Source: a virus. Taken from it: DNA of 64,000 bases. Shown here piece after piece: positions 1-64,000 of this stretch (within the stretch, counting starts at the first letter, position 1; every line of letters starts with the position of its first letter). The stretch lies in IMG/VR virus record IMGVR_UViG_3300046167_000417, positions 2,465 to 66,464 of that record. One strand, 5' to 3'. The notes beneath the pieces are model-generated. The model was not told the DNA's origin. It did no database searches and saw nothing but the letters and a program-made list of their open reading frames with translations. Made by a program: the position numbers and the translations under genes.

Positions 1-2730
1 TTTAGAATCTTGTATTAAAGTGCTAAGCTCGTTGTTGTTTATTCTAAGCTTGTTTATTTTCTGCTCAAACTTTTTAGTAGCGTTATAATTTACCATACCA
101 GAATAAGCAACACCTGGGCTTTGCGAAACACCTAGTGTTATTATAGTAGACATAGCAGTGTCGTCCCAAGCGCTAAGATCTAATTCTCTATCAAGTATAC
201 CATACTCTGTTATAAACTGTTGACCACCATATATTAACTCTTCTTCAGCAAGCTCACCAGCACCTCTTGTCAATAATGGCTTACCTATTAGACTTGCTAC
301 TTTTTGATAATTACCTGCGTATAAATTTTCAGCTATGCTTGTTAAAGACGTGGGAGATTTAAAATCTTTTAAAAGTTTTATAGTGTTAGGAGCTGTACCT
401 AAAAACCTAGTTACAGTACCTTCAATTATACCATTAGCTAATGAAGCATTTACTATTTGAGCGTCGCTTATTTCACTCATGGCTTTTGTTTTGTTTATAT
501 CTCTCATAGTGCTAGTATAAGTATATAAATCTATAATGCCACTCTCGTAAGCGTTTAAAGCTATTTTAGCTTGCTTGTCAGCTGTTCCAACTATTTGCTG
601 TTGTGTTTTTAAATCACGATAAGTTTGAGTTCCTGAAGACAAACCAAATAAACCACCAATAGCGTTAGCTGTCATGGAAGAAGATAAACCCGCTGCTGAA
701 CCTACCCCACCAGTAGCTATAGCTAAAGTAATGTTAGCGGACTGCTGACCTAGTGTTCTAAAAAAGTAAGTACCAAAATTACCATCATCATAACTACCCA
801 TTTTTTCAAAATAGTCATTTTTAGAGTTTAATCTTTTTTGTGCTTCTATAGCCCAGTCAGCGTCAACTAAAGTAGGTGCTGCTAATAGTATTCCAGCAAA
901 GGCATCATTAACATCTTTAGCCAACAAACCACCTATACCGTACTCTTTCATTGAATTTCTAAAAACATCAGCATCAGCAGGATTAGCCGCGTAAAATTCT
1001 GAAACCTCTCTCTGCATGTTCTCCACAGTAGCTGAGTAGTCTATTTGAAGATTAACAAAGTCGTTCTGTAGTTTGTACATTTCTGACTGAGCTTGCTTTA
1101 GTTTCTCACCCTCTTCAGAACTAAGGTTTCTATCGTTAGATACTGAAAATATAGCTTCACCACTTGGTGTATACTCTATGCTAATCTTAGTTCCTTCTGG
1201 TGAGTTTTTTGAAATTTCATTAGCTTTTTCACTTAGTATATCAATAAACTTTTTTTGTATATTAGGTAACTCTTTAACTTGAGCTTTTATTCTTTCATCA
1301 AACTTTTCTTTTTCAATTTTAGCAACACCCTGACCTAGTTTAATTAAGTTTTGATCACCAGAGTTAGCCATTATTCTTTCTGCTATAGTAGAAGATCTAT
1401 CAAGCAACTCTTGATTTTTTAACTCTTTAATACCAGCGACGTACATGTTTTTAATAAAATCCTCACCACCAGCTTGCTCTATTTTATCCACAACACTTTC
1501 AGGTAAACCACGCCAGTTTCTCATTCTTATGATATCGTCGTCTATCTTTCCAGGTACTTTAATCATTTTATCCAGCTTAGCATTATAAACCATTTCGCCT
1601 ATAGCGTTGCTTTCCATGTACTCTCTTATTTGATCTTGCTCTTCCTCGCTAAAACCTTCTGATAAAACTTGGTTTACGTTTGCTATTATATCTTCTGCAT
1701 ACGTATTTTTAAAATATTTTAAGTCTAGAGATTTATTAGACTTAATTACTTTTTTTTCAGCTTCGATCTCTCTAGCTTTATTTTCTAAATAAGTGCTAGT
1801 TGCTTCGTAACTACTTTTCTTTATAGATTCATAACCTTCATCTCCTAGATCTTCTTTCATAAAAGACCTTAACTTATTTACATCTAATTTTTCTTGAACA
1901 ACAACACCATCTTTTAGAACATTATAAGAATAAGGTTGATATGTTCCGTCTTTTCTAGAACCGCTAGGTTGATTTATAGATACACTATAACCTGTAGACT
2001 CTAAAGCTTTGTTTATAGCTCTATCGTCTTTTGTTTCATTTAACACATCAGCTAGTTGACCAACAGTGTTAATAATTAAATCTTCATCTGTTTGACTATT
2101 ATAAGCTTTATCTAGTTTTTTTAAAACATCTACAGCCTCATCTCTACCGTCTAAGGTAAAAGGTTGTAAGTCTAGTTCTATTGGGTTGTCTGTTCCAGGT
2201 AAAACTATGTTTAATGCATTTCTAACACCTGTTTGTTCTATGAAAACACCTGGATATTCATTCATTAAAAATTCTTGAACCTCTTCCTCTGTCTTATCTA
2301 TAATAGACATAGGTTTATTTATATCCATTTCAGAACCAGTATATGCTTTTTTAAGCTTGCTTCTTATGTTAGAGTATCTCTCGTCAAGAAGCATTTTACC
2401 TGCTCTAGTACCGTTATATTTGTCACCAAATATACCTCCTGGTTCAACTTTTTCGTATTCCGATAAAATATCTTCCAACTGAGATTCCAAAGCGAATGTC
2501 TCGTCTATTTCCGTTACTACAGGTACATTCTCTCCTGCAGCAACTATCGGCTTTCCCTCTGTTGGCCTTAATACGGTTCCAGTTCCTACTGGTTCTTTTT
2601 CTTTTATCTTTAAATTAAAAGCACTTACGTACTCTTCTAAAGACATTTCCTCGTAATTAGCGTTGTCTTGCACTTCAGCAAGTGTTAATTCACCTAAAAC
2701 TGGGTGTATGTAAATAGGATCTATTGCCAT
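1..2730 (-). CDS. Giant internal virion (ejection/polyvalent) protein, N-terminal part; runs off the window edge
   Basis: ATG at 2730 (MAIDPIYIHPVLGE...). Both ends read open in the same frame to position 1. Absent from the ORF track, consistent with no stop in the window. Follows the internal virion genes. Confidence 0.75.
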   Translation of the reverse strand, partial: MAIDPIYIHPVLGELTLAEVQDNANYEEMSLEEYVSAFNLKIKEKEPVGTGTVLRPTEGKPIVAAGENVPVVTEIDETFALESQLEDILSEYEKVEPGGIFGDKYNGTRAGKMLLDERYSNIRSKLKKAYTGSEMDINKPMSIIDKTEEEVQEFLMNEYPGVFIEQTGVRNALNIVLPGTDNPIELDLQPFTLDGRDEAVDVLKKLDKAYNSQTDEDLIINTVGQLADVLNETKDDRAINKALESTGYSVSINQPSGSRKDGTYQPYSYNVLKDGVVVQEKLDVNKLRSFMKEDLGDEGYESIKKSSYEATSTYLENKAREIEAEKKVIKSNKSLDLKYFKNTYAEDIIANVNQVLSEGFSEEEQDQIREYMESNAIGEMVYNAKLDKMIKVPGKIDDDIIRMRNWRGLPESVVDKIEQAGGEDFIKNMYVAGIKELKNQELLDRSSTIAERIMANSGDQNLIKLGQGVAKIEKEKFDERIKAQVKELPNIQKKFIDILSEKANEISKNSPEGTKISIEYTPSGEAIFSVSNDRNLSSEEGEKLKQAQSEMYKLQNDFVNLQIDYSATVENMQREVSEFYAANPADADVFRNSMKEYGIGGLLAKDVNDAFAGILLAAPTLVDADWAIEAQKRLNSKNDYFEKMGSYDDGNFGTYFFRTLGQQSANITLAIATGGVGSAAGLSSSMTANAIGGLFGLSSGTQTYRDLKTQQQIVGTADKQAKIALNAYESGIIDLYTYTSTMRDINKTKAMSEISDAQIVNASLANGIIEGTVTRFLGTAPNTIKLLKDFKSPTSLTSIAENLYAGNYQKVASLIGKPLLTRGAGELAEEELIYGGQQFITEYGILDRELDLSAWDDTAMSTIITLGVSQSPGVAYSGMVNYNATKKFEQKINKLRINNNELSTLIQDSK

Positions 2731-2748
2731 TTCTTATATTATATTTAA

Positions 2749-4398
2749 TTAACGATAAAGTTTTTTAGCTTGTTCAAAAGTCATTGCATCACCTATTGGA
2801 TCACCGTCTTTGTTTTCTATTTGAAACTTTTGTGCCACAGGATCATAAACAAGTTTTCTACCACCTGTTCCAGCCCCTAAGGTTCTTGCTACTGTAAAGT
2901 ATTCTTTTGCTGCATCCTCACCTTCATCTAGAACTTTTTTGCTTTTTCGTAATTCTCTCTCGTTAGCATCTCCAACATTAGTTCTACTAGGATTATTGTT
3001 CTTTTGAGCTTTAGCAACGTCACTTTCTTCTATGTAGAAATACTGCTCTGTATTTGGTTTAACATTACTTACATCAACACCAGCTTCTTTAAGCTCGTCT
3101 ATCTGCTCTTGTGTTATCATTCTTTTTTGAAGTTCTAATCCGTTAACTTTTTGATTAACAAATTTACCAGAAGAATCTCTTTCTTGACCTAAGTTAAAAT
3201 GAGTTAAAAAATCATCGTTAATGTAGCCTAGTATTTCTTGCTGAACGTCTTCTGCTGAGAATTTTCCAGATTTAATTTGCTCAGCATAATCTATACCAGC
3301 TCTACCTAAGGACTCTAGATAATTATAAGCATCTTGCTGATCTGTAGGACTTCCTTGTAGCATTTTTGTTATTGTACCTGCCTTAGCGTTAAATAAATTT
3401 TTCATAGAACTTAAAGCTCCATCTATATTAACAAACTCCATAGACTTAACTTGATCTAAAGTATCTCCCTTTGTTTTTGTTCCTGCTAATTTATGCTTGT
3501 ACTGTTTGTTTAACTGTCCGTTTTTTACTACATTAAACTCTTTAGCCTGTGTGTTGTAGTCTATCTTGGGTATTATATTTTGTCTGGCCATATCACCACT
3601 CCAACTACCGTCAGATAAGTTTCTACTCCAATCAACATGTATGTAACCATCAACTACAGGATATTTACTTTCATCACTATAAGATGCTGCTTCAGGAGTT
3701 CCAGCCTTTATTTTAAAAGAAAGCTTCATGACTGACTCAAGATCGTTTTTTGAGTTTTGTATTCTTTCAAAAGATCTGTTTGTAACCTCTACGTTGCTAG
3801 GTAAAGGTTTATTATATATGCTAGAACCTACTAAGTAATTAGTGTATTGTCCAGCTCCTGTTCCAGCTAAGTAATAACCTTCTTCACCGCTAATTGCTTT
3901 TTCAAAATCATCTTTATCAGATAGCGGTATAGCAGCTTCTTTAGAAAAGTTGTTAAAAGTTCTTTGTTGGCGTGCTATAGCTCTTTGGTATTCTTTTCTT
4001 TTATCCGGATCTAAGTCTAAATTTGAATTAACTTCTGCAGCCATTTTTATGGTACCTATTCCATAGTCTTTTTTAAAACCTTTGTATTCATAAACGCCTC
4101 CATACATTTCGTATTCAACTTGTTCTCTAGCTTGTTCTATAAAACCTTTATCAGCGCCTTCGTTTTCTAGCTTTATAAAGTTAGCTTCTGAGGCTTCTAA
4201 GGCTTTTTGCTCTGCAGATATATATGATTTCTGATATATTTGTTTTTTCTTTTCTACTATATCAGCTTGTTTATTTCTAGCTTCTACCACTTGGTTAAAG
4301 CCGGATACTAAAGCTGCTGAAACTTGACTAGATGCATCGGCCCAAGCTTTTGCACCGTATAGATCTTGTATTATTGTTGGATTAGTATATGCGCTCAT
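2749..4398 (-). CDS. Putative internal virion protein (549 aa)
   Basis: Long ORF between the ejection-like gene and the giant gene; T7 gp14-15-16-like order. Confidence 0.55.
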   Translation of the reverse strand: MSAYTNPTIIQDLYGAKAWADASSQVSAALVSGFNQVVEARNKQADIVEKKKQIYQKSYISAEQKALEASEANFIKLENEGADKGFIEQAREQVEYEMYGGVYEYKGFKKDYGIGTIKMAAEVNSNLDLDPDKRKEYQRAIARQQRTFNNFSKEAAIPLSDKDDFEKAISGEEGYYLAGTGAGQYTNYLVGSSIYNKPLPSNVEVTNRSFERIQNSKNDLESVMKLSFKIKAGTPEAASYSDESKYPVVDGYIHVDWSRNLSDGSWSGDMARQNIIPKIDYNTQAKEFNVVKNGQLNKQYKHKLAGTKTKGDTLDQVKSMEFVNIDGALSSMKNLFNAKAGTITKMLQGSPTDQQDAYNYLESLGRAGIDYAEQIKSGKFSAEDVQQEILGYINDDFLTHFNLGQERDSSGKFVNQKVNGLELQKRMITQEQIDELKEAGVDVSNVKPNTEQYFYIEESDVAKAQKNNNPSRTNVGDANERELRKSKKVLDEGEDAAKEYFTVARTLGAGTGGRKLVYDPVAQKFQIENKDGDPIGDAMTFEQAKKLYR

Positions 4399-4414
4399 GT
4401 TTTGTTTTTTCTAT

Positions 4415-5155
4415 TTACGGGTTAAATAAAGTTCCTTCTTGAGCTCCACCAATAGCTGTCCCAACACCAATCGCACCTGTTATAGCACCACCCCATGCTT
4501 GAGCTTTTGCTTGGTTAGCGGAAGCTTGATTTGCCATAGCTTGTTGTTGTTGTCCAGCTGCTCTAGCTAAATCTGCGTTACTTCTGTTTTCCTCTGTTTG
4601 CATTACAAATTGTTCTCCAGCTGCCATTTGAGTTTGCATTCTCTGTCCTTCTGATATTTGTATACCTTGTATTCTTTGTGCTTCACTCATTTGAAGCATT
4701 TCCATTTTTTGTTGACCTTGTGCTCTTAGTTTTTCATTAGCAACTTCTTGTTGTTCTATACTAGCTGACACTCCTTTTTTACTAGCTAAAGCAGCCTGCG
4801 CTAAAGCAGTAGCACCACCTGCACTAGCACCTGTTGTTGCTAATGTATCTAGTGAATTAGCTAAAGCCATATCCGCTTGTTCCATTTGTATTTCAGAAGC
4901 TTGAGTAGCAACAGACATACTAGCAAAAGGATTAGATACCATGTCGCTTAAATTAGAAGCTAAACTAGATAGATTACTATTACCTGCATAAGGGTTAGTT
5001 ATAGGAACTCTTTCAGCCTTTATTCTATCTATCTCTTGTTGAGCTCTTGATGCTGCTCTACCGGCTCTTTTACCCGCTTTATCGGCTTGATTTGCTGACA
5101 CGGCTCCACCTATAAGTGATGCTCCCGCGCCTACAACCGCTGCTACTACTGCCAT
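4415..5155 (-). CDS. Putative DNA ejection/internal virion protein (246 aa)
   Basis: Ala/Gly/Gln-rich, hydrophobic Gly-rich N- and C-termini, position after the tail genes. Confidence 0.65.
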   Translation of the reverse strand: MAVVAAVVGAGASLIGGAVSANQADKAGKRAGRAASRAQQEIDRIKAERVPITNPYAGNSNLSSLASNLSDMVSNPFASMSVATQASEIQMEQADMALANSLDTLATTGASAGGATALAQAALASKKGVSASIEQQEVANEKLRAQGQQKMEMLQMSEAQRIQGIQISEGQRMQTQMAAGEQFVMQTEENRSNADLARAAGQQQQAMANQASANQAKAQAWGGAITGAIGVGTAIGGAQEGTLFNP

Positions 5156-5156
5156 A

Positions 5157-5564
5157 TTAAATGTTTTTAGTTATTTCATGTGATGAGCCAGGATCTACTG
5201 TCCAACCCAAGTTCTTATGTATATTTATCAAGTTTCTATTTCTACCTATAGTAAACATGTGTTTTTTACCTATTTCTTTACAAGCTGCTTCAGCGCTATT
5301 TATTAATAACTCTAAAGCTTCTTTACGATCGCTGTCTCTGTAAGTTGGATCTGAAACTATCCATTCTAATAAAACAGCATCTGAGTTTGTTTGATATACA
5401 AAACCAGCGCAAATAGATTTACCTTTTTTTTCTACCATAAAACCTCCTTTTCCATTGTCAGGCAAAAAAGATTTAGGTGGGTTAACCCAATTAGGCCATG
5501 AGTCCCACCATTCACATAATGTTTCCCAGTCTTGATCTGTTAATACTCTTACTTTTAATTCCAT
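5157..5564 (-). CDS. GNAT-fold acetyltransferase-like protein
   Basis: GNAT-like pattern (ICAGFVY...LEWIVSDPTYR...LGW); occupies the T7 gp13-like slot. Confidence 0.6.
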   Translation of the reverse strand: MELKVRVLTDQDWETLCEWWDSWPNWVNPPKSFLPDNGKGGFMVEKKGKSICAGFVYQTNSDAVLLEWIVSDPTYRDSDRKEALELLINSAEAACKEIGKKHMFTIGRNRNLINIHKNLGWTVDPGSSHEITKNI

Positions 5565-5574
5565 TTAATTTTAT

Positions 5575-6870
5575 TTAATAAGATGACTCAGAGTAGTTTG
5601 ATGATAACGCAAACAACTCGTTTGTTCCTGAGCTAGTTGTATTTGTAGCTCTTAGTTTTACTGTTGCAAAAAATCCTTTAACTCCAGATATTGATCTACC
5701 ATATATAACCTCGCCACCAGCAGCAGCTGAAGTATTTATTAGGTTAGCAAAATACTTATCTTCTTTTCTTTTGAATTCATTTTTAAACAAACTACTTTCC
5801 ATGCTAGCTAAAGTTGTTGGTAAAGCATAAACTGCAATTGGATTTGCTGAATCTTCGTTAGTGACAAAGCTTTCCATAGACCAGTTAAAGTTACCTTCAT
5901 AATTAACTGTTTTAAATGTCTTTATTAAAGAAGGATTTGTGTTTAATATACTAGTGACAGTTGAATCATATTGAACTCCATAAAAATTAGCTCTAGGTAA
6001 AACAGCACCGGAGTTATTAAACTCAACATAGTGTTTGTATAAAGAACCGCTTTTAGTAGAAAAGAAGTTGTTTTGTATACTAAACATTTGTCTAGGTATA
6101 TAGCTTAATGTACTTGTCCAACCTTTTACTTGTTCATCAAAAGTTACAGTTATTGGTGATTGGCTTGTAGAGGTTTGTAAAGACAATACATAAGCTTTGT
6201 TATATATGTCATAACCACCTATGGCTTTTCCAGCTTCTAGTATACCAAATTGATCTCTAAAAAAGTCATACATACCGTAGTTAGATATTTCTGTTATACC
6301 ATCTCTAGACAACCTAAGAACAGATCCTTGAGCTGCATCAGTGAAGTATTTTCTATAACCATAAACAGCAAAAGACTCTGGATTCTTTGCAATTCCAAAT
6401 TCACCAGCGTATGGTTGTATAGCTCCAATAACTACATTAGATGTGGTTTGCACTGGTAAACCCTCTTGAGTATATATAGCATCTTTATCTATTAAAGCTC
6501 TATTTACTTTTCTTTCTTGAAATATAGTTAAATTAGTATCCTCAGCGTATAGTTTTTGTATACTACCTTTTGATGGGTCTACGGTTCTAGTTATGTCTTG
6601 ACCAGATGGAAAAACATTTGTTTGGTTTACACCTGTTCTAGAATTTACAACGCCAGAATATATAATAGAATTAGCTAATAGCTGTTGAGCGTTTTCATCT
6701 GATGCTAAAAAAGCCCTAGGTGCTAGTCCAGTCTGCACATTGTTATAGCCACCTCTAATTCTAGATTCTTCAATATACCAATCATACTCAGTTCTAGAAG
6801 GCCCAGTCTGTCTGTTTATTTTCTTTAAAACGTATGTGTTATAATACTTTACTGGTATAGCTGTAGCCAT
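5575..6870 (-). CDS. Tail stabilisation/nozzle protein (C-terminal-type module)
   Basis: GSIQKL, GEFGIAKNPESFAVYGYRKYFTD, VLRLSRDGITEIS motifs as recalled from crAss/Flavobacteria phage tail proteins. Confidence 0.7.
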   Translation of the reverse strand: MATAIPVKYYNTYVLKKINRQTGPSRTEYDWYIEESRIRGGYNNVQTGLAPRAFLASDENAQQLLANSIIYSGVVNSRTGVNQTNVFPSGQDITRTVDPSKGSIQKLYAEDTNLTIFQERKVNRALIDKDAIYTQEGLPVQTTSNVVIGAIQPYAGEFGIAKNPESFAVYGYRKYFTDAAQGSVLRLSRDGITEISNYGMYDFFRDQFGILEAGKAIGGYDIYNKAYVLSLQTSTSQSPITVTFDEQVKGWTSTLSYIPRQMFSIQNNFFSTKSGSLYKHYVEFNNSGAVLPRANFYGVQYDSTVTSILNTNPSLIKTFKTVNYEGNFNWSMESFVTNEDSANPIAVYALPTTLASMESSLFKNEFKRKEDKYFANLINTSAAAGGEVIYGRSISGVKGFFATVKLRATNTTSSGTNELFALSSNYSESSY

Positions 6871-6905
6871 ATTTTTATTATTACTTGTTTTTTAAATTAT
6901 TTAGG

Positions 6906-9900
6906 TTATGGTCCTACAAATCCACCTGATGGGACCGCTGTTGGAAACACGGTTGGATCTGTTGTGCCAGTACCTCCTCTTGGGTAGAATGGCGGATCTG
7001 CCATTATAACTTCAGTTAAATTTGTTCCTGGATTTTGTATAGTTGGTGTTTGACCAGCAGGAAGATACGTAACTATAGCGCCAGCATAACCAGTTGGAGC
7101 AACACCTGGCCAATTTTGATTTCGGGTCATTTCTATTTTTAAATTAACCGCTGCGCTAGGTTGAAAATTATACGTACCCGTGGTGGTTGTTGGTGTAGGA
7201 TTTTTTTCACCTGGACTAACGCCTTCTGTTATTTGAGTTGAAGTTCTAGACAAACCTTCTAATCTAGCAACTCTTTGAAAAGAACCGTTAAAACCTGTGT
7301 TTTGGTTTGAACCTTGACTTGTTACATCGCTAACAAAGTATCCACCAACAGTATTGGTGCCACTACCTAGTGTACCATCAGGATATGTACCTCCGTTTTC
7401 AGTACAACCTCGAACATCACAAAAGCCAGGGTTTTGCTTACTAGAAGCAATCCATATATCTACATCATTTGCTGTCCAGTTTTGAATTTGACCTTGCCAA
7501 ATAGGTAGATTGTTTGAGCTAGTAATAGTATTTAGCGATATATCTGATTGAGTACCTTCATATGCTGGATTTGGATTACCCTGTGTATATGAAGCGTATA
7601 CTACTTGACCCGTGTAGTTAGCTGCTCCAACAGTGTAATTCATGTAAGTATATGTAACAGCTCCCACGTCGTCTGTAAGACTAAAATATAAAGAATAAGC
7701 ACCTACTTGTTGGTAATTACCAGTAGTAGCATTACCAGATAATACAAATTGTCTATACTTAATAGGGCTTGAGCCACTAGCTGTTTGATTAGCTTGATAT
7801 ACTATACTTGCAAAATCACTTATATTTCCAGAAGTGCCTGAGTTACCAGGGTAAACACCGTAATATGTTACACTACCCGCATTGTTTGTATACCTAGCAC
7901 CTACAAAATCCCAACCATTATTACTACTAAAAGTCGCAGAATCACCATTAGTTGGATATCCAACACCGGATGTTATAGCACTACCATTTAAACCTAATGG
8001 GCTAAGGCTACGCGCGCCTGCGTTTGGATACATACCAACTATCAATCCTCCAGTGTTAGGGACTGTAAAAGGAGGTAAAGTGTTAATTATAACAGGTGGA
8101 TCGTTTTGTAATTGTAAAGTTACAGTTTCAAAAGTATCAACACCACCTAAACTCCATTTAAGATTAACTTCAAATTTACCTCTCCACGTAACATCATACA
8201 AGTTTGAGTTACTACCGCCGGCGAAAAACCCATTGGGATCATTAGGTCCTTGAGCTGTTGTTATATTAAAACTACCATTACCAACGGCCACTAGGTTAAA
8301 TCTACTTATATAATCTATATTAGTGTCTATGGCTTGTGTCGTTGGATTGTAAGAAAAAATATTTACAATAGAACAAGAGGCAGATGTAACTATTTGACCA
8401 CCACTAGTTGGAAAAAAGTTACCAGTTATAGTACTACCTATAACGTCGTTTTCAGAGAAAGAAACTGATACGCTCGAAAAAGTAGATCCATTTATATCGC
8501 CGCTTTCGTTTTGTATATCAGAATTTAAATCAGATATAAGCTGTGCTGAAGATGTCTCGTAAAATAATTCTAATTGTGATACGAAAGGAGATGTTTCATA
8601 AATAGCTAAACCTAAGTTTGCTGGATATGGATCAGTACCTGTGGGTTGAGTGTAAAGCGACTCGTCTAAACCAACTGGTTTTCTAGTAGAAAGCTTAGCA
8701 ACGTAAGGTTTTGTGTTAAAATTATATATAGAATATGGGTTAACATCACCTGCAGCTGTTGGTATAGGATTTGCTGCGTCACCGGTTAAAAGAGGGAATA
8801 CATCTTTTATTGTTCCAACTAAATCAACTGAGTCAGGAGAAAATGCAGGATCAAATTGCTTTGTTTGAGTTGAAAAATTATTCACAACTACAGGAACTAT
8901 ATTTGTTACTCTAGGAAACATTGTTTCATCAGACGTAAATTGATCTTGTAATGGACCAACGTCTTGTAAATTTCTAGGTACTTTGTTTATATTATCAGAT
9001 ATTAAAGTTATAAAACCAGTTTCTCCTTCTTCTAAAGTAGAGCTTTTAATTGGATAACCATTTATTATACCAGGTAAGTAAACATTATAATAATCTTGCT
9101 GTTGTTGTTTTACTCCAAACTTATAAGTGTAAAAACCATTTACGTTTATATCGTAAGTAGCACGAGTCATGTTCGACGTTAGGTCAGGTTCTGGTTGTTG
9201 AAGATCTGGCGTATTAGAGAACAGATATTTAACATCTATTTCTTCCTTAGGTTTGTATAGTTATATTATAAACAGGTGTCGAACTGGATGGTGTTACAGT
9301 TACTATATCAGTGTAGTCTATATACTGGCCTGACATTTTTCTACCAACTGAAAAACATCTACCATAATTTGTAGTAAAATTATCAAACATAAGCCCAGTT
9401 CCATTTGAGCGCACCCCAGCTGATCCTAACTTATATTGATAGTATCTATTAGGTCCAAACAACAACTCTACTTTAACGTTAAAACCAGGAGTTATAGCGT
9501 TATTAAATACAACGTTTACATGAGCTAAACTAACACTTGCTGTGTAATCATCGTTTATTTTTTTTAGTATCCAACCATTACCTTCATTAACATATACATT
9601 GAGAATGTTAGCATTATTTTGGAAATCAACAGCTTTGATAGCATAAGCAAAAAATGTTGTTGTTAAATTTGTTGTGTTTGCGGTAAAGTATTGATAACTT
9701 TGACTTTCAAAATAAGGATACAAAGCTCCTGTGCCCGTGGTTCCAGTTCCATCTTCAATATTTACAGCATAATACTCTCCTTGAGCATAAGCACCTGGGT
9801 AACCCGATGTTAAAGAGTTTTCTGGTATAGGTTGAAGATAGTTTACAGAAAGCGTATCACCAGGCCAATTTAATATATTACCATTAAATTGCAAGGTGTT

Positions 9901-11826
9901 GTAATCAGAAAACACGTTAGAGCCTGGTTGAGGATCACCATTGACGTCTAATAAACCGTCATAATTAGACAAAACAATATCAGTTTGTCTACCAAACTTA
10001 TCTGCTAAAACTATACCAACTTGATAATTTCTGTTTTGCTTTAATGAATGTTGTGGATATTCTATAAATTGCTGAGTAGATTTATCAGCTACAGACGTGT
10101 AATAATCTAAACCTAACGGTGCTGTGTAACTTTCTACGTAATTAGAATATAATATTCTATTACCACTAGATTCTTGTGCTAAAGCTCTAACAGGCACCTT
10201 GTCGAAAACCCTAGTGGTCTCAGACGCTGGCATTGTTTTGATAGGTTGCTTAGATTGATAATTGTATTGATATACATTAGTATAATTTAAATTACTTATA
10301 AACGCGGCGTCAACATCTACTTTTTCTAATATCTGATAAGCCTGCTTGTCTGACTCCTTATATATTATCTCTATGGCTTTTATTTTGTAGTTGTTTATTA
10401 TATCTATACAAGGAAGTTTAATGTTTAGTACAGCATTGTTAATACTGTTCTGCATAAACTCAACTACAGTAGTAATAAAAGCCTGAGTTTCATCATCATT
10501 AATAAACTTACCTTCATGTTCAGGTATAAAAACATCTTGACTAAAAGGAGCTACTACTGAGTATTCGTTGTCGTCAAACTTAAATCTATAGCTAAATCTA
10601 ACAAACTTATCTTTTAATAACTCGGGATCTCCATTCCAACCGTTATAACCTGCTTCTTTTATAACTCTTACAGACATTCCGTAAGAAGATGGACTTGTTA
10701 ATGTTGTGACTGGTAAAGCGTTAGTGTTACTAAAGTTAACATAAAGATTATTTGCGGTAATAGCATCACTCGTCCAAAACCTAGCTCTTGTAGTTAATTC
10801 TCTAAAGTCATTACTGCTAGACGCACCTTGTCTCCAACCACCAGGCTTAACATTCATTCCGTTAGCATTTGTGTTTGCTTGAGGTGGATTGTCCCAGAGC
10901 GTTGTGCTTTTGAAAAGATTAGAAGTAGCTCCACCAGCACCTATAATGCCATTCCATTGTGCAGTTGTTGGTATTGTAAATCCTATAGGTGCTAAGCCTC
11001 TAGAATCCATTACAGCATATTTGTTGTATAAAACACCATAAGTAACTTCGTTTCCTATGTATTCATCATAATAGCAAAAAGCTCCATACTGACCGGTGTC
11101 TGCGGCTTGCCACGAAGCTAAAGTCTGTGCTTCAACTATTGGGTCTCCATTTCTATATCTAGTTACAGCTAAGTTAGAGTCACTAACCTCGTATACACCT
11201 ACTGGTACAGTGTCTGGATCAGCGGCGTTTGTCATTGTAGAAGGGTAAGTATCTAGCTCTGGCGAATAATTGTTTATAAGAGGAGCTCTTAAATTTAAAT
11301 ACTGAGGTGGAAATATAGGTGCAAACTTTGCTACAGAAATTTGGTCTTCATTAAAGTAATAGGTAGAAGGTTGTTCTACATTTATTTTCCTAGGTTGATT
11401 TCTGTTATCTGTCCAAAATAGTAAGTTTTCAACTAAATTAACACCTAACACTGGACTTTGTGTTGAAAAGTTCAACCAATATCCTTCAACTTTTACGTTT
11501 GTAGTATCAAGTATAGAATTATACACTAGTATCTGGCATAAGGCTGTGCTTGGCGCTAGCGCAACGCCACTCCAGTTTGTTTTAAAATAATACACAAGAG
11601 AATTAGCGTCGTCAACGAAATACCCTATCACCTCACCAGCTTCATCATATTCGTTAGATGTAACTTTATTGTTACCTAATATAGACTCCAAAGCTCCAAC
11701 GTCACTTGCTTCTGATCTAGAGACAGCTATATTTAAAGCGTCTCTGTATTCGTTATTTGGTATAAGTCTCTCGTCTAAATCTTTATTCATTTTAGACTTG
11801 ATGAAACTATTTTTAGCCTCTGCCAT
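6906..11826 (-). CDS. Large tail stabilisation protein with FISUMP insert; split by a +1 frameshift near 9250
   Basis: N-terminus KMNKDLDERL...EYRDALN and LFWTDNRNQPRKIN. Removing one base at ACC TAA G joins 11826-9247 in frame to 9170-6906. Confidence 0.7.
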
Positions 11827-11829
11827 GTA

Positions 11830-12333
11830 TTAATTTTTTACTTTTCCGTCTGGTAAATATTTTTTTAATCTATCTAATATTTTAGTGCTAGTGTTTTTAG
11901 AAAACAAAGATCCAAGTGAACCTACAAAATTATTAGTTGCATCTTCTACTGATTCTAAAATAGGTCTGCCTTCTTTTATATTTTGAGCTTCGTGAATTAA
12001 TCCGCCTACATTAGAACCAATAACACCAATAGTTTTACCTGGTAGTGTTTTTCCAAAAGAACCTAACTTGTCTTGTATTGATCTAGAAGTTTGATCACCA
12101 GCAAAATAATGTCTAGCCGTATCGCCGTGCTCAAAAGAGTTTTGCTCTTTCATTAAACCATCTTTGTCTGGAGTAATACTTAAATACTCATCAGTTCTTT
12201 GTCTTGCTTTTTCTTGTGGAAAGTTTAAAGCCTCTTCAGCTTTATGTTCTATGTTTGAAAAAGCGTTAGACTGGTTTGGTGGATCTTGTTTGTTAATAGG
12301 GTTTTTACCCGTAAATTTTGATGAAAAACTCAT
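11830..12333 (-). CDS. Hypothetical protein, DUF6973/serum-amyloid-A-like helical domain
   Basis: Motif GDTARH...HE...EDATNNFVG. Confidence 0.5.
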   Translation of the reverse strand: MSFSSKFTGKNPINKQDPPNQSNAFSNIEHKAEEALNFPQEKARQRTDEYLSITPDKDGLMKEQNSFEHGDTARHYFAGDQTSRSIQDKLGSFGKTLPGKTIGVIGSNVGGLIHEAQNIKEGRPILESVEDATNNFVGSLGSLFSKNTSTKILDRLKKYLPDGKVKN

Positions 12334-12338
12334 GTGAC

Positions 12339-13607
12339 TTAATGTTTAATCCATTTAGATTTACCTCTCATCACTTGAACTATTTCGTCAAGTTTTATAT
12401 TAGATAATCTTATTTTAGCATTTCTTAATTTAGAGCTTTTTTCTCTTCTTAGTCTTTGAACTATGTACTCTGGTTGATTTATTCTAGTAGATATAAGAGC
12501 ATGTAATATATAAGCATACATTGCGTCTTCAGCCATTTTAGGTATTCTACTATCTAGGTCAAAAGCTAGTCCATCTGAGATGTACTCTAGTACTATTAGT
12601 TTACCAACTAAATTACTTGAAAAAGAAACTTTACCTTCTCTTTCGTTCATATTAAACCATCCGTTCATTTGAGAGTACTGAGGATCCATTCCATACATTC
12701 TTCCGTAACCAGATCCAATAGTATTGCCTAAGTCACCCCAGTTGTAAGCCCACATATCATTTGTAAAATCATTGGTAAAATTACCGTCAATAAAATCAGT
12801 GTTAGCGTTATGCCATCTTTCCTGAGTTATAGACGTTCCTTCTATGTCGTTACCCCATTGATCTTGAGTTGGTATACCTGCTGAGTCTTGAGCTTGAGTG
12901 TAGTAAGGGCTAGTTGTTAAGTTGTTGGCTGGATACATAGGTCTTTTAACACCTAATTCATCAATCCAAGACATACTTACATAGTTAACATAGTCTTGAG
13001 GCAGCACTAAAGTAAGCTCGTTAGGTACAGTTAGTTCAGCTTTTTTTATACTTTTTAAAGTGTCATAGCTAAACTCTTGCATTGCTCTTTTAGTGTGGAA
13101 TATTACATCCGTTCTTTTAGCGTTTGGTATTAATTTACCTTGCCCTATATATCCTACTAAGAAATTACTAACAATGTCGTTTAGTTTAATATATTGATAT
13201 CCTCCGTAGTTATCTTCTACTGCTTGCCCGTATGCTTTTTCAGCCTCTGTGTTGGCGTACTTACCACCACTTAATGTTTTTAATTGAACAACTATAAAAG
13301 CGTTTGCTTGTGGAGACGCAGTTAAAGATATAGTTTTGCCATTAGTAACTACTATTTCTGTAACCCATTGACTCCAGGTCCCAGCTAAACCGCTTTGACT
13401 TGTGTAAACTTTAAAGTTGTTTAAGCCATAGTCAGGGTCACTAGGATTCCAGCTAGTAGGACTTCCTAATATTAAGTCTGTATTAAAATCTGTTGTAAAT
13501 TTTTGATTAGGTGCTACAGATCCAGCTCCTCTAAAGTCTTGCGTTCCTTGATAATACTGTTGAGAATTTTCAGTTATTAATCCGTTATTAGTAGGTTGTA
13601 TAGCCAT
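12339..13607 (-). CDS. Tail tubular/ring (head-tail adaptor) protein
   Basis: LPQDYVNYV and LEYISDG motifs; position after the capsid genes. Confidence 0.65.
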   Translation of the reverse strand: MAIQPTNNGLITENSQQYYQGTQDFRGAGSVAPNQKFTTDFNTDLILGSPTSWNPSDPDYGLNNFKVYTSQSGLAGTWSQWVTEIVVTNGKTISLTASPQANAFIVVQLKTLSGGKYANTEAEKAYGQAVEDNYGGYQYIKLNDIVSNFLVGYIGQGKLIPNAKRTDVIFHTKRAMQEFSYDTLKSIKKAELTVPNELTLVLPQDYVNYVSMSWIDELGVKRPMYPANNLTTSPYYTQAQDSAGIPTQDQWGNDIEGTSITQERWHNANTDFIDGNFTNDFTNDMWAYNWGDLGNTIGSGYGRMYGMDPQYSQMNGWFNMNEREGKVSFSSNLVGKLIVLEYISDGLAFDLDSRIPKMAEDAMYAYILHALISTRINQPEYIVQRLRREKSSKLRNAKIRLSNIKLDEIVQVMRGKSKWIKH

Positions 13608-13613
13608 TGTATA

Positions 13614-14546
13614 TTAGTTTCTTTCGTTTTGTGCCTCTTGAGCAATTTCACTAGCAGCGGCTTGAACTATACTTGGATCTTTTATTACAACTCCAGCATA
13701 AAGCAAAATTTGCAAAACAACATTTGTTTGTTCTGTTATATCTAACTGAAAGTCAACTGATGTTGAAGGATTCCACGTGTATGTATAGTCAGGAGCTGAC
13801 GATGTAAAGTTCCAAACAACATCCGCTGGTTTTTTAACGTAAGTAGCTTGTACGTTAGAATTTATTGATTGAGGATATATAGTTATTTTATTATCTTCGT
13901 ATATGTAAACTGGAAAATAAGTTGAAGGTTTAGTTATTGTAGATAAGTTTAATTGAGCTAGTTCATTTCTTTGAACAGCTTCAACCTCTTTGTCGTCATT
14001 ATAAATAACAGTACCTAACTTATAAAAATCTAAAGGATACAATGTTATAACTATACTTACGCCTACCCCTAGTGCTCCAGCTGTTAAATTAAAATTACCA
14101 CCTGTTATATTGTAGTTGGTGTATACAACACCATTAACAGTTACAACAACTTGGCTTTGTTCAACCTGAGCTTGAGTTATAGTTGTTAAAGGATATGATA
14201 TAGTGTTTAGTGTTCCTGTTAAGTTTTGAGTTCCAGTAGCTGTCCCTGAAGATGTTGGGGTTGTAAAAAAACCTGGTTGCGTGGTAGTTGGCGCCGTATA
14301 AGTACAAGAGCCTATAGTTTTAAAAACGTCAAGTTTTTCCTGTACGCTTTTATACCTGTTGCCGTATTCACTTTCGTTTTGCGGCACTCGTAGTTGTTGG
14401 TTTATAGTTTCAAAGTAAGTGTCAACTATATCAAGCTGTACTTGAGTAGCTAACTTGTTAAACTCGTTAGGCGTGAGATAACCTCTTTGTTCCTTATTTA
14501 TTATTAACAAGACTGTTTTATAAACTTGATCTACGTTTATTGCCAT
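13614..14546 (-). CDS. Tail tubular/ring protein
   Basis: INKEQRGYLTPNEFN N-terminus and YVKKP motif. Confidence 0.65.
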   Translation of the reverse strand: MAINVDQVYKTVLLIINKEQRGYLTPNEFNKLATQVQLDIVDTYFETINQQLRVPQNESEYGNRYKSVQEKLDVFKTIGSCTYTAPTTTQPGFFTTPTSSGTATGTQNLTGTLNTISYPLTTITQAQVEQSQVVVTVNGVVYTNYNITGGNFNLTAGALGVGVSIVITLYPLDFYKLGTVIYNDDKEVEAVQRNELAQLNLSTITKPSTYFPVYIYEDNKITIYPQSINSNVQATYVKKPADVVWNFTSSAPDYTYTWNPSTSVDFQLDITEQTNVVLQILLYAGVVIKDPSIVQAAASEIAQEAQNERN

Positions 14547-14564
14547 TTTAATTTGTTTATTATA

Positions 14565-14593
14565 ATATGGGCCCGAGTGAACGAGCCCTATAT
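14565..14593 (-). terminator. Intergenic hairpin, possible terminator
   Basis: GGGCcCG-agtgaa-CGaGCCC stem in an AT-rich spacer. Confidence 0.4.
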
Positions 14594-14605
14594 TAGTATT
14601 ACATG

Positions 14606-15370
14606 TTATTTAAACTTTTTCTCGATAGACTTGTATATTTCTACTCCTTCGTCAGTCTTCAAGAAAGCAGCAAACGCTGCATATGGATTTTCATCAAATG
14701 GTACAGTCATTAATTTTCTTCCATTGCTAGCCCAAGTAAATACACGTTGATCTTGTGATAACTTTATTATTCTAGCTTCAGTGGCTTTTATACCAAAATT
14801 TCTTAATTGTACATTTTCATCATTTGCTAACTCCATAAATAATTGTGGATTTGATTTAGCAAACATTAATAAATCTCTCTTTATTTCTTTAGAACTTAGT
14901 TTGTTTATGCTAGTTCCTATTTCCACTCTCAATACAGCTTCAGCTTGGTCTATATCCATATCTCTAGCTGCTAAAAGTGCTTGTATTTCCCACTCCATCC
15001 ACTGTAATTCGTTAACAGCATTTTCTTGTGGTTTTAGTTCTTTAAATCTATGCCCTGACAAAGGGTGATATAAAGACAATAGTTTTTGTAAGTTTTGTTT
15101 TTCTTTTGGAACAGCTAAAACGCCGTCTCTAAAAGTTATATGACCCATTGTTGATTCTCCTTTGTGTTCATCTACAAAGACAGATGCTTGGTTTGTTGCG
15201 TACTTAAGTTCTCTTTGAGATCCTCTTGATTCATCAAACCACAATAATGGATGTTTTTTTGTATGCTTACTAGGTATTGTATAAGTCAATGGTGACTCAT
15301 TACCTGTTAGATAGTAATTTCTATCTTTTATTTCCCACTCAGTAGGTTTAGTTTGTTTTTTTGTTGACAT
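14606..15370 (-). CDS. Hypothetical structural/assembly protein (254 aa)
   Basis: Clean ORF directly downstream of the major capsid gene. Confidence 0.6.
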   Translation of the reverse strand: MSTKKQTKPTEWEIKDRNYYLTGNESPLTYTIPSKHTKKHPLLWFDESRGSQRELKYATNQASVFVDEHKGESTMGHITFRDGVLAVPKEKQNLQKLLSLYHPLSGHRFKELKPQENAVNELQWMEWEIQALLAARDMDIDQAEAVLRVEIGTSINKLSSKEIKRDLLMFAKSNPQLFMELANDENVQLRNFGIKATEARIIKLSQDQRVFTWASNGRKLMTVPFDENPYAAFAAFLKTDEGVEIYKSIEKKFK

Positions 15371-15407
15371 AATATAATATAATTAAATAATTTTATAAGG
15401 GTAATTG

Positions 15408-15434
15408 TTACCCCCGTAATTACAACGAGGGTAA
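15408..15434 (-). terminator. Hairpin downstream of the major capsid gene
   Basis: TTACCCCCGT-aattaca-ACGAGGGTAA inverted repeat. Confidence 0.55.
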
Positions 15435-15453
15435 GAATTACATTTGTTGAATC

Positions 15454-16932
15454 TTAGATTCCTTTGAACAATACGAAGTTGTTCGCAGCTTGTGTAACTA
15501 AACATCTTTCTGATAAGAAGTTTACTTCCATTGCATCCAAAGATGAAGTAAAAGCACCTCCTACAGAACCAGTCAACCAAGACTTCATACGTCTGTCATC
15601 AGCTTGAGAAGCTCTATAACGCACGTGTAAGAATGGTCTTCTAATATTTGTTCCTAAGATTTGATCATATACCGTAGAAGTTCCAGCTGGTACTAACACA
15701 CCTTCAATAGATGCAGGTCCAGAAATAGCTCCACGAGTAGAAGCATCGTTTAAGTATTTCCAGTCAGTTTTGTAGAAGTCATAAGAACCTCTTCTGAAAC
15801 CAGAGAAACCTAAATTTAATGCCATTTCTTCAGAATTTTCAAATAATCCAAAAGCAGTACCTCCAGCGAATCCACCTGAGATAGAAGCAAGCATATCATC
15901 AAAATCAAGAGCAGTAGCTCTGTTTAAGAATAACATGTTTTCTTCAATAGCTCCTTGAGTATCTAAGTTTTTAAGTATTGCATCAAAAGCATCTAATCCA
16001 GCAGCAGCTGTAAATCCAGTTTGTACATTACCTCTCTGACTGATAGCAGAGAATAAACCTTGAGAACCACCACTTTGATTTGTTAATGCAGCAGGTCCAC
16101 CAGCACTTAATTCTCCTTCAACCATTGCCATTTCTAAGTAATCTTCAAAACGTAAACGAGTTTCAGATTCAGCTTTTAAATACCATAAGTATCCTCCAGT
16201 TCCATCTTCAGTAGCAACTTCTACCCATCCAATCTGAGCAGTGTCAGAACCATTAATAGTATAAGTACTTCTAATGATTATTGGAGAGTTTGAAAATTGA
16301 GTAAAGCTAGGATCTACAGTAACCATAGGGTTAGCGTTAGCAGCGTAAGTATTTGCTCCTACAGCTGCGTTTGCAGTTGAAGTTCCTTTTTGAAAATCAG
16401 AACCGTAAACAAATATCTTTTTTCCAGCACCGTCAGCGATACCAGCAGCAGCTAAATTAGCGAAGCCATAAGGCTCTACAACTAACTGTCCTGGATTACC
16501 TCCTCCACCTGCTAAGCGAGTGTCAGAAGTTCTAACGAAACATTTTGCTTCACCACCGAATTGATCCATTACAACTATTGTTGCACCTGGAGAAATTACG
16601 TTTACAATTGGCACAGCAGCACCCGCAGCTGTAACAGGAATTGTAATTGTTCCCGCTCCAGAAGCTGAAGTACAGTCGTTGTAAGCAATGTGTAATCTAT
16701 TTTGTTCAGACCAAATTACTTGATCAGATGTCATTGGCATTTCAGCGCCAACCATTCTTAAAAATCCTGATAACGTTCTGTTACCATATCTTTCTACCTC
16801 TGCTTCGTAAAGCTCTGGTAGGTATTGTTGTGAGAAATCGTTTTGTCCACCTGTAAAATTTAGGTAGTTGTTTGCCAACGTTTGTTGTTGTTGACTTGGT
16901 ACGATTGAACCAAATTGCGGAGCAATTGCCAT
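15454..16932 (-). CDS. Major capsid protein
   Basis: 492 aa, follows portal and scaffold, followed by a hairpin. Confidence 0.8.
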   Translation of the reverse strand: MAIAPQFGSIVPSQQQQTLANNYLNFTGGQNDFSQQYLPELYEAEVERYGNRTLSGFLRMVGAEMPMTSDQVIWSEQNRLHIAYNDCTSASGAGTITIPVTAAGAAVPIVNVISPGATIVVMDQFGGEAKCFVRTSDTRLAGGGGNPGQLVVEPYGFANLAAAGIADGAGKKIFVYGSDFQKGTSTANAAVGANTYAANANPMVTVDPSFTQFSNSPIIIRSTYTINGSDTAQIGWVEVATEDGTGGYLWYLKAESETRLRFEDYLEMAMVEGELSAGGPAALTNQSGGSQGLFSAISQRGNVQTGFTAAAGLDAFDAILKNLDTQGAIEENMLFLNRATALDFDDMLASISGGFAGGTAFGLFENSEEMALNLGFSGFRRGSYDFYKTDWKYLNDASTRGAISGPASIEGVLVPAGTSTVYDQILGTNIRRPFLHVRYRASQADDRRMKSWLTGSVGGAFTSSLDAMEVNFLSERCLVTQAANNFVLFKGI

Positions 16933-16947
16933 AATTTTAATTTTTAA

Positions 16948-18174
16948 TTAGTTAAACTTTTTAGTTTTAATTTTTAGTTTTGACGAGTCTAACCCACTAA
17001 TTGCTTTAACTTTTAATCCATTTATAAATACATTTCCGTCGGCAACTCGCCTAGGTTCGTCTTTAGATGGATTTTTAGATCCACTGATTATGCTTTTTAC
17101 ACCATCAGCTTTTCCTTGTTCGTAAAAATGATTAGCAAGTTTATCTGCGTTCATAGCAGCATACATCGCTTTATGGTAACCTGCAGCATCTGTCATTAAT
17201 CCTTCTTCGTTTGTATATTTACCCACGAAATTTTGTACGTCAGCTTGTAGTTCACCTACTTTAACCGGATCTTTAATTCCATATCTAAATCTTTTTTCCC
17301 CAAGATTAAATTCAAAACCTTTGAATTCATTGTTGAATAGTTTTTTAGTTCTGTCTCTAAAATCACCGTGCATTTGTGTAGCAACTTCTTGTTGCTGCTT
17401 ATATTGGTCGTAAAAGCTAATAGCTTCTTGTTGCTCTTGAGTAACGCCCGGTCTCAACTTGATCTCGTCGTAATATTTGCTCTTAGAACTTTCAAGAAAT
17501 TGTTTTGCATTTGCAACCTCTTCCTTAAACGCAAGTTTTTTCTTACGTATTTCTCTTGGCTCATCTACATCTTCATCAAAATCAAAATTATCTTCCATTA
17601 AAAAGCTAATTTCTTCTTGATCTAAATGTGGTTTTGCCTTTGTATAATATTCTCTTAAAACATCTTTAGAACTGTAAGAGTTGTAGTCTTTATTTAAAGC
17701 TACATAATCTTGTACAGTTCCGCCGGTTTCTTCCATAAAAGATACTAGCTTTTCGATATTTTCTGGTAAAGGTTTACCTAAGATTTTTTCATCTCTTTGT
17801 GCTTCTTTAACTTCTTGAGCTATTTCCTTTACCTCTTCTTTTGTTATTTCTTGGATGGGGGTAATTTCTTCAACAACCTTTTCGGGCTTTGATACTTGTT
17901 CGTCCATTCCAGAGCTATCTCCGGTTTGTTCGCCCACATCCATCTTCTTTGTTTCTCCGATTTGAATGGCATCTTCTTCTTTGTTTAGAGCCTCAGTAGG
18001 TACTTCTATTTTTATAACCTCTGGAGCTATCTCACCTGTTGCTTCTGGTTTTGTTAAATCAACCTTAGTTATTTCTTCCTTAGATTGTAAACTTAGATTT
18101 TTAGGTTTTCTTTTTTTAACTTTGAACTCGCCTTCTTGTTTAACGGGTTCTTGTGGTTTTGTTTCTTCTGACAT
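16948..18174 (-). CDS. Putative scaffolding protein
   Basis: Acidic low-complexity N-terminus; lies between portal and capsid. Confidence 0.65.
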   Translation of the reverse strand: MSEETKPQEPVKQEGEFKVKKRKPKNLSLQSKEEITKVDLTKPEATGEIAPEVIKIEVPTEALNKEEDAIQIGETKKMDVGEQTGDSSGMDEQVSKPEKVVEEITPIQEITKEEVKEIAQEVKEAQRDEKILGKPLPENIEKLVSFMEETGGTVQDYVALNKDYNSYSSKDVLREYYTKAKPHLDQEEISFLMEDNFDFDEDVDEPREIRKKKLAFKEEVANAKQFLESSKSKYYDEIKLRPGVTQEQQEAISFYDQYKQQQEVATQMHGDFRDRTKKLFNNEFKGFEFNLGEKRFRYGIKDPVKVGELQADVQNFVGKYTNEEGLMTDAAGYHKAMYAAMNADKLANHFYEQGKADGVKSIISGSKNPSKDEPRRVADGNVFINGLKVKAISGLDSSKLKIKTKKFN

Positions 18175-18202
18175 GATAAAATATTATATAATTATTAAAT
18201 AG

Positions 18203-20617
18203 TTAACTAGGCGGCATTATATTTTGTAAACCAAACGTGCCTAGTTGTGATGAATCTCCACTTTCAAAATCTACTGGAGCTGAATCATTTTGTCGTTGAT
18301 TTATTAATTGACTTTGTTGAGTTCCTTGTAATTTAACTCTTTTATCTTTTCTATCCTCTATTTTGTTTTCTTTTTCAGACTCTACGCCCATTTTTATTTG
18401 AGCTAACTGTTTTTGGTACTCAAACTCTTGAGCCATTAGCTGTTGCTTAACCGTCATCTCTGTTTGCATCCTTTGAATTTCAAACTGTGATTTAGCTTGC
18501 TCTACTTGCACCTTTGATTCTGTCATAGCTTGGTTTTTTTGAACCTCAGCCATAGCGGCAGCCTCTGTAGTTTTAGCATTTGCCTGTGCTTGCGCTTGAA
18601 TCATTTGTTGTTGTTGTGCCTGTTCTCTTGCTAGTTTCTTTTTTCTTTTCTGCTTCAACAGCTGATTAGCTAATTTAAGGTTTTTTATTTGCCTTATATC
18701 TATAGCGTCTTCTAAATCAATACCTCCACTTTGTAAAGCTATTTGTATGTTTTGCTCTAACTGAGCTTGAGCTTCGTCGTCAGGTTCTAGTTCTAAGAAT
18801 ATACCAAAATCATGTAGATTAAGTGTGGCTATTTCAGCTAACGTACTAGCATTAAATAGTGATATACTCTCTATTAAAGCATTTTTAGTTAAAGGAAAAG
18901 AAAGTACATCAACCATTTTTAAAGATATGTTTTCACATATTCTAAGAGCAAGAAACAAGCTAGCTTGATTAACGTGCTTAGTTGCTATATTAGATTGATT
19001 AGCAGCCATCTTTGCTATACCTACTAAAGCGTCTTTATCTTGCATACTACCATCTCTAGCTTCGTTAAGACCTGTTACATCTCTTATCATTTGTAGATAA
19101 TAATTGTAAGTCATTATTAAGCTTTGTAGCTTAGCACTTCCAGCTGATGACTGTAGTTCTTGAATAGGTACTTTACCTCTATTAAGCTCTCCATCTTGAG
19201 TTAAGGATCTACCAACAATGGAACCAGTTTGAAAATACATATTTAATGCTTCTGCTGGGTTGTAATTTGTACCATTACCTAGGTCAACTTCAGCAAGCCC
19301 ATCCATATCTAAGAATACACCATCTGGTACCATTCTAGATAAAACTTGCTGCATTTTCAAATGTGTTATTTGAATCATGTCAGCAAAACCTGTTATCTTA
19401 CTTACTATAGACTCTATTCTACCCTTGTACATTCTAGGAGCACATATAGCATAGTTCATTTCAACTTTAGTGCTATCAGAATTAGGTCTAGTCATGTTTT
19501 CAGCAAGTTCCCATTTTAGCATTATATCTGTACCAAGAACTTTTACACCTGAATATAAAACCTCTATAGTTCTAGAAACTCTATTATATGTATCAGCAGG
19601 AGGTGGATTAAATTCGTCTGTTTTTTGAATAACTTTTTCTAAACCATTTTCAGTGTTTTTTAACTTAAACACTTGGTTCATGTATGTTTTATATTCAAAA
19701 TACATAACTTGAACAGTGTTACTATCGTAATTACCCCACCCTGTTATATACTGCCTATTACCTGGCATTTCCTGTATTCTTTGAAGTTCTCTTTCTGGTA
19801 TATTAGGAAATTGTTTTTTTAGTTCAGGTATTGTAATAGATTTAACTTCACCGACATAGTAAACATCTTCAAAGTTAGGGTCTTCTGTATATGAATATAT
19901 TAAGTTAGCTGGATCAACGTAGTCAACAACTATACCATTTGTTTTGTTGAAACTTGTCTTAGCACAAGCAATACCACAGACAACTAAATCCTCGTTTATT
20001 CTTCTTTTTATCAAAGGCCACCTATTGCTAGCCAATGTAGTTGTTATAGCTTCTTCTTCTGCTATTTCTACTGATTGCTTGTAGGAAAGCTGCATGTGAA
20101 GTTCTAATTCCTCATTACTTTGAGGTAGTTGTTCGTCTGGTATTTTTGACTGCTTAGCGTCAATACCTAAAGCTTGTTTTGCTTGCTGCATTAGCTCTTT
20201 AGCGTACATATCTTCCGCTATAGCTTGTGCATACTTTGTTCGTTTTTTTACAGACTCTGGATCTTGGGAAAAAGCTTTAATTTCAAACTCCTTATTTGAT
20301 ATACCATTTACTACTATATTTACAAATTTTGATATAACAGGAACTGGCTTCCAGTCTAAATTTAAATAAGACAAATCACCATTTATAGATAATTCGTCTT
20401 TGTATTTTTGAACAGATTGTTCTCCTCTAGCGTACAGTCTTAGATTATGAAAATTATTCCAACTCGTAAGGTATCTGTTACCGTTTGTTCTACCTTGATT
20501 AAACCACTCAGTTTCAATAGCAGAAGCTACTTGAGAGCCGTACTCTCTTGAAGCTTTTTCAGCGTCTGGTACTACCTGACTAGGAAAAGCGCTATTTGAA
20601 TTAGTATATATTTTCAT
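18203..20617 (-). CDS. Portal protein
   Basis: 804 aa after TerL; IRDVTGLNEARDG motif; Gln-rich coiled-coil C-terminus. Confidence 0.85.
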   Translation of the reverse strand: MKIYTNSNSAFPSQVVPDAEKASREYGSQVASAIETEWFNQGRTNGNRYLTSWNNFHNLRLYARGEQSVQKYKDELSINGDLSYLNLDWKPVPVISKFVNIVVNGISNKEFEIKAFSQDPESVKKRTKYAQAIAEDMYAKELMQQAKQALGIDAKQSKIPDEQLPQSNEELELHMQLSYKQSVEIAEEEAITTTLASNRWPLIKRRINEDLVVCGIACAKTSFNKTNGIVVDYVDPANLIYSYTEDPNFEDVYYVGEVKSITIPELKKQFPNIPERELQRIQEMPGNRQYITGWGNYDSNTVQVMYFEYKTYMNQVFKLKNTENGLEKVIQKTDEFNPPPADTYNRVSRTIEVLYSGVKVLGTDIMLKWELAENMTRPNSDSTKVEMNYAICAPRMYKGRIESIVSKITGFADMIQITHLKMQQVLSRMVPDGVFLDMDGLAEVDLGNGTNYNPAEALNMYFQTGSIVGRSLTQDGELNRGKVPIQELQSSAGSAKLQSLIMTYNYYLQMIRDVTGLNEARDGSMQDKDALVGIAKMAANQSNIATKHVNQASLFLALRICENISLKMVDVLSFPLTKNALIESISLFNASTLAEIATLNLHDFGIFLELEPDDEAQAQLEQNIQIALQSGGIDLEDAIDIRQIKNLKLANQLLKQKRKKKLAREQAQQQQMIQAQAQANAKTTEAAAMAEVQKNQAMTESKVQVEQAKSQFEIQRMQTEMTVKQQLMAQEFEYQKQLAQIKMGVESEKENKIEDRKDKRVKLQGTQQSQLINQRQNDSAPVDFESGDSSQLGTFGLQNIMPPS

Positions 20618-22831
20618 TTATTCAATTATTTTTGACAATGTACCTTTATTATTATATCTTTTAAAACCTAAATTGTAAGAAGGTCTTTTGAATGTTGGGT
20701 TTGGTTTATACTTATTTTTATTACAGGCCATAATAGCTAAGCCTGAACTTATAGATGCATCATGTGATGTTCTATTGTTTATATTAAATTTAGCCCAATC
20801 TTCAAGAGTTCTTTGGAAATAAACATCGCCATAGTTACCATCATCTTTTAAACCAACATGATGTTCTATGTAAGATTCTATAGCTGCAGCATGAGCTTGC
20901 TTTATGTCTTCACTAGAGTTTGGTATTCCACCTATCTCTCTTTCTGTAGTTGATAGTTTACTGTATTTTTTATCTGGTCTGTTTATAGAATAACCTCTAT
21001 AGCCTCTACGTTTAAAATAGTACAATAGTCTAGGTTTATTGTTTTCAGCAAGTATTGGCATACCGTAAAAAACACAAGCCATTAATACATCTTCAAAAAA
21101 TATTTCAGCTGTTTGAGGTCTAGATATATATTCTAGGAAAAAATGATTTGATGGAACGTTATCCATGTTAAACTTAGTTAAACCATGTAAAGCCCCATTA
21201 GATCCTCTTCTATCTACAGTTCCAGATATATCGTAACTATCACAGCCAAAAGCCCCCATGTAATCATTACCAGGCCATTTAAGTCCATTTTTCTTTATAA
21301 CACTATTTTGCATTTCAACAGATGGTATCCAGGATACAAAAAATCTACCCTGCTTGCTAGGCATAAAAACAACTTTAGTATCTTTAACACCATTAACCCA
21401 TTGGAAATTGCCTTGTGTTATTATTCCGCTGTTTTTTAAATCAGCATTCCAATCTACTTGTTGGTATATTTTAGTAAGATTAAATAAAGATGATTTAGCC
21501 TCATCTCTAAATGCGTGTTCTTCTGTTCTTGGAAACTGACGGTAAAATTCGTTTAAACCATCTTGATCTTCTTTTAAACCATTTACTTCATTTTGCCAGT
21601 ATTCAATTACACCTATTTTTATATCAGATCCATGCGGATCTTTTACAGCTTTTTTAGGCGTGTCGAAGACAGGTATGCCATAAGAATCAATGTATCCTTC
21701 GTAATTCCATTCCATAGGTATGAACAAAGAATATAGTCCCGAGCTAGTTTGCCCATTGGCGTTTCTTTTTGTAACATCTGAAGCGTTATATAGGTTTTTA
21801 AAATTATCTCCTCCTTTATCTAAAGCGTTTGATGTACTTCCCATCATGCACTTACCTATGACCTTACTACCTAGTCTTAATGTTGTTTTCGTAACCCTCC
21901 AGTTATTGAGGATGTTGTTTGGTCTTTCCCATTTACCTGATTCATCATGAACGAGGAGCTTGAGTTTCTCTCCATCATAGGAGTTATCCCCTGTGTTCTT
22001 CCAGTCGATAGTGGTGTCAAGACCGGTAATTTCTTGTACTTTTGTATTGGCGTCAAGCTTTCTACGGGTGAATTTAGAAGCGGGAACTCTGTAAGCAAGC
22101 TCGGTTTTTGGCCTGTCCATACCATCTTGGATCGGTTTAAAAAAGAAAGGGTAGTTAACGGAAATTGGTACAACTTTATCTGTGAACATCTTTTTAGCAT
22201 CGGGACCAGATTTGGACAATATGCCGAACCGTGAATCCGTGGATATTGTAGCAAGGTTGACCGATTCAGCTGAGGACATAAATGAGAATCCTGATCTACG
22301 GTTTTTAAGATAGCACATTCCATATGATCTTGGGTCTGCTTTGCAAGCCTCCCAAAAGATGTAGAATAATCTATTTGATTCCCTAAAGTCTGGTTTCCCA
22401 ACATCAATCTTGGACCACTGCAAGTACATGTAATGAGTACCAGTGATATAAGTAGGAATGTCTTTGTTAACAAACCAAAAACCTTCTTCACGTCTAGTAA
22501 ATTCTTTGTCAATATAGTCATACCATTTTTCTTTAAAATCTAATGGATATTCTTCCCAGTCGAATACAGATTTAATTTTTTTTAATTGCTTAGGGTATTC
22601 AGAATAATTCCACTTATTGTTTTCAAACTTTACGACTTCATTTTCTTTTGGCAGAGCTATTTTAAGATTCTGTATTTCATACACCTCTCCTATTTGACCT
22701 GTCTTACTTATTACTACTATGTCATATTCCTCATTGTAGCCATATTCCCATTTCTTATGTTTGTTCTTGTGATTTAAAGTTTTAGAATCAACATAGTTTT
22801 TTAATACTTTATATAGAGTTTGCTCGTACAT
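20618..22831 (-). CDS. terL: Terminase large subunit
   Basis: Walker A-like KNRRSGFS, Walker B LLVHDESGK, GSTSN, nuclease GCDSYD and HDASIS. Confidence 0.9.
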   Translation of the reverse strand: MYEQTLYKVLKNYVDSKTLNHKNKHKKWEYGYNEEYDIVVISKTGQIGEVYEIQNLKIALPKENEVVKFENNKWNYSEYPKQLKKIKSVFDWEEYPLDFKEKWYDYIDKEFTRREEGFWFVNKDIPTYITGTHYMYLQWSKIDVGKPDFRESNRLFYIFWEACKADPRSYGMCYLKNRRSGFSFMSSAESVNLATISTDSRFGILSKSGPDAKKMFTDKVVPISVNYPFFFKPIQDGMDRPKTELAYRVPASKFTRRKLDANTKVQEITGLDTTIDWKNTGDNSYDGEKLKLLVHDESGKWERPNNILNNWRVTKTTLRLGSKVIGKCMMGSTSNALDKGGDNFKNLYNASDVTKRNANGQTSSGLYSLFIPMEWNYEGYIDSYGIPVFDTPKKAVKDPHGSDIKIGVIEYWQNEVNGLKEDQDGLNEFYRQFPRTEEHAFRDEAKSSLFNLTKIYQQVDWNADLKNSGIITQGNFQWVNGVKDTKVVFMPSKQGRFFVSWIPSVEMQNSVIKKNGLKWPGNDYMGAFGCDSYDISGTVDRRGSNGALHGLTKFNMDNVPSNHFFLEYISRPQTAEIFFEDVLMACVFYGMPILAENNKPRLLYYFKRRGYRGYSINRPDKKYSKLSTTEREIGGIPNSSEDIKQAHAAAIESYIEHHVGLKDDGNYGDVYFQRTLEDWAKFNINNRTSHDASISSGLAIMACNKNKYKPNPTFKRPSYNLGFKRYNNKGTLSKIIE

Positions 22832-23106
22832 TATCTAGATCTACCTTCAGCAAAACCTTTAAAAGCTGTTTCTTCTTTAACTTTTTTAGGTTTTTCATTT
22901 AACAAATCTTCTTCTTCCTGTATTCTATTTAATATTTCAAAAGCATCAAATATAGCTAACTTTTTTGTAGCCGCTGCGTTTTTTAGTCTATCTGCTGATA
23001 TATCATCATCAGAATCAACAATAGCCTCTTTAGCTACTTTTATTAATTCCTCAACTGCTACTTGCCCAGCTTGGATTATATTCCTTTTGGTTTTGTTGAT
23101 CTCCAT
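22831..23106 (-). CDS. Putative terminase small subunit
   Basis: Small helical ORF translationally coupled to terL. Confidence 0.5.
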   Translation of the reverse strand: MEINKTKRNIIQAGQVAVEELIKVAKEAIVDSDDDISADRLKNAAATKKLAIFDAFEILNRIQEEEDLLNEKPKKVKEETAFKGFAEGRSR

Positions 23107-23656
23107 ACTTAATTACAATATCATTTGATTTCATACAATACAACCGCTCTTTATCTACAATGAAGTCATATTCACCATAGGGCGTGTAGCCTACAGTGTC
23201 ACCCTCGCTTATTCCTAGAGCTTCTAAGGAGCTATTACCTATTTTAAGTATACCAATAAGTTTTTGCTCTTTACTCACTTCTAAACCATCTTTATTAACT
23301 AGTGGTTTTATAAAACATCTATTGTTTATAGATTTCCATTTGTCTTTTTTCTTATAAAGATACACTTGATCTAGTGCACAAAAATATAAACCATCAATAA
23401 ATGACGATCTACTTTTTTTCTTAACACCTTTCATGTCGTAGAACGTGCGAAAAACATTGTGATGTATAACTATGAAGTCACCTTTATTTATAGGTGTTTT
23501 AAATGCTTTAGGAGTTTCTACAACCTCGGCTATGTTGTTAACGAATTTAAAACTTTCTATTTTAGTATTAAGTATTATTTTTTTATTACCTATTTCTATT
23601 TCGTTATCGTATTCGTTTCCAACCGGTCTAACTATAAAGTCGTATAAGCTTTTCAT
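23051..23656 (-). CDS. Tandem GroES-like protein
   Basis: Two halves with GroES-like patterns (FIVRP...AEVVETP...KGDFIV; FIKPL...GILKIG...EGDTVGY...LYCMKSNDIV). Confidence 0.55.
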   Translation of the reverse strand: MKSLYDFIVRPVGNEYDNEIEIGNKKIILNTKIESFKFVNNIAEVVETPKAFKTPINKGDFIVIHHNVFRTFYDMKGVKKKSRSSFIDGLYFCALDQVYLYKKKDKWKSINNRCFIKPLVNKDGLEVSKEQKLIGILKIGNSSLEALGISEGDTVGYTPYGEYDFIVDKERLYCMKSNDIVIKYGDQQNQKEYNPSWASSS

Positions 23657-23883
23657 TAGTATTCTAAATCGTACTCAACGGATATAGCCATGTTAGAGTT
23701 AAACTTTTTCCATGGCAATACCTCGTTGTTTTTCTTTATATGTATATTATAAGAATTATCTGAGTCTTCAAAAAGTATATGTGATATTTCATGACCACCA
23801 TAAACTTGTTGACCTACAGAGTAATGCATAGCATCATTTTTGTAGTCAGACCCAATACTAATCTTTCTAATATTATTTGTCAT
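23656..23883 (-). CDS. Hypothetical protein
   Basis: ATG at 23883 (MTNNIRKISIG) overlaps the upstream gene end. Confidence 0.65.
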   Translation of the reverse strand: MTNNIRKISIGSDYKNDAMHYSVGQQVYGGHEISHILFEDSDNSYNIHIKKNNEVLPWKKFNSNMAISVEYDLEY

Positions 23884-24136
23884 CTTTCTGCTCAATGTCT
23901 GTATAAGAACCATCTTTTAAGTCTATATTGACTTGACCATATTGATCTTCTAATTCTTTTTTTGTTTTATCTATTTCAGCAGTTATTTCTTTAATAGCAG
24001 CGTGCGTGTTTAATTTTTGCACGTCTAACAAACCTATGTGTCTTAACAGATCATTCATCTTAGTCTGTTGCTCAGTTACAGTTTTTAATTGCTCTTCTGT
24101 AATCTTGTTTACTTTCATTTCTTTTACTTTACTCAT
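23873..24136 (-). CDS. Hypothetical coiled-coil protein
   Basis: ORF, helical composition. Confidence 0.65.
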   Translation of the reverse strand: MSKVKEMKVNKITEEQLKTVTEQQTKMNDLLRHIGLLDVQKLNTHAAIKEITAEIDKTKKELEDQYGQVNIDLKDGSYTDIEQKDDK

Positions 24137-24144
24137 AATTTAAT

Positions 24145-24486
24145 TTAATTTAATTTAGTGAATTGTTGAAGCATACCATTTGCTTCTTTTGTTAGTATAT
24201 TATCTTCTAATCTGTACTCGGTAATAAATTTGACATTATTAATATTGTCTTCATACTCTGTTTGAACTAAACCGTTTTTTTCATATAAAAAACTTTCTTT
24301 AATGTTAAACTTGTCACCTAATTTAAAGTTCCAAAATTTTAAAGATTTAATAATTTTGTCGTGATACACAACTAAAACAGTTTCTTCGTTATTGATGTCT
24401 TGCCACACTCCAGCAAATTCTTTTCTATCTTGTGAATACATTAGAATAGAACAGAATAAACATAATGATAATATTAGTTTTTTCAT
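24145..24486 (-). CDS. Secreted hypothetical protein
   Basis: Signal-peptide-like MKKLILSLCLFCSILMYSQ. Confidence 0.6.
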   Translation of the reverse strand: MKKLILSLCLFCSILMYSQDRKEFAGVWQDINNEETVLVVYHDKIIKSLKFWNFKLGDKFNIKESFLYEKNGLVQTEYEDNINNVKFITEYRLEDNILTKEANGMLQQFTKLN

Positions 24487-24522
24487 TTTATTAGATTTTA
24501 TTTAATTTAATTAATACTCTTA

Positions 24523-24924
24523 CTATTTATTATTACTTATAGATTTGAATTTTTCCACGCCTCGTGATCCAAAGTAAGCTATATAAACAGTTGTAAGTAA
24601 CTGTTTTAATAATCCAATCCACTCTTGCTCTACAGTAAAAGATATTTCATGATGACTATCAACCCATATAAAAGCTATAGCCATAATAGATAAAAATATT
24701 AAAGCCATAGGTCGTGTGTTTTTAGAAAGCCATGAATCTGATTTCATATCGCTTTCCCAACGCCTTGTTATTTGACTCTCTGCCTCAGCATTAGCTTTAT
24801 CCATGATTTCTTGGATTTGCTTTTTAATTAGCAGCTTTTCTTCTTTTGTGGTTGTAAGCTTATCAATGACGTCACCAACTTCTTTGATGACGCCACCTGT
24901 AAGCCATTGAATTATTTTTTTCAA
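24523..24924 (-). CDS. Holin-like membrane protein (3TM/GTA-holin type)
   Basis: SWLSKNTRP, two hydrophobic helices, YFGSRGVEK. Confidence 0.65.
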   Translation of the reverse strand: MKKIIQWLTGGVIKEVGDVIDKLTTTKEEKLLIKKQIQEIMDKANAEAESQITRRWESDMKSDSWLSKNTRPMALIFLSIMAIAFIWVDSHHEISFTVEQEWIGLLKQLLTTVYIAYFGSRGVEKFKSISNNK

Positions 24925-24930
24925 AGTCTA

Positions 24931-25877
24931 TTATTGTTTATTTTGACCACCTCTATACATATTAGTAACCTCTTCTCTACTGAAAAGACCGCTATCACGT
25001 CTAGATTGTGCAGCTGCTCTACCTCCAGCTCTACCTGCGAAATTCTGTCCTTGTGGCGTTAATTGTCTATGTCTAGGCAATCTATCTAACGCTCTATTAG
25101 AAGCCCTAATAGAATCATTAGCGGCTTTAATATTAGCCTCGTCTCTATCAAAATTAAATCTCTGTGCTCTATTTTCATTTCCAATATTAGCTTGAAGAAG
25201 TGTCTCAGCCATCGAGTTTGGTGATGTAGTTGTATTAGAAGTAGTTGTACTTCTACCAGCATTAGTATTGTTAGATGAACTACTAGACGATGTTACATTC
25301 GCAGCATTAGCTGTAGCTGCATCCGCGTCTTTCTTTTTCAACTCTCTAACTCTAGCGTTAGCTCCTTGCTGTTTGCTCTGCAGTTGGCTTAAAATCAGGT
25401 CCTAAATCTTTCAAACCTGCTTGATAGTTAGCTAAATTATCTGTTGATTGCATAGAGCTAGAACTTCCGCCTCCAGTGGTGTTTGAGCTAGAAGAAGAAC
25501 TTCCACCACCGCTAGTATTTCTAGATGTTATTGTCATTGATGGGTGATCGTGACCTTCTGGTCCACCGTGTCCTGCGTCAGCTGCACCATGTTTCATATA
25601 TTTAGAAGCTCCAAATGTCATTATTTCCGCTACCTTAGCAGCGCCTTTTGCATAGCAGTTTGCTTTATTTGCTCCAAATGATTGTTTGTAACCCATTCTA
25701 GATGCTCCGTGTGGGTGATCGTGAGATCCTTTTCCAACACTGTAGTCAGCAGGCACCTTTTTTATGGTCCATACCTTTAGCTGCACCTTTTTGGTTTGCC
25801 GCTAACTCCTTTGCTGGAGCGCTTGATTTTTTAGCAGAATAACTTCCGCCATCTTGATTTGTTTTCATTTTTGCCAT
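24931..25877 (-). CDS. Low-complexity protein with GA[AS] repeats; split by two +1 frameshifts (near 25752 and 25365)
   Basis: ATG 25877 (MAKMKTNQDGG...). Removing one base at each site gives a single continuous reading frame. Confidence 0.55.
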
Positions 25878-25887
25878 TGTTGTTTTT

Positions 25888-26253
25888 TTAATTTTTTTGC
25901 TTTAATTTTCTTTCCGCGGCGTATGCGTCTTTTTCCCAAGGACCTTTACCGGCTTGCATTACTGAATAGTCGTACTCTTTTCCTTTAAACATTACTTTAC
26001 CAGCTCCTTTAGAATCAACCTCATAATCTAATCCAGTGCCTGGATTTTTTAATTCATCTTTGTATTGATCAACGTGAACTTGTTCATGAGCTAATGTTTT
26101 CTCTAATTCTACTGGATCTTTTAAGTCTTCATTTATAATGATAACCCCGTTTTTAGGTGTTCTAGCAAATACAGGATCTTCTCCCATATCTCTTTCGAAC
26201 ACAGATGTATTCATCTTGCTTAAATCAAACGGAGAATTAATTTTAAATGCCAT
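25888..26253 (-). CDS. Putative Zn metallopeptidase-like protein
   Basis: HEQVH (HExxH) with downstream WEKDAY; likely start ATG 26253. Confidence 0.6.
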   Translation of the reverse strand: MAFKINSPFDLSKMNTSVFERDMGEDPVFARTPKNGVIIINEDLKDPVELEKTLAHEQVHVDQYKDELKNPGTGLDYEVDSKGAGKVMFKGKEYDYSVMQAGKGPWEKDAYAAERKLKQKN

Positions 26254-26254
26254 G

Positions 26255-26410
26255 TTATCTTCTGTAAGGAAACTTTTCGTTAAACCATTCTTGTCTATTA
26301 TTACAACCACAGTTAATGTTAAGACCATCAGACACTCTGTCTACGATAGTCTTAACACCTGTTTTCTGTGTGAATTTAGCAATGCTGTCGCCAAGTCCTC
26401 TAGATTTCAT
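26255..26410 (-). CDS. Small hypothetical protein (51 aa)
   Basis: MKSRGLGDSIAKFT...CGCNNRQEWFN; fills the gap exactly. Confidence 0.65.
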   Translation of the reverse strand: MKSRGLGDSIAKFTQKTGVKTIVDRVSDGLNINCGCNNRQEWFNEKFPYRR

Positions 26411-26413
26411 CTA

Positions 26414-26878
26414 CTATAGAGTTGAATCAGAACTAAATACAGCGCTTGACCAGTACATTTGATTGCTAGATGGTAATCCAGCTCCGTCTTTACCTAACTG
26501 GCAAGAAGCAGCTACACCACCAGGGTTAGCTGTTAAAGCTTTTATAATAGATTGAGAAGGCATGTTAGCAGGTACAGTGATTGCAACTGGCTCATCAGCG
26601 TTAGCTGGAGTAGCAGCTCCAATAGGGCTTTTTGAAACTTGAAGAGTAAGTATTCTACCACCAATAGTATCTGCTGGTACAGCAGCTCCGTCAGCATGAC
26701 CAACTCCTAGTCCAACAATTCCTTTTAATGTTACTACTACACTGTAGTTTCCTGCTGCTACAACATCTCCTACGTTTTCAATGTCATCAACGTTTACTAA
26801 TACATCTCTAGAGTAATCTCCCCCAGCTGCTAAAGTAGCGTTGTTGTTTACGATTTTAAATTTTACAAATTTTGCCAT
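26414..26878 (-). CDS. Hypothetical virion protein
   Basis: Ala/Gly/Val-rich ORF in the structural arm. Confidence 0.55.
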   Translation of the reverse strand: MAKFVKFKIVNNNATLAAGGDYSRDVLVNVDDIENVGDVVAAGNYSVVVTLKGIVGLGVGHADGAAVPADTIGGRILTLQVSKSPIGAATPANADEPVAITVPANMPSQSIIKALTANPGGVAASCQLGKDGAGLPSSNQMYWSSAVFSSDSTL

Positions 26879-26880
26879 AA

Positions 26881-26920
26881 TTTTTGTTTTTGTTTTTGTT
26901 TTTGTTTTTGTTTTTGTTTT
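26881..26920. repeat. (TTTTTG)x6 microsatellite
   Basis: Six perfect units plus a partial unit, directly upstream of the ATG at 26878. Confidence 0.9.
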
Positions 26921-26949
26921 ATGTGATTTATCAGTTTACTCTGTTTGTT

Positions 26950-27186
26950 TTAATGATGTTTTTCATCATACTTAAGATCTCCAGCTAATTTTGAAATGTG
27001 TTTTTCATCAGCAGTCATATCTATATCACTGTGACCATGTTCATTATCATAATCAATATCTTCTTTTAGATATTTCATATGGTGTATATCATCAGCTCTT
27101 GTAGCCTTGTAGTTGTGTTGAGTCACTCTAGTATGTCTGTGATAGTTACCAGAGTATTGTCCTGTGTATCCTTTTTTTGTATCCAT
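26950..27186 (-). CDS. His/Asp-rich hypothetical protein
   Basis: ORF of 78 aa. Confidence 0.6.
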   Translation of the reverse strand: MDTKKGYTGQYSGNYHRHTRVTQHNYKATRADDIHHMKYLKEDIDYDNEHGHSDIDMTADEKHISKLAGDLKYDEKHH

Positions 27187-27189
27187 ATC

Positions 27190-27546
27190 TTATCTACCTA
27201 CTATAAAGTCACTTACTGTTATACCTGTTCCTGCAACTGCTGTTACATAATCTACAGCCACGGGAAGTATAGTTCCTGATTGTAAACCTTCAAATGTTAT
27301 AGCTTGAGACGGTACTGGTGCACCTCCTGTTGCTGATACCACTCCTGGTAAAATTACAGTTATTTTTGCATCACCAGCTGTACCCATGTCTCCACAGTAT
27401 ATAACAGATGAGTTTAAGTTAGTACCTAATACGCCTGATTGATTTTGAAACTCCCAAGCTGGTCTAACATCTATACTTGCAATCATTGCACCTGTCAATG
27501 GCATTGCTTTGCTTATTACAGCGTCTTGTGTTCTAAATAGTCCCAT
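27190..27546 (-). CDS. Hypothetical virion protein
   Basis: C-terminal GTILPVAVDYV motif. Confidence 0.6.
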   Translation of the reverse strand: MGLFRTQDAVISKAMPLTGAMIASIDVRPAWEFQNQSGVLGTNLNSSVIYCGDMGTAGDAKITVILPGVVSATGGAPVPSQAITFEGLQSGTILPVAVDYVTAVAGTGITVSDFIVGR

Positions 27547-27556
27547 TTATTTTTTT

Positions 27557-27775
27557 TTAATATTGTTTTCCTTGAGCACACAAAACAGCATTTAAACCTT
27601 TATAAGGCACAGCTGCTTTTGATATTTGCATACCTGTTATTCCTGAGCTAGAGCCCATTCCGTGTACTCTACCTTCTTGATCTAATGGTCCGTCCCATAT
27701 AGCGCTTTCACCTACTACGCCGTGAGCGTTTTTAGATGCCATAGTTTCATTGTAATTTGGATCTGTTTTATGCAT
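27557..27775 (-). CDS. Hypothetical protein
   Basis: ORF, tightly packed with neighbours. Confidence 0.6.
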   Translation of the reverse strand: MHKTDPNYNETMASKNAHGVVGESAIWDGPLDQEGRVHGMGSSSGITGMQISKAAVPYKGLNAVLCAQGKQY

Positions 27776-27787
27776 AATTTTTTTTAT

Positions 27788-28186
27788 TTACATGTTAATC
27801 ATAGGGACGTTCATAGACTGCTCTAGCATTTGTTGCTGAGGTTGAAATGTTCCTGTTATCTGTTCGTTTGGTAAACCAAAAGCTTTTTCACTTATAGGGC
27901 TATTTTGCATTTGCGATACACCCATCATACTTGGATTAGAAGCAGCTAAAGAACCTTGATCAGAAATATCAGCAGCCATAGCTGAAGCTGGATCTGCAGG
28001 GGGAGTTGAACCCACTGCTGATTGTTGCGCTGATTCTAAAGCACTAACTCTTGACGTTAAGTCTTGAATGTTATTATTACTAGTATTTTGACCAGTTGCT
28101 GATTGTGATTGTCTAGCTGCAAGTTTAGATGCTAAACCGCCTAGTAGCCCACCAGCAGATCTTCCGAAGTTCATGAATGGAATCAT
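27788..28186 (-). CDS. Hypothetical Gln/Ser-rich protein
   Basis: ORF overlapping the upstream stop. Confidence 0.55.
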   Translation of the reverse strand: MIPFMNFGRSAGGLLGGLASKLAARQSQSATGQNTSNNNIQDLTSRVSALESAQQSAVGSTPPADPASAMAADISDQGSLAASNPSMMGVSQMQNSPISEKAFGLPNEQITGTFQPQQQMLEQSMNVPMINM

Positions 28187-28626
28187 AGTGTATCTTTGTT
28201 TACGTTTTTTATGGATTTAGTCAAAACCTTATCCATGTAAGATTTACCGTTAATTATTTTGTTTCTTCTAGAGCTAGTAGGTATTTTTTCATCTCCTAGC
28301 ATTATCTTGTAAATTCTATTTATTAATTGCTTACCTTTAAAAGAAACTTTATATATATTATAAGTCTGTGTTGTTCTGTTTCTTTTTCTCCAAACAGTTA
28401 TCCAGTTTTCTTTTATCAATCTAGACCAACGTCTATTATCCCAACTATAAGAATATACACCTGCTTCAAAATCTTTTTTCGTAAAAAGATCTACGCAGTC
28501 AAGATATATTAATAACTCCAAATCAGACTCACGTAAGCTGTTGTTTTTACAAGCCCATTTGCGTATTATACGGTAATGTTTTAGCAAGTTTAAATCTTTT
28601 AAACTACTTGCGTCTAGCTTTTTCAT
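28183..28626 (-). CDS. Winged-helix (MarR-like) DNA-binding protein
   Basis: LELLIYL...LIKENWI...YKVSFKGKQLI pattern. Confidence 0.5.
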   Translation of the reverse strand: MKKLDASSLKDLNLLKHYRIIRKWACKNNSLRESDLELLIYLDCVDLFTKKDFEAGVYSYSWDNRRWSRLIKENWITVWRKRNRTTQTYNIYKVSFKGKQLINRIYKIMLGDEKIPTSSRRNKIINGKSYMDKVLTKSIKNVNKDTL

Positions 28627-28883
28627 AAAACAACAACCACATCTTGTGTCTTAATTACGTGGTATGATCTATCGTTAATTTCTATCTTGTGTCCAGCATG
28701 TCTATCGTAGTATATAACGTCATCTTTTTGTAATCCAACAACTTCGTCTCCTATCTCAACTACGTTTGCTCTAATGTACCTTATATCGTCTCTATGTAAA
28801 CCTGCTAAAAGTAAACCACCTTTTGTTTCAGTAGTTCCTTCTTTTATTTTTTCTATTATTAAATTTCTACCTACTGCCTTCAT
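28623..28883 (-). CDS. groES: Co-chaperonin GroES
   Basis: TKGGLLL mobile loop, VVEIGDEV, adjacent to groEL. Confidence 0.85.
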   Translation of the reverse strand: MKAVGRNLIIEKIKEGTTETKGGLLLAGLHRDDIRYIRANVVEIGDEVVGLQKDDVIYYDRHAGHKIEINDRSYHVIKTQDVVVVL

Positions 28884-30438
28884 CTATTCTCATGTTATTG
28901 ATTACACAATCGGTAGATAGTATTGTTGATGCTACGGAAGCTGCATTAATTAAGGCACTTTTAGTAACCAATAAAGGATCTATAATACCAAACTTAACCA
29001 TATTAACCATTTTTCCTGTAACTACATCTAGCCCTTTGCCTTTAGAAGATTCTAATTGCTTTTTTTGTTCAGATGTTAAAACCACACCAGCATTTGCTAG
29101 TAGTGTTGAGAAAGGCGCTGTTATTGCTTTAAGTAATATTTCTTCGCCAATACTTTTTGGTTTTAAAACATTAGAAGCGTTTAACAAAGCAATACCTCCT
29201 CCTGGTACAATACCTTCTTTAATGGCAGCTTTTGTAGCACAAATAGCGTCTTCAACTCTATCGCTTTTTTCTTTTAATTCAATGTCAGAATTAGCGCCTA
29301 TTTTAACTACAGCTACTTTCGCGCTTAGTCTAGCTAATCTTAATTCTAACCCAACTTGAATATGAGGTTTGTTTTTCTTTTTTAAATCTTCTTTTATAGT
29401 TGCTATAATGTCTTCAACTTCTTCAGAAACATCATTTACTTGTATTATCGTTTGATCTTGCGTAGATGTTGATTTTTCGCAAACACCTAAATAATCAACA
29501 TGTATAGAACTTAAGTCATCTCCTAAATCTTCATTTATGACAGTAGCCCCTGTAAGTAAAGATAAATCTCCAAATATTTCTTTTCTTCTTAATCCAAAAG
29601 CTGGAGGCTCAATAACATTTATTTTAATATTACCTTTCTTTTTGTTCATCACTAAAGCTGATAGCACTCCTGCTTCTATTTCGCCAATAATTAGTAATGA
29701 TCTGTTGTTCTTTATAACATATTCTAGTACTGGTTGTATTTGCCTTATTGAATCTACTTTTGAATCCATTAAAAGAACTAAAGCGTTTTCTAATTCAGAA
29801 ACGTTTTTCTCTTTATTTGTTATAAACTCAGCGTGTGAAAATCCTTTATTATATTCTACACCTTCTACTATTTCAACCTTAGTCACACCACCGTCTGACG
29901 GCTCCATTGTGACCACACCTGTTTCGCCTACAGCTCTAAAAGCATCAGCTATTAGTTTACCCAACTCTTTATCGTTGTTTGTTGATATAGTAGCTATATC
30001 GTCTATCATATCACCTTTAACAGCTATAGAAATAGACTTTAAATAATCTACAACTTTCTCAACTCCAGATGATATACCATCTTTCATTTCTCTAAAGCTT
30101 TTATCAGAACCTAATTCTAAATAAGCTGTTTTCATTATAGAGTGGGCTAAAACTGTAGCTGTAGTTGTTCCGTCTCCAGCTTCTTTAACCGTTTTACGCG
30201 CTGCTTCTTTTAAAAGCGTAGCACCCATGTTTTCAACAGGATCTCTTAATATAACTGAATTAGCAACAGTTACACCATCTTTAGTTATTATAGGGTTACC
30301 AGAGTTGTCCTCCATGATAACACATTTGCCGCTAGCCCCTAACGTGGAGCTAACAGCTTTTGTGAGTTGTTCTATTCCTTTAAATACCTTGTTTTTAGCT
30401 TGTTTTCCAAAACTAAGGTTTTTGACGATTCCGTCCAT
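28867..30438 (-). CDS. groEL: Chaperonin GroEL
   Basis: TKDGVTVA, GDGTTTATVLA, GIVPGGG, GIIDP motifs. Confidence 0.95.
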   Translation of the reverse strand: MDGIVKNLSFGKQAKNKVFKGIEQLTKAVSSTLGASGKCVIMEDNSGNPIITKDGVTVANSVILRDPVENMGATLLKEAARKTVKEAGDGTTTATVLAHSIMKTAYLELGSDKSFREMKDGISSGVEKVVDYLKSISIAVKGDMIDDIATISTNNDKELGKLIADAFRAVGETGVVTMEPSDGGVTKVEIVEGVEYNKGFSHAEFITNKEKNVSELENALVLLMDSKVDSIRQIQPVLEYVIKNNRSLLIIGEIEAGVLSALVMNKKKGNIKINVIEPPAFGLRRKEIFGDLSLLTGATVINEDLGDDLSSIHVDYLGVCEKSTSTQDQTIIQVNDVSEEVEDIIATIKEDLKKKNKPHIQVGLELRLARLSAKVAVVKIGANSDIELKEKSDRVEDAICATKAAIKEGIVPGGGIALLNASNVLKPKSIGEEILLKAITAPFSTLLANAGVVLTSEQKKQLESSKGKGLDVVTGKMVNMVKFGIIDPLLVTKSALINAASVASTILSTDCVINNMRIDEGSR

Positions 30439-30466
30439 AATTTGATTAGATTAAATTTTATTTATT

Positions 30467-30790
30467 TTACTTAAAGGTCTTAACGACTTGTGGTCCGCGA
30501 ATATAAGAAAGTTTTTTCTCATAGTGGTTAATTGAAGCATCTATAGCTTGCTCAGCTCCTTCAATTGTTTCGCGTCTCGTTACGTCTATCCATTTTTCGC
30601 AGCAGATATCCTTTTCTGGATTACACTCGCAGTCTGGATCTTTGTATTCGGTTTGATAAAAACCGTTTGGTAATTGCACAATTCTCCAATTAGATTTTTT
30701 GGCAACATGCTTCCAAAGGTCTAAGGTTTGTTGTGTTGGTTGTGATTGTGGTTGACTACTCCACGTATTAGTCGAATAAAATAGTGTCAT
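30467..30790 (-). CDS. Hypothetical protein
   Basis: ORF of 107 aa. Confidence 0.65.
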   Translation of the reverse strand: MTLFYSTNTWSSQPQSQPTQQTLDLWKHVAKKSNWRIVQLPNGFYQTEYKDPDCECNPEKDICCEKWIDVTRRETIEGAEQAIDASINHYEKKLSYIRGPQVVKTFK

Positions 30791-30871
30791 TGGTTTTGGT
30801 TTTAAATTGACATTGGTTATCGCTCTTCCCGAGCAGGGTATAAATATATTATTACAAGTTTTTACTATTTT

Positions 30872-33800
30872 TTACTTTTTTTGTTCTAAGGTGTCAAGTC
30901 TGGTTTCTAATGACTCAATTTTAGCTAAAGCTTCTTGTAAAGCGCTTGTTAATAAAGGTACTAATTTTGATTGATCAATTGATTGGTATTCAGGATCTCC
31001 CTTGTAATCTAATTCATCTTTTTGACCTGTAACGGCTTCTGGAACAACACCTGAAGCTTCGTGGGCTAAAAAACCATCTACTTTTCTTTTAACGCCTTTT
31101 TTATCCTTTATTTCTTCTTCAATAAAGTTAAACCTGCAGGGTTTTAAAGCCTTTATTCTTTCTATAGAACCTGACATTGGCTCTATATTTTCTTTTAATC
31201 TATAATCAGATGAAGTATTATAACTAGTAGACGAACTTCCACTTTGACTAATAGTACCTACAGACGATCCAGAGCTACTATAAAATCTCATGAAGGTAGA
31301 TCCAACATTAGGATTTTTAACAGATATACCAGCATTACCGTACCTTGGCCCGTTAACAAAAATACCATGCGCACCGTAAGGAGCACCTGATGTAGAGTTG
31401 TATATTTGAAGACCTATTCCACCTGAATTTGAAGTTGGACCTTGGATTTGCACTGCTCCACTATTGAATGTAGATCCACTGTAGTTTACACCTAAAACAT
31501 TATTAGTTGAATTCCAATATAAAGTATCAGAACCTATTGAGTTTGTAAATCCACTACCAGTCCAGACAGCTACTCTTCCACTTGTTCCTGGCGCACCTTT
31601 GACTATTCCATTATTCTCAATAAACTTAGCAGGTGTTTGTTGTCTTTGTACTTGAGGTGTTGAACTCGAGGCAGAAGTGTAAACAGGTATGTATGTAGCA
31701 GTGCTATTAGTAATAAAATTATCAACTACGTTTCTCAGGGTATTAACTGTTATTTCTCCATAAATATTTTCTTCAATATTCCGTAAAGTTAACCCATTAC
31801 CACCAACACCCATTTCCATATCACCACTTGTAGCTTGGATGTAATTCCATTGATCACCATCATCATCAAATATAATTTTATTGTCTTCCTCTAAATTTAT
31901 TGGCCCACTATTAAATGTGTTTCCATTTCCAGAAATAGTACCATTTGATTGTACTGAAAATCGAGTAGAACCTCCATCTTTTATCCTAAAATTATCTCCA
32001 AAATATATATTAGTATCAGAACTCGCTGATAAAGCTGCATTTGAAATTTCAACATTATTACTGTTATCTAAGGTAATTAATGTTCTTGCAGCTCCACTTG
32101 TATCTGTTCCTAAATAATCACCATTGTTTGGTATTATATAATTACCTGAAGACAATCTATTAGTTCCAACAGCAAATGTTAAATCTTGGTCAGATGTTAA
32201 AGATGAACCACCACTCCAGAAAGCTATACGTGTACTTAATCCAGATCCACTTACATTTCCTGTGGGTACTGCATCTACATACGCTTTAGTAGCAGCATCA
32301 GTTGATACGGTAGGCGTAGATAAATTCGTTATTTTATTTGAGTTTAAATTTATATTTGCCTCTGCAGCTCCAAAATCATCTAAGTGTATATCGCTTACTC
32401 GTATTTTATTAACTGGACCGGCTGCAAGTCCAGGATTGCTTTCCGCAGCTAATACATAAGCAGCATAACCGCTTGATGCTCCATTAATAGAATTAACAGC
32501 TGTGGCAGCGTGTATTAAATTATCTGAATCACCAGAATCGTAATTTGCAGAAATAGTAACACTTGAAGCTGTACCTGATTTTTTTATACCGTCTCCTTCA
32601 TTGATAGTTTGCACTCCACTAGTGTGAGCATCTACATAGGCTTTATTAGCAGCATCAGTACTTGCTGACACTGTATCTACTCCTTGTATTCTACCGGTAC
32701 CACTTAATGTAATATCTCCACCACTAATTGTTAAATCACCTCCAATTGTTGCTGCACCAGTTGCTTGGAAAAAAGTTCCAGATGTGCCACTTGCTCCGTT
32801 TCCAATTACAAGAGAGCTTCCAGTATCAGTTCCTGTGTAATAGTTTACATATGTTGAATGGCCATCATCAGAGTCAATATGTAAATTACCGTTTGTTGTT
32901 TTTATAACTGAAGCACCATTGTTAGCTGTAGTTCCGTATAATAATAGTCTTGCTGTTGTAGTCCCAGCTTGAGTACCTATAGCAAGATCGTTGCCAGAAA
33001 TACTTAAATTTTCATTTGAATCAATAGCTGTTGTTCCGTTCCATAAAGCTAATCTATTATTGCTACCAGTACCAGTTACAGTTCCTTGTGGTACGTTAAA
33101 TGATGTGCTTAAACTATTACCATCTTGTCTACCTATTGTTAACGTCACGGTAGACGTACCTGAATCACTAAATGAAGTAATACTTCTATCATAAGCTAAA
33201 TTAGATTCAGTTGAACTACCACCTGACCAGGTCATGCTCCCACCAACAGCTAAATTATTGCCATCATAAGTAAAATTACTATTACTACTTAGTGTATTTG
33301 TACCGTTCCAAAATGTTACTCTTCCAGAAACACCAACACCTGTTAGTGCAGAAGTATTATCAATTTTTTCCCATTTATCAGTTGCGCCAGCTTCTACAAA
33401 CACAGCCCAATCACCAACTTGCCAATCAGTTTCGCCATCTAAGTTTGTGCTACCAGCAACAGATACATTGTAATAAAAACCAGGTGTACCAGATCCACTT
33501 GTAAGTGTTGGTGAGTTTGTACTTGCGTTCCAGTTACCTTGAAAATTTAAACCAGAAGGTATTGTAGCTATTTGCGAATCAACATAAGCCTTGTTTGCCG
33601 CATCAGTACTTGCAGATACGGTATCTACACCTTGGATTCTACCAGTACCATTTAAAACTATTTGACCATTGCTGACAGTTACAGTACTTGAGAAAGTAGC
33701 TGCAGTTGCTGTCAACCCTTGGATTTCCATATTTTTATTAACCTCTATATGCTCACCTCCATTAGTGGTGATAAATCTCATATATAAATCAGAACCTTGC

Positions 33801-34639
33801 TTTACTTCTAAAGCAGCACCGCTATTATCTATTATAGAAATATCAGAACTACTTGGAGTTAAATCAATATTACCTATAATACTAACACCATTGCTTGCAG
33901 TTTCAAACTTTTTTAGACCATTATGAAACAACATTGTTTGAGCATTTGCAGCTCCATATAAAGCGTGTTCACCAGTTGAAGTATTAAGTTTAACATCTCC
34001 ATTAGCCTTTATCTCATTTACACCAGTAATATTGTTATTGCCCATTCCAATATTACCTGACATAGTTCCACCAGCTAGTGGTAAGTAAGCTCCAGTTGCT
34101 GTAGTGATAGCATTATCAACATATAGTTTATTAGCCGCGTCTGTATTTGCTGAAACAGTATCAACGCCTTGTATTCTACCAGTACCACCTAAAGTTATAT
34201 CACCACCCGAAACAGTTATATCACCACCAAAAGTTCCTGTTGTAGCTACATTTAAACCTGCATAACTTCTTAGTAATCCTAAAGTCTCAAGACCATCACT
34301 TACTCTAATAGCAGAATTAGCCGCTACTCTAGTCATAGTAAGTCCATTAATATTTATACCAGAATCAGTTGAAGAAATAAATGATGTAGCGGTAGCTGTT
34401 CCTGCAAAAGTTGCGTTACCATTGCTATTTAAAATTTCTAAAGCACGACTGCTTGTGCCGCCGTATGTTATATAAAGCTGAGTACCATCATTGTCTATTC
34501 TATTAGTGGAATTCGTACCTCCAGATGTTATATAAACATTTTCAGTAAAAACATTTGGAGTTATTACATTACTTGAAAAAGTTGCGTTGCCAGTAACGGT
34601 TAAAGTACCTTTTATGTCATAATTACAATATTGTATCAT
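30872..34639 (-). CDS. Tail fibre with C-terminal peptidase S74 intramolecular chaperone
   Basis: Gly/Thr/Ser-rich, DAANKxYVD repeats, SSDYRLKENI cleavage motif, GFLAHE, coiled-coil end. Confidence 0.88.
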   Translation of the reverse strand: MIQYCNYDIKGTLTVTGNATFSSNVITPNVFTENVYITSGGTNSTNRIDNDGTQLYITYGGTSSRALEILNSNGNATFAGTATATSFISSTDSGININGLTMTRVAANSAIRVSDGLETLGLLRSYAGLNVATTGTFGGDITVSGGDITLGGTGRIQGVDTVSANTDAANKLYVDNAITTATGAYLPLAGGTMSGNIGMGNNNITGVNEIKANGDVKLNTSTGEHALYGAANAQTMLFHNGLKKFETASNGVSIIGNIDLTPSSSDISIIDNSGAALEVKQGSDLYMRFITTNGGEHIEVNKNMEIQGLTATAATFSSTVTVSNGQIVLNGTGRIQGVDTVSASTDAANKAYVDSQIATIPSGLNFQGNWNASTNSPTLTSGSGTPGFYYNVSVAGSTNLDGETDWQVGDWAVFVEAGATDKWEKIDNTSALTGVGVSGRVTFWNGTNTLSSNSNFTYDGNNLAVGGSMTWSGGSSTESNLAYDRSITSFSDSGTSTVTLTIGRQDGNSLSTSFNVPQGTVTGTGSNNRLALWNGTTAIDSNENLSISGNDLAIGTQAGTTTARLLLYGTTANNGASVIKTTNGNLHIDSDDGHSTYVNYYTGTDTGSSLVIGNGASGTSGTFFQATGAATIGGDLTISGGDITLSGTGRIQGVDTVSASTDAANKAYVDAHTSGVQTINEGDGIKKSGTASSVTISANYDSGDSDNLIHAATAVNSINGASSGYAAYVLAAESNPGLAAGPVNKIRVSDIHLDDFGAAEANINLNSNKITNLSTPTVSTDAATKAYVDAVPTGNVSGSGLSTRIAFWSGGSSLTSDQDLTFAVGTNRLSSGNYIIPNNGDYLGTDTSGAARTLITLDNSNNVEISNAALSASSDTNIYFGDNFRIKDGGSTRFSVQSNGTISGNGNTFNSGPINLEEDNKIIFDDDGDQWNYIQATSGDMEMGVGGNGLTLRNIEENIYGEITVNTLRNVVDNFITNSTATYIPVYTSASSSTPQVQRQQTPAKFIENNGIVKGAPGTSGRVAVWTGSGFTNSIGSDTLYWNSTNNVLGVNYSGSTFNSGAVQIQGPTSNSGGIGLQIYNSTSGAPYGAHGIFVNGPRYGNAGISVKNPNVGSTFMRFYSSSGSSVGTISQSGSSSTSYNTSSDYRLKENIEPMSGSIERIKALKPCRFNFIEEEIKDKKGVKRKVDGFLAHEASGVVPEAVTGQKDELDYKGDPEYQSIDQSKLVPLLTSALQEALAKIESLETRLDTLEQKK

Positions 34640-34686
34640 TTACGTTGGTTTTATCATTAATTTAATTAAATTTGATTTATATGACA

Positions 34687-37161
34687 CTATCCAATTTTCT
34701 CAACAAGAACTCTTATTCCACCTGCTGGGAACGAGTTTCCTGATATAAGAACAGCATTTACACTTGTTCTATCTACACATGCATGAACTGTTTCTTTAGT
34801 AGTGTTGTCAAATAACTGCACTGAAACATCGTAAGAATTTAAATTATGTGTAACTGATCCAAATGCGCTTAATGTAGCGGCGTGACCAGAAGCTTGTCTA
34901 GCATAGTTCGATACAGCATCAATTGTAGTTGTGTTGTTTGTATCTGTGTCAACGTTATAGTATATTAACTTATCAGCAGCTACTATTGTTGAACTTGATG
35001 TACCTTTAATATCAAGACCAACTTTTGGTATAGGACCTGTACTACTTGTTACTATAATACCTTTTTCATCATTAGTTGTTGAAGCTTGTACAGCTGTAAC
35101 ATCACCTTGTGGTATAGCTGGAAAAGTAACTAAATTACCCTCACCATTTATGTACTGGCTAGAAGAACCAACAACATCTATATCAATAGCCGGTGCTGTG
35201 GTTGGATTACCAACGCTTACAGTAAACGCATTCCCTTCATGTGAAGCACTAACGTTAGTCACTGTACCTCCTGAGTTGTTGTCTGACCAAGGTACGTTAA
35301 CTACTAAGTTATCTCCTGAATCAACTTGAATCTTATATGTTCTATTTGTATTTGATGATGAGCTATTTGCTGCGACAGTTTGTGTTCCGTCTACGTTTGC
35401 GTTTATAGTATTTCCTGACAAGCTTAAACCTGTACCTGCAGCTCTTTGTGTGTTTGTATCTGTTGATGTTATAGTTAAAGTATCTCCAGCTACAGAGGTA
35501 GTAACGTTTGCGCCACCTGTTATAGTTAGCGTATCATTGTTATTATCTGCAACCGCTGTACCTGAATCAGATGCTACGTTTTTAAATATGTTCTGACTTG
35601 ATCCTCTATCTAAGTTTGTTAATGTAGCTGTACCTGCTGAGTATGTAACACCTATTTGGTTAGATGTTCCGTTTACATTACCTAAACCAACTGTTGTTAA
35701 TGTCGCTAGATCTGTATCGGATTGAACAACTATAAAGTCGCCTTCAACAGAAGCTCCCGCTGCTGCAGCTGTTTGAACTATAACTGAATCACCAGGTGTT
35801 AAAGGTGTTGCGGCGTTTCCAAAGAAATTACCAGCAACTGTTACTACGTAGTAATCACCTACTGCAACTGCAACTCTACCGGCACCTGATGTTAAATTAC
35901 CACCACCGACTATTGCACCGGTACTGGCATTGAAACCACCCTTAAACTCTAATAAACCAGTTAATGAAGATTGCACGAAAGCAGTTGTTGCTATTTTAGT
36001 AGAACTATCACCAGAATTTGGTGTTATAACATAACCATAACCAGAACCGTCTCTTGCTACAATTTTATTTGCTGTAGCCGCGACTGTTGCTTCAACATCA
36101 AGCTCAACTGAGCCAGAAGCTCCACCGCCAGTTAAATAATCTCCAGCTACTACTTCAGTTATGTCACCTTGAGGTATTGCTGGGAAAGTAACTCTATCAC
36201 CTTCACCATTTACATATTCAGAAGAAGTTCCTTGCCATACACCTGTCATGGTTGTTGAACCAGACCCTGTAACTGTGTTTGAAACTACATTTAAAGCAGT
36301 ACCGTCTGTTTTAAAGTTAACAGCCGTTACACCAGATACTGTTCCTGCTGGAGCAAATGGTAAGTCAGAAACTAAACCTCTTTTAACAGCATCACTAGCG
36401 GAAGAATCTCCATATATAATAATATCAGCTGTGTTTATAGCAGTTCCTTCAGCGTCTGGGGCTTTAACCACAACGTTGTTTGTACCTGTATATTCTACGT
36501 TTACTTCTGGAGTTGCCGTAGATCCGTCATCTATTCTAATACCATCACCAGCGTCTACACCTGTTACATCACCTACAGCAGATATAGTAACCGCACCTGT
36601 TGATCCACTTATAGATATATTAGAACCAGCTACAATACTTGTTACACCTGAGTTTGTTATTGTTAATGTATTTGGAGATGCAGCTGCATCAGCTAATGAA
36701 ATTCCTGTACCGCTAATAAAGTTTACAACTTCACCGTCAACCATATCAATAGCAGTTCCACCATCTGTTTGGTATTGCCATTTAGTATATGCTCCTGCTG
36801 GAGTTGCCCATACATTATCACCTCTTAAAAACTTAGTAGCACTAGGCGTACCAGTAGCAGAAAGATCCGCTGTTGTTGTTATTGCTCCTGAGGTTGCATT
36901 TTGAGTTATGTCTATAAAAGTACCGTCAGTTGGTGTTAAACTTATAACCCCAGATCCTGAACCATCCATTTCTACCCAAGCACTTCCGTTGTAAAAGTAC
37001 ATTTTTTTATCACCAACAGTAGTATCATAGTACATTTGACCTTCAACAGGTGAAGATGGTTGGCTTGCTGAGTTTTCAATTACCGGTTCCAGTAACTGGT
37101 TTTTATTCATCTCGATGTTTGATCCAACCATTCCGATTGAACAGTAATAATTAATAGGCAT
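34687..37161 (-). CDS. Tail fibre-like protein (824 aa)
   Basis: Beta-rich repeats, KIATTAFV, VTHNLNS C-terminus. Confidence 0.75.
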   Translation of the reverse strand: MPINYYCSIGMVGSNIEMNKNQLLEPVIENSASQPSSPVEGQMYYDTTVGDKKMYFYNGSAWVEMDGSGSGVISLTPTDGTFIDITQNATSGAITTTADLSATGTPSATKFLRGDNVWATPAGAYTKWQYQTDGGTAIDMVDGEVVNFISGTGISLADAAASPNTLTITNSGVTSIVAGSNISISGSTGAVTISAVGDVTGVDAGDGIRIDDGSTATPEVNVEYTGTNNVVVKAPDAEGTAINTADIIIYGDSSASDAVKRGLVSDLPFAPAGTVSGVTAVNFKTDGTALNVVSNTVTGSGSTTMTGVWQGTSSEYVNGEGDRVTFPAIPQGDITEVVAGDYLTGGGASGSVELDVEATVAATANKIVARDGSGYGYVITPNSGDSSTKIATTAFVQSSLTGLLEFKGGFNASTGAIVGGGNLTSGAGRVAVAVGDYYVVTVAGNFFGNAATPLTPGDSVIVQTAAAAGASVEGDFIVVQSDTDLATLTTVGLGNVNGTSNQIGVTYSAGTATLTNLDRGSSQNIFKNVASDSGTAVADNNNDTLTITGGANVTTSVAGDTLTITSTDTNTQRAAGTGLSLSGNTINANVDGTQTVAANSSSSNTNRTYKIQVDSGDNLVVNVPWSDNNSGGTVTNVSASHEGNAFTVSVGNPTTAPAIDIDVVGSSSQYINGEGNLVTFPAIPQGDVTAVQASTTNDEKGIIVTSSTGPIPKVGLDIKGTSSSTIVAADKLIYYNVDTDTNNTTTIDAVSNYARQASGHAATLSAFGSVTHNLNSYDVSVQLFDNTTKETVHACVDRTSVNAVLISGNSFPAGGIRVLVEKIG

Positions 37162-37180
37162 AATTTATTTTTTTGTTTTG

Positions 37181-37885
37181 TTAGTTTAAAAATGAAGACC
37201 CCGTGACAGGTATGTCAAAGTCTACTGTTATTGTTGTTGCGTTAGTATAATCAATACAACCAAATATAACTTGATCTTGCGCATTCACAAGTGTTACAGA
37301 TGGTTCTGCTTTACCAGTTGTGTTATTTATCACCCATTGGTTAGATGATCCAAAGTCCTGTCTTATACTTACTCCAGAGCCTCCAGTTATATCAAAATGA
37401 ATTAAAGTATATTGTGTGCCTTCTGTAGCTACGGTACCATTACCTCCTATGTATGTTAAGGTTGCGATATAGTAACTACTTGTTTGTGGGTCTACGACAT
37501 AAGTATCCAATGTGTAATGACCAAATTGGCTTATTTGATCACCTTGACCTAATAATATAGGTTTACCCGTTATATATTCTAAAAACTTAACTACGTTTTG
37601 TCCGTTTAGTTCTTTAGTAGATATTCTTATTTGAGTTAAATTGTTAAAGCTAGAGCCAGAACCACCACCACCTGTTTTAGATATAGTGCCAACACCGCCA
37701 TTTTGAGTATCTGACCATTTAAAAGACATTTGCCCACCGATGTTTACTTTAGCGTTTAAGTTTAAGTAATTAGCTACAGCGGAAGCTGTAAACTGTCTGG
37801 TTAATCTATTTGTGGCTTCAGTTCCTATCCACGCATCATTATCCGAAATTACTGTATCAAATGGATACGAACTTATTCTTGCCAT
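37181..37885 (-). CDS. Putative virion/tail-associated protein
   Basis: ORF upstream of the fibre genes; MARISSYP start. Confidence 0.6.
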   Translation of the reverse strand: MARISSYPFDTVISDNDAWIGTEATNRLTRQFTASAVANYLNLNAKVNIGGQMSFKWSDTQNGGVGTISKTGGGGSGSSFNNLTQIRISTKELNGQNVVKFLEYITGKPILLGQGDQISQFGHYTLDTYVVDPQTSSYYIATLTYIGGNGTVATEGTQYTLIHFDITGGSGVSIRQDFGSSNQWVINNTTGKAEPSVTLVNAQDQVIFGCIDYTNATTITVDFDIPVTGSSFLN

Positions 37886-37888
37886 GTG

Positions 37889-38380
37889 TTATTTGTATAT
37901 TCTTATTTCTATCATTCCGTTTGTAACGTCATCTACAAAGCTACCATCAGCATTGTCTATATTGGTAACTCTTATGTAGTTTGGTCCAGCTGTTTTTATA
38001 CTAACAGACTTTGACCCTGTAGAAGCAGGTGTAGAAATTCCCTTGTCTTCCCATGCAGAAACTGTTGCATATACTTTTTCTGTAAAACTAGCAGAAGCTG
38101 TTAAGTCATAAGAACCTATACCCAGTCTTGTCCAAGTCCATGTTAGACCTGTTGTGTTTTGTAGTATGTTTGACACCGGTACACCTGAACTTCCTTGTTG
38201 ACTCCACCTAGCTACATACGTTGTGTAGGCAGCTGTTGGATTAGCAAATCCTGCTATCGAGCTTACTGTAAAGTTTGTGGTGGTTGGCTGGTCGTCTGTG
38301 TTGGGTAGAGGTACACTTGTTCCAAGCAGTAGGTCATTTACCTTAGGTGTTCCTGTTGGGTACGCTGTTATGTTAGCCAT
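37889..38380 (-). CDS. Putative virion/tail-associated protein
   Basis: ORF; MANITAYP start resembles the neighbouring gene. Confidence 0.6.
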   Translation of the reverse strand: MANITAYPTGTPKVNDLLLGTSVPLPNTDDQPTTTNFTVSSIAGFANPTAAYTTYVARWSQQGSSGVPVSNILQNTTGLTWTWTRLGIGSYDLTASASFTEKVYATVSAWEDKGISTPASTGSKSVSIKTAGPNYIRVTNIDNADGSFVDDVTNGMIEIRIYK

Positions 38381-38708
38381 TTAGTTGTTTTTTTCTTGTT
38401 CTTATATATTATATATACTTACACAATTACTTCTTTTTTTACATAGGGTGTGACACTAGCCCCTTACTTATATCTCTTATAAGGCTTATGTCCTGTTTTT
38501 AAAAAATCGTTACGTATATAGGGGTATAGCACTGCCCCCTTTCTTTCACTAGCCAAACTCTCAGGAAAATGCAATTTATTTCGCCGGGCCCCCATTGTTT
38601 TCTAGCTTTCCAGCGTATATATACGAACTTTTGCTGGCCCCCTCCCCCTATATTTAGACTTTTTTCTCTAATTTTTCACATGCTATTCTATATATTTAAA
38701 GAGATTTT

Positions 38709-38741
38709 ACACAAGAAATACAGAATCAGTTTGATAATATA
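38709..38741 (+). promoter_or_regulatory. Early-region motif copy 1 (ACA-N4-AAATAC-N11-GATAATAYA)
   Basis: Exact consensus match upstream of ORF 38781. Confidence 0.75.
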
Positions 38742-38780
38742 TATGTAACTAAAATACTAATAACAATTAAACTAAACAAT

Positions 38781-38852
38781 ATGCTATTACTTGTCATCGC
38801 ACTACCAATCGCTCTCATCGCTACATTCCTTAGATCTGGAAACAATAGCTAA
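38781..38852 (+). CDS. Hydrophobic micropeptide (23 aa)
   Basis: MLLLVIALPIALIATFLRSGNNS after motif copy 1 and an A-rich leader. Confidence 0.4.
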   Translation: MLLLVIALPIALIATFLRSGNNS

Positions 38853-38860
38853 TCGCTAAG

Positions 38861-38943
38861 TGACACATTGTCATGACATTACAAAGTATAATACTTATAA
38901 TAGTATATGACACAATGACACACTGTGGTATGACATAACGACA
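38861..38943. repeat. Cluster of TGACA pentamers (direct and inverted)
   Basis: TGACA at 38861, 38874, 38908, 38916, 38931; TGTCA at 38869; CGACA at 38939. Confidence 0.6.
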
Positions 38944-38975
38944 TATTAAACAACTAAACAAACATACACATTTAT

Positions 38976-39008
38976 ACATACAAAATACAAAACACAATTG
39001 ATAATATA
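38976..39008 (+). promoter_or_regulatory. Early-region motif copy 2
   Basis: ACA-taca-AAATAC-N11-GATAATATA. Confidence 0.75.
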
Positions 39009-39056
39009 AATGTAACTAAATAACTAAATAATAATAATAACTTAAATATCTTAACT

Positions 39057-39284
39057 ATGCAAAATTTAAATTCAAAAAGATTTGTAATCAGAAAATCTTT
39101 AATCGGCAAAAACACTACAATCAATGTAGTATTCACTAACGGCAAAACTGTCACTTACAATCACGATAAAGTGTATGAAGTAATGAAGTCTAAATTAGAC
39201 ACTATGAACTGCTGGCACAAGTATAAATCATATACTTCTTCAACTAGCGTTCCAGTAATCTGTCGTGAAGTAGTAGAAAAATAG
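39057..39284 (+). CDS. Hypothetical early protein (75 aa)
   Basis: ORF after motif copy 2, followed by a hairpin. Confidence 0.7.
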   Translation: MQNLNSKRFVIRKSLIGKNTTINVVFTNGKTVTYNHDKVYEVMKSKLDTMNCWHKYKSYTSSTSVPVICREVVEK

Positions 39285-39305
39285 TATACTACTTCAAATA
39301 CAAAC

Positions 39306-39381
39306 AGACATAACGGTTTCACTCTGCATTTTGACTACGTGAGCTCTACTTTGTGAGGTGGTTCGATTCCACTAATGTCTA
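39306..39381 (+). ncRNA. tRNA-like element 1 (acceptor stem and T arm, non-canonical middle)
   Basis: AGACAT/ATGTCT stem, GGTGG-TTCGATT-CCACT, then A-CTAA. Confidence 0.65.
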
Positions 39382-39405
39382 CTAATAACTAATAATAATA
39401 TAAAT

Positions 39406-39585
39406 ATGAACAGAAAATTTATTCACTACGTACTAATCAAAATAACAGACATCGCTATTAAAGGATTTATAGCATCACTTGCAACCTTAGCCTTTGGCGG
39501 AATAGCTTACTTCATCTTCATGATGATAACAGGTCAAGTAGATTACTCAGCGATGGATTCTATTCCATGTGGAATATGTAAATAA
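39406..39585 (+). CDS. Small membrane protein (59 aa)
   Basis: One hydrophobic helix, C-terminal CGIC. Confidence 0.55.
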   Translation: MNRKFIHYVLIKITDIAIKGFIASLATLAFGGIAYFIFMMITGQVDYSAMDSIPCGICK

Positions 39586-39589
39586 GTTC

Positions 39590-39622
39590 ACACAGTAAAT
39601 ACAATATCTATATGATAATATA
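39590..39622 (+). promoter_or_regulatory. Early-region motif copy 3
   Basis: ACA-cagt-AAATAC-N11-GATAATATA. Confidence 0.75.
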
Positions 39623-39627
39623 ATAAA

Positions 39628-39768
39628 ATGAAACGTATAAAATACATATCGCTCTTATCACTCTGGCTACAAAGTAACCATGAAATACTACCAGTTCTTC
39701 CACAAGAATTACTCGATGAAGTATATGTATACCAACGCTTCCAAACTAAACTAATTAATAATCTTTAA
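39628..39768 (+). CDS. Small hypothetical protein (46 aa)
   Basis: ORF directly after motif copy 3. Confidence 0.5.
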   Translation: MKRIKYISLLSLWLQSNHEILPVLPQELLDEVYVYQRFQTKLINNL

Positions 39769-39780
39769 AACAATATAACT

Positions 39781-39900
39781 ATGTCTACATTTTCATACAC
39801 ATTACTAAAAATATCTTGGCGACTATACGACAAGCATTACACTAAATTAACTGACGAGCAAAAGTCTAAAGTTATGGATATCTACTACGATTTCTACTAG
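39781..39900 (+). CDS. Small hypothetical protein (39 aa)
   Basis: ORF with A-rich leader. Confidence 0.5.
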   Translation: MSTFSYTLLKISWRLYDKHYTKLTDEQKSKVMDIYYDFY

Positions 39901-39958
39901 TGTACATAAAGGTGACTATCCGAACCTGCGGGCAACGAGCTTAACTGGATAGAACAAA

Positions 39959-39999
39959 AGACATAATGGTTAACGTGAGTTCGATTCTCACCATGTCTA
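39959..39999 (+). ncRNA. tRNA-like element 2 (41-nt minimal top half)
   Basis: AGACATA-ATGGTTAAC-GTGAG-TTCGATT-CTCAC-CATGTCT-A-CTAA. Confidence 0.7.
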
Positions 40000-40028
40000 C
40001 TAATAATAACTTTTAAAATAATAATACT

Positions 40029-40163
40029 ATGCAATTTATACTTACATGCCAAAACGGCAAGCAAATAGATATGTCAAGCGACGTACTAAAACAAATGAGC
40101 GGCGAGATAACTCGTGAAGACGTTCAAGAAAGAATAACCTTCTATCAAAATACTAATAAATAA
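40029..40163 (+). CDS. Small hypothetical protein (44 aa)
   Basis: ORF with A-rich leader. Confidence 0.55.
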   Translation: MQFILTCQNGKQIDMSSDVLKQMSGEITREDVQERITFYQNTNK

Positions 40164-40164
40164 T

Positions 40165-40296
40165 ATGGATTTACTAGACTACATTGACTGGAATGGAATA
40201 TGTGAAGATAATGATTTAAAATATGGTGATCTATCACCTCATCAATATCAACAACTAGAAATAATAATAAAAGAATTTATAAAACAAAATAAATAA
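40165..40296 (+). CDS. Small hypothetical protein (43 aa)
   Basis: ORF, tightly packed. Confidence 0.55.
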   Translation: MDLLDYIDWNGICEDNDLKYGDLSPHQYQQLEIIIKEFIKQNK

Positions 40297-40301
40297 TAAC
40301 T

Positions 40302-40562
40302 ATGGCTAAATACAGAAATGCAGAATATTTCCACAAAGAGTGGATTGCGTATAACGGCGAACATTGCTCAGCTTATACTTGTAACGACGTAGACTTACTA
40401 AGAGGCTACAACACAGTATCATTTCCTGCAAAAACAGAAGCAGAAATGAAAGAAAAAATAGATCACTACATAGATAATAGATCTAATATACTAAAAGGTC
40501 TCGAGCTAGAGCGTAAAGCAGCGGCTGTATTCTATCAAACCTTAGACTATAAAGGCGACTAA
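40302..40562 (+). CDS. Hypothetical protein
   Basis: ORF of 86 aa. Confidence 0.65.
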   Translation: MAKYRNAEYFHKEWIAYNGEHCSAYTCNDVDLLRGYNTVSFPAKTEAEMKEKIDHYIDNRSNILKGLELERKAAAVFYQTLDYKGD

Positions 40563-40563
40563 T

Positions 40564-40743
40564 ATGACTATGAGAGAACTAAGAGAAGTTTTTGGTCAAA
40601 AGGTGATCGACTTCACAATAAGTAAAGATCTATTATGTTATGATGAGATAATGGATAGAGATTACTTAGAGGAAAGAATAAGATTTTATGTAGATACACA
40701 ACAAATACAAATTGAGTTGGATAATACAAATGTAACAAATTAA
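40564..40743 (+). CDS. Small hypothetical protein (59 aa)
   Basis: ORF, tightly packed. Confidence 0.5.
   Translation: MTMRELREVFGQKVIDFTISKDLLCYDEIMDRDYLEERIRFYVDTQQIQIELDNTNVTN
40696..40728 (+). promoter_or_regulatory. Early-region motif copy 4
   Basis: ACA-caac-AAATAC-N11-GATAATACA. Confidence 0.7.
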
Positions 40744-40753
40744 CAAATAAACT

Positions 40754-40954
40754 ATGCTAAAATTAAAACAAGTCAATTCGACTACTATTAAAATCGACGG
40801 CAAAACCTACAAAGGTTATACTGTTGGCGATTTACCAAAAAGATTTGCTTTCATTTATAATGAAGAAAAAGATCAAGAAGGTATCACTGAGTTTTTCAAC
40901 TTCAAAGGTCTTACTTATGTTGAATATAACCCTTCAATATGGTCTTATGTCTAA
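40754..40954 (+). CDS. Hypothetical protein
   Basis: ORF of 66 aa. Confidence 0.65.
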   Translation: MLKLKQVNSTTIKIDGKTYKGYTVGDLPKRFAFIYNEEKDQEGITEFFNFKGLTYVEYNPSIWSYV

Positions 40955-41201
40955 TCCAAAAAACATGAAAGAAGCATGCCTCTATGTAGAACAGGCAAGA
41001 AAAAATCGTGGTCGCGAGCATAGGCGTGTCCACTCCCATGAAGTATGCGGCAGACTGACTGATAGCGAATGGCTGTCTGTAGTTACAAGGCAAAAGAAAA
41101 CGTTTGCTAAAGGTAAGACGTTTGCCCATACTGCAAGGTGGAATGATCACCACGAAAAGTGGGATTTAAAAACAGTAAAAAATAAATACAATAAACTATG
41201 A
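40947..41201 (+). CDS. Hypothetical basic protein
   Basis: Likely start ATG 40947 (MSNPKN). Confidence 0.6.
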   Translation: MSNPKNMKEACLYVEQARKNRGREHRRVHSHEVCGRLTDSEWLSVVTRQKKTFAKGKTFAHTARWNDHHEKWDLKTVKNKYNKL

Positions 41202-41317
41202 GTAAAATAAAAAACCCGTGGGATTTAGCCTACGAATTAAACAAAGATAATTATAGTAGAGCAGATATAGATGATATGTTGTTCTGTGAAGTAGAAGAAT
41301 TAATAAATCAAGAATAA
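41198..41317 (+). CDS. Small hypothetical protein (39 aa)
   Basis: ATGA overlap with the upstream gene. Confidence 0.55.
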   Translation: MSKIKNPWDLAYELNKDNYSRADIDDMLFCEVEELINQE

Positions 41318-41563
41318 ATGAAAGATAATATTAGAGTAAACGGATGGGACTTCGAGTATGTAAGTCAAGATGATGGTAACGACCAGTTTTACCAGTGTAG
41401 AGGTGAGGTAATGTATGATGACGAGCATGACCAAATACCTGAACCAGCGTTGTGGAATGCAGCGTTGAAGTTAGAAGAACAGTTAACCGAAGAAGGTTAT
41501 AGATGTGATGCAAATCATTCAGAAAAAGGTTGGGTTGAAGTAACAATATATAATAAGATATAA
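41318..41563 (+). CDS. Acidic hypothetical protein
   Basis: ORF of 81 aa. Confidence 0.65.
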   Translation: MKDNIRVNGWDFEYVSQDDGNDQFYQCRGEVMYDDEHDQIPEPALWNAALKLEEQLTEEGYRCDANHSEKGWVEVTIYNKI

Positions 41564-41564
41564 T

Positions 41565-41762
41565 ATGGAAAAAGTAAAAGACTATGTAGAAAGTGAATTA
41601 AAAATGTTAGATAGAGGTATTGTAGCCACACCTAATCAAGATTACCTTTTACAATTTACAGAAGCTAACAATGGAAGTAATGATTACTTACTAATGCAAA
41701 TGGCAAAAAACTATGGCTATAAAATAGCTTTATTAAATATAAAAGATAGATTTTATGAGTAG
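41565..41762 (+). CDS. Hypothetical protein
   Basis: ORF of 65 aa. Confidence 0.6.
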   Translation: MEKVKDYVESELKMLDRGIVATPNQDYLLQFTEANNGSNDYLLMQMAKNYGYKIALLNIKDRFYE

Positions 41763-41970
41763 AATGAAAGAAATAGACGAAATAGCACAAGGTATTGCTG
41801 ACGTCACTAAAGAATTAATGTATGATAGTATACATTGGCAAATAGCAGATCAACACGTTGAAGGTGATTCTTACAACGACTTGCACGATTATGTTATGGC
41901 TAAGGCTATTGAGTATATGTATTTATCTCAAGAGAGATTTCCACACAAACAAAATACGATTTCAAATTGA
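41755..41970 (+). CDS. Hypothetical protein
   Basis: ORF of 71 aa. Confidence 0.6.
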   Translation: MSRMKEIDEIAQGIADVTKELMYDSIHWQIADQHVEGDSYNDLHDYVMAKAIEYMYLSQERFPHKQNTISN

Positions 41971-41977
41971 TAATATA
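41945..41977 (+). promoter_or_regulatory. Early-region motif copy 5
   Basis: ACA-aaca-AAATAC-N11-GATAATATA. Confidence 0.75.
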
Positions 41978-42002
41978 AATGTAACTATTAAAATAATAAA
42001 CT

Positions 42003-42191
42003 ATGTATTGTAAATGCGGCACAGAAGTGCACCCTATCAGAATAAATTATGGCTATAAAACTTGTGTTCCTTGCAGCACTGTAGAAGATTACAGTTATAT
42101 TCCTATAATAAATCACAAGACAGGTAATACAATACAAGTTGTTAGCCAAGAAGTAAGTGCATCAGTGCACAGAGCTTGGCGACGTAAGTAG
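42003..42191 (+). CDS. Small Zn-finger protein
   Basis: CKCG...R...Y..CVPC (DksA/TraR-finger-like spacing). Confidence 0.65.
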   Translation: MYCKCGTEVHPIRINYGYKTCVPCSTVEDYSYIPIINHKTGNTIQVVSQEVSASVHRAWRRK

Positions 42192-42427
42192 ACTGTCGCT
42201 GTGTGTACTCAGGGAGGAGATGACACGGCAGGTCTAATAGCTACTGTGGAGGGATTAGTACGGCTACGGTATTTTAAGTAGTTAAGCTAACGAAGATCCT
42301 CTAAGGTAGTAAATAGCTAGACTAGTAGCTTAATTAGGTATGATTAAAGGCGAACGAAGATTAATTAGAAGCATCATTGCATCACCTTCTATTCGGCTCG
42401 ATGATTACACATAAGTGAATAGCTAGC
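42189..42427 (+). ncRNA. Structured non-coding RNA candidate (three consecutive stem domains)
   Basis: Closing helices 42189-93/42232-36, 42240-45/42305-10, 42316-20/42423-27; no ORF; higher GC than flanks. Confidence 0.55.
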
Positions 42428-42430
42428 GGG

Positions 42431-42511
42431 AACTAGGTCAGGTTAGAGACGCAAGACAGGCTTCGCGACTCGGGCTACCGACGGGTATGAGGTTCGAATC
42501 CTCACTAGTTA
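42431..42511 (+). ncRNA. tRNA-like element 3
   Basis: AACTAG/CTAGTT stem, TGAGG-TTCGAAT-CCTCA, then A-CTAA. Confidence 0.65.
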
Positions 42512-42515
42512 CTAA

Positions 42516-42599
42516 GCCCAGCGAATAAATAACAAACCTGCGTACTGGTTGAGTGTAACTAAATCAAGGTACCGGAGAGCGGTTAGGAAATGACTGGGT
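42516..42599 (+). ncRNA. Structured RNA between tRNA-like elements 3 and 4
   Basis: CCCAG/CTGGG closing stem; internal AACC/GGTT, GTAC/GTAC, TGGTT/AATCA pairings. Confidence 0.5.
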
Positions 42600-42600
42600 A

Positions 42601-42665
42601 GGACGTGAATGGTTAAACGTTATACAATATGTATTGTAGTGCGGGTTCGATTCCCGCCACGTCCA
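42601..42665 (+). ncRNA. tRNA-like element 4
   Basis: Perfect GGACGTG/CACGTCC stem, GCGGG-TTCGATT-CCCGC, A-CTAA; no D stem or canonical anticodon loop. Confidence 0.75.
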
Positions 42666-42671
42666 CTAATT

Positions 42672-42704
42672 ACAAATTAAATACGAATAAAAACTGATAA
42701 TATA
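42672..42704 (+). promoter_or_regulatory. Early-region motif copy 6
   Basis: ACA-aatt-AAATAC-N11-GATAATATA. Confidence 0.75.
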
Positions 42705-42713
42705 ATAAAACAA

Positions 42714-42953
42714 ATGGCAGAATTAAAAACAATTTACGACGAGCTTTTACCAAATGTAAAGCTAAAATTAAGAGCTAGCGCTAGAGAATACGCTACAGCT
42801 AAAAGATTAAAATATACATTAATGTCTAAGTACCTATGGTCACACTTAACAATTGACGAGGTTAGAGATCTATTGACATATGGTGGAGTTAACAGCTGGG
42901 AGTTAGACTCTTTTAGTTTCATGTATGGTGATAAAATTATAGATAAAAACTAA
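42714..42953 (+). CDS. Hypothetical protein
   Basis: ORF of 79 aa. Confidence 0.65.
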   Translation: MAELKTIYDELLPNVKLKLRASAREYATAKRLKYTLMSKYLWSHLTIDEVRDLLTYGGVNSWELDSFSFMYGDKIIDKN

Positions 42954-43192
42954 TGGAACAGGTGTTTAAATTAACGAAAAGCGACTTAAGTGAAAGAGCT
43001 TCTAACAAAGCTTTTGCTAAAGTTGCTATGCTAAAATTCGAAATAGACGGTTTAGCAAACGACATAAAGTCGGGAAATACAGGTGGTATAACAATGGAAG
43101 AGCTATGTATGGTGTACGAGAGTACTAAAGTAGAATTACAAGTATGGAATTACTTATCAGAATTAATAGAAAAAAACAATAAATTAACATGA
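42953..43192 (+). CDS. Hypothetical protein
   Basis: Translationally coupled ORF. Confidence 0.65.
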   Translation: MEQVFKLTKSDLSERASNKAFAKVAMLKFEIDGLANDIKSGNTGGITMEELCMVYESTKVELQVWNYLSELIEKNNKLT

Positions 43193-43614
43193 GAGACTTA
43201 GAACAAGAGCATATGGACTGGAAACAGAGACGTGCAGAACTAGTAGATTTATTCGCTAAACGTATGTTTATAGAGTACGGCATCAAAGAAATGACTACTA
43301 AAAGACAAAAGAAAAATGGTACAAAACAGTTTGTTTTACCTAATGGTGATCAAATAGCTTCGTATAAAACCGGTTATGTAAGAAGATGTAACTCAAGCGA
43401 CAGAATATATCAGTTAAACAAGGTATATAAACGTGAAGAAAGATACACTGTTATAAATGGCGGTGAGCTAAAGACTATGAAATATATAGTGCATGCTAGA
43501 GAATTAATTAATGATCCACTTGCAAGACTTATGTATATAGTAGATTTTTGCAAAAGAAACTATGACATGAGAAACTTAACCATGTACGGTGGAGTATCAA
43601 TATGGAATTATTAA
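43189..43614 (+). CDS. Hypothetical protein
   Basis: Translationally coupled ORF. Confidence 0.65.
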   Translation: MRDLEQEHMDWKQRRAELVDLFAKRMFIEYGIKEMTTKRQKKNGTKQFVLPNGDQIASYKTGYVRRCNSSDRIYQLNKVYKREERYTVINGGELKTMKYIVHARELINDPLARLMYIVDFCKRNYDMRNLTMYGGVSIWNY

Positions 43615-43631
43615 CACTTTATTAAATAAAA

Positions 43632-43988
43632 ATGACTAAAATAGAATTACAAGAAAAAGTTGACAAACTAGAAACAACTTTAAACTCAGTAGAGTTAAAC
43701 GCAAAAGTACTAAAAGACGATCTAGCAGAAGCTCAGAGAAAACTAGCTGATGTTAGTAAACCTAAGCTTTATCCGTCTCAGATAGATGAATTAAGAGAAG
43801 CTGTACATCAAGCAGTACAACAGATAAGTTTTGATAACGTAGATTCTTACAGTTATGACTTTGAAATTGACTACGACAACCAACTAAGATTATCTAACAT
43901 AGAATTCGATGGTGAGTCTGACTTAGAGGAATGCATATGTGACTATGTAGAAGATTGTTTTAATGTAATAGATGCTGAAGATGAATAG
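43632..43988 (+). CDS. Coiled-coil protein with very acidic C-terminus
   Basis: ORF of 118 aa. Confidence 0.65.
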   Translation: MTKIELQEKVDKLETTLNSVELNAKVLKDDLAEAQRKLADVSKPKLYPSQIDELREAVHQAVQQISFDNVDSYSYDFEIDYDNQLRLSNIEFDGESDLEECICDYVEDCFNVIDAEDE

Positions 43989-44244
43989 TACTAAGCAAAA
44001 ATTACCTAAATGGTTTAACGGTGAATTATACACTGAAGGTGAAACTGTAGCAAACCCGTTTACAGGTGAAGAGATTGAGCTTACTAATGTTGAGCTCAGT
44101 CTTTATGACTTTATAATGGGTTGTAACATGCTATTTGAGTCATCTCCAAGAGTAATGACAAAAAAAAGAATAAACCAATTTGATAAAGCTCTAATTTGGT
44201 TTAGAATTAATAACCCACAAGCATACATGGTATTGCTTGACTAA
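43981..44244 (+). CDS. Hypothetical protein
   Basis: Likely start ATG 43981. Confidence 0.65.
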   Translation: MNSTKQKLPKWFNGELYTEGETVANPFTGEEIELTNVELSLYDFIMGCNMLFESSPRVMTKKRINQFDKALIWFRINNPQAYMVLLD

Positions 44245-44248
44245 AAAT

Positions 44249-44321
44249 TGCGCGGTAGAGCAGCAGGTAGCTCGCTAGCCTCATAAGCTAGAGGTCGGAG
44301 GTTCGAGTCCTCCCTGCGCAC
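44249..44321 (+). tRNA. tRNA-Met(CAT), partly initiator-like, CCA not encoded
   Basis: Full cloverleaf: TGCGCGG/CTGCGCA, GAGC/GCTC, CTAGC-CTCATAA-GCTAG, TTCGAGT T loop (one T-stem mismatch). Confidence 0.85.
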
Positions 44322-44342
44322 CTAATATTTAAATAACAAACA

Positions 44343-44783
44343 ATGAGTACAAGAAGTATAACAATGGTTGTAGACAGATCAGAAGCTGAAAACAACGAAC
44401 TAGGTTTTGCTTGTGAACCATCCTTATTGGCTGACAAAAGCTATGTAAATATGTATTTACACCACGACGGTTATCCCGAGTGGCATGGCGTTAATTTAGC
44501 TAGATGGGTAAATCACATGCAACAAGATCAAGGATTTACTAATTTTAATGACGCATCAAGAATAGCTGCACACTTAGTAAAAGACTTTCACTACAACAGT
44601 CAATATCTATACCCTAGCGTAGAAAGTATTGATCACATGTACACTTATATACTATGGACTGGTAAATCTGATGTATGGATAAGCTGCTTTAATAATTATG
44701 AGAACAAAAATGTATTTGTTTTACCTTCATATAATGTTGATGTAAGATATAATCAAGACATGGATTATAAGAAGTGGAGCTAA
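44343..44783 (+). CDS. Hypothetical phage protein (HxDGYP family)
   Basis: MSTRS...YLHHDGYPE motif. Confidence 0.7.
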   Translation: MSTRSITMVVDRSEAENNELGFACEPSLLADKSYVNMYLHHDGYPEWHGVNLARWVNHMQQDQGFTNFNDASRIAAHLVKDFHYNSQYLYPSVESIDHMYTYILWTGKSDVWISCFNNYENKNVFVLPSYNVDVRYNQDMDYKKWS

Positions 44784-44785
44784 AT

Positions 44786-44818
44786 ACATAAAAAATACGG
44801 ATGAAATCAGATAATATA
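44786..44818 (+). promoter_or_regulatory. Early-region motif copy 7
   Basis: ACA-taaa-AAATAC-N11-GATAATATA. Confidence 0.75.
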
Positions 44819-44821
44819 TAT

Positions 44822-45091
44822 ATGACAAACGAAGAGATTGAAAAATTAGCAAAGCTAGTTGCAAGATTGGTTATTGAAAATATGCCTGACATGAAAATAG
44901 AAATTGTAGACGACGAACAAGATTGGAAGTTTACATTAGATGATGAAGAAGAGGAAATTAGCCTATTAACCCAACTAGCTAAAGCTATGACAGAACTTGA
45001 CTTTAACTTAAAAAATGAAAATTATTTAAAATGTAAAGAACTGCAAGATCAAATTAAATCAATAGAAAAAAAACTTAAAAACAAAAAGTAA
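44822..45091 (+). CDS. Hypothetical protein with UvrB/C-like C-terminal coil
   Basis: ENYLKCKELQDQI; start moved downstream of motif copy 7. Confidence 0.55.
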   Translation: MTNEEIEKLAKLVARLVIENMPDMKIEIVDDEQDWKFTLDDEEEEISLLTQLAKAMTELDFNLKNENYLKCKELQDQIKSIEKKLKNKK

Positions 45092-45937
45092 ATGAAAATT
45101 AAACCAATGCTCGCATACAAAGTAGATGCAAAACCTATCGACTGGTCCGAGAATGTGTTTATGCAACCAAAACTTGACGGTGTAAGGTGTATAATACAGA
45201 CTGACGATCAAGGCAAAGTGATAGCTTATTCACGCACGGGTAAACCGTGGCTTAACATTAATCACATATTAAAAGATCTTAAACCTTTCTTCGATCAACA
45301 GCCAGACGTTATACTAGACGGTGAGCTGTATAATCATGATCTAAGAGATGATTTTGAACAAATAATATCATTAGTCAGAACTCAAAAACCAAGTCCTTAC
45401 GTGCGTTCTAAGTCTAAAAAATTAGTACAATTTCATTGTTACGATTATGCTAATGGTAGTGATAGTTATAAAACACGTATGGATAACCTAGCTGTAGCTA
45501 GTTTTTATTCTTATTGTGTAAAATATGTACCAACAAGCGTAGTTTATCACTATAATCACGCTCAATTAAAGCATGAAGCTTTTTTAGAACGAGGTTACGA
45601 AGGCTCTATACTGCGTTTAAATAAACCTTATGAACAAAAACGCTCTTATAGCTTACAAAAATTCAAGGATTTCCATGATGCTGAAGCTACAATAATTGGT
45701 TATGTTAAAGGTAAAGGTAAACGCACAGGAACGTTAGGTAAATTTATAATGAAAGATGATGAAGGTATAGAGTTCGGTTGCCCACCAGGTAAAGGATTCA
45801 ACTACAAAGATCTAACAAAAATACTTAACAATATTGATGACTATATAGGTCAACGTGCTACTTTTACTTATTTCGAACGTACTAAAGCTAATAGCTACAG
45901 GCATCCAATGTTTAAAACACTACGTAATTATGAGTAA
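45092..45937 (+). CDS. ATP-dependent DNA ligase
   Basis: KLDGVR, LDGELY, YEGSILR, KFKDF motifs. Confidence 0.92.
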   Translation: MKIKPMLAYKVDAKPIDWSENVFMQPKLDGVRCIIQTDDQGKVIAYSRTGKPWLNINHILKDLKPFFDQQPDVILDGELYNHDLRDDFEQIISLVRTQKPSPYVRSKSKKLVQFHCYDYANGSDSYKTRMDNLAVASFYSYCVKYVPTSVVYHYNHAQLKHEAFLERGYEGSILRLNKPYEQKRSYSLQKFKDFHDAEATIIGYVKGKGKRTGTLGKFIMKDDEGIEFGCPPGKGFNYKDLTKILNNIDDYIGQRATFTYFERTKANSYRHPMFKTLRNYE

Positions 45938-46037
45938 GTTAATATACCAATTATATAACGACAATATGATAAGCGAAGAAGTAGTACACTTATTATTAGA
46001 TAAATACTATAATAGACCAAATAAAAGAAGATATTAA
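45930..46037 (+). CDS. Small hypothetical protein (35 aa)
   Basis: Overlaps the ligase stop and abuts the next start. Confidence 0.5.
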   Translation: MSKLIYQLYNDNMISEEVVHLLLDKYYNRPNKRRY

Positions 46038-46534
46038 TGAATATATTTTATTTAGATGAAGATCCAGTGAAAGCAGCGAGCCATTTCTATGACAAACATA
46101 AAGTAAAAATGATATTAGAATCGGCTCAAATGCTTTGCACAGCGCATCACCATTATGCTGAACTTAACTACCCAATGGTTGAAGTTCCTTATAAAAAAGC
46201 GCATTATAATCATCCGTCTACTATATGGTGTAGACAAAACGCAGAGCAATACATGTGGTTGTATAATCACATGCTAGCTCTCGGTGAAGAATATACTAAA
46301 AGATACAAAAAAACACATTTAACTATAATAAAATGCAAAGAACCTTTAAAACATTTACCTCTAGGAATACCGGACAGTACTTTTACAGAACCTCCTCAAT
46401 GCATGCCAGACGAGTACAAGGTGCATGGAGATAGCGTCACAGGTTACTGGAATTATTACGAGGGTGAAAAACACACAGTAAGAAACAAAAATGAACAAAT
46501 AATAACAAGACCATATGCAAAGGAAATTATATAA
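46037..46534 (+). CDS. Pyrimidine-dimer DNA glycosylase/endonuclease V-like protein
   Basis: MNIFYLD...DKHKVKMILESAQML...HYNHPSTIW. Confidence 0.75.
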   Translation: MNIFYLDEDPVKAASHFYDKHKVKMILESAQMLCTAHHHYAELNYPMVEVPYKKAHYNHPSTIWCRQNAEQYMWLYNHMLALGEEYTKRYKKTHLTIIKCKEPLKHLPLGIPDSTFTEPPQCMPDEYKVHGDSVTGYWNYYEGEKHTVRNKNEQIITRPYAKEII

Positions 46535-46637
46535 ACACATGGAATCAAATGATTCCTTCGGAATTAGAACAAAAATTAAAAATTTTAGGAAACCTAAGAT
46601 GACAAAAGGGCCTAAAGATAATAAAGTAAGAGGCTAA
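46515..46637 (+). CDS. Small basic protein (40 aa)
   Basis: Fills the gap; stop overlaps the next ATG. Confidence 0.4.
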   Translation: MQRKLYKHMESNDSFGIRTKIKNFRKPKMTKGPKDNKVRG

Positions 46638-47266
46638 TGTCACAAGATAGAAACATGAAATGGTTAAATGATCGCAGGGTTTTGTATAGACGAGATCCAA
46701 TAAACGATAAGCCAACCAAAGAAACCGCTTTGTATAGCTACTATGAAAATGGTACATATGAATGTTATCACTTGTTTCGTAGCAAAGCAAAGATTACTAC
46801 TTATAGATCTTTAAAATGGCATTATTTAGTTTTGTACTATTTAAATCAAGACAGCGGCGGTGGATTGTTACCGTCGCATGTTTATGAGTTTATAGCAGAT
46901 AAAAATAATGGATTTGTAACGTTTTTTATAAGTGAAAAAAAGTTAAACGAAATGATAGATGATGTTTTTTTAATAGGTGGAGAACCACCAGTTAATAAGA
47001 AGCGTAAGATAATATTCAAGGAACATAGCGGTTTAACTCCTAACGAGAAGATGAGTATTGTAGGAAAATTAATAGGAAGATCAAGTAGAGTAGATGCAGA
47101 AGCTATATATCAAGCTATGTTAGATATATCTCACAGATATGAGAATATAACATGGTCAAAAATAGCAGGTATACTCGATTGTTCTACTAGAACAGTTCAA
47201 CGTAATTTAACAAAACAGTTAAGAGACGAAAAAGAAATATTAAACATGGAAAATGAAAAAATATAA
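46637..47266 (+). CDS. Protein with C-terminal HTH
   Basis: ITWSKIAGILDCSTRTVQRNL. Confidence 0.65.
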   Translation: MSQDRNMKWLNDRRVLYRRDPINDKPTKETALYSYYENGTYECYHLFRSKAKITTYRSLKWHYLVLYYLNQDSGGGLLPSHVYEFIADKNNGFVTFFISEKKLNEMIDDVFLIGGEPPVNKKRKIIFKEHSGLTPNEKMSIVGKLIGRSSRVDAEAIYQAMLDISHRYENITWSKIAGILDCSTRTVQRNLTKQLRDEKEILNMENEKI

Positions 47267-48014
47267 CATACAAAACTATATAAGATACAAAGAAGATGTT
47301 AAGACGTCTATAGCTAATCTAGAAGGTAAGTTTTACGATGAATACACGAGAAATGAACTTATAGTAAAGTTTATGCCTCTTGTAGAGAATTTAGCTCGTA
47401 AGTTTTCAACATCACAGCAAGCATCTGGTGTTTTAAGTATAAACGATTTACTTCAAATAGGTAATGAAGGATTAGTTAAAGCCGTAGATAAAATAGATTG
47501 GTCAATGATAGAAGAATCACCTGATGTTGAAAAAACACTAAAGTCTTTCTTATCAAAAAGAATCAAAGGTAATATAAGACGTAGGATAGACATAAACAGA
47601 GGTGATATAAGGATTCCAGAACACAAGATCAATGAAATGCGTAAGAATCCAAAAGACAAAAAGCTAGTAGAAATATTTTTTAATAGTATATTTATGTCTA
47701 TAGACGCTCAAGTTACTAATGATGATGAAGAAAACATGATATATCAAATAGCAGATAAATCTGAGCCTTATAATATTCAATTAATGAATATTTACTTAAA
47801 AGGTTTAATGAAAAAGCATTTAAATACCGAAGAGTACGAGGTGCTTAGATTGTCTTATGGTTTAGACTGTGATAAGTATTCTGCTAAAGAAATAGCTAAA
47901 GAATTAAATATAACAGGTGTAAGTGATTATGTGCGTGTTTCTGAGCTAAAAAAGAAAGCTGTACAGAAATTAATAGACAACGTAGATCACTCGCAAGTGC
48001 TTGATTATCTTTAA
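47253..48014 (+). CDS. Sigma-70 family RNA polymerase sigma factor
   Basis: Region 2 (PLVENLARKF...DLLQIGNEGLVKAVDK) and region 4 (VLRLSYGL...SAKEIAKEL). Confidence 0.85.
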   Translation: MKKYNIQNYIRYKEDVKTSIANLEGKFYDEYTRNELIVKFMPLVENLARKFSTSQQASGVLSINDLLQIGNEGLVKAVDKIDWSMIEESPDVEKTLKSFLSKRIKGNIRRRIDINRGDIRIPEHKINEMRKNPKDKKLVEIFFNSIFMSIDAQVTNDDEENMIYQIADKSEPYNIQLMNIYLKGLMKKHLNTEEYEVLRLSYGLDCDKYSAKEIAKELNITGVSDYVRVSELKKKAVQKLIDNVDHSQVLDYL

Positions 48015-48079
48015 CTTACTCATGTAAATGACTAAAACAACATGTAATTATATTAATAAGCAATTTAAAAAACAAACGA

Positions 48080-48634
48080 ATGAACATAAACGAAAAATTA
48101 GCGACAATTCAAACAAAATTTAAATCTAAAAAGTCTAGATTTAATTCCTTTGGCAAATACAACTTCAGATCAGCCGAAGACATTCTCGAAGCAACAAAAC
48201 CCTTTCTATTAGAGTTAGGAGTATCAGTAACGATCAATGAAGAAATTATAAGTGTTGATCCAGTACCTATGATGCAGTCTACTGCAAACGTAAGTGATGG
48301 TGAAAACAATATAAGTGCTACAGCAATTGTAGGTGTTGACTTAAATCAAAAAGGTATGAACGTACCTCAGCAATTTGGCTCAGCGTCTTCTTATGCAAAA
48401 AAGTATGCATTAGGTAATTTATTCTTGATTGATGATACAGCTGACAGTGATGCTACAAATGATCACGGCAAGAAGAAATTTACGCCAACAACAGGTAAAC
48501 CAACTTTAACATCAAAGAAAGATCCGGCTTATGAAAAAGCTGTTGAATACGTAGCTGCAGGCGGTAAAATAGAAGCAATAAAAGCTAAGTATGCTCTTTC
48601 TAAAGAAGTTGAAGGCGCATTAAATACACTATAA
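48080..48634 (+). CDS. ERF family ssDNA-annealing protein
   Basis: FGKYNFRSAEDIL, GSASSYAKKYAL, DDTADSD. Confidence 0.88.
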   Translation: MNINEKLATIQTKFKSKKSRFNSFGKYNFRSAEDILEATKPFLLELGVSVTINEEIISVDPVPMMQSTANVSDGENNISATAIVGVDLNQKGMNVPQQFGSASSYAKKYALGNLFLIDDTADSDATNDHGKKKFTPTTGKPTLTSKKDPAYEKAVEYVAAGGKIEAIKAKYALSKEVEGALNTL

Positions 48635-48637
48635 AAT

Positions 48638-49369
48638 ATGAATAAAGAAGAAGTAATTGAAAAGTTACGTGATGATGAGCATTACTATGGAAACTTTGGT
48701 AAAAAATACCTTAGTAACTCAGACATTAGTACTTTACTTACAAACCCTTTAGCACTAGGTAAAGCTTCTGAAGCTAGACCAGCTTTTTTAGTAGGTGGAT
48801 ATTTCCATACAGCTATTCTAGAACCTGATAAACTTAAAAAGTTTAAGATTATAGAAGCTACAACTAGAAATACTAAAGTGTATAAAGAGATGTCAGGTGG
48901 TGAATTATGTTTACTACAACACGAAGTTGACAATATAGAAAAACTAACAGATAAAATGTTATCTAATAAAATATGTTATGATCTTATAAGAAACGCAAAG
49001 TGTGAATATGAAGTACCTGGTGTTACAAAGCTTGAAGGCCATAATTGGAAAGGAAAAGCTGATATAATTAATCATGATGAAAAGCTGATAATAGATTTAA
49101 AAACTACAGCTGATCTTCAACAATTTAAATGGTCAGCCTCTAAGTACAATTACGATAGTCAAGCTTATATTTATAGCAAACTATTTGGTTATGAAATGTT
49201 ATTTATCGCTATAGATAAAAATACAGGTCAAATAGGTATTTTTGACTGCTCACCACAATTTTACGAACGAGGAAAGGACAAAGTCGAAAGAGCGGTACAG
49301 GCTTATGAATTATTTTATAAGTCTGAAGGTTTTGACCCAACTCAATATTTTATTAATAAAACATTATAA
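48638..49369 (+). CDS. PD-(D/E)XK exonuclease (RecE/exonuclease VIII-like)
   Basis: KGKADI...IDLKTT...YDSQAYIY. Confidence 0.8.
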   Translation: MNKEEVIEKLRDDEHYYGNFGKKYLSNSDISTLLTNPLALGKASEARPAFLVGGYFHTAILEPDKLKKFKIIEATTRNTKVYKEMSGGELCLLQHEVDNIEKLTDKMLSNKICYDLIRNAKCEYEVPGVTKLEGHNWKGKADIINHDEKLIIDLKTTADLQQFKWSASKYNYDSQAYIYSKLFGYEMLFIAIDKNTGQIGIFDCSPQFYERGKDKVERAVQAYELFYKSEGFDPTQYFINKTL

Positions 49370-49371
49370 TT

Positions 49372-49686
49372 ATGGCAAGTATCATTAAAGCAAGTATAAA
49401 TTTAAATAATATAGATAAATCTAAAATAATCGAAGGTAAAAAAGGTAAATATCTACCTATAACTATAACTTTAAACGATGAATTAGATCAATTTGGAAAC
49501 CAAGGACCTATCGTTGTTTCTCAAACAAAAGAGGAACGTGAAACAAAAACTGCTAAAACGTATTTAGGCAACGTACAAGTAGTTTGGACTAACGGCGATA
49601 ACGTGGCTGCAGCTCCTAGAGAAGACAATCCGCAGAGATCTCAAGCAGTACCAGCTGCTGAACCTGCAGACGATCTACCTTTCTAA
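49372..49686 (+). CDS. Putative single-stranded DNA-binding protein
   Basis: Acidic C-terminus DDLPF; position next to recombination genes. Confidence 0.7.
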   Translation: MASIIKASINLNNIDKSKIIEGKKGKYLPITITLNDELDQFGNQGPIVVSQTKEERETKTAKTYLGNVQVVWTNGDNVAAAPREDNPQRSQAVPAAEPADDLPF

Positions 49687-49787
49687 TGGATTTTTGCGAA
49701 ACGTGTGGGTGCGAAATGTCGCAGGAGGAGTATGACTTCTGCGATATATGCCCAGATTGTAGAGATGAATATCTACACGGAGATTAA
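49686..49787 (+). CDS. Small Cys-rich Zn-ribbon peptide (33 aa)
   Basis: CETC...CDICPDC; TAATG coupling. Confidence 0.5.
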   Translation: MDFCETCGCEMSQEEYDFCDICPDCRDEYLHGD

Positions 49788-49804
49788 CAATTAAATTAAA
49801 TTAA

Positions 49805-51526
49805 ATGCAGACAACAGAGATCAATGGATTTTTGATTGACGAGTTCAATCAACATAAGCTTGAAGAGGGAAAGAAGCAGGGTATATGCCCTCTTTGTTCT
49901 CACGATAGAAAACCCAAGAATCAAAAGGCTAAATGCGCGTCTTATGATTGGGAACGGGGTCTCGGTACTTGTCACAATTGTAACACGTCATTTCAGTTAC
50001 ATACTTATCAGCGTAAAGGAGCTAGTGAAAAAGAATATGTAAGACCACCAGGTCCTCCTAACTCAACTGAACACCCTGAGTTTTTAAGTGATAAAGTAAT
50101 TGAGTGGTTTAAAACAAGAGGTATAGGATCTCAGACCTTGATTGACTTAGAAGTCAGTGAAGGTTTTGAGTTTATGCCACAGACCGGTAGAGCCGAGAAC
50201 ACTATAAAGTTCAATTATTTCATGGGCGATCAACTTATTAACGTTAAGTATCGCGATGGTAGAAAGAACTTTAAATTATATAAGGGTGCTGAAAAAGTAT
50301 TCTACAATATAAACAGTATAGTAGGTTATGAGTATTGTATTATAACTGAAGGTGAAATGGATGTTTTAGCTTTACATGAAGCAGGTATACCTAATAGTAT
50401 ATCTGTACCTAATGGCGCTACTTTAAACTCCAACAATCTTGATTACTTAGATAATTGTATTGATTACTTTGAAGATAAAGAGAAAATAATATTAGCTGTT
50501 GACTCAGATGAAGCAGGGCAAGCATTGCAATCAGAATTAGTCCGTAGACTTGGAGCTGAAGTTTGTTACCTAGCGTCATTTGATGACTGTAAAGATGCTA
50601 ATGAATATTTACAGAAATATGGAAAAGAAAAATTGGTACAACGTATCACCGGAGCAAGACCCGTACCGTTGGAGAATGTTACGACATTCAGAGATATTGA
50701 AGATGAAGTTACTGACTTTGTTCGTAATGGCTTTAAGAAAGGATATCAAATTGGCCTTGAGAATTTTGATGACATATTTTCTACTTATACCGGTCAATTT
50801 ATTACGGTCACTGGTATTCCTAGTAGTGGTAAATCAGACTTTGTTGATCAAATGGTTGTCGGATATAACCGTAACTACGGTTGGAAGACTGCTTTTGCGT
50901 CGCCAGAGAATGCGCCAACGTATTTACATGCTCACAAATTAATGCGTAAGACATGGGAAGGTATGCCTACTAAAAATGATATTGGTGGTGATAGATGGAA
51001 TAAAATAGCGGATCATTGTAATAGTAATTATTTCCATATAGACATGGAGCGTTATACATTAGAATCCGTGTTGCGTAAAGGTGCTGAGTTAGTTAAACGT
51101 AAAGGTATTAAATGCTTAGTTATTGATCCATTTAATAAAGTTAGAGACGTTGACTGTAAGACAGAGGACGTTAATAGATATACTATGGAGTACTTAACTA
51201 AAATAGAAATATTTGCTAAAAAGTATGATGTGTTAGTATTTATAGTAGCTCACCCAACTAAAATGTATAAAGACAAAGATGGTAAGATTGAAGAACCAAC
51301 TATGTATAACATTAAAGGTGGTGGAGAATGGTATGATGCTAGTTACCACGGTATATTAGTTCACAGAGATTATGAAGCTAAAACTGTTAAGGCTAAAATA
51401 TTAAAAGTTAAGTTTCAAAACCTCGGTGAAAACGGAGCTGAAGCTCATTTTAAATGGGAGCCAAAGTCAGGTTGCTTTATACCTCATGAACCTGTGTCTA
51501 ATAATGATCCTATGCCTTGGGAATAG
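49805..51526 (+). CDS. Primase-helicase (T7 gp4/Twinkle-like)
   Basis: Zn finger CPLC...CHNC, TOPRIM EGEMD and DSDEAG, Walker A GIPSSGKS, LVIDP. Confidence 0.92.
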   Translation: MQTTEINGFLIDEFNQHKLEEGKKQGICPLCSHDRKPKNQKAKCASYDWERGLGTCHNCNTSFQLHTYQRKGASEKEYVRPPGPPNSTEHPEFLSDKVIEWFKTRGIGSQTLIDLEVSEGFEFMPQTGRAENTIKFNYFMGDQLINVKYRDGRKNFKLYKGAEKVFYNINSIVGYEYCIITEGEMDVLALHEAGIPNSISVPNGATLNSNNLDYLDNCIDYFEDKEKIILAVDSDEAGQALQSELVRRLGAEVCYLASFDDCKDANEYLQKYGKEKLVQRITGARPVPLENVTTFRDIEDEVTDFVRNGFKKGYQIGLENFDDIFSTYTGQFITVTGIPSSGKSDFVDQMVVGYNRNYGWKTAFASPENAPTYLHAHKLMRKTWEGMPTKNDIGGDRWNKIADHCNSNYFHIDMERYTLESVLRKGAELVKRKGIKCLVIDPFNKVRDVDCKTEDVNRYTMEYLTKIEIFAKKYDVLVFIVAHPTKMYKDKDGKIEEPTMYNIKGGGEWYDASYHGILVHRDYEAKTVKAKILKVKFQNLGENGAEAHFKWEPKSGCFIPHEPVSNNDPMPWE

Positions 51527-51778
51527 ATGGCTAAGAAAGGAAAAGTTAACATGGGTAATTACGTACCTACAAGAAGTAATGTAAAGCATATGAGCTGGTG
51601 TATAAACAACAATATATATATATCACCTTTTGCTCACAATACATTTCAATGGCACGTAGACATAGTTATAAAAGGAAAACTAAACAGATCCCCTAAAACA
51701 TTTGAAAAAATAGAAATATGGGAGATGATATTTAAATACTACAAATATTATTACGAGAAATATGAACAAAAGATATAA
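51527..51778 (+). CDS. Hypothetical protein
   Basis: ORF of 83 aa. Confidence 0.6.
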   Translation: MAKKGKVNMGNYVPTRSNVKHMSWCINNNIYISPFAHNTFQWHVDIVIKGKLNRSPKTFEKIEIWEMIFKYYKYYYEKYEQKI

Positions 51779-52403
51779 AAACGCAAATGAAGCTTATGAG
51801 GCTGTTCTTGATGAAATACTACAAAACGGTATAGACTTTGGTGATACTAAAGCTATATTTAATTGTGGTTTTTATATAGATAATCCTTCAGATAAGTATA
51901 TAACAAACATAGAAAGAAAATGGAGTCAAAAATACGCAGCTGCTGAGTGGTCTTGGTATTTGTCCGGTGACCCTACTGTTGATAAGCTAGCTGAGTTATA
52001 TGGTAAAGTACCACCGATATGGGTACGTATGGCTGATGAGCGTGGTGAGGTAAACTCTAACTATGGTTATCAATGGAAAAGAAGCAATCAACTAGATTAT
52101 GTAGTTAATAAGTTAAGAGATAATCCAGATACGAGACACGCGGCTATAAGTATATATGATGCTAAAGAGCATGCACAATATAGCAATGATACACCTTGTA
52201 CATATGCTGTACAGTTTAGTATTATAAACAACAAGCTTTGTATGTCAGTCTATATGCGTTCTAATGACATCTGGTACGGTTTTTGTAACGATCAATATCA
52301 ATTTGCGTCGTTACACCAAATGATCGCAGACAGACTGTCTATGGACACGGGTTGGTATTACCATCACGCACATAACATGCATTTATATAAAAATAAATTA
52401 TAA
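51762..52403 (+). CDS. Thymidylate synthase-family enzyme, dCMP hydroxymethylase-like
   Basis: NSNYG, TPC catalytic Cys, MRSNDIWYGFCND, HLY. Confidence 0.8.
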   Translation: MNKRYKNANEAYEAVLDEILQNGIDFGDTKAIFNCGFYIDNPSDKYITNIERKWSQKYAAAEWSWYLSGDPTVDKLAELYGKVPPIWVRMADERGEVNSNYGYQWKRSNQLDYVVNKLRDNPDTRHAAISIYDAKEHAQYSNDTPCTYAVQFSIINNKLCMSVYMRSNDIWYGFCNDQYQFASLHQMIADRLSMDTGWYYHHAHNMHLYKNKL

Positions 52404-52411
52404 CAAAAATT

Positions 52412-53176
52412 ATGTATTATTTATACCACATACCAGGTAAAAAGATCGGCGTTACACGTGATCTTAATAACAGGGTAACCCTTATGCAAGGCTATAAGGA
52501 GAATGAGTACGAAGTTTTATTTACTAGTGATGATATAGATTTTATATCAGACAAGGAGATAGAACTTCAAAAGTCTTACGGCTACAAGGTCGATAGAAAA
52601 CTATATAAAAACTTATTTAATAATATGAAGATAAACGCAACAGAACAAACCTCAACATTCCCCGTGCCTGTGAGTAAATTAAAAGGCAGGTTAAGTGATA
52701 ACATAGGTTTAAAATGGAAAACAAGTTTTGGCCAGTTTGAGATAACAAAAGAAAACATACAGTGGATAATGATGAACGTAAAACCTTCTATGTATAATGA
52801 AAACAGGTGTTACGTTTATAACAAAGCTTTTTATGAGGCTTTCTATAATACGGAACATACACCTCAACCTTATCCTATACCCTCTCGCTTTGATCTAATT
52901 AGAACTTGGGCTAAAGACAGGGGTTTATATGATAAAGGTAATTCACATACACAATATGTTAAGTTACAAGAAGAAGCTGGTGAACTTGCTAAAGCATTAC
53001 TTAAAAATGACAAACCAGAAATAATAGACGCTATAGGTGATATAGTTGTTGTGCTAACTAATTTAGCTCATTTAGAAGGATATAATATAGAATATTGTAT
53101 TGATGAAGCTTATAAGGTTATAGCAGCAAGAACAGGTAAGATGGTTAACGGAACATTTGTAAAAGATGCAGATTAA
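52412..53176 (+). CDS. MazG-like NTP pyrophosphatase with N-terminal GIY-YIG-like domain
   Basis: KLQEEAGEL...DAIGD; N-terminus YLYH...KIGVTRDLNNR. Confidence 0.8.
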   Translation: MYYLYHIPGKKIGVTRDLNNRVTLMQGYKENEYEVLFTSDDIDFISDKEIELQKSYGYKVDRKLYKNLFNNMKINATEQTSTFPVPVSKLKGRLSDNIGLKWKTSFGQFEITKENIQWIMMNVKPSMYNENRCYVYNKAFYEAFYNTEHTPQPYPIPSRFDLIRTWAKDRGLYDKGNSHTQYVKLQEEAGELAKALLKNDKPEIIDAIGDIVVVLTNLAHLEGYNIEYCIDEAYKVIAARTGKMVNGTFVKDAD

Positions 53177-53432
53177 AACACAAGACAAGATAGTACAAAA
53201 TGTACTAAGGAAGATGGACGAACGTAGCTTAATAGGTCAAAAAAAGTATGGGGCTACAATGATGCAAGAGATTGAAGGTCAAAAGAAAGACTTGTCAAGG
53301 TTTATAGTTGATGTTCAAGAAGAATTAATGGATGCAATACTGTATCTAGAATCAGCACGTCATTGTTTACAGAATGAAATTGAAGAAGCAATGATAAACC
53401 AAATACAATTAAATGAAGAAGAAATCTTATAA
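53166..53432 (+). CDS. Small MazG-superfamily-like protein
   Basis: GQKKYG...QEELMDAILY. Confidence 0.55.
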   Translation: MQIKTQDKIVQNVLRKMDERSLIGQKKYGATMMQEIEGQKKDLSRFIVDVQEELMDAILYLESARHCLQNEIEEAMINQIQLNEEEIL

Positions 53433-53868
53433 AAGAAAAAAAGGTCCAGTACAGTCGAAGAAGATCTCATATGATGGGATCAACTTCGCGTCTGGTCTAG
53501 AACGTTATATGTATATGGCATTACGTAAAGCTAAAATAACGGCTTTATACGAAGGTCAAACCTTTGAATTATCAGAAGCTTTTGATTTTCCTTTTGAGGC
53601 ATATGAAAGATGTAGCAACAGTAAAGGAGAATATAAAAACAGAGGTAATAAAAAAATACTTAATATAAAATATACACCTGACTTTGTAGGTAAGGGTTTT
53701 ATAATTGAAACTAAAGGTAGAGCTAATGAATCGTTTCCGCTGCGTTGGAAATTGTTTAAAAAGCTTATCACTGAAAGACGATTAGGGCCACTTACATTAT
53801 ATAAACCACAAAATCAAAAAGAATGCGACGAAACGGTAAGATTAATCCTAGAGAAGCAAAAAGGTTAG
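53413..53868 (+). CDS. T7 endonuclease I-like nuclease
   Basis: FASGLE, YTPDF, IIETKG. Confidence 0.8.
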   Translation: MKKKSYKRKKGPVQSKKISYDGINFASGLERYMYMALRKAKITALYEGQTFELSEAFDFPFEAYERCSNSKGEYKNRGNKKILNIKYTPDFVGKGFIIETKGRANESFPLRWKLFKKLITERRLGPLTLYKPQNQKECDETVRLILEKQKG

Positions 53869-53999
53869 CAAGAAAAATGTATGCTGAACGTCAGATAGAT
53901 AAATGGTGGAAATGGAGTTGGGAAGTAAGAGGTAAGGTTAAATACAAAGAATTAGTAGAACAACAAGATAAATATGATATAAAAGTTTATGGGAAATAA
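53823..53999 (+). CDS. Small hypothetical protein
   Basis: Open frame filling the gap. Confidence 0.45.
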   Translation: MRRNGKINPREAKRLARKMYAERQIDKWWKWSWEVRGKVKYKELVEQQDKYDIKVYGK

Positions 54000-54147
54000 A
54001 AAACAAAAAGCAAAAAATTGGTCATTAAGTATAGGATGGTATCCAGGTGTGCTGTTTGGCATAAGAACTTACGATGAACCAAATCAAACAACTCACGTAT
54101 TATATATACCTATGATTGATATTGCACTAGAAATATTTAAAAAGTAA
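53989..54147 (+). CDS. Small hypothetical protein (52 aa)
   Basis: TAATG coupling to nrdB. Confidence 0.55.
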   Translation: MGNKKQKAKNWSLSIGWYPGVLFGIRTYDEPNQTTHVLYIPMIDIALEIFKK

Positions 54148-55115
54148 TGGGATTATTTGATGAGCGCGTAGCGTACAAGCCATTTGAATATCCTGAATAC
54201 TACACAGAAGGTTGGTTAAAACAAGCTCAAGCGTTTTGGTTACATACTGAAATCTCAATGCAGAGCGATATAAAAGATTGGAATGAAAAACTTAATGAAA
54301 AAGAAAAAAACCTCGTTGGGAACATACTTCTTGGATTCGCGCAGACCGAATGCGCTGTTTCAGACTATTGGACCCAGAAGGTCGTATCGTGGTTTCCTAA
54401 ACACGAAATAAGACAAATGGCCATGATGTTTGGCTCACAGGAAACAGTACATGCAGTAGCTTATAGTTACTTAAACGAAACTTTAAAACTAGAAGATTAT
54501 GAAGCGTTTTTACACGAGCCTGCGACGGCTAATAGATTTGATAATCTTGTATCTTATTCTGGGAGTGATAGAACTAGTATTGCTAGGTCTCTTGCTGTAT
54601 TTTCTGCATTTGCCGAAGGAGTTTCTTTATATTCTGCCTTTGCAGTTCTTTATTCTTTTCAGCTTAGAAATTTGCTTAAAGGTATTGGGCAACAAATGAA
54701 ATGGTCAGTAAGAGATGAGTCATTACACAGTAAAATGGGTTGCCAATTGTTTAGACATATGTGCGAAGAAGATAAAACTTTACTTGGCTCGTGCAGAGAA
54801 GATGTTATTAAAGCAGCTGAAACAATGGTTGAGTTAGAAGTTAAATATATAGACAAAATGTTTGAGATGGGCGACATTGAAGGCATCTCTGCTAATGACT
54901 TAAAACAATTTATAAAAAAGAGAGCAAATGAAAAACTTGTGGAACTTGGTTATGTTGACTTGGGATCGTATTTCGCATATGACGCTAAAGCATCGAGTAA
55001 TCTCGATTGGTTTTATCATCTTACCGGGGGCGTTACCCATACTGATTTTTTCGCTATTCGTCCGACAGATTATTCGAAGGCTGGTGAAAACGAAGACTAC
55101 GAAGATATATGGTAA
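54147..55115 (+). CDS. nrdB: Ribonucleotide reductase class I beta subunit
   Basis: ETVHAVAYS, AEGVSLY, RDESLH, TDFF...DYSK. Confidence 0.93.
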   Translation: MGLFDERVAYKPFEYPEYYTEGWLKQAQAFWLHTEISMQSDIKDWNEKLNEKEKNLVGNILLGFAQTECAVSDYWTQKVVSWFPKHEIRQMAMMFGSQETVHAVAYSYLNETLKLEDYEAFLHEPATANRFDNLVSYSGSDRTSIARSLAVFSAFAEGVSLYSAFAVLYSFQLRNLLKGIGQQMKWSVRDESLHSKMGCQLFRHMCEEDKTLLGSCREDVIKAAETMVELEVKYIDKMFEMGDIEGISANDLKQFIKKRANEKLVELGYVDLGSYFAYDAKASSNLDWFYHLTGGVTHTDFFAIRPTDYSKAGENEDYEDIW

Positions 55116-55193
55116 AATAAATATAACCGAAGAAGACATATACCATGATCTTAATTGGAATGGAATGTATAACTATTTTAAAAAGAAAAAATA

Positions 55194-55598
55194 ATGAAAA
55201 AAATAATAATTGCATTAGCAGTACTTTTCATGTCCTGTGGTAGCACTTATAATCTTTCAACAGATTATAGGATTAAAAGCATATTAACAATAACAGAAAA
55301 AGGAGATACTTTAGCTGTCCCGGTGAACGACTTTAAATTTAGAGTGCTTGATAGAAGAATAAAAGAGTTAATAGATCGTGACCCTTTTAGATATCAATAC
55401 AGAAGAAGCTTACAAAACTGGAACTATAATTTTTATCCTGCTCCAAGCTTTAATCAAGGTTACAATTATAATAGATCTAAACCTAACGTAAAACCACCAA
55501 AACCACCTGTGTTTGTTAAGCCTTATAAACCTACAAACCCACCAAGGATTAAACCAGTAATTAAACCAAATAATAAAAATGATTTACATAAAAGATGA
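55194..55598 (+). CDS. Lipoprotein with Pro/Lys-rich tail
   Basis: MKKIIIALAVLFMSC lipobox-like signal. Confidence 0.65.
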   Translation: MKKIIIALAVLFMSCGSTYNLSTDYRIKSILTITEKGDTLAVPVNDFKFRVLDRRIKELIDRDPFRYQYRRSLQNWNYNFYPAPSFNQGYNYNRSKPNVKPPKPPVFVKPYKPTNPPRIKPVIKPNNKNDLHKR

Positions 55599-56145
55599 CT
55601 TTCTTCCTAAGAATTTATTAAAAGCTGTAATAGCAGATAAAAATAAATACAAGGAACATAAAACGCCTGGTAAATCTTTTTGGGTAAAAGAGCCAAGCTC
55701 TATGTTTATAGAGTATATAACAGATAGAATTTCTGACATTGAAGGATCTAAAGTTAGTAATATACTTTGTTTTTTTAGACAAGCTAATGAGCATCAAGAT
55801 ACTGATTGGAGAATACATAATGATTCTATAATACAAGGTGAACAACCTGATAGAGCTTTAGTTTTGTTTTTAAGTCAAGATAATTGTAGTGGTTTAAACG
55901 GAACAGCTTTTTGGAAACATAAAACACACGGGGACACGTACGTAGGAGACTCATTGGATGATTTTAACAGACTATTGATTGAAGACAGCAACGATATATC
56001 TAAATGGGATTTAAAGACCGTTATAGGACATAAAACAAATAGACTTGTTTCTTATCCTTGCGAATATTTTCATAGTAAATATCCTAATAAATTTAAGGAT
56101 AATAGAGAAGTGATGGTAATGTTTTATAAAAAAACAAATGAATAG
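55579..56145 (+). CDS. 2OG-Fe(II) oxygenase-like protein
   Basis: IHND (HxD), GTAFW, NRLV, FH...R motifs. Confidence 0.75.
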   Translation: MIYIKDDFLPKNLLKAVIADKNKYKEHKTPGKSFWVKEPSSMFIEYITDRISDIEGSKVSNILCFFRQANEHQDTDWRIHNDSIIQGEQPDRALVLFLSQDNCSGLNGTAFWKHKTHGDTYVGDSLDDFNRLLIEDSNDISKWDLKTVIGHKTNRLVSYPCEYFHSKYPNKFKDNREVMVMFYKKTNE

Positions 56146-56389
56146 AAGAATATTAAAACTATTAGCTTATACGAACAAGCTAACTTCGTATCAAAAAGTG
56201 GCGTCACGTATAGGTTACATGGGCGCTGGGTTTTTAATAGCTGCTCAGTGGACGCTAGAACCTGTACTATATGTTATAGGTTTTATTTGCGTGATGGTAC
56301 AAACATCATCAAGAAAACAATGGAACTTAGTAGCTTTAAATTTTAATGGTCTACTAGCGTGGATAACACACTTAATAAGAAATATATAA
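56138..56389 (+). CDS. Small membrane protein
   Basis: Hydrophobic segments. Confidence 0.6.
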   Translation: MNRRILKLLAYTNKLTSYQKVASRIGYMGAGFLIAAQWTLEPVLYVIGFICVMVQTSSRKQWNLVALNFNGLLAWITHLIRNI

Positions 56390-56604
56390 TGGCACAAAAT
56401 AAATTAAAACTAAAAGTAGAAGCGTTAACTAACGTAATGCAAAAATTAATAAAAGAAGTTCAAATGAATACTAGTTTAGCTCAAGGAACTCTAACAGCTT
56501 TTCAATTATATATAGGAGAGGAAGAATGGGAAAAAGTTGTTAAACAATTACAAGACAGAGAGCAAGAGCAAAACAATAATAAAGAAAAAAAACTAGAACT
56601 ATAA
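56389..56604 (+). CDS. Hypothetical protein
   Basis: TAATG-coupled start at 56389. Confidence 0.6.
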   Translation: MAQNKLKLKVEALTNVMQKLIKEVQMNTSLAQGTLTAFQLYIGEEEWEKVVKQLQDREQEQNNNKEKKLEL

Positions 56605-58323
56605 ATGTGGAACAATGAATGGAAAAAAGGAGAAGATTACCCTACGTGGGGTAATACGGACGTATACAAGAAGACTATATCCGGGGGATATTTATTTGAC
56701 GGAGAAACGCCTAGAGAAGCATACCAAAGAGTCGCTAAAACAGTTGCTCGTAGGCTTTATAAACCAGAAATGGCTGAAGTATTTTTTGATTATATCTGGA
56801 ATGGTTGGCTTTGCCTTGCTTCTCCAGTATTGTCCAACACGGGTACAGATCGCGGCTTGCCTATTAGTTGCTTTGGTATCGACGTTGCTGACAGCATCCA
56901 AGACATAGGACAAAAAAATTTAGAAATGATGCTACTCGCTAAGCATGGCGGTGGGGTTGGTATCGGTATAAATCAAATCAGACCCGCCGGCGCTAGAATA
57001 ACAGGTAATGGAACATCAGACGGAGTCGTACCTTTCTGCAAGATATATGACTCAACAATTCTTGCAACTAATCAAGGGAGTGTCCGTCGTGGAGCTGCCT
57101 CAGTTAATATCAACATTGAACACGATGACTTCGAGGAATGGCTTGAGATCAGGGAACCTAAAGGAGATGTTAACAGACAGTCGCTTAACTTACATCAGTG
57201 CGCAATTGTTGGTGACAAGTTTATGCGTAAGCTTGAACAAGGAGATAAGGAAGCAAGATCTAGATGGAGTAAATTACTTAGAAAGCGAAAAGCAACTGGA
57301 GAACCGTATATTATGTTTAAAGGAAATGTTAACAAAGCAAATCCAAAAGCATATAAAGACAATGGATTAAAGGTACATATGACTAATATATGTTCAGAAA
57401 TAACATTAACAACAGATGAGAATCACAGCTTTGTTTGCTGTTTATCATCATTAAATTTAGCAAAATATGAAGAATGGAAAGACACTAATCTTATATACCA
57501 CGCTACGTGGTTTCTTGATGGGGTTATGGAGGAATTTATTCAAAGAGCAAAAGGACTTAGAGGTTTTGAAAATGCCGTTCGTTCTGCTCAAAAAGGAAGA
57601 GCACTCGGGTTGGGTGTACTCGGATGGCACACGTATCTCCAAGAAAAAGGTATTCCTTTTGAAGGCTTACTTGCTCAGTTCGAAACTAGGAAAATATTTT
57701 CACAGATTAAAATCGAAAGTGAAAGAGCCTCGAGAGATTTGGCTGAAATTTACGGAGAGCCTTTATGGTGTGTTGGTACCGGTATGCGTAATACTCATCT
57801 CCGTGCTATTGCTCCTACTGTTTCTAATAGTAAGCTTAGTGGCAATGTTTCTCCAGGTATTGAACCGTGGGCTGCGAATGTTTTTACAGAGCAGAGTGCG
57901 AAGGGGACTTTCATTAGGAAAAACCCAACACTAATTAAATTATTAAGAAAACATAAACTAAATAATGAAGAAATCTGGAATAAAATCTTGGCTGACGGTG
58001 GTAGCGTTCAAGGTTTACCTGAACTTGACGATGTTAAAATGGGGCACGATATACCATCTAAGGAAGTTTTTAAAACGTTTAAGGAAATAAATCAACTAGA
58101 GTTAGTTAATCAAGCTGGACTGAGACAGCAATACGTAGATCAGTCAGTTAGTTTAAACTTAGCTTTTCCAAGTGTAGCAACCCCTAAATGGCTTAATAAA
58201 GTGCATTTTGAAGCTTGGAAAAAAGGTGTTAAAACTTTATATTATACTAGAACAGAATCTGTTTTACGTGGAGATATAGCTCAACAAGCAATGAGTGAAG
58301 ACTGTTTGGCTTGTGATGGCTAA
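56605..58323 (+). CDS. nrdA: Ribonucleotide reductase class I alpha subunit (short, no ATP cone)
   Basis: ISCF, TNICSEI, CCLSSLNL, APTVS, KTLYY, C-terminal CLAC. Confidence 0.95.
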   Translation: MWNNEWKKGEDYPTWGNTDVYKKTISGGYLFDGETPREAYQRVAKTVARRLYKPEMAEVFFDYIWNGWLCLASPVLSNTGTDRGLPISCFGIDVADSIQDIGQKNLEMMLLAKHGGGVGIGINQIRPAGARITGNGTSDGVVPFCKIYDSTILATNQGSVRRGAASVNINIEHDDFEEWLEIREPKGDVNRQSLNLHQCAIVGDKFMRKLEQGDKEARSRWSKLLRKRKATGEPYIMFKGNVNKANPKAYKDNGLKVHMTNICSEITLTTDENHSFVCCLSSLNLAKYEEWKDTNLIYHATWFLDGVMEEFIQRAKGLRGFENAVRSAQKGRALGLGVLGWHTYLQEKGIPFEGLLAQFETRKIFSQIKIESERASRDLAEIYGEPLWCVGTGMRNTHLRAIAPTVSNSKLSGNVSPGIEPWAANVFTEQSAKGTFIRKNPTLIKLLRKHKLNNEEIWNKILADGGSVQGLPELDDVKMGHDIPSKEVFKTFKEINQLELVNQAGLRQQYVDQSVSLNLAFPSVATPKWLNKVHFEAWKKGVKTLYYTRTESVLRGDIAQQAMSEDCLACDG

Positions 58324-58376
58324 AGGCTAAAAGTTATGACTTTTTTATACATACAATAACTAATGTGTATAAAAAA

Positions 58377-58409
58377 TTTAATAATCTATACATATCAAAA
58401 AAGGGCTCT
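58377..58409. terminator. Likely bidirectional terminator between convergent arms; stem at about 58397-58427
   Basis: AAAAAAGGGCTCTC-gtaat-GAGGGCCCTTT downstream of nrdA. Confidence 0.6.
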
Positions 58410-58456
58410 CGTAATGAGGGCCCTTTCTGGTTACAGGAACTTTAGGTATGGTACGC

Positions 58457-58624
58457 CTATTTTTTTTTGTTCCTTTCTTTTCTAAGTTTTAACCACTTAT
58501 CTACAGTATAACCTATAGTAACTACTAATAGTAATATTTTTAAACCCATCTCTAATGTTGTGAAGGTAGTAACCCCAAGAGTAGAGGCGTTTATAACGTA
58601 TAATTTTATCTGCTGAAAATCCAT
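58457..58624 (-). CDS. Small holin-like membrane protein (55 aa)
   Basis: MDFQQIKLY...LKILLLVVTIGYT...KRKK-like basic C-terminus. Confidence 0.55.
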   Translation of the reverse strand: MDFQQIKLYVINASTLGVTTFTTLEMGLKILLLVVTIGYTVDKWLKLRKERNKKK

Positions 58625-58705
58625 TATCTATATTTTTTAAACATTAACTTATATAATAACTTGTTCCATAAATGTTGTAATTTATCTATTAGCTTTTTCA
58701 TTGTT

Positions 58706-59287
58706 TTATTTATTTTGTTTATATATATTATTACCTGTTTTTAATCCTTTATAACCATAATACAAGCTTAATAATGATTTGCTTGGATCTAGACCAGTTT
58801 TTTTAATAGCGTTGTAAATAGGTTTAACTACTTTAGCTTTCTTTAATAAAGCTGCTTTAGGATCTCCTTGTGCAAGGTCGTTAACTGTTGATGCCGTTAA
58901 TACAGCTCCACTGGTTAAAGCGGCTAATTGAGATGCTGTATTAAAAGCTGAGCTCCTTGATAACGCTTTTTTAACATCTTCGCTATTGGATGCTTTTGCT
59001 CTTCTTAAATTGGAAAGGCTACCATAAACTCCATCTCTATCTCCCTCGTCTCTCATACCAAGTGATTCACGTATACCTCCTCTTGTCTGGTTAACTAAAG
59101 CTTTTACACCATCAAATGGATTACTAAACAAGGTTCCAATTTGTTGGAAAACACCATCGTCTGGAGTAGGCATACTTATAGTAGCAGGCGGATTTTTTGG
59201 ATCTTCTGTAGCAAACTTATAATCATCTTGAGGTGTTTGTGCTGGCCCAAAGTGAAAGGGCGTAATATTTCTTAGCTTGTCTCTCAT
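58706..59287 (-). CDS. Hypothetical protein
   Basis: ORF; likely start ATG 59287. Confidence 0.6.
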   Translation of the reverse strand: MRDKLRNITPFHFGPAQTPQDDYKFATEDPKNPPATISMPTPDDGVFQQIGTLFSNPFDGVKALVNQTRGGIRESLGMRDEGDRDGVYGSLSNLRRAKASNSEDVKKALSRSSAFNTASQLAALTSGAVLTASTVNDLAQGDPKAALLKKAKVVKPIYNAIKKTGLDPSKSLLSLYYGYKGLKTGNNIYKQNK

Positions 59288-59547
59288 TACCATTTAACTT
59301 TATTAGCCCAGTAAGCTGCGCTCATTTTACCTTTAGCTATGTTTTTTCCGTGACGAGCCTTAAAACTAGCTCTTCTAGCTTTTGATTTAGAATCTGTTTT
59401 TTTACCAGCTGTACTCACTCCTTGCTGACCAAATCTAATTATCTTTTCTCTACCGTTCTCACATGCTTTAACTATGTGTGACTTAGTTTTATGACTTGGC
59501 GTTCTTCTTGGTTTGTTACAAGCTAATGTTTTCTTGTCTGTAGCCAT
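59287..59547 (-). CDS. Small basic phage protein
   Basis: KIIRFGQQG...RRASFKARH...SAAYWA. Confidence 0.7.
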   Translation of the reverse strand: MATDKKTLACNKPRRTPSHKTKSHIVKACENGREKIIRFGQQGVSTAGKKTDSKSKARRASFKARHGKNIAKGKMSAAYWANKVKW

Positions 59548-59693
59548 TATTTTTTCTTTTTAGTAGGTTTGCAATCAGGAACCATTTTACCACCTTTCTT
59601 TTTAAACTTTGGCTTTCCGTTAACAATATTGCTGTAACCTTTCCAGCAAGTTGTTTTCTTTTTAGCAGGTCCTCCTATTATTCTATCTATCAT
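59547..59693 (-). CDS. Small basic protein with CWKGY...VPDC motif (48 aa)
   Basis: Read manually; TAATG-coupled to the next gene. Confidence 0.6.
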   Translation of the reverse strand: MIDRIIGGPAKKKTTCWKGYSNIVNGKPKFKKKGGKMVPDCKPTKKKK

Positions 59694-59704
59694 TTTTTTA
59701 GTTT

Positions 59705-60130
59705 TTATATGTTACAATATTCTTTATAAGCATCAAAGCACGGGCAACTTTTCGCAGCAAACTCATTGTGGCCATGTATAGTAGCAAGTGGATGCATTTT
59801 CTTTAATGTTTTAAGCAATAATAATAAGCTTTCTTTTTGTTCTGATGTTCTAGTATCCTTAGCAATCCATTTGCCATTAGATCCACGTTCTGATTCAACA
59901 CCTCCAATATAACAAATTCCTATTGATCCTTTGTTATGATTTTTAACGTGAGCACCTTGCTCATATATGTTGCGACCATATTCTATAGTCCCATCTAGTA
60001 AAACTACGTAGTGATATCCTATCCCTTTCCAACCTCTTTTTAAATGCCACTGATTTATTTCAGCCGCATCCAAGTTTCTACCTTCTTGCGTAGCAGAGCA
60101 ATGTACTATTATTTTGTTTATTGTTCTCAT
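59705..60130 (-). CDS. N-acetylmuramoyl-L-alanine amidase (T7 lysozyme-like endolysin)
   Basis: VHCSAT, IGYHY, GAHV, HGHNE, KSCP. Confidence 0.92.
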   Translation of the reverse strand: MRTINKIIVHCSATQEGRNLDAAEINQWHLKRGWKGIGYHYVVLLDGTIEYGRNIYEQGAHVKNHNKGSIGICYIGGVESERGSNGKWIAKDTRTSEQKESLLLLLKTLKKMHPLATIHGHNEFAAKSCPCFDAYKEYCNI

Positions 60131-63100
60131 TTTAGATCGTTGTATTTTTCTTCTAATTTTTGTAACTTAAACGCAGGTGTTTTTATACCAGATTCTTTTT
60201 CTTTTCTATAAAGTTCCTCTCTCACTTCAACAGGTAGCATGTATAAAATTTTTCTTCTATAAGCTTTGTATTCTTTTGACTTCTGCTTGTTTATTTTTCT
60301 AGTTTCTTTAGCTTTTTCTTTACCAGCTTCTTTTCTAGCAGCTTTAGCTTTTGTCTTTATTAAATCATGCTCTTCAATTTTAACACCTGTATCCCATGAT
60401 CTCCAACCTAAAGCAAGAGCTATTCTTTGCCACTGTGTGTTTCTAGTATCTAAAGCTTCTGTTATAGAATTAACTTCATCTACAGCTCTATCTAAAGGTA
60501 AATTAAGTGTTGCAGCTGATAATGAACCTATCATGTTATATGTAGGGCTAAGTTGAAACTTACCATCTATTGTAACATCAAAACCTCTTTCATTTATTAC
60601 GTCTTTTTCATATTGCAAAGTTTGTAATGCCGAGTTTATTTTTCTAGCTTTAGAACCTATAGGTGGTGATATTTGAAGAGCTGCTAATATTATATCTGCA
60701 TTTTCCCTAGAAAACTGAGGTTTTTCTTGGTACTCAATAAACTCTCTTATAGTATTTTTAACAGTAACAGCTACAGCACCTGCTAAACCAGATCCACGAA
60801 CAATTGAATCGATCATACCATTTGAAATTCTAGCTATTTTATTTTCCTCACCTCTAATTTTCTTTTCGTCGTATTTTTCTTTTTCTTTATCTGTTGCAAA
60901 ATCTTCGTCTTCATCATCGAATCCTGGTACTAAAGCAAACAATGCGTTTTGTAATGCGTTAAATATAAAGTTTTGTATAGCTCCGTAGTATAATATTTTA
61001 GATATATTTTGTTTTTTACTGCCTCTTCCGTTTATAAGATCTTGACCAGCTTTTTTAATCAACCTAGTATACTGCATAGGTGTATTTTGAAAAGCTAAAA
61101 CTAATCTACCTAAAACACTAGACTGTTGACCTGATATAAGCATTGGATCTGCAGACTGTTGTGTTTCGTCTGATATAGCACTAAAGTCTTCAAAAGCTTT
61201 TGCCTCTGCTTCACTTGCTTCAAAACCTTGCTTTTTATAAGTATTAATTCTATTTCTATAAAAAGTAGCGCCACCCTGTAGATATAGCTATACTATCTGC
61301 TATTTGTGTTGGTGTAAAACCTATTTTAAGTAAATAAGATATAACACCTGTCATTCCTCCTTTTCTAGACGCTTGAGCGATTTCAGCTTCTTGTATGTCA
61401 CCCTCTAACCCAGATCTTCTTTGTTTTAGTTTGTCTGAGTTAAACAATCTTATAACATCTTTCCAATACTGAGGTTGATTTGCTAAAGCTAAAGCTGCTT
61501 GTGCGGGGTTGTTGTCTGACCAGTTTATAAAGTTAGCAGATGACATAAGTTGTAATAGTGCGGATCTTCTATTGAAAAACATTATAGCACCAACAGAATT
61601 GTTAACCCAATTGTTCCATGATTCAACAAGCCTACCGCCTCCGCTAGTTTTGTTATTACCACTTTTCATTCTACGTATAGAATCTTCTATAGCTTCCTCT
61701 AACTCTAAACCCGTATACTGCTTGTACTTTGTTTAGGTTTTTTGGTGAAAATATTATATCTACGTTTTCTATAAACTCGCTTAAATATTCTTTTCTATTA
61801 ATATCTCTACCAACTCTACTTAAATCACCTATTATAGTGCTTGCATCCCAAAAATCATTTGGCTCAACAAAACTATCTAATCTAGTTATTAGCTCAACTC
61901 CATCAGCAAACTGTATTAAAGAATCATTTTTAGATACTAAGTCTACAACTTTAGCTTGATCTGTTTTACTTAAACCTGGTATAGTAAAACCAGCTCTATC
62001 CCATAAAAATATTCTTATGGCTTCGTCTGTCGTATATTTTGTTCCTTCAAACTTTTTTCTTAACTTCTTTTTTACTTCTGGATACTTTTTTATTAATGCT
62101 CTGTAATCGTTTGTTATTCTTTGCTTAGCTTGCTCAACAGCTCCAACACCTCTCATATAAGGTTTTATTAACGCTTTGTCAAAAAACTCTTGATCAGCTT
62201 CACCTTGTTTTCCTTTACCAGCGAAAGTATACATTGTTAAACCTCTAAAGTCGTCGGCTGAGGGTGGTATAAAGAATGAAAACCTTTTTTGTTTTTGACC
62301 TCTTCTTCTAGCTAATGCATCTGAAAAAGTAGCTTTAGCAGCAATACCTTTATTTCTTTCTATCATAGAGTTAAACTCATCACTAAGCTTTTCGCTAAAC
62401 TTTATTCTAGCTTGTTGTACTTTAGATTTAACATCTAAAACACTTAACACATCTTTGACAGCTTTAACGTTACCTAAATGATCATCTGTAAAGTAAAAGT
62501 CATTATAACCTTCAGCAAACTTACCTAGCATCCAATCTGCTTTTGCTTGAGGCCTACCATCTGCTAGTCCAGTTATATTTTTTAAAGGTATATTTAAACC
62601 TAAGCTTCCTAAAAACTCTTTAATAGGGCCAGCTGCGTCTTGCGGTCTAGCTGTTAATACAAATATATCTTCAGATCCCCTAGCATCTTGTATCTTTTTT
62701 GCTACATCAAACAGTGGTCCTTTTTTACCATTCATTACTTTGCTAAACTCAGAAAAATCCCACACAGCTCCTTCTGCTTCCATTTTACCTGCATCTTTAG
62801 CAAACGTACCAGCATCTATTTTACCAGTAGTTCCATCAGGCATAGTATATAAAACGTTACTTTTTGTTTGAGCTAATGTATCATCAAAATCAAACACTCT
62901 AGCTTTTTTAATTTTCTCAGAGTACTTAGGACTTCTAGCGTTTTTCATAGCTTTGTCGGCTATGTTATCTTTTCTAACTTGTGATTTAGCTTCTGGTTTA
63001 AACGTGCCTCTAATGTAAGGACTACCATCTGCATTTATACTATATTTATCTTGAAAGTTAGTACCATCAATGCTTATTAATCCTCTTGGATCTATACCTC

Positions 63101-64000
63101 CATCAACAGTAGCTACTAGTTCGCTAAAATATCTATCGTACCATTTGTTGTTTAACAAGTTCCAACCAATTGGCATTTCACTACGAAGACCTACAGCTAT
63201 AAGCTTTTTATCCATAGCTTTATCTAATGATATTAACTTGTAGTTATCTATAACAAAATCATAAGCACTTTCAAAAGCACTTTTAGATAATGAAACATCT
63301 AGCAAATATAAGTAAGCAGACGTGGCAGGCATAGCATGCTCGTATTCAAACCTACTACCTGTAATTTTGTTAGAGTAACCAACAAACTGAGCTCCAAGTT
63401 TGTGCCAATGTCCAGTATCACTACCTGTTATTTTTAGATAATTACCTATTACTTTAGCATTTTCCTTATTTGACTGTATAGCTTTATTAAATCTATACCA
63501 CATAGCTTGGTGTATTTTACCTACTTTTTTATTAAAAGCAGCTATGTCTCCTGATTTAACTTTTGCTTTTATAATTTCTTTTGTCTTAAAAAGCGTATCA
63601 TAACCAGATATTGAAAAATCACTAACGCCTTTTACAGGTGCACCATATTTCTGATTAGGATCTGTGGCAAGCTTTTTCATTTGATCCACATAATATTCTT
63701 TGTAAAGAGATTTAGCAACGTCAGTTGTACCTAGCACTTTAGATGTCGGTGTAAACACAGTCCCGTAGTTTCCTTTTTTATTTGGTTTACCAAACCAAAA
63801 ATCCCTAGGCATCAAAGGTAGTAAATTCTTTTTAACTTCGGCTACATACTTATCTACGTCTTCTCTTGTTTTAAATTTAAAAGTTCCATCTATACCGTAT
63901 GCTTTAAGTAAACCGTCAACACCTCTTGTTTCTAACTTAAATACTGGGTTAGCTAATATGCCTTTTACTTTTTCACTAAACTGAATATCAGATCTACCAG
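60127..64000 (-). CDS. Giant virion polyvalent protein, C-terminal part; two +1 frameshifts (near 61696 and 61275); open to the window edge
   Basis: Frame open from 63998. Removing one base at each site restores RVREAIEDSIRRMKSG and TGGATFYRNRIN, joining three track ORFs. Confidence 0.75.

Follow-up and report, generated by a model that had tools for sequence, protein, structure and literature searches.

Our comparative analysis identifies, in a marine phage, four small RNA genes (E1–E4) reduced to the upper half of a tRNA, in a layout like that of the tRNA-like domain (TLD) of tmRNA. The sequence comparisons support the view that E1–E4 are related to one another as a single family of top-half RNAs that lack an anticodon and whose structure is under selection. 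The window analysed, whose coordinates are used throughout, comprises 64,000 nt of IMG/VR record IMGVR_UViG_3300046167_000417 (positions 2,465–66,464), and the family was surveyed in 57 sources, namely the window and 56 ligase-linked IMG/VR loci (‘L’ plus a number denotes an IMG/VR viral locus; L057–L287 are 231 viral loci from two pattern scans). At least one element is kept by 48 of these 57 related sources, and the homologues fall into three classes: A (E4), B (E3) and C (E2 and E1). Where relatives have a homologue, it is in no case an intact tRNA; intact tRNAs there are what an earlier, sequence-only reading of this DNA had said would speak against it, and simple tRNA decay is therefore excluded. 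Alignment A1 holds class C, A2 holds 38 copies of class A and A3 the 5′ cassette that precedes E3; the covariance model R1 was trained on class C (E2-type) copies, E2 among them.

Table 1. The four elements and the features around them, in window coordinates
Feature	Position	Strand	Remarks
Early promoter-like motif AAATACRA-N9-TTGATAATATAA	38983..39009	+	Heads the transcription unit containing E1
E1, class C variant	39306..39385	+	Discriminator A 39381, then CTAA
Further motif copy	39597–39623		E2 unit
Hairpin upstream of E2	39916..39952	+	Stem CTATCC/GGATAG, 25-nt loop; ends 6 nt before E2
E2, class C minimal minihelix	39959..40003	+	45 nt including trailer; discriminator A 39999, then CTAA
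Further motif copy	41952–41978		E3 and E4 unit
Non-coding 5′ cassette leading into E3	42192..42430	+	No + strand ORF of at least 30 aa; follows 62-aa ORF 42003–42191
E3, class B	42431..42515	+	Discriminator A 42511, then CTAA; ends conserved non-coding cassette
84-nt module between E3 and E4	42516..42599	+	Stem-closed (CCCAG...CTGGG); invariant AGCGAATAAATAAC inside
E4, class A, TLD-only tmRNA homologue	42601..42669	+	Discriminator A 42665, then CTAA
Further motif copy	42679–42705		Just after E4
tRNA-Met (CAT), bona fide, same array	44249..44322	+	Only ARAGORN call in the window; Rfam tRNA 65.1 bits; CTAA trailer

The elements lie between + strand ORFs or inside the ORF-free block 42192–42713. 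Reading of the sequence finds in each a paired acceptor stem with both strands present, GGTT in a linker that takes the place of the D-loop and has no stem, a middle of 9 to about 50 nt, a perfect 5-bp T arm with a 7-nt loop TTCGA(T/A)T, and a discriminator A after the 3′ acceptor strand. Both A1 and A2 show conservation of linker and T loop, and the discriminator is invariant in A2 and present in at least 90% of A1. Together with the excess of GTTCGAWTC (four in the window against 0.35 expected, a count reached by 0/100 shuffles), this bears out the four anticodon-less elements with acceptor and T stems that the sequence-only reading had described; its placing of GGTT 2–3 nt past the 5′ acceptor strand stands except for E3, where the distance is 4 nt. 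Moreover, position 8 of E1, E2 and E4 is A, nearly invariant across class A, where a canonical tRNA has U8, and an A after the acceptor strand fits the Rfam tmRNA consensus, not the tRNA consensus. Because there is no D stem, the linker carries GG and the acceptor strand is followed by A rather than U, we assign the elements a TLD layout rather than a tRNA layout; a reduced, stemless GG D-loop with a canonical T arm defines the TLD in the relevant part of PMC3968760.

Consistent with what had been predicted from the letters alone, ARAGORN called none of E1–E4 a tRNA and no tmRNA in the window, and none matched any Rfam family at gathering score. The Rfam tRNA model (RF00005) matched none of the four even at E up to 10, and the tmRNA model matched none of E1, E2 and E3 at E up to 10. 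The middles are short, and the mRNA-like domain of a full-length tmRNA (resume codon, tag frame and pseudoknots) is absent from all four. Since folding energy alone is weak evidence (MFE z-scores of 0.07 for E1, −0.93 for E2, −1.10 for E3 and −3.37 for E4), the claim for structure rests on comparison with relatives.

In class C (30 copies in 29 of the 57 sources) 93.6% of cells are paired, and compensatory changes occur at 11/11 modelled pairs. The covariation score is 0.797, against 0.215 in shuffled alignments (as high in 0/500) and at most 0.111 when pairing partners are slid, and the earlier proposal of selection on structure is thereby upheld. Letters change freely in the acceptor but are conserved in the linker and T loop, which is the pattern that binding at the elbow would require. 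E2 has the 6-bp acceptor stem of E1 (AGACAT/ATGTCT) followed by an A–C mismatch at 7:66, a 9-nt linker ATGGTTAAC and the T arm GTGAG/CTCAC; helix 2 is absent from it, as from class C generally. E1 (T arm GGTGG/CCACT, loop TTCGATT; close homologues L012:999–1074 and L014:657–714) is an insertion variant of E2, with 35 nt placed by R1 between the GG linker and the T arm, at the site of the E4 hairpin. R1, which scores its training sequence E2 at 69.2 bits, recovers E4 (39.5 bits, E 3.7e-7) and, over its full length, E1 (28.7 bits, E 1.7e-4), and we therefore place E1, E2 and E4 in one family. E1 and E2 are a further reduced form of the TLD, with helix 2 lost and the acceptor sequence free. By pattern counts, top-half elements are virus-enriched: a perfect 5-bp T stem with a 6-bp acceptor accompanies 94/121 class C pattern matches in IMG/VR against 13/118 in prokaryote genome contigs.

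E4 is a TLD-only tmRNA homologue without a message. It has a 7-bp acceptor GGACGTG/CACGTCC, a linker AATGGTTAAAC, a 33-nt middle in which a short hairpin stands where helix 2 would be, and the T arm GCGGG/CCCGC. The Rfam tmRNA model RF00023 matches it end to end (model 1–374, with 303 middle positions deleted) at 31.7 bits and E 5.2e-10, below the gathering score of 47 bits; it places the hairpin on helix 2 with several non-canonical pairs, and helix 2 is not alignable across class A copies. Among class A relatives L001:969–1049 reaches 60.8 bits, above that threshold, and L022:6977–7059 reaches 38.1 bits. A match to an existing Rfam family, which the sequence-only reading had listed as counting against it, is found for the family of E4, namely tmRNA, and not for E1–E3. 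Class A numbers 48 copies in 45 of the 57 sources, and pairing in A2 is complete (100%) in the acceptor and T stems, with compensatory change at four pairs. G3:U70 is present in 36/38 of these copies, the exceptions being L022a and E4, whose 7-bp stem has A3:U70; the stems of E1–E3 are of 6 bp and unrelated. G3:U70 and A73 are the identity keys of AlaRS according to the portion of PMC3968760 concerned with them.

E3 is a third lineage, in which the acceptor sequence is fixed. It combines a 6-bp acceptor AACTAG/CTAGTT, a GG linker, a middle of about 50 nt with the conserved block GCTACCGACGGGTA, and the T arm TGAGG/CCTCA with loop TTCGAAT; R1 matches it only partially (12.9 bits). The survey gives 16 class B copies in 16/57 sources, and across all viral loci there are 29 distinct copies, 28 of which have AACTAGG 27–92 nt upstream of the T arm; covariation is confined to one T-stem pair. 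Blocks of the preceding cassette such as AGCTAGACGAGTAGCTTAATTAG and ACATAAGTGAATAGCTAGC are conserved in relatives (A3). The 84-nt module has a 13-nt core, GCGAATAAATAAC, of which the viral loci and the window contain 17 copies; these lie between class B and class A or else within the class A helix (L009, L028, L068 and L145). The closing stem of the module shows a compensatory change (GTGCAG/CTGCAC for CCCAG/CTGGG), and RNAalifold returned no consensus structure for the module.

In L427 and L429, which carry copies identical to E4, tRNA-Met begins 4 nt past the element, and L015 has class B, class A and tRNA-Met at spacings of 4 to 8 nt. Given this spacing and the C(T/A)A trailer common to elements and tRNA-Met in such arrays, the elements seem to have a processing context in common with tRNA-Met. 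The CTAA trailer, which had been taken as a hallmark of the mimics, is not one, since it also follows tRNA-Met and 26 of the 34 tRNAs called by ARAGORN in the window and family loci. The AAATACRA-N9 motif, with four exact matches against 0.00 expected and a variant near 38716, is a candidate early promoter on sequence grounds. The 30 window ORFs compared with Pfam and PHROGs gave no SmpB, tRNA enzyme or integrase match, and for the first two this is neutral as to whether the RNAs act on SmpB.

Synthetic acceptor–T-arm minihelices, MALAT1 mascRNA (at which RNase P cuts to mature the upstream RNA) and bacterial Y-RNA modules are minimal substrates or mimics for tRNA-processing enzymes. E1–E4 resemble them in the stacking of acceptor stem on T arm, but also keep the GG D-loop analogue that makes an elbow; the Rfam YrlA model found no match in the window and scored L022 at 18.6 bits against a gathering score of 69. 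The closest precedent is mycobacteriophage DS6A, for which the sections of Hudson et al. (2014; PMC4131195) and PMC11915505 bearing on it give a TLD-only (‘standard, no CDS’) tmRNA; according to the same sections, citing Mao et al. (2009), such a molecule, chargeable or not, strongly inhibits tmRNA in E. coli, perhaps by SmpB titration. The likeness is that both are phage-encoded and that class A relatives here keep G3:U70 and A73, one of them exceeding the Rfam tmRNA threshold. E4 differs from DS6A, as published, in its A3:U70 and sub-threshold score, in a host lineage that is marine and apparently of Bacteroidota type, and in being one of four related elements arrayed with other structured modules. 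The CDS-less tmRNAs of jakobid mitochondria and the plastid tmRNAs of about 65 bp, as outlined in PMC11915505 (see also PMC3590771), are similarly of about 65 nt and have lost the mRNA-like domain while keeping the TLD, but those organellar genes are found together with SmpB and presumably function in rescue, whereas the elements here are viral, multi-copy and mostly without alanine identity. By ARAGORN, full-length tmRNAs are present in some 2.3% of phage genomes according to the relevant portion of PMC9004378, and ARAGORN made 38 tmRNA calls among our 231 loci L057–L287. Such genes, going by that portion, are likewise phage-borne, ssrA-derived, often early and near tRNA genes, but they have a tag frame and pseudoknots and can complete trans-translation, of which E1–E4 are incapable.

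Considering the TLD-only phage precedent of DS6A, the TLD layout and the conservation of the elbow, we tentatively favour, as the most likely reading, RNAs that RNase P and RNase Z release from the transcript and that then act as decoys for SmpB and trans-translation. The small TLD-like RNAs would be encoded by E1–E4 as genes or as gene-like parts of early transcripts; in them the GG-containing stemless D-loop docks on the T loop to form a tRNA elbow with the acceptor stacked on the T arm. Host RNase P would cut the 5′ end and RNase Z would cut on the 3′ side of the discriminator A, just as at the nearby tRNA-Met, which has CTAA too, and CCA would then be added. The top-half RNAs may well bind host SmpB, the recogniser of exactly such an elbow, and copies with G3:U70 may additionally bind AlaRS and EF-Tu. 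Several observations tell against this: E4 lacks G3:U70 and stays below the Rfam gathering score, E1–E3 have no tmRNA or tRNA match, and SmpB binding by class C RNAs devoid of helix 2 is only putative. Moreover, few class C pattern matches (8/121) have a tRNA gene within 500 nt, and the need for four decoys against one protein is not obvious.

A serious though less probable rival is that the mimics are cis-acting handles at which host RNase P and RNase Z cut early polycistronic transcripts, so that upstream RNAs keep a protective 3′ hairpin, neighbouring structured modules are freed and the minihelix is a by-product. RNase P and RNase Z recognise the elbow or top half of tRNA with a free acceptor sequence, and RNase-cut tRNA-like elements are known as transcript processing signals from tRNA punctuation and from MALAT1–mascRNA; the free acceptor and conserved elbow of the elements suit these enzymes as well. 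E1 and E2 lie between ORFs in motif-headed polycistronic early units, with a hairpin just upstream, a position no less suited to a cis processing signal than to a decoy, and E3 and E4 close a unit before the next motif. The modules of the 42192–42669 cassette adjoin mimics by a few nt, the 84-nt one being bounded by E3 and E4. In class C, folding of the 70 nt upstream places the last paired base no more than 10 nt from the element in 29/30 copies, MFE averages −10.4 upstream and −4.9 downstream, and the stem upstream of E2 stays paired in relatives despite changed letters (CTCACC/GGTGAG, CTCATC/GATGAG). These upstream folds are, however, more stable than shuffles by only a modest margin (mean z −1.05, 30 copies), in L006–L008 the promoter-like motif directly precedes hairpin and minihelix and leaves little upstream RNA to protect, and the near-universal G3:U70 and A73 of class A is an aminoacylation signal for which a mere cleavage site has no need.

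Less probable still is that the RNAs are decoys for other proteins that bind the tRNA top half, be they defence toxins acting on the acceptor end or CCA, the CCA-adding enzyme or EF-Tu. Some host defence toxins do act on tRNA by modifying or cleaving its acceptor end or CCA, and the elements are virus-enriched, multi-copy, situated in the early region and present in several classes with differing acceptor stems in one genome. The invariant acceptor of class B in particular is expected of a sequence-specific protein partner and suggests one other than SmpB, and to that extent argues against the reading that we favour. The partner or defence system is nonetheless hypothetical, the missing anticodon arm excludes anticodon nucleases, and the varying acceptor letters of class C speak against a partner that reads the acceptor sequence of this class. 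Finally, non-functional remnants, whether decayed tRNA or tmRNA genes or att-site fragments of host tmRNA or tRNA genes, are strongly disfavoured and very improbable: 15/118 class A pattern matches in IMG/VR are att-site-like 3′ fragments without a 5′ strand and E4 has lost G3:U70, but E1–E4 retain both acceptor strands, the compensatory changes in classes C and A and the retention across sources speak for maintenance, and no integrase was found among the ORFs scanned.

The description of an undescribed system has to be divided. The TLD-only kind to which E4 belongs has already been published for DS6A, whereas for classes C and B we found no Rfam family or paper, and they appear to be undescribed, conserved, virus-enriched families. 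If the RNAs do act as decoys for SmpB, as we tentatively suggest, E4 with its A3:U70 would work uncharged, and ribosome rescue by host trans-translation would be titrated or diverted early in infection.

The analyses presented here leave us highly confident that the four elements E1–E4 are RNAs of the type of the tRNA-like domain (TLD) of tmRNA. All four are present as first described, and each combines an acceptor stem of 6 or 7 bp, a linker with GGTT and no D stem, a perfect 5-bp T stem with the loop TTCGATT or TTCGAAT, a discriminator A and then CTAA. This matches the layout of the TLD, with its acceptor stem, T arm and reduced, stemless D-loop (PMC3968760); moreover, in E1, E2 and E4 the acceptor strand is followed by A and not by the U of tRNA, in agreement with the Rfam tmRNA consensus. 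The T-loop word GTTCGAWTC occurs four times in the window against 0.35 expected. As had been predicted, neither ARAGORN nor Rfam (at gathering score) called any of E1–E4, the tRNA-Met gene being the sole call in the window. On folding energy alone E1–E3 could not be separated from shuffled sequences (the MFE z-score of E4 is -3.37), and the case was therefore built on comparison with relatives.

Features of the window and of one viral locus (L063)
Feature	Position	Strand	Remarks
E1 (variant of class C)	39306-39385	+	CTAA included
E2 (class C)	39959-40003	+	CTAA included
E3 (class B)	42431-42515	+	CTAA included
E4 (class A)	42601-42669	+	CTAA included
Promoter-like motif	38983-39009, 39597-39623, 41952-41978, 42679-42705		upstream of + strand early ORFs; variant near 38716
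Small ORF	42003-42191		62 aa
Non-coding cassette	42192-42430		behind the small ORF
Module	42516-42599		84 nt, stem-closed, with invariant AGCGAATAAATAAC
tRNA-Met	44249-44322
DNA ligase	45092-45937	+
RNA polymerase sigma factor	47253-48014	+	phage-encoded
Full-length tmRNA	L063:3112-3454	-	339 nt, tag ending ALAA

Relatives were gathered by way of the nearby DNA ligase gene (56 IMG/VR loci), and homologues were sought by a pairing-aware scan and by class-specific scans in 57 sources, these loci and the window. They were found in 48 of the 57 and fall into three classes, A, B and C; the nine remaining sources are loci truncated upstream of the ligase or three distant ligase loci (34% identity). 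Since no homologue in the 57 sources was called a tRNA by ARAGORN, we reject the reading of the elements as decayed tRNAs. The CTAA trailer, listed in the sequence-only reading among the features of the mimics, is carried also by 26 of 34 true tRNAs of these phages; it marks a 3' processing context common to mimics and tRNAs and is not special to the mimics.

Class A comprises 48 copies, spread over 45 sources. When 38 of them were aligned, each of the 12 pairs in the acceptor and T stems proved to be 100% paired, with compensatory change at four (at pair 4:69, for example, 24 copies have C-G, 7 have A-U and 7 have G-C), and the covariation score is 0.341, compared with 0.087 for shuffled alignments (0/500 as high) and at most 0.071 with the partners slid. 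E4 aligns end to end with the Rfam tmRNA model, the 303 middle positions being deleted (31.7 bits with E 5.2e-10, against a gathering score of 47), as does the class A copy L022a (38.1 bits), while L001:969-1049 scores 60.8 bits, over the curated threshold; judged by these alignments, class A is tmRNA cut down to its tRNA-like domain. Thus, the expectation that no existing Rfam family would be matched fails for the family of E4, which is kin to the tmRNA model, but stands for classes C and B, for which no family was found. Alanylation is specified by G3:U70 and A73 (PMC3968760); G3:U70 is present in 36 of the 38 aligned copies, and A3:U70 in E4 and L022a. An Rfam search with the full tRNA model also matched 157 nt at L022:6900-7056 (37.5 bits), overlapping L022a; the tmRNA model outscored it in a narrower search, and this match is probably an insertion-tolerant artefact.

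The 3' pattern of class A was found in at least 119 IMG/VR stretches. Among the 118 matches listed, 103 have a 5' strand matched within 450 nt (median length 83 nt) and the other 15 are 3' fragments resembling remnants of attachment sites; full-length tmRNA genes account for some of the matches. In the 231 viral loci derived from the two pattern scans (L057-L287), 38 tmRNAs were called by ARAGORN, and the acceptor letters of the L063 tmRNA are identical to those of one class A subgroup. A scan specific for E4 returned seven IMG/VR stretches, five of them chance matches in other contexts and two of them true copies (L427:113, minus strand, and L429:10394), which carry the 84-nt module and an E4 identical to that of the window, A3:U70 included, with tRNA-Met 4 nt further on. 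Spacings of 4 to 8 nt between class B, class A and tRNA-Met are seen in some relatives; in the window E4 and tRNA-Met are set 1.6 kb apart by small ORFs, and a contig from one RNA library joins 42516 to 44247. The element/tRNA-Met array looks modular and prone to insertion.

Class C, a minihelix, comprises 30 copies in 29 sources. Compensatory changes occur in all six acceptor and all five T-stem pairs of a 25-sequence MAFFT alignment, 93.6% of class C cells are paired, and 19 of 23 scorable copies lack a pair at position 7:66. The covariation score of 0.797 (0.215 shuffled, 0/500; at most 0.111 slid) bears out the proposed selection on structure, for copies chosen by a scan that demanded a paired T stem and the best-pairing 5' strand; there was little freedom in choosing this strand, since it abuts the conserved linker (consensus ATGGTT.AT). 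The T loop is conserved as well, and the acceptor letters are near-free. A covariance model, R1, was built on the class C alignment and finds not only E2 (69.2 bits, a training sequence) but also E4 (39.5 bits, E 3.7e-7) and E1 (28.7 bits, E 1.7e-4), both over the full length with one insertion each at the same linker/T-stem site. Its match to E3 is partial (12.9 bits), it detected no further copies in the window, and it gave 31 matches at E <=0.001 over the 56 loci. The class C pattern was found in at least 118 IMG/VR stretches on contigs of 4 kb to 302 kb. Since a perfect T stem with a perfect 6-bp acceptor was seen in 94 of the 121 IMG/VR matches listed, as against 13 of the 118 listed from prokaryote genome contigs (the other 105 being chance or other contexts), the class C element is widespread and virus-enriched.

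Class B, with 16 copies among the 57 sources and at least 29 distinct ones when all viral loci are counted, is supported by conservation and not by covariation, given that its acceptor AACTAG/CTAGTT is unvarying, the scan itself having required CTAGTTAC, and that a single T-stem pair covaries. In 28 of the 29 copies the T arm is preceded, at a distance of 27 to 92 nt, by AACTAGG, and the 19 stretches matching the class B pattern are a lower bound because the pattern took in only the subtype with a 6-bp T stem. E3 forms the 3' end of the conserved non-coding cassette, which contains blocks conserved in relatives (e.g. AGCTAGACGAGTAGCTTAATTAG and ACATAAGTGAATAGCTAGC) and several CTAG-containing repeats, has no Rfam match, and may form a single larger RNA that terminates with E3. 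For the 13-nt core of the adjoining module, GCGAATAAATAAC, 17 occurrences were counted over the viral loci and the window (module loci L009:7924, L028:7432, L068, L145, L410, L414, L417, L012, L013, L052, L087, L003 and L260). The core is placed in the interval from class B to class A or else is built into the tip of the class A helix, the position that the message would take in a tmRNA. The closing stem of the module covaries (CCCAG/CTGGG versus GTGCAG/CTGCAC); RNAalifold gave no consensus structure for eight copies, MAFFT having left the variable core unaligned. Read from GCG, the module has a frame of 3 codons that stops at TAA, perhaps by coincidence.

The window covers 64,000 bases of one phage contig, which measures 66,464 bases (G+C 34%). 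Structural genes occupy the minus strand as far as 38380, and the plus strand has, from about 38570, small early ORFs followed by replication genes (DNA ligase, sigma factor, Erf, exonuclease, primase-helicase, thymidylate synthase, MazG and ribonucleotide reductase). The sigma factor (PHROG 351, E 1.5e-24), whose gene lies beyond the early region on its downstream side, may serve promoters of the middle or late phase. In a blastn search of 50,697 phage records E1–E4 had zero matches, and similarity to named phages was confined to 149 nt at 70.6%, within an ORF, in Flavobacterium phages. At least half of the sampled words of the window are present in 16 public seawater or marine metagenome runs, two of them possibly its source, and part of it occurs in 20 of 24 listed runs from 18 studies, all seawater or marine metagenomes. 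The weak Flavobacterium-phage match, leaders without Shine-Dalgarno sequences and the acceptor letters of the L063 tmRNA apparently point to a host of Bacteroidota type, as a candidate only.

With regard to function, we tentatively suggest that the elements are processed TLD-type small RNAs whose most likely effect is to sequester SmpB and to perturb trans-translation. This suggestion draws on the TLD layout of all four and on a precedent, the TLD-only tmRNA on record for mycobacteriophage DS6A; a DS6A-like molecule, chargeable or not, strongly inhibited E. coli tmRNA, possibly via SmpB titration (PMC4131195, PMC11915505). By its published description, the DS6A RNA is of E4's kind. SmpB grips the elbow, and its binding needs the D-loop/T-loop interaction (PMC3968760); E4 would be a TLD form that stays uncharged and class C the minimal, ‘elbow-only’ version, and the free acceptor sequence of class C fits a partner that reads the elbow alone.

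The main rival, possible but in our view less probable, is that the elements serve chiefly as RNase P/RNase Z punctuation of early transcripts and of neighbouring structured modules. A two-part promoter-like motif, AAATACRA-N9-TTGATAATATAA, often with ATGTAAC next, has four exact copies in the window against 0.00 expected; E1 and E2 lie between ORFs within two motif-headed units, and E3 and E4 at the end of a third, directly ahead of the next motif. Some relatives have the motif immediately upstream of a hairpin and minihelix, and a hairpin lies 0 to 10 nt upstream of class C in 29 of 30 copies, with a mean z-score of only -1.05 and with compensatory changes in its stem between sequence types. 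Scans for sigma-70 sites (34 versus 33.0 expected) and for terminators (5 versus 2.8) were uninformative, and a looser promoter pattern was dropped, AT-rich matches having swollen its count (31 versus 15.7). Assembled contigs of the RNA-library runs X15 to X18 cover the region (e.g. 37000-42136 and 41856-42504), and are silent on transcription, strand and ends, DNA carry-over being possible. Summed depth is higher over 41816-42417 in two metatranscriptomes, with loose ends at 42512, which is most simply attributed to related strains. Punctuation and SmpB sequestration are mutually compatible. That the elements act as decoys for other top-half-binding proteins seems unlikely; that they are non-functional remnants, set beside the covariation of classes A and C, is very improbable.

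Returning to SmpB sequestration, the idea of an undescribed system has to be narrowed: E4's kind is already published, whereas for classes C and B we found neither an Rfam family nor a paper. The 2025 tmRNA database, as far as its published description goes, holds just 9 ‘standard, no CDS’ sequences overall and 79 phage sequences (PMC11915505), and no description of non-alanine minihelix families in phages was found in the literature outside that database's supplementary tables, which may list phage ‘no CDS’ entries. ARAGORN and the curated Rfam thresholds miss E1–E4, yet the class A and class C patterns are abundant in IMG/VR, so that a common class of phage small RNA is being overlooked; this is a gap in annotation. 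Class C, with 45 nt and 11 covarying pairs, is a natural minimal object for studies of the elbow, and could help to define which of its features are required by RNase P, RNase Z, the CCA enzyme and SmpB. Finally, we raise as a speculative possibility that marine phages carry an RNA-only toolkit of TLD-only mini-tmRNAs and undescribed, virus-enriched ‘elbow-only’ minihelices of about 45 nt without aminoacylation identity, which would be excised from early transcripts by host tRNA-processing enzymes, would jointly stop or re-route SmpB-tmRNA rescue or hit another top-half-binding host factor, and would have escaped tRNA and tmRNA finders. If the decoy reading is true, these RNAs would come in graded forms, from full tmRNA through alanine-accepting TLD and uncharged TLD to a bare elbow minihelix, and many phages would be interfering with ribosome rescue by RNA alone.

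What the first reader, a model, noticed from the sequence alone, without database searches (positions are those of the whole stretch)
42189..42669. About 480-nt structured ncRNA cassette punctuated by tRNA mimics
Seen: an ORF-free, GC-elevated block between a Zn-finger ORF and motif copy 6. It comprises a hairpin (42189-42236), a long irregular hairpin (42240-42310), a multibranch domain (42316-42427), mimic 3, a closed ~84-nt domain (42516-42599) and mimic 4. The modules abut with only 1-5 nt gaps. Inference: a polycistronic precursor in which cleavage around the mimics releases discrete small RNAs, analogous to mitochondrial tRNA punctuation or gammaherpesvirus tRNA-miRNA precursors. It could also be one large novel RNA. 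Folding was done by eye only.
Basis: partly seen in the sequence, partly recalled or inferred. Interest (0 to 1): 0.8.

Follow-up and report, generated by a model that had tools for sequence, protein, structure and literature searches.

The report
Phage small-RNA array with tRNA mimics
An uncultured marine phage carries, behind one early promoter-like site, a tightly packed row of six small folded RNAs, two of them tRNA look-alikes (one a message-less relative of the ribosome-rescue RNA tmRNA), built from parts that related phages swap freely; it is a new variant of known phage RNA clusters and what it does is untested.

Summary
Window 42189-42669 is ORF-free, GC-raised and made of six abutting local folds. 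Whole-block folding energy is not decisive: z is -1.98, against -2.10 for the antisense strand and -1.82 for a neighbouring coding stretch. The real support is comparative. Each module recurs in related uncultured phages at 92-98% identity beside genes at 66-78%. Modules B, C, D and mimic 3 show compensatory base-pair changes.

Mimic 4 (42601-42665) is a homologue of the tRNA-like domain of tmRNA without a message. It scores 31.7 bits, below Rfam's cut-off of 47. Elements in the same slot of two relatives score 60.8 and 64.7. This kind is known from mycobacteriophage DS6A (PMC4131195). The window's copy has A3:U70 instead of the alanine mark G3:U70.

Modules occur in many combinations, so one large RNA is unlikely. 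Short tip hairpins are shared between different scaffolds. Co-transcription and cutting at the mimics fit the layout but are not shown.

This scan has noted the same array and mini-tmRNAs on other phage DNA before.

The parts
41953..41977 (+). Copy of the phage's repeated promoter-like motif (AATACR-N10-GATAATATA), the likely start of the unit
   Evidence: 10 matches in the window against 1.06 expected; 7 on the + strand with 0-1 mismatch, this one with 0. Function as a promoter is inferred.
42003..42191 (+). 62-aa C4 zinc-finger ORF; its stop codon overlaps the first base of the RNA block
   Evidence: No Pfam or PHROG family. A homologue is followed by an ORF-free gap holding at least one T-arm element in 61 of 89 distinct loci. 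That set is biased, because many loci were fetched through an RNA motif.
42189..42236 (+). Module A: 48-nt hairpin
   Evidence: z -3.06, 0 of 200 shuffles as good. One homologue only (L032 655-703, 98% identity), so there is no covariation test.
42240..42310 (+). Module B: long irregular hairpin with a conserved core
   Evidence: z -3.03. Six distinct homologues. RNAalifold on 7 sequences gives 25 pairs, 11 with compensatory changes and 4 invariant G-U pairs, so the fold is specific to the + strand.
42316..42427 (+). Module C: three stacked helices (42316-42322 with 42422-42427; 42328-42332 with 42412-42416; 42338-42341 with 42405-42408) with conserved internal loops and a hypervariable tip
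   Evidence: Alignment A2 of 21 sequences: 15 consensus pairs, 7 with compensatory changes. The relatives' 18-mer of its 5' strand occurs in 71 viral contigs. No Rfam match at E up to 10.
42430..42512 (+). Mimic 3: anticodon-less tRNA-like element (acceptor 42430-42436 with 42505-42511, first position mismatched; short UACC-GACG-GGUA hairpin; T arm 42488-42504; discriminator C 42512)
   Evidence: 20 distinct relatives of 54-119 nt. 95.3% of cells are paired against at most 46% when partners are slid. Compensatory changes occur in the short hairpin and the T stem. Position 1:72 is unpaired in 15 of 19. It is not called by ARAGORN or Rfam. Its own z is only -0.74.
42516..42599 (+). Module D: closed domain with an invariant internal loop (5' strand 42520-42534, 3' strand AAAUG) and a variable tip
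   Evidence: 17 distinct instances. 95.5% paired against 82.1% in shuffles, with 0 of 500 shuffles reaching the covariation score; 4 closing-helix pairs change on both sides. In 3 instances the same motif sits inside a mini-tmRNA or stands alone.
42601..42665 (+). Mimic 4: message-less tRNA-like domain of tmRNA (acceptor GGACGUG/CACGUCC with A3:U70, D-loop analogue, 6-bp stem with a 4-nt loop, T arm 42641-42657, discriminator A 42665; trailer CUAA, no encoded CCA)
   Evidence: Rfam tmRNA RF00023: 31.7 bits (cut-off 47), E 2.3e-10, both ends of the model aligned and 303 inner positions skipped. z -3.21. Same-slot elements in L044 and L032 score 64.7 and 60.8 bits.
42680..42704 (+). Next copy of the promoter-like motif, 11 nt after the block's trailer
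   Evidence: 0 mismatches.
44249..44322 (+). Genuine tRNA-Met (CAU). In three relatives (G001, G003, G004) it follows the mini-tmRNA after 4 nt; here 1.6 kb of small ORFs lies between them

Best explanation
The stretch is a genuine array of six separately folding RNA modules on the + strand of an uncultured 66-kb marine phage. It lies in one early unit: promoter-like motif, 62-aa zinc-finger gene, RNA array, next promoter-like motif.

Four modules (A, B, C, D) are hairpin-type scaffolds. Two are tRNA look-alikes without an anticodon. The last, 42601-42665, is a homologue of the tRNA-like domain of tmRNA with no message part. This 'TLD-only mini-tmRNA' kind is known from mycobacteriophage DS6A. 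In this phage it has lost the G3:U70 mark needed for loading alanine.

Inferred mechanism:
- The unit is transcribed as one precursor.
- Host RNase P and 3'-end enzymes cut at the two tRNA-like elements, as in tRNA operons, and the host adds CCA.
- This releases the hairpin RNAs and the tRNA-like RNAs as stable small RNAs.
- The mini-tmRNA then most likely binds host SmpB and competes with trans-translation, charged or not.
- The hairpin scaffolds present short tip hairpins that are exchanged between scaffolds and phages. Their targets are unknown.

Shown here: the modules, their folds, their conservation, their mosaic distribution and the tmRNA homology. Inferred: co-transcription, cleavage, SmpB binding and any effect on the host.
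For: Layout:
- ORF-free and GC-raised.
- Promoter-like motif copies at 41953 and 42680.
- No + strand terminator-like site inside the block.

Conservation:
- 42508-42668 is 97.5% identical in G003 and G004.
- 42243-42337 is 91.6% identical in G001.
- 42316-42515 is 98.5% identical in L033.
- 42189-42237 is 98% identical in L032.
- Flanking genes are 66-78% identical.

Covariation:
- D: 0 of 500 shuffles reach the score.
- C: 7 of 15 pairs compensatory.
- B: 11 of 25 pairs compensatory, plus invariant G-U pairs that fix the strand.
- Mimic 3: 0 of 500 shuffles.

tmRNA homology:
- One search gives 31.7 bits in the window. One search gives 64.7 and 60.8 bits, above the cut-off of 47, for ~80-nt elements in the same slot of L044 and L032.
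- Of 77 distinct GG..CC-A elements, 69 keep G3:U70, with 4:69 covarying as C:G, A:U or G:C. 69 of 77 have the trailer CUA.
- This argues that most family members are selected for AlaRS recognition, not only as cutting signals.

Independence of modules: among 57 loci (the window plus 56 found through the ligase, some near-duplicates), the mini-tmRNA occurs in 45, C in 23, the mimic-3 class in 16, D in 9, B in 4 and A in 2. They appear in many orders, with the mini-tmRNA usually last.

tRNA-operon context: 8 of 43 genuine tRNAs are preceded within 3-8 nt by such an element.

Precedent from passages read:
- PMC4131195: DS6A carries a TLD-only tmRNA, and a similar molecule, chargeable or not, inhibits tmRNA, perhaps by titrating SmpB.
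- PMC4201824: a tRNA-like module with a 7-bp acceptor stem is cut by RNase P and receives CCA in vivo.

Contigs of RNA libraries cover the block: X17 has a 649-nt contig over 41856-42504 and X18 a 575-nt contig over 41886-42460.
Against: - There are no read-level data. All RNA runs were assembled contigs, which cannot show starts, ends, strand or level, and RNA libraries can hold DNA.
- Whole-block z (-1.98) equals the controls. Mimic 3, C and D alone have z of -0.74 to -1.67.
- The window's mini-tmRNA fails two family tests: A3:U70 instead of G3:U70, and 31.7 bits against a cut-off of 47.
- The host is unknown. The nearest cultured phages share at most 35% identity in the ligase.
- The phage has no SmpB, so any SmpB effect is on an unidentified host protein.
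- Module A has a single near-identical homologue.
- High identity of modules between phages could partly reflect recent exchange rather than constraint.
Confidence: 0.5

Rival explanations
1. The tRNA-like elements are only cutting signals, like plant mitochondrial t-elements or tRNA punctuation. They define the 3' end of the zinc-finger mRNA and the 5' ends of downstream messages. The hairpin modules are 3'-UTR stabilisers with no role of their own in trans.
For: The array sits directly behind an ORF and directly before the next promoter-like motif. The mini-tmRNA is usually the last element of the unit. A3:U70 variants arise in at least three sequence contexts: the window with G003/G004, L053 and L177. 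So charging is dispensable in some phages. Two earlier follow-ups of this scan reached this reading for other phages.
Against: 69 of 77 elements keep G3:U70 with covariation next to it. RNase P and 3'-end enzymes do not need that pair. The internal loops of C and D are invariant over 21 and 17 sequences while their helices covary, which is more than a stabilising hairpin needs.
Confidence: 0.2
2. The block is one large structured RNA, or an RNA assembly in the manner of GOLLD or ROOL, whose modules dock on each other, for example through GNRA loops.
For: The modules are tightly packed. GAAA-type loop words (GNCGAAN0-1G) are enriched in the arrays: 27 observed against 9.2 +/- 3.1 in dinucleotide shuffles. 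From recall, GOLLD and ROOL also lie near tRNAs in phages.
Against: Modules occur singly and in many combinations and orders. The predicted folds are all local. There is no Rfam match to GOLLD, ROOL or any family for 42189-42600 at E up to 10.
Confidence: 0.08
3. Module D plus the tRNA-like domain is a working minimal tmRNA. The invariant GCGAAUAAAUAA would be a tiny tag frame (Ala-Asn-Lys-stop).
For: In L040 and in G002 (L007/L059) the D motif sits inside the tRNA-like domain, exactly where tmRNA carries its message, and those copies have G3:U70. L032 has a 6-nt, in-frame insertion in the motif. Tags of only 2 aa are reported in PMC11915505 (passage read).
Against: In the window and in most relatives D lies outside the domain, 5' of its acceptor end, where RNase P would remove it. 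D also precedes other modules (L083, L119, L177) or stands alone (L034). The window's domain has A3:U70. ARAGORN finds no tmRNA in any of the 60 related loci. Fourteen invariant bases fit an RNA or protein contact better than a three-codon frame. The single in-frame insertion has a one-in-three chance.
Confidence: 0.07
4. The elements act at the DNA level (attachment site for integration into a host tmRNA or tRNA gene, or a recombination hot spot), or they are decaying remnants with no function.
For: The 25-nt 3' end of mimic 4 is identical to the 3' end of full-length tmRNA genes on unrelated viral contigs. Gene cassettes differ on either side of the elements between relatives. G001 keeps only the 3' half of the domain.
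Against: The complete phage record has no tyrosine integrase. Both halves of the domain are present and pair. G-U pairs make the folds strand-specific. Compensatory changes in four modules show selection on RNA pairing. The module C 18-mer occurs in 71 viral contigs but in only 2 of 32.2 million bacterial contigs, which is at chance level by my own estimate, so no prophage copies are seen.
Confidence: 0.05

Closest known systems
TLD-only (message-less) tmRNA of mycobacteriophage DS6A, and the CDS-less tmRNAs of jakobid mitochondria and Mallomonadaceae plastids (PMC4131195, PMC11915505; passages read)
   Same: A ~65-80-nt RNA with the tmRNA acceptor stem, D-loop analogue and T arm, no anticodon and no tag frame, encoded by a phage. 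A similar molecule is reported to inhibit tmRNA whether chargeable or not.
   Different: The window's copy has A3:U70 and scores below Rfam's cut-off. It is the last member of a multi-module RNA array rather than a lone gene. In relatives its closing helix carries many exchangeable inserts.
Phage T4 tRNA region with the small RNAs RNAC and RNAD (PMC3014915, passage read: transcribed from the tRNA region, roles unknown)
   Same: Non-tRNA small RNAs are embedded among tRNA-type genes of a lytic phage and presumably matured by the host tRNA-processing enzymes. Function is unknown.
   Different: Here only one real tRNA lies nearby and the punctuating elements cannot decode. There are several conserved non-tRNA scaffolds with swappable tips. 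There is no sequence relation: no Rfam hit.
Bacterial and phage Y RNAs (YrlA) with a tRNA-like module (PMC4201824, passages read)
   Same: Non-coding RNAs that mimic the upper half of a tRNA. One is cut by RNase P and receives CCA. A GNCGAAN0-1G word is conserved there, and the same word is enriched in these arrays.
   Different: No Ro60/TROVE gene in the phage. No Rfam Y-RNA match. In YrlA the RNA ends form the Ro-binding stem, whereas here they form the acceptor stem.
tRNA punctuation, plant mitochondrial t-elements, gammaherpesvirus tRNA-miRNA precursors, MALAT1 mascRNA (recalled, not read here)
   Same: tRNA-shaped elements used as RNase P / RNase Z cutting signals that free neighbouring RNAs.
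   Different: Those systems are eukaryotic or organellar. Here most family members keep alanine identity, which a pure cutting signal does not need. Cleavage is untested.
GOLLD and ROOL large phage RNAs (recalled; both are in Rfam)
   Same: Large structured non-coding regions of phages, often beside tRNA genes.
   Different: No match at E up to 10. The modules here are independent and mosaic.

Membership tests
tmRNA (Rfam RF00023) | Score at or above the curated gathering cut-off (47 bits) | tested here: not met
   The window at 42601-42668 scores 31.7 bits, E 2.3e-10. Same-slot elements of relatives L044 and L032 score 64.7 and 60.8 bits. L059 scores 37.5 bits.
tmRNA (Rfam RF00023) | G3:U70 wobble pair and discriminator A73 (AlaRS identity) | tested here: not met
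   The window has GGACGUG/CACGUCC, which gives A3:U70, with A73 present. 69 of 77 distinct family elements have G3:U70 and 7 have A3:U70.
tmRNA (Rfam RF00023) | mRNA-like domain with resume codon, tag frame and pseudoknots | tested here: not met
   303 inner model positions are skipped and the closing stem ends in a 4-nt loop. ARAGORN calls no tmRNA in the window or in the 60 related loci.
TLD-only (CDS-less) tmRNA, DS6A type | Acceptor stem, tmRNA-type D-loop analogue and T arm only, encoded by a phage | tested here: met
   The alignment to both ends of RF00023 and the fold. The element is homologous and syntenic with elements above the cut-off.
TLD-only (CDS-less) tmRNA, DS6A type | Binds SmpB / inhibits trans-translation | not testable with these tools
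   Known only from the statement in PMC4131195 about a similar molecule. The phage has no SmpB of its own.
Canonical tRNA | Cloverleaf with a 7-nt anticodon loop, called by tRNA finders | tested here: not met
   ARAGORN and Rfam tRNA call only 44249-44322. Mimic 4 has a 4-nt loop and mimic 3 has a long irregular hairpin there.
Polycistronic tRNA-type precursor (T4 tRNA region type) | One transcript spanning the modules | tested here: inconclusive
   Promoter-like motifs flank the unit and no terminator-like site lies inside. RNA-library contigs bridge the ORF and modules A-C, but contigs do not prove a single transcript or even transcription.
Polycistronic tRNA-type precursor (T4 tRNA region type) | RNase P / 3'-end cleavage at the tRNA-like elements and CCA addition | not testable with these tools
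   Only the prerequisites are seen: 7-bp acceptor stems stacked on 5-bp T stems; the same CUA trailer in 69 of 77 elements; direct abutment on real tRNAs in relatives.
GOLLD / ROOL / any other Rfam family for 42189-42600 | Covariance-model match | tested here: not met
   No match at E up to 10 in 41900-44600 falls within 42189-42600.
Bacterial Y RNA (YrlA) | Encoded near a Ro60/TROVE gene, with ends forming the Ro-binding stem | tested here: not met
   No TROVE domain in the phage record and no Rfam hit. Only the short word GNCGAAN0-1G is enriched.

The most novel reading that the evidence does not exclude
The array is a natural 'RNA display' system. A few conserved carriers hold a shared pool of short tip hairpins: two tRNA-like carriers that borrow host tRNA maturation and stability, and two hairpin carriers with invariant internal loops. 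The tips are moved between carriers, nested inside one another, and exchanged between phages. The released small RNAs would act as decoys or sponges for host translation, RNA-decay or defence proteins such as SmpB or Ro60-type factors, so the swapping would track an arms race.
Probability: 0.22. Interest if true: 0.8.

Novelty: new variant of a known kind. Interest (0 to 1): 0.6.

Why it matters
A common group of uncultured marine phages is involved: the module C word alone is in 71 viral contigs, mostly of 50-70 kb. If the reading holds, these phages devote an early transcription unit to a set of undescribed structured RNAs.

The work adds at least three covariation-supported motifs that Rfam lacks (B, C, D) and an anticodon-less tRNA-like class (mimic 3). 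It shows that message-less mini-tmRNAs are not a curiosity of one mycobacteriophage but the constant last member of such arrays.

Recurrent loss of G3:U70 gives a natural test of whether these RNAs work charged or uncharged. Sharing of tip hairpins between unrelated scaffolds is unusual and offers a handle on what phage small RNAs bind.

Tried and rejected
1. Whole-block folding z-score as a test. It is -1.98, but the antisense strand gives -2.10 and neighbouring coding sequence -1.82, so I rejected it as uninformative.

2. Rfam at the gathering threshold and at E up to 10. Nothing for modules A-D or mimic 3.

3. Antisense targets in the phage's own genome. There are 7 reverse-complement matches of 11 nt or more, against 7.8 expected from shuffles. 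No support.

4. Attachment-site reading. No integrase was found.

5. Phage-encoded partners. No SmpB, no PolyA_pol/CCA-enzyme family and no TROVE domain.

6. Cultured relatives. blastn of the block against 50,697 phage records found only a 26-nt T-arm match in Xanthomonas phage XacN1. The ligase is at most 35% identical to cultured phages. No experimental system or host was identified.

7. RNA-seq. Only Logan contigs were served.
- Contig depth over 41856-42504 (14.6 in X17) and 41886-42460 (9.84 in X18) exceeds that of flanking contigs (about 2-6). X19 shows a summed depth of 666 over 42478-42711.
- The tool states that contig depth cannot rank genes and sums other organisms, so I do not count this as evidence of expression.
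- Stretches without cover in X17-X19 prove nothing.
- Loose ends at 42246, 42304, 42407, 42442, 42475, 42512, 42517 and 42670 fit co-occurring variants that differ at module borders, not RNA ends.

8. The 14-mer of module D scanned over viral contigs was too unspecific. Only 11 matches among the 112 newly fetched loci had a T arm nearby.

9. The module C 18-mer in bacterial genomes gave 2 hits, a MarineAlpha12 MAG and a Shewanella. By my own estimate chance alone would give about 17.

10. The tag-frame reading of module D is kept only as a low-odds rival.

11. Literature.
- Searches found no description of this array or of anticodon-less tRNA mimics in marine phages. One search returned 0 papers.
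- Mao et al. 2009 and the T4 genome review are not held, so DS6A inhibition is cited only through PMC4131195.
- Supplementary tables of PMC11915505, which may list further viral TLD-only entries, could not be seen.

12. My first promoter pattern had the wrong spacer and found nothing meaningful. It was corrected.

13. Pfam and PHROG scans of ten neighbouring small ORFs gave nothing usable apart from the ligase.
Full report
WHAT THE WINDOW IS

The window is nearly all of a 66,464-bp virus record that CheckV rates complete. It is AT-rich with many small ORFs. It has no close cultured relative: the block finds only a 26-nt T-arm match among 50,697 phage records, and its DNA ligase is at most 35% identical to cultured phages. 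Sequencing runs that hold it are seawater or marine metagenomes. The host is unknown.

THE OBSERVATION

Between the stop of a 62-aa zinc-finger ORF (42003-42191) and the next ORF (42714) there is no ORF of 30 aa or more in any frame. GC rises to 0.41-0.48, from 0.28-0.35 in the flanks.

Each piece folds the same way alone.

The whole block has z = -1.98. Modules A, B and mimic 4 alone reach z of about -3. C, D and mimic 3 do not.

RELATIVES

- A 25-nt word from mimic 4 found 13 viral loci. Four of them are related phages.
- The ligase found 56 more related loci.
- A word from module C occurs in 71 viral contigs.

Against the relatives the RNA modules are far better conserved than the genes around them:
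- 42508-42668 is 97.5% identical in G003 and G004.
- 42243-42337 is 91.6% and 42467-42522 is 92.9% identical in G001.
- 42316-42515 is 98.5% identical in L033.
- 42189-42237 is 98% identical in L032.
- Flanking coding DNA is 66-78% identical.

Each module is shared with a different subset of phages.

THE MODULES ARE FOLDED RNAS ON THE + STRAND

- Module D (17 distinct instances): 95.5% of cells pair, against 82.1% in shuffles and at most 41% with slid partners. Four closing-helix pairs change on both sides, and 0 of 500 shuffles reach the covariation score. A 14-nt 5' loop strand and AAAUG on the 3' side are invariant.
- Module C (21 sequences): three helices, 15 pairs, 7 with compensatory changes, invariant internal loops and a hypervariable tip.
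- Module B (7 sequences): 25 pairs, 11 compensatory, plus four invariant G-U pairs that would be C-A mismatches on the other strand.
- Mimic 3 (20 sequences of 54-119 nt): an invariant acceptor stem whose first position is unpaired in 15 of 19, a short UACC-GACG-GGUA hairpin and a T stem that covary, and a variable insert where the anticodon arm should be.
- Module A has only one near-identical homologue.
- None of 42189-42600 matches any Rfam family at E up to 10.

MIMIC 4 IS A MESSAGE-LESS tmRNA DOMAIN

Rfam aligns 42601-42668 to both ends of the tmRNA model and skips 303 inner positions. The score is 31.7 bits, E 2.3e-10, below the cut-off of 47.

In relatives with the same neighbours, the element in this slot is an ~80-nt RNA. 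It scores 64.7 bits in L044 and 60.8 bits in L032, above the cut-off. A third subclass scores 37.5 bits.

Among 77 distinct elements with GG...CC-A ends, 69 have G3:U70, with position 4:69 covarying as C:G, A:U or G:C. Seven have A3:U70. 69 are followed by CUA rather than CCA. The seven include the window's type, L053 and L177, two doubtful registers and two true tRNAs of an unrelated contig.

ARAGORN calls no tmRNA in any related locus. Unrelated viral contigs with the same 25-nt 3' end carry full-length tmRNAs with tag frames.

A TLD-only tmRNA is on record for mycobacteriophage DS6A. A similar molecule, chargeable or not, is said to inhibit tmRNA, perhaps by titrating SmpB (PMC4131195, passages read; PMC11915505, passages read).

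So this part is a known kind. In this window it is a variant that, by the established G3:U70 rule, should not be charged.

ARCHITECTURE OF THE ARRAY

The repeated motif AATACR-N10-GATAATATA has 7 good + strand copies: 10 matches against 1.06 expected. One copy lies at 41953-41977, before the zinc-finger ORF. The next lies at 42680-42704, 11 nt after the block. No + strand terminator-like site lies between them.

Across 57 loci (the window plus 56 ligase-selected ones, some near-duplicates), module frequencies are:
- mini-tmRNA: 45 loci
- module C: 23
- mimic-3 class: 16
- module D: 9
- module B: 4
- module A: 2

Further recurrent modules occur in many combinations, with the mini-tmRNA usually last. 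That argues against one large RNA of fixed design.

Eight of 43 real tRNAs in these loci are preceded within 3-8 nt by an anticodon-less element. In G001, G003 and G004 the mini-tmRNA abuts tRNA-Met, which in the window lies 1.6 kb downstream. This is the layout of a tRNA operon.

SWAPPABLE TIPS

The variable tips of the scaffolds are not private to one scaffold. Identical or near-identical segments of 20-47 nt occur in the tips of different scaffold classes. Examples are module D of L178 with the mini-tmRNA of L064, module C of L034 with the mini-tmRNA of L050, and module C of L039 with the mini-tmRNA of L036. I counted 48 cross-class matches and about a dozen distinct segments, with boundaries set by my own patterns.

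One tip motif can be nested inside another, as in L037, L039 and L069. The module D core itself lies inside the mini-tmRNA in L040 and G002, but outside it in the window.

EXPRESSION

Six RNA-library runs hold the region. I laid four of them, and all are assembled contigs.
- X17 has a contig over 41856-42504.
- X18 has a contig over 41886-42460.
- X15 tiles the whole stretch.

This shows presence in RNA libraries. It shows no transcript ends, no level and no strand.

MECHANISM

Shown: the modules, their folds, their strand, the selection on pairing, the mosaic distribution, the tmRNA homology and the operon-like setting.

Inferred: one early precursor; cutting by host RNase P and 3'-end enzymes at the two tRNA-like elements; CCA addition by the host, since the phage has no such enzyme; release of stable small RNAs; binding of host SmpB by the mini-tmRNA, since the phage has no SmpB.

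The near-universal G3:U70 in the family argues that these are more than cutting signals. Its repeated loss argues that charging is not always needed, and both points fit a decoy. The function of modules A-D and of the shared tips is unknown. I found no antisense target in the phage.

COMPARISON AND NOVELTY

The closest precedents are:
- the DS6A TLD-only tmRNA;
- the T4 tRNA region with RNAC and RNAD, of unknown role (PMC3014915, passage read);
- tRNA-like modules of Y RNAs;
- by recall, tRNA punctuation systems.

New here are the multi-module array as a conserved early unit in a large uncultured phage group, three or more undescribed covarying motifs, an anticodon-less tRNA-like class with a mismatched first pair, and tip exchange between scaffolds.

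Other agents of this scan have noted the same array, the zinc-finger plus mimic unit and a 'swappable insert' on related phages. I reached the points above from my own calls.

Noticed in passing
window 39306-39381 and 39959-39999: Two further anticodon-less T-arm elements lie upstream. The 41-nt form (acceptor stem, 9-nt linker, T arm) recurs in many relatives with clear acceptor-stem covariation: GACAU/AUGUC, GUAGU/ACUAC, GUCAC/GUGAC, GCCAU/AUGGC.
   Followed up: partly
G001 (L027 reverse strand, about 8443-8482 of my oriented copy): This relative keeps only the T arm and the 3' acceptor strand of the mini-tmRNA, directly before tRNA-Met. About 1.6 kb of small ORFs lies where module D and the 5' half would be, so cassettes are gained and lost at these elements.
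   Followed up: partly
window 42003-42191 and homologues in relatives: The 62-aa C4 zinc-finger gene sits directly upstream of the RNA array in most closer relatives: 61 of 89 distinct loci have a T-arm element in the ORF-free gap behind it, in a biased set. A protein-RNA pair is possible but untested.
   Followed up: partly
L040 6087-6205: The insert of this mimic-3-class element is a perfect tandem duplication of a 26-nt unit. L034 and L050 tips hold a 13-nt word twice. Repeated single-stranded words are typical of protein sponges.
   Followed up: no
arrays of 45 related loci; window 42348-42355: The word GNCGAAN0-1G, described as the likely Ro60 contact in bacterial Y RNAs (PMC4201824), is enriched in the arrays: 27 observed against 9.2 +/- 3.1 in shuffles. 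It may simply reflect GAAA tetraloops. The phage has no TROVE gene.
   Followed up: partly
L003, L004/L005, L008/L009, L013 (unrelated viral contigs): Full-length tmRNA genes on viral contigs share the exact 25-nt 3' end of mimic 4. ARAGORN reads the tags as ANKNQFALAA, GNYNLALAA and a 22-aa tag. L013 has a ~240-nt tmRNA-like gene with no tag called.
   Followed up: no
window 42672-42760 compared with L043 4494-4600: L043 has almost the same downstream promoter-like motif and ORF start as the window, but a different subclass of mini-tmRNA (GGGGGUG type, G3:U70) in the slot. This is a clean module replacement between conserved flanks.
   Followed up: partly
window 38717-44818: Seven + strand copies of AATACR-N10-GATAATATA with 0-1 mismatch, each before a gene run. 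They define the early units in which all the tRNA-like elements lie.
   Followed up: partly
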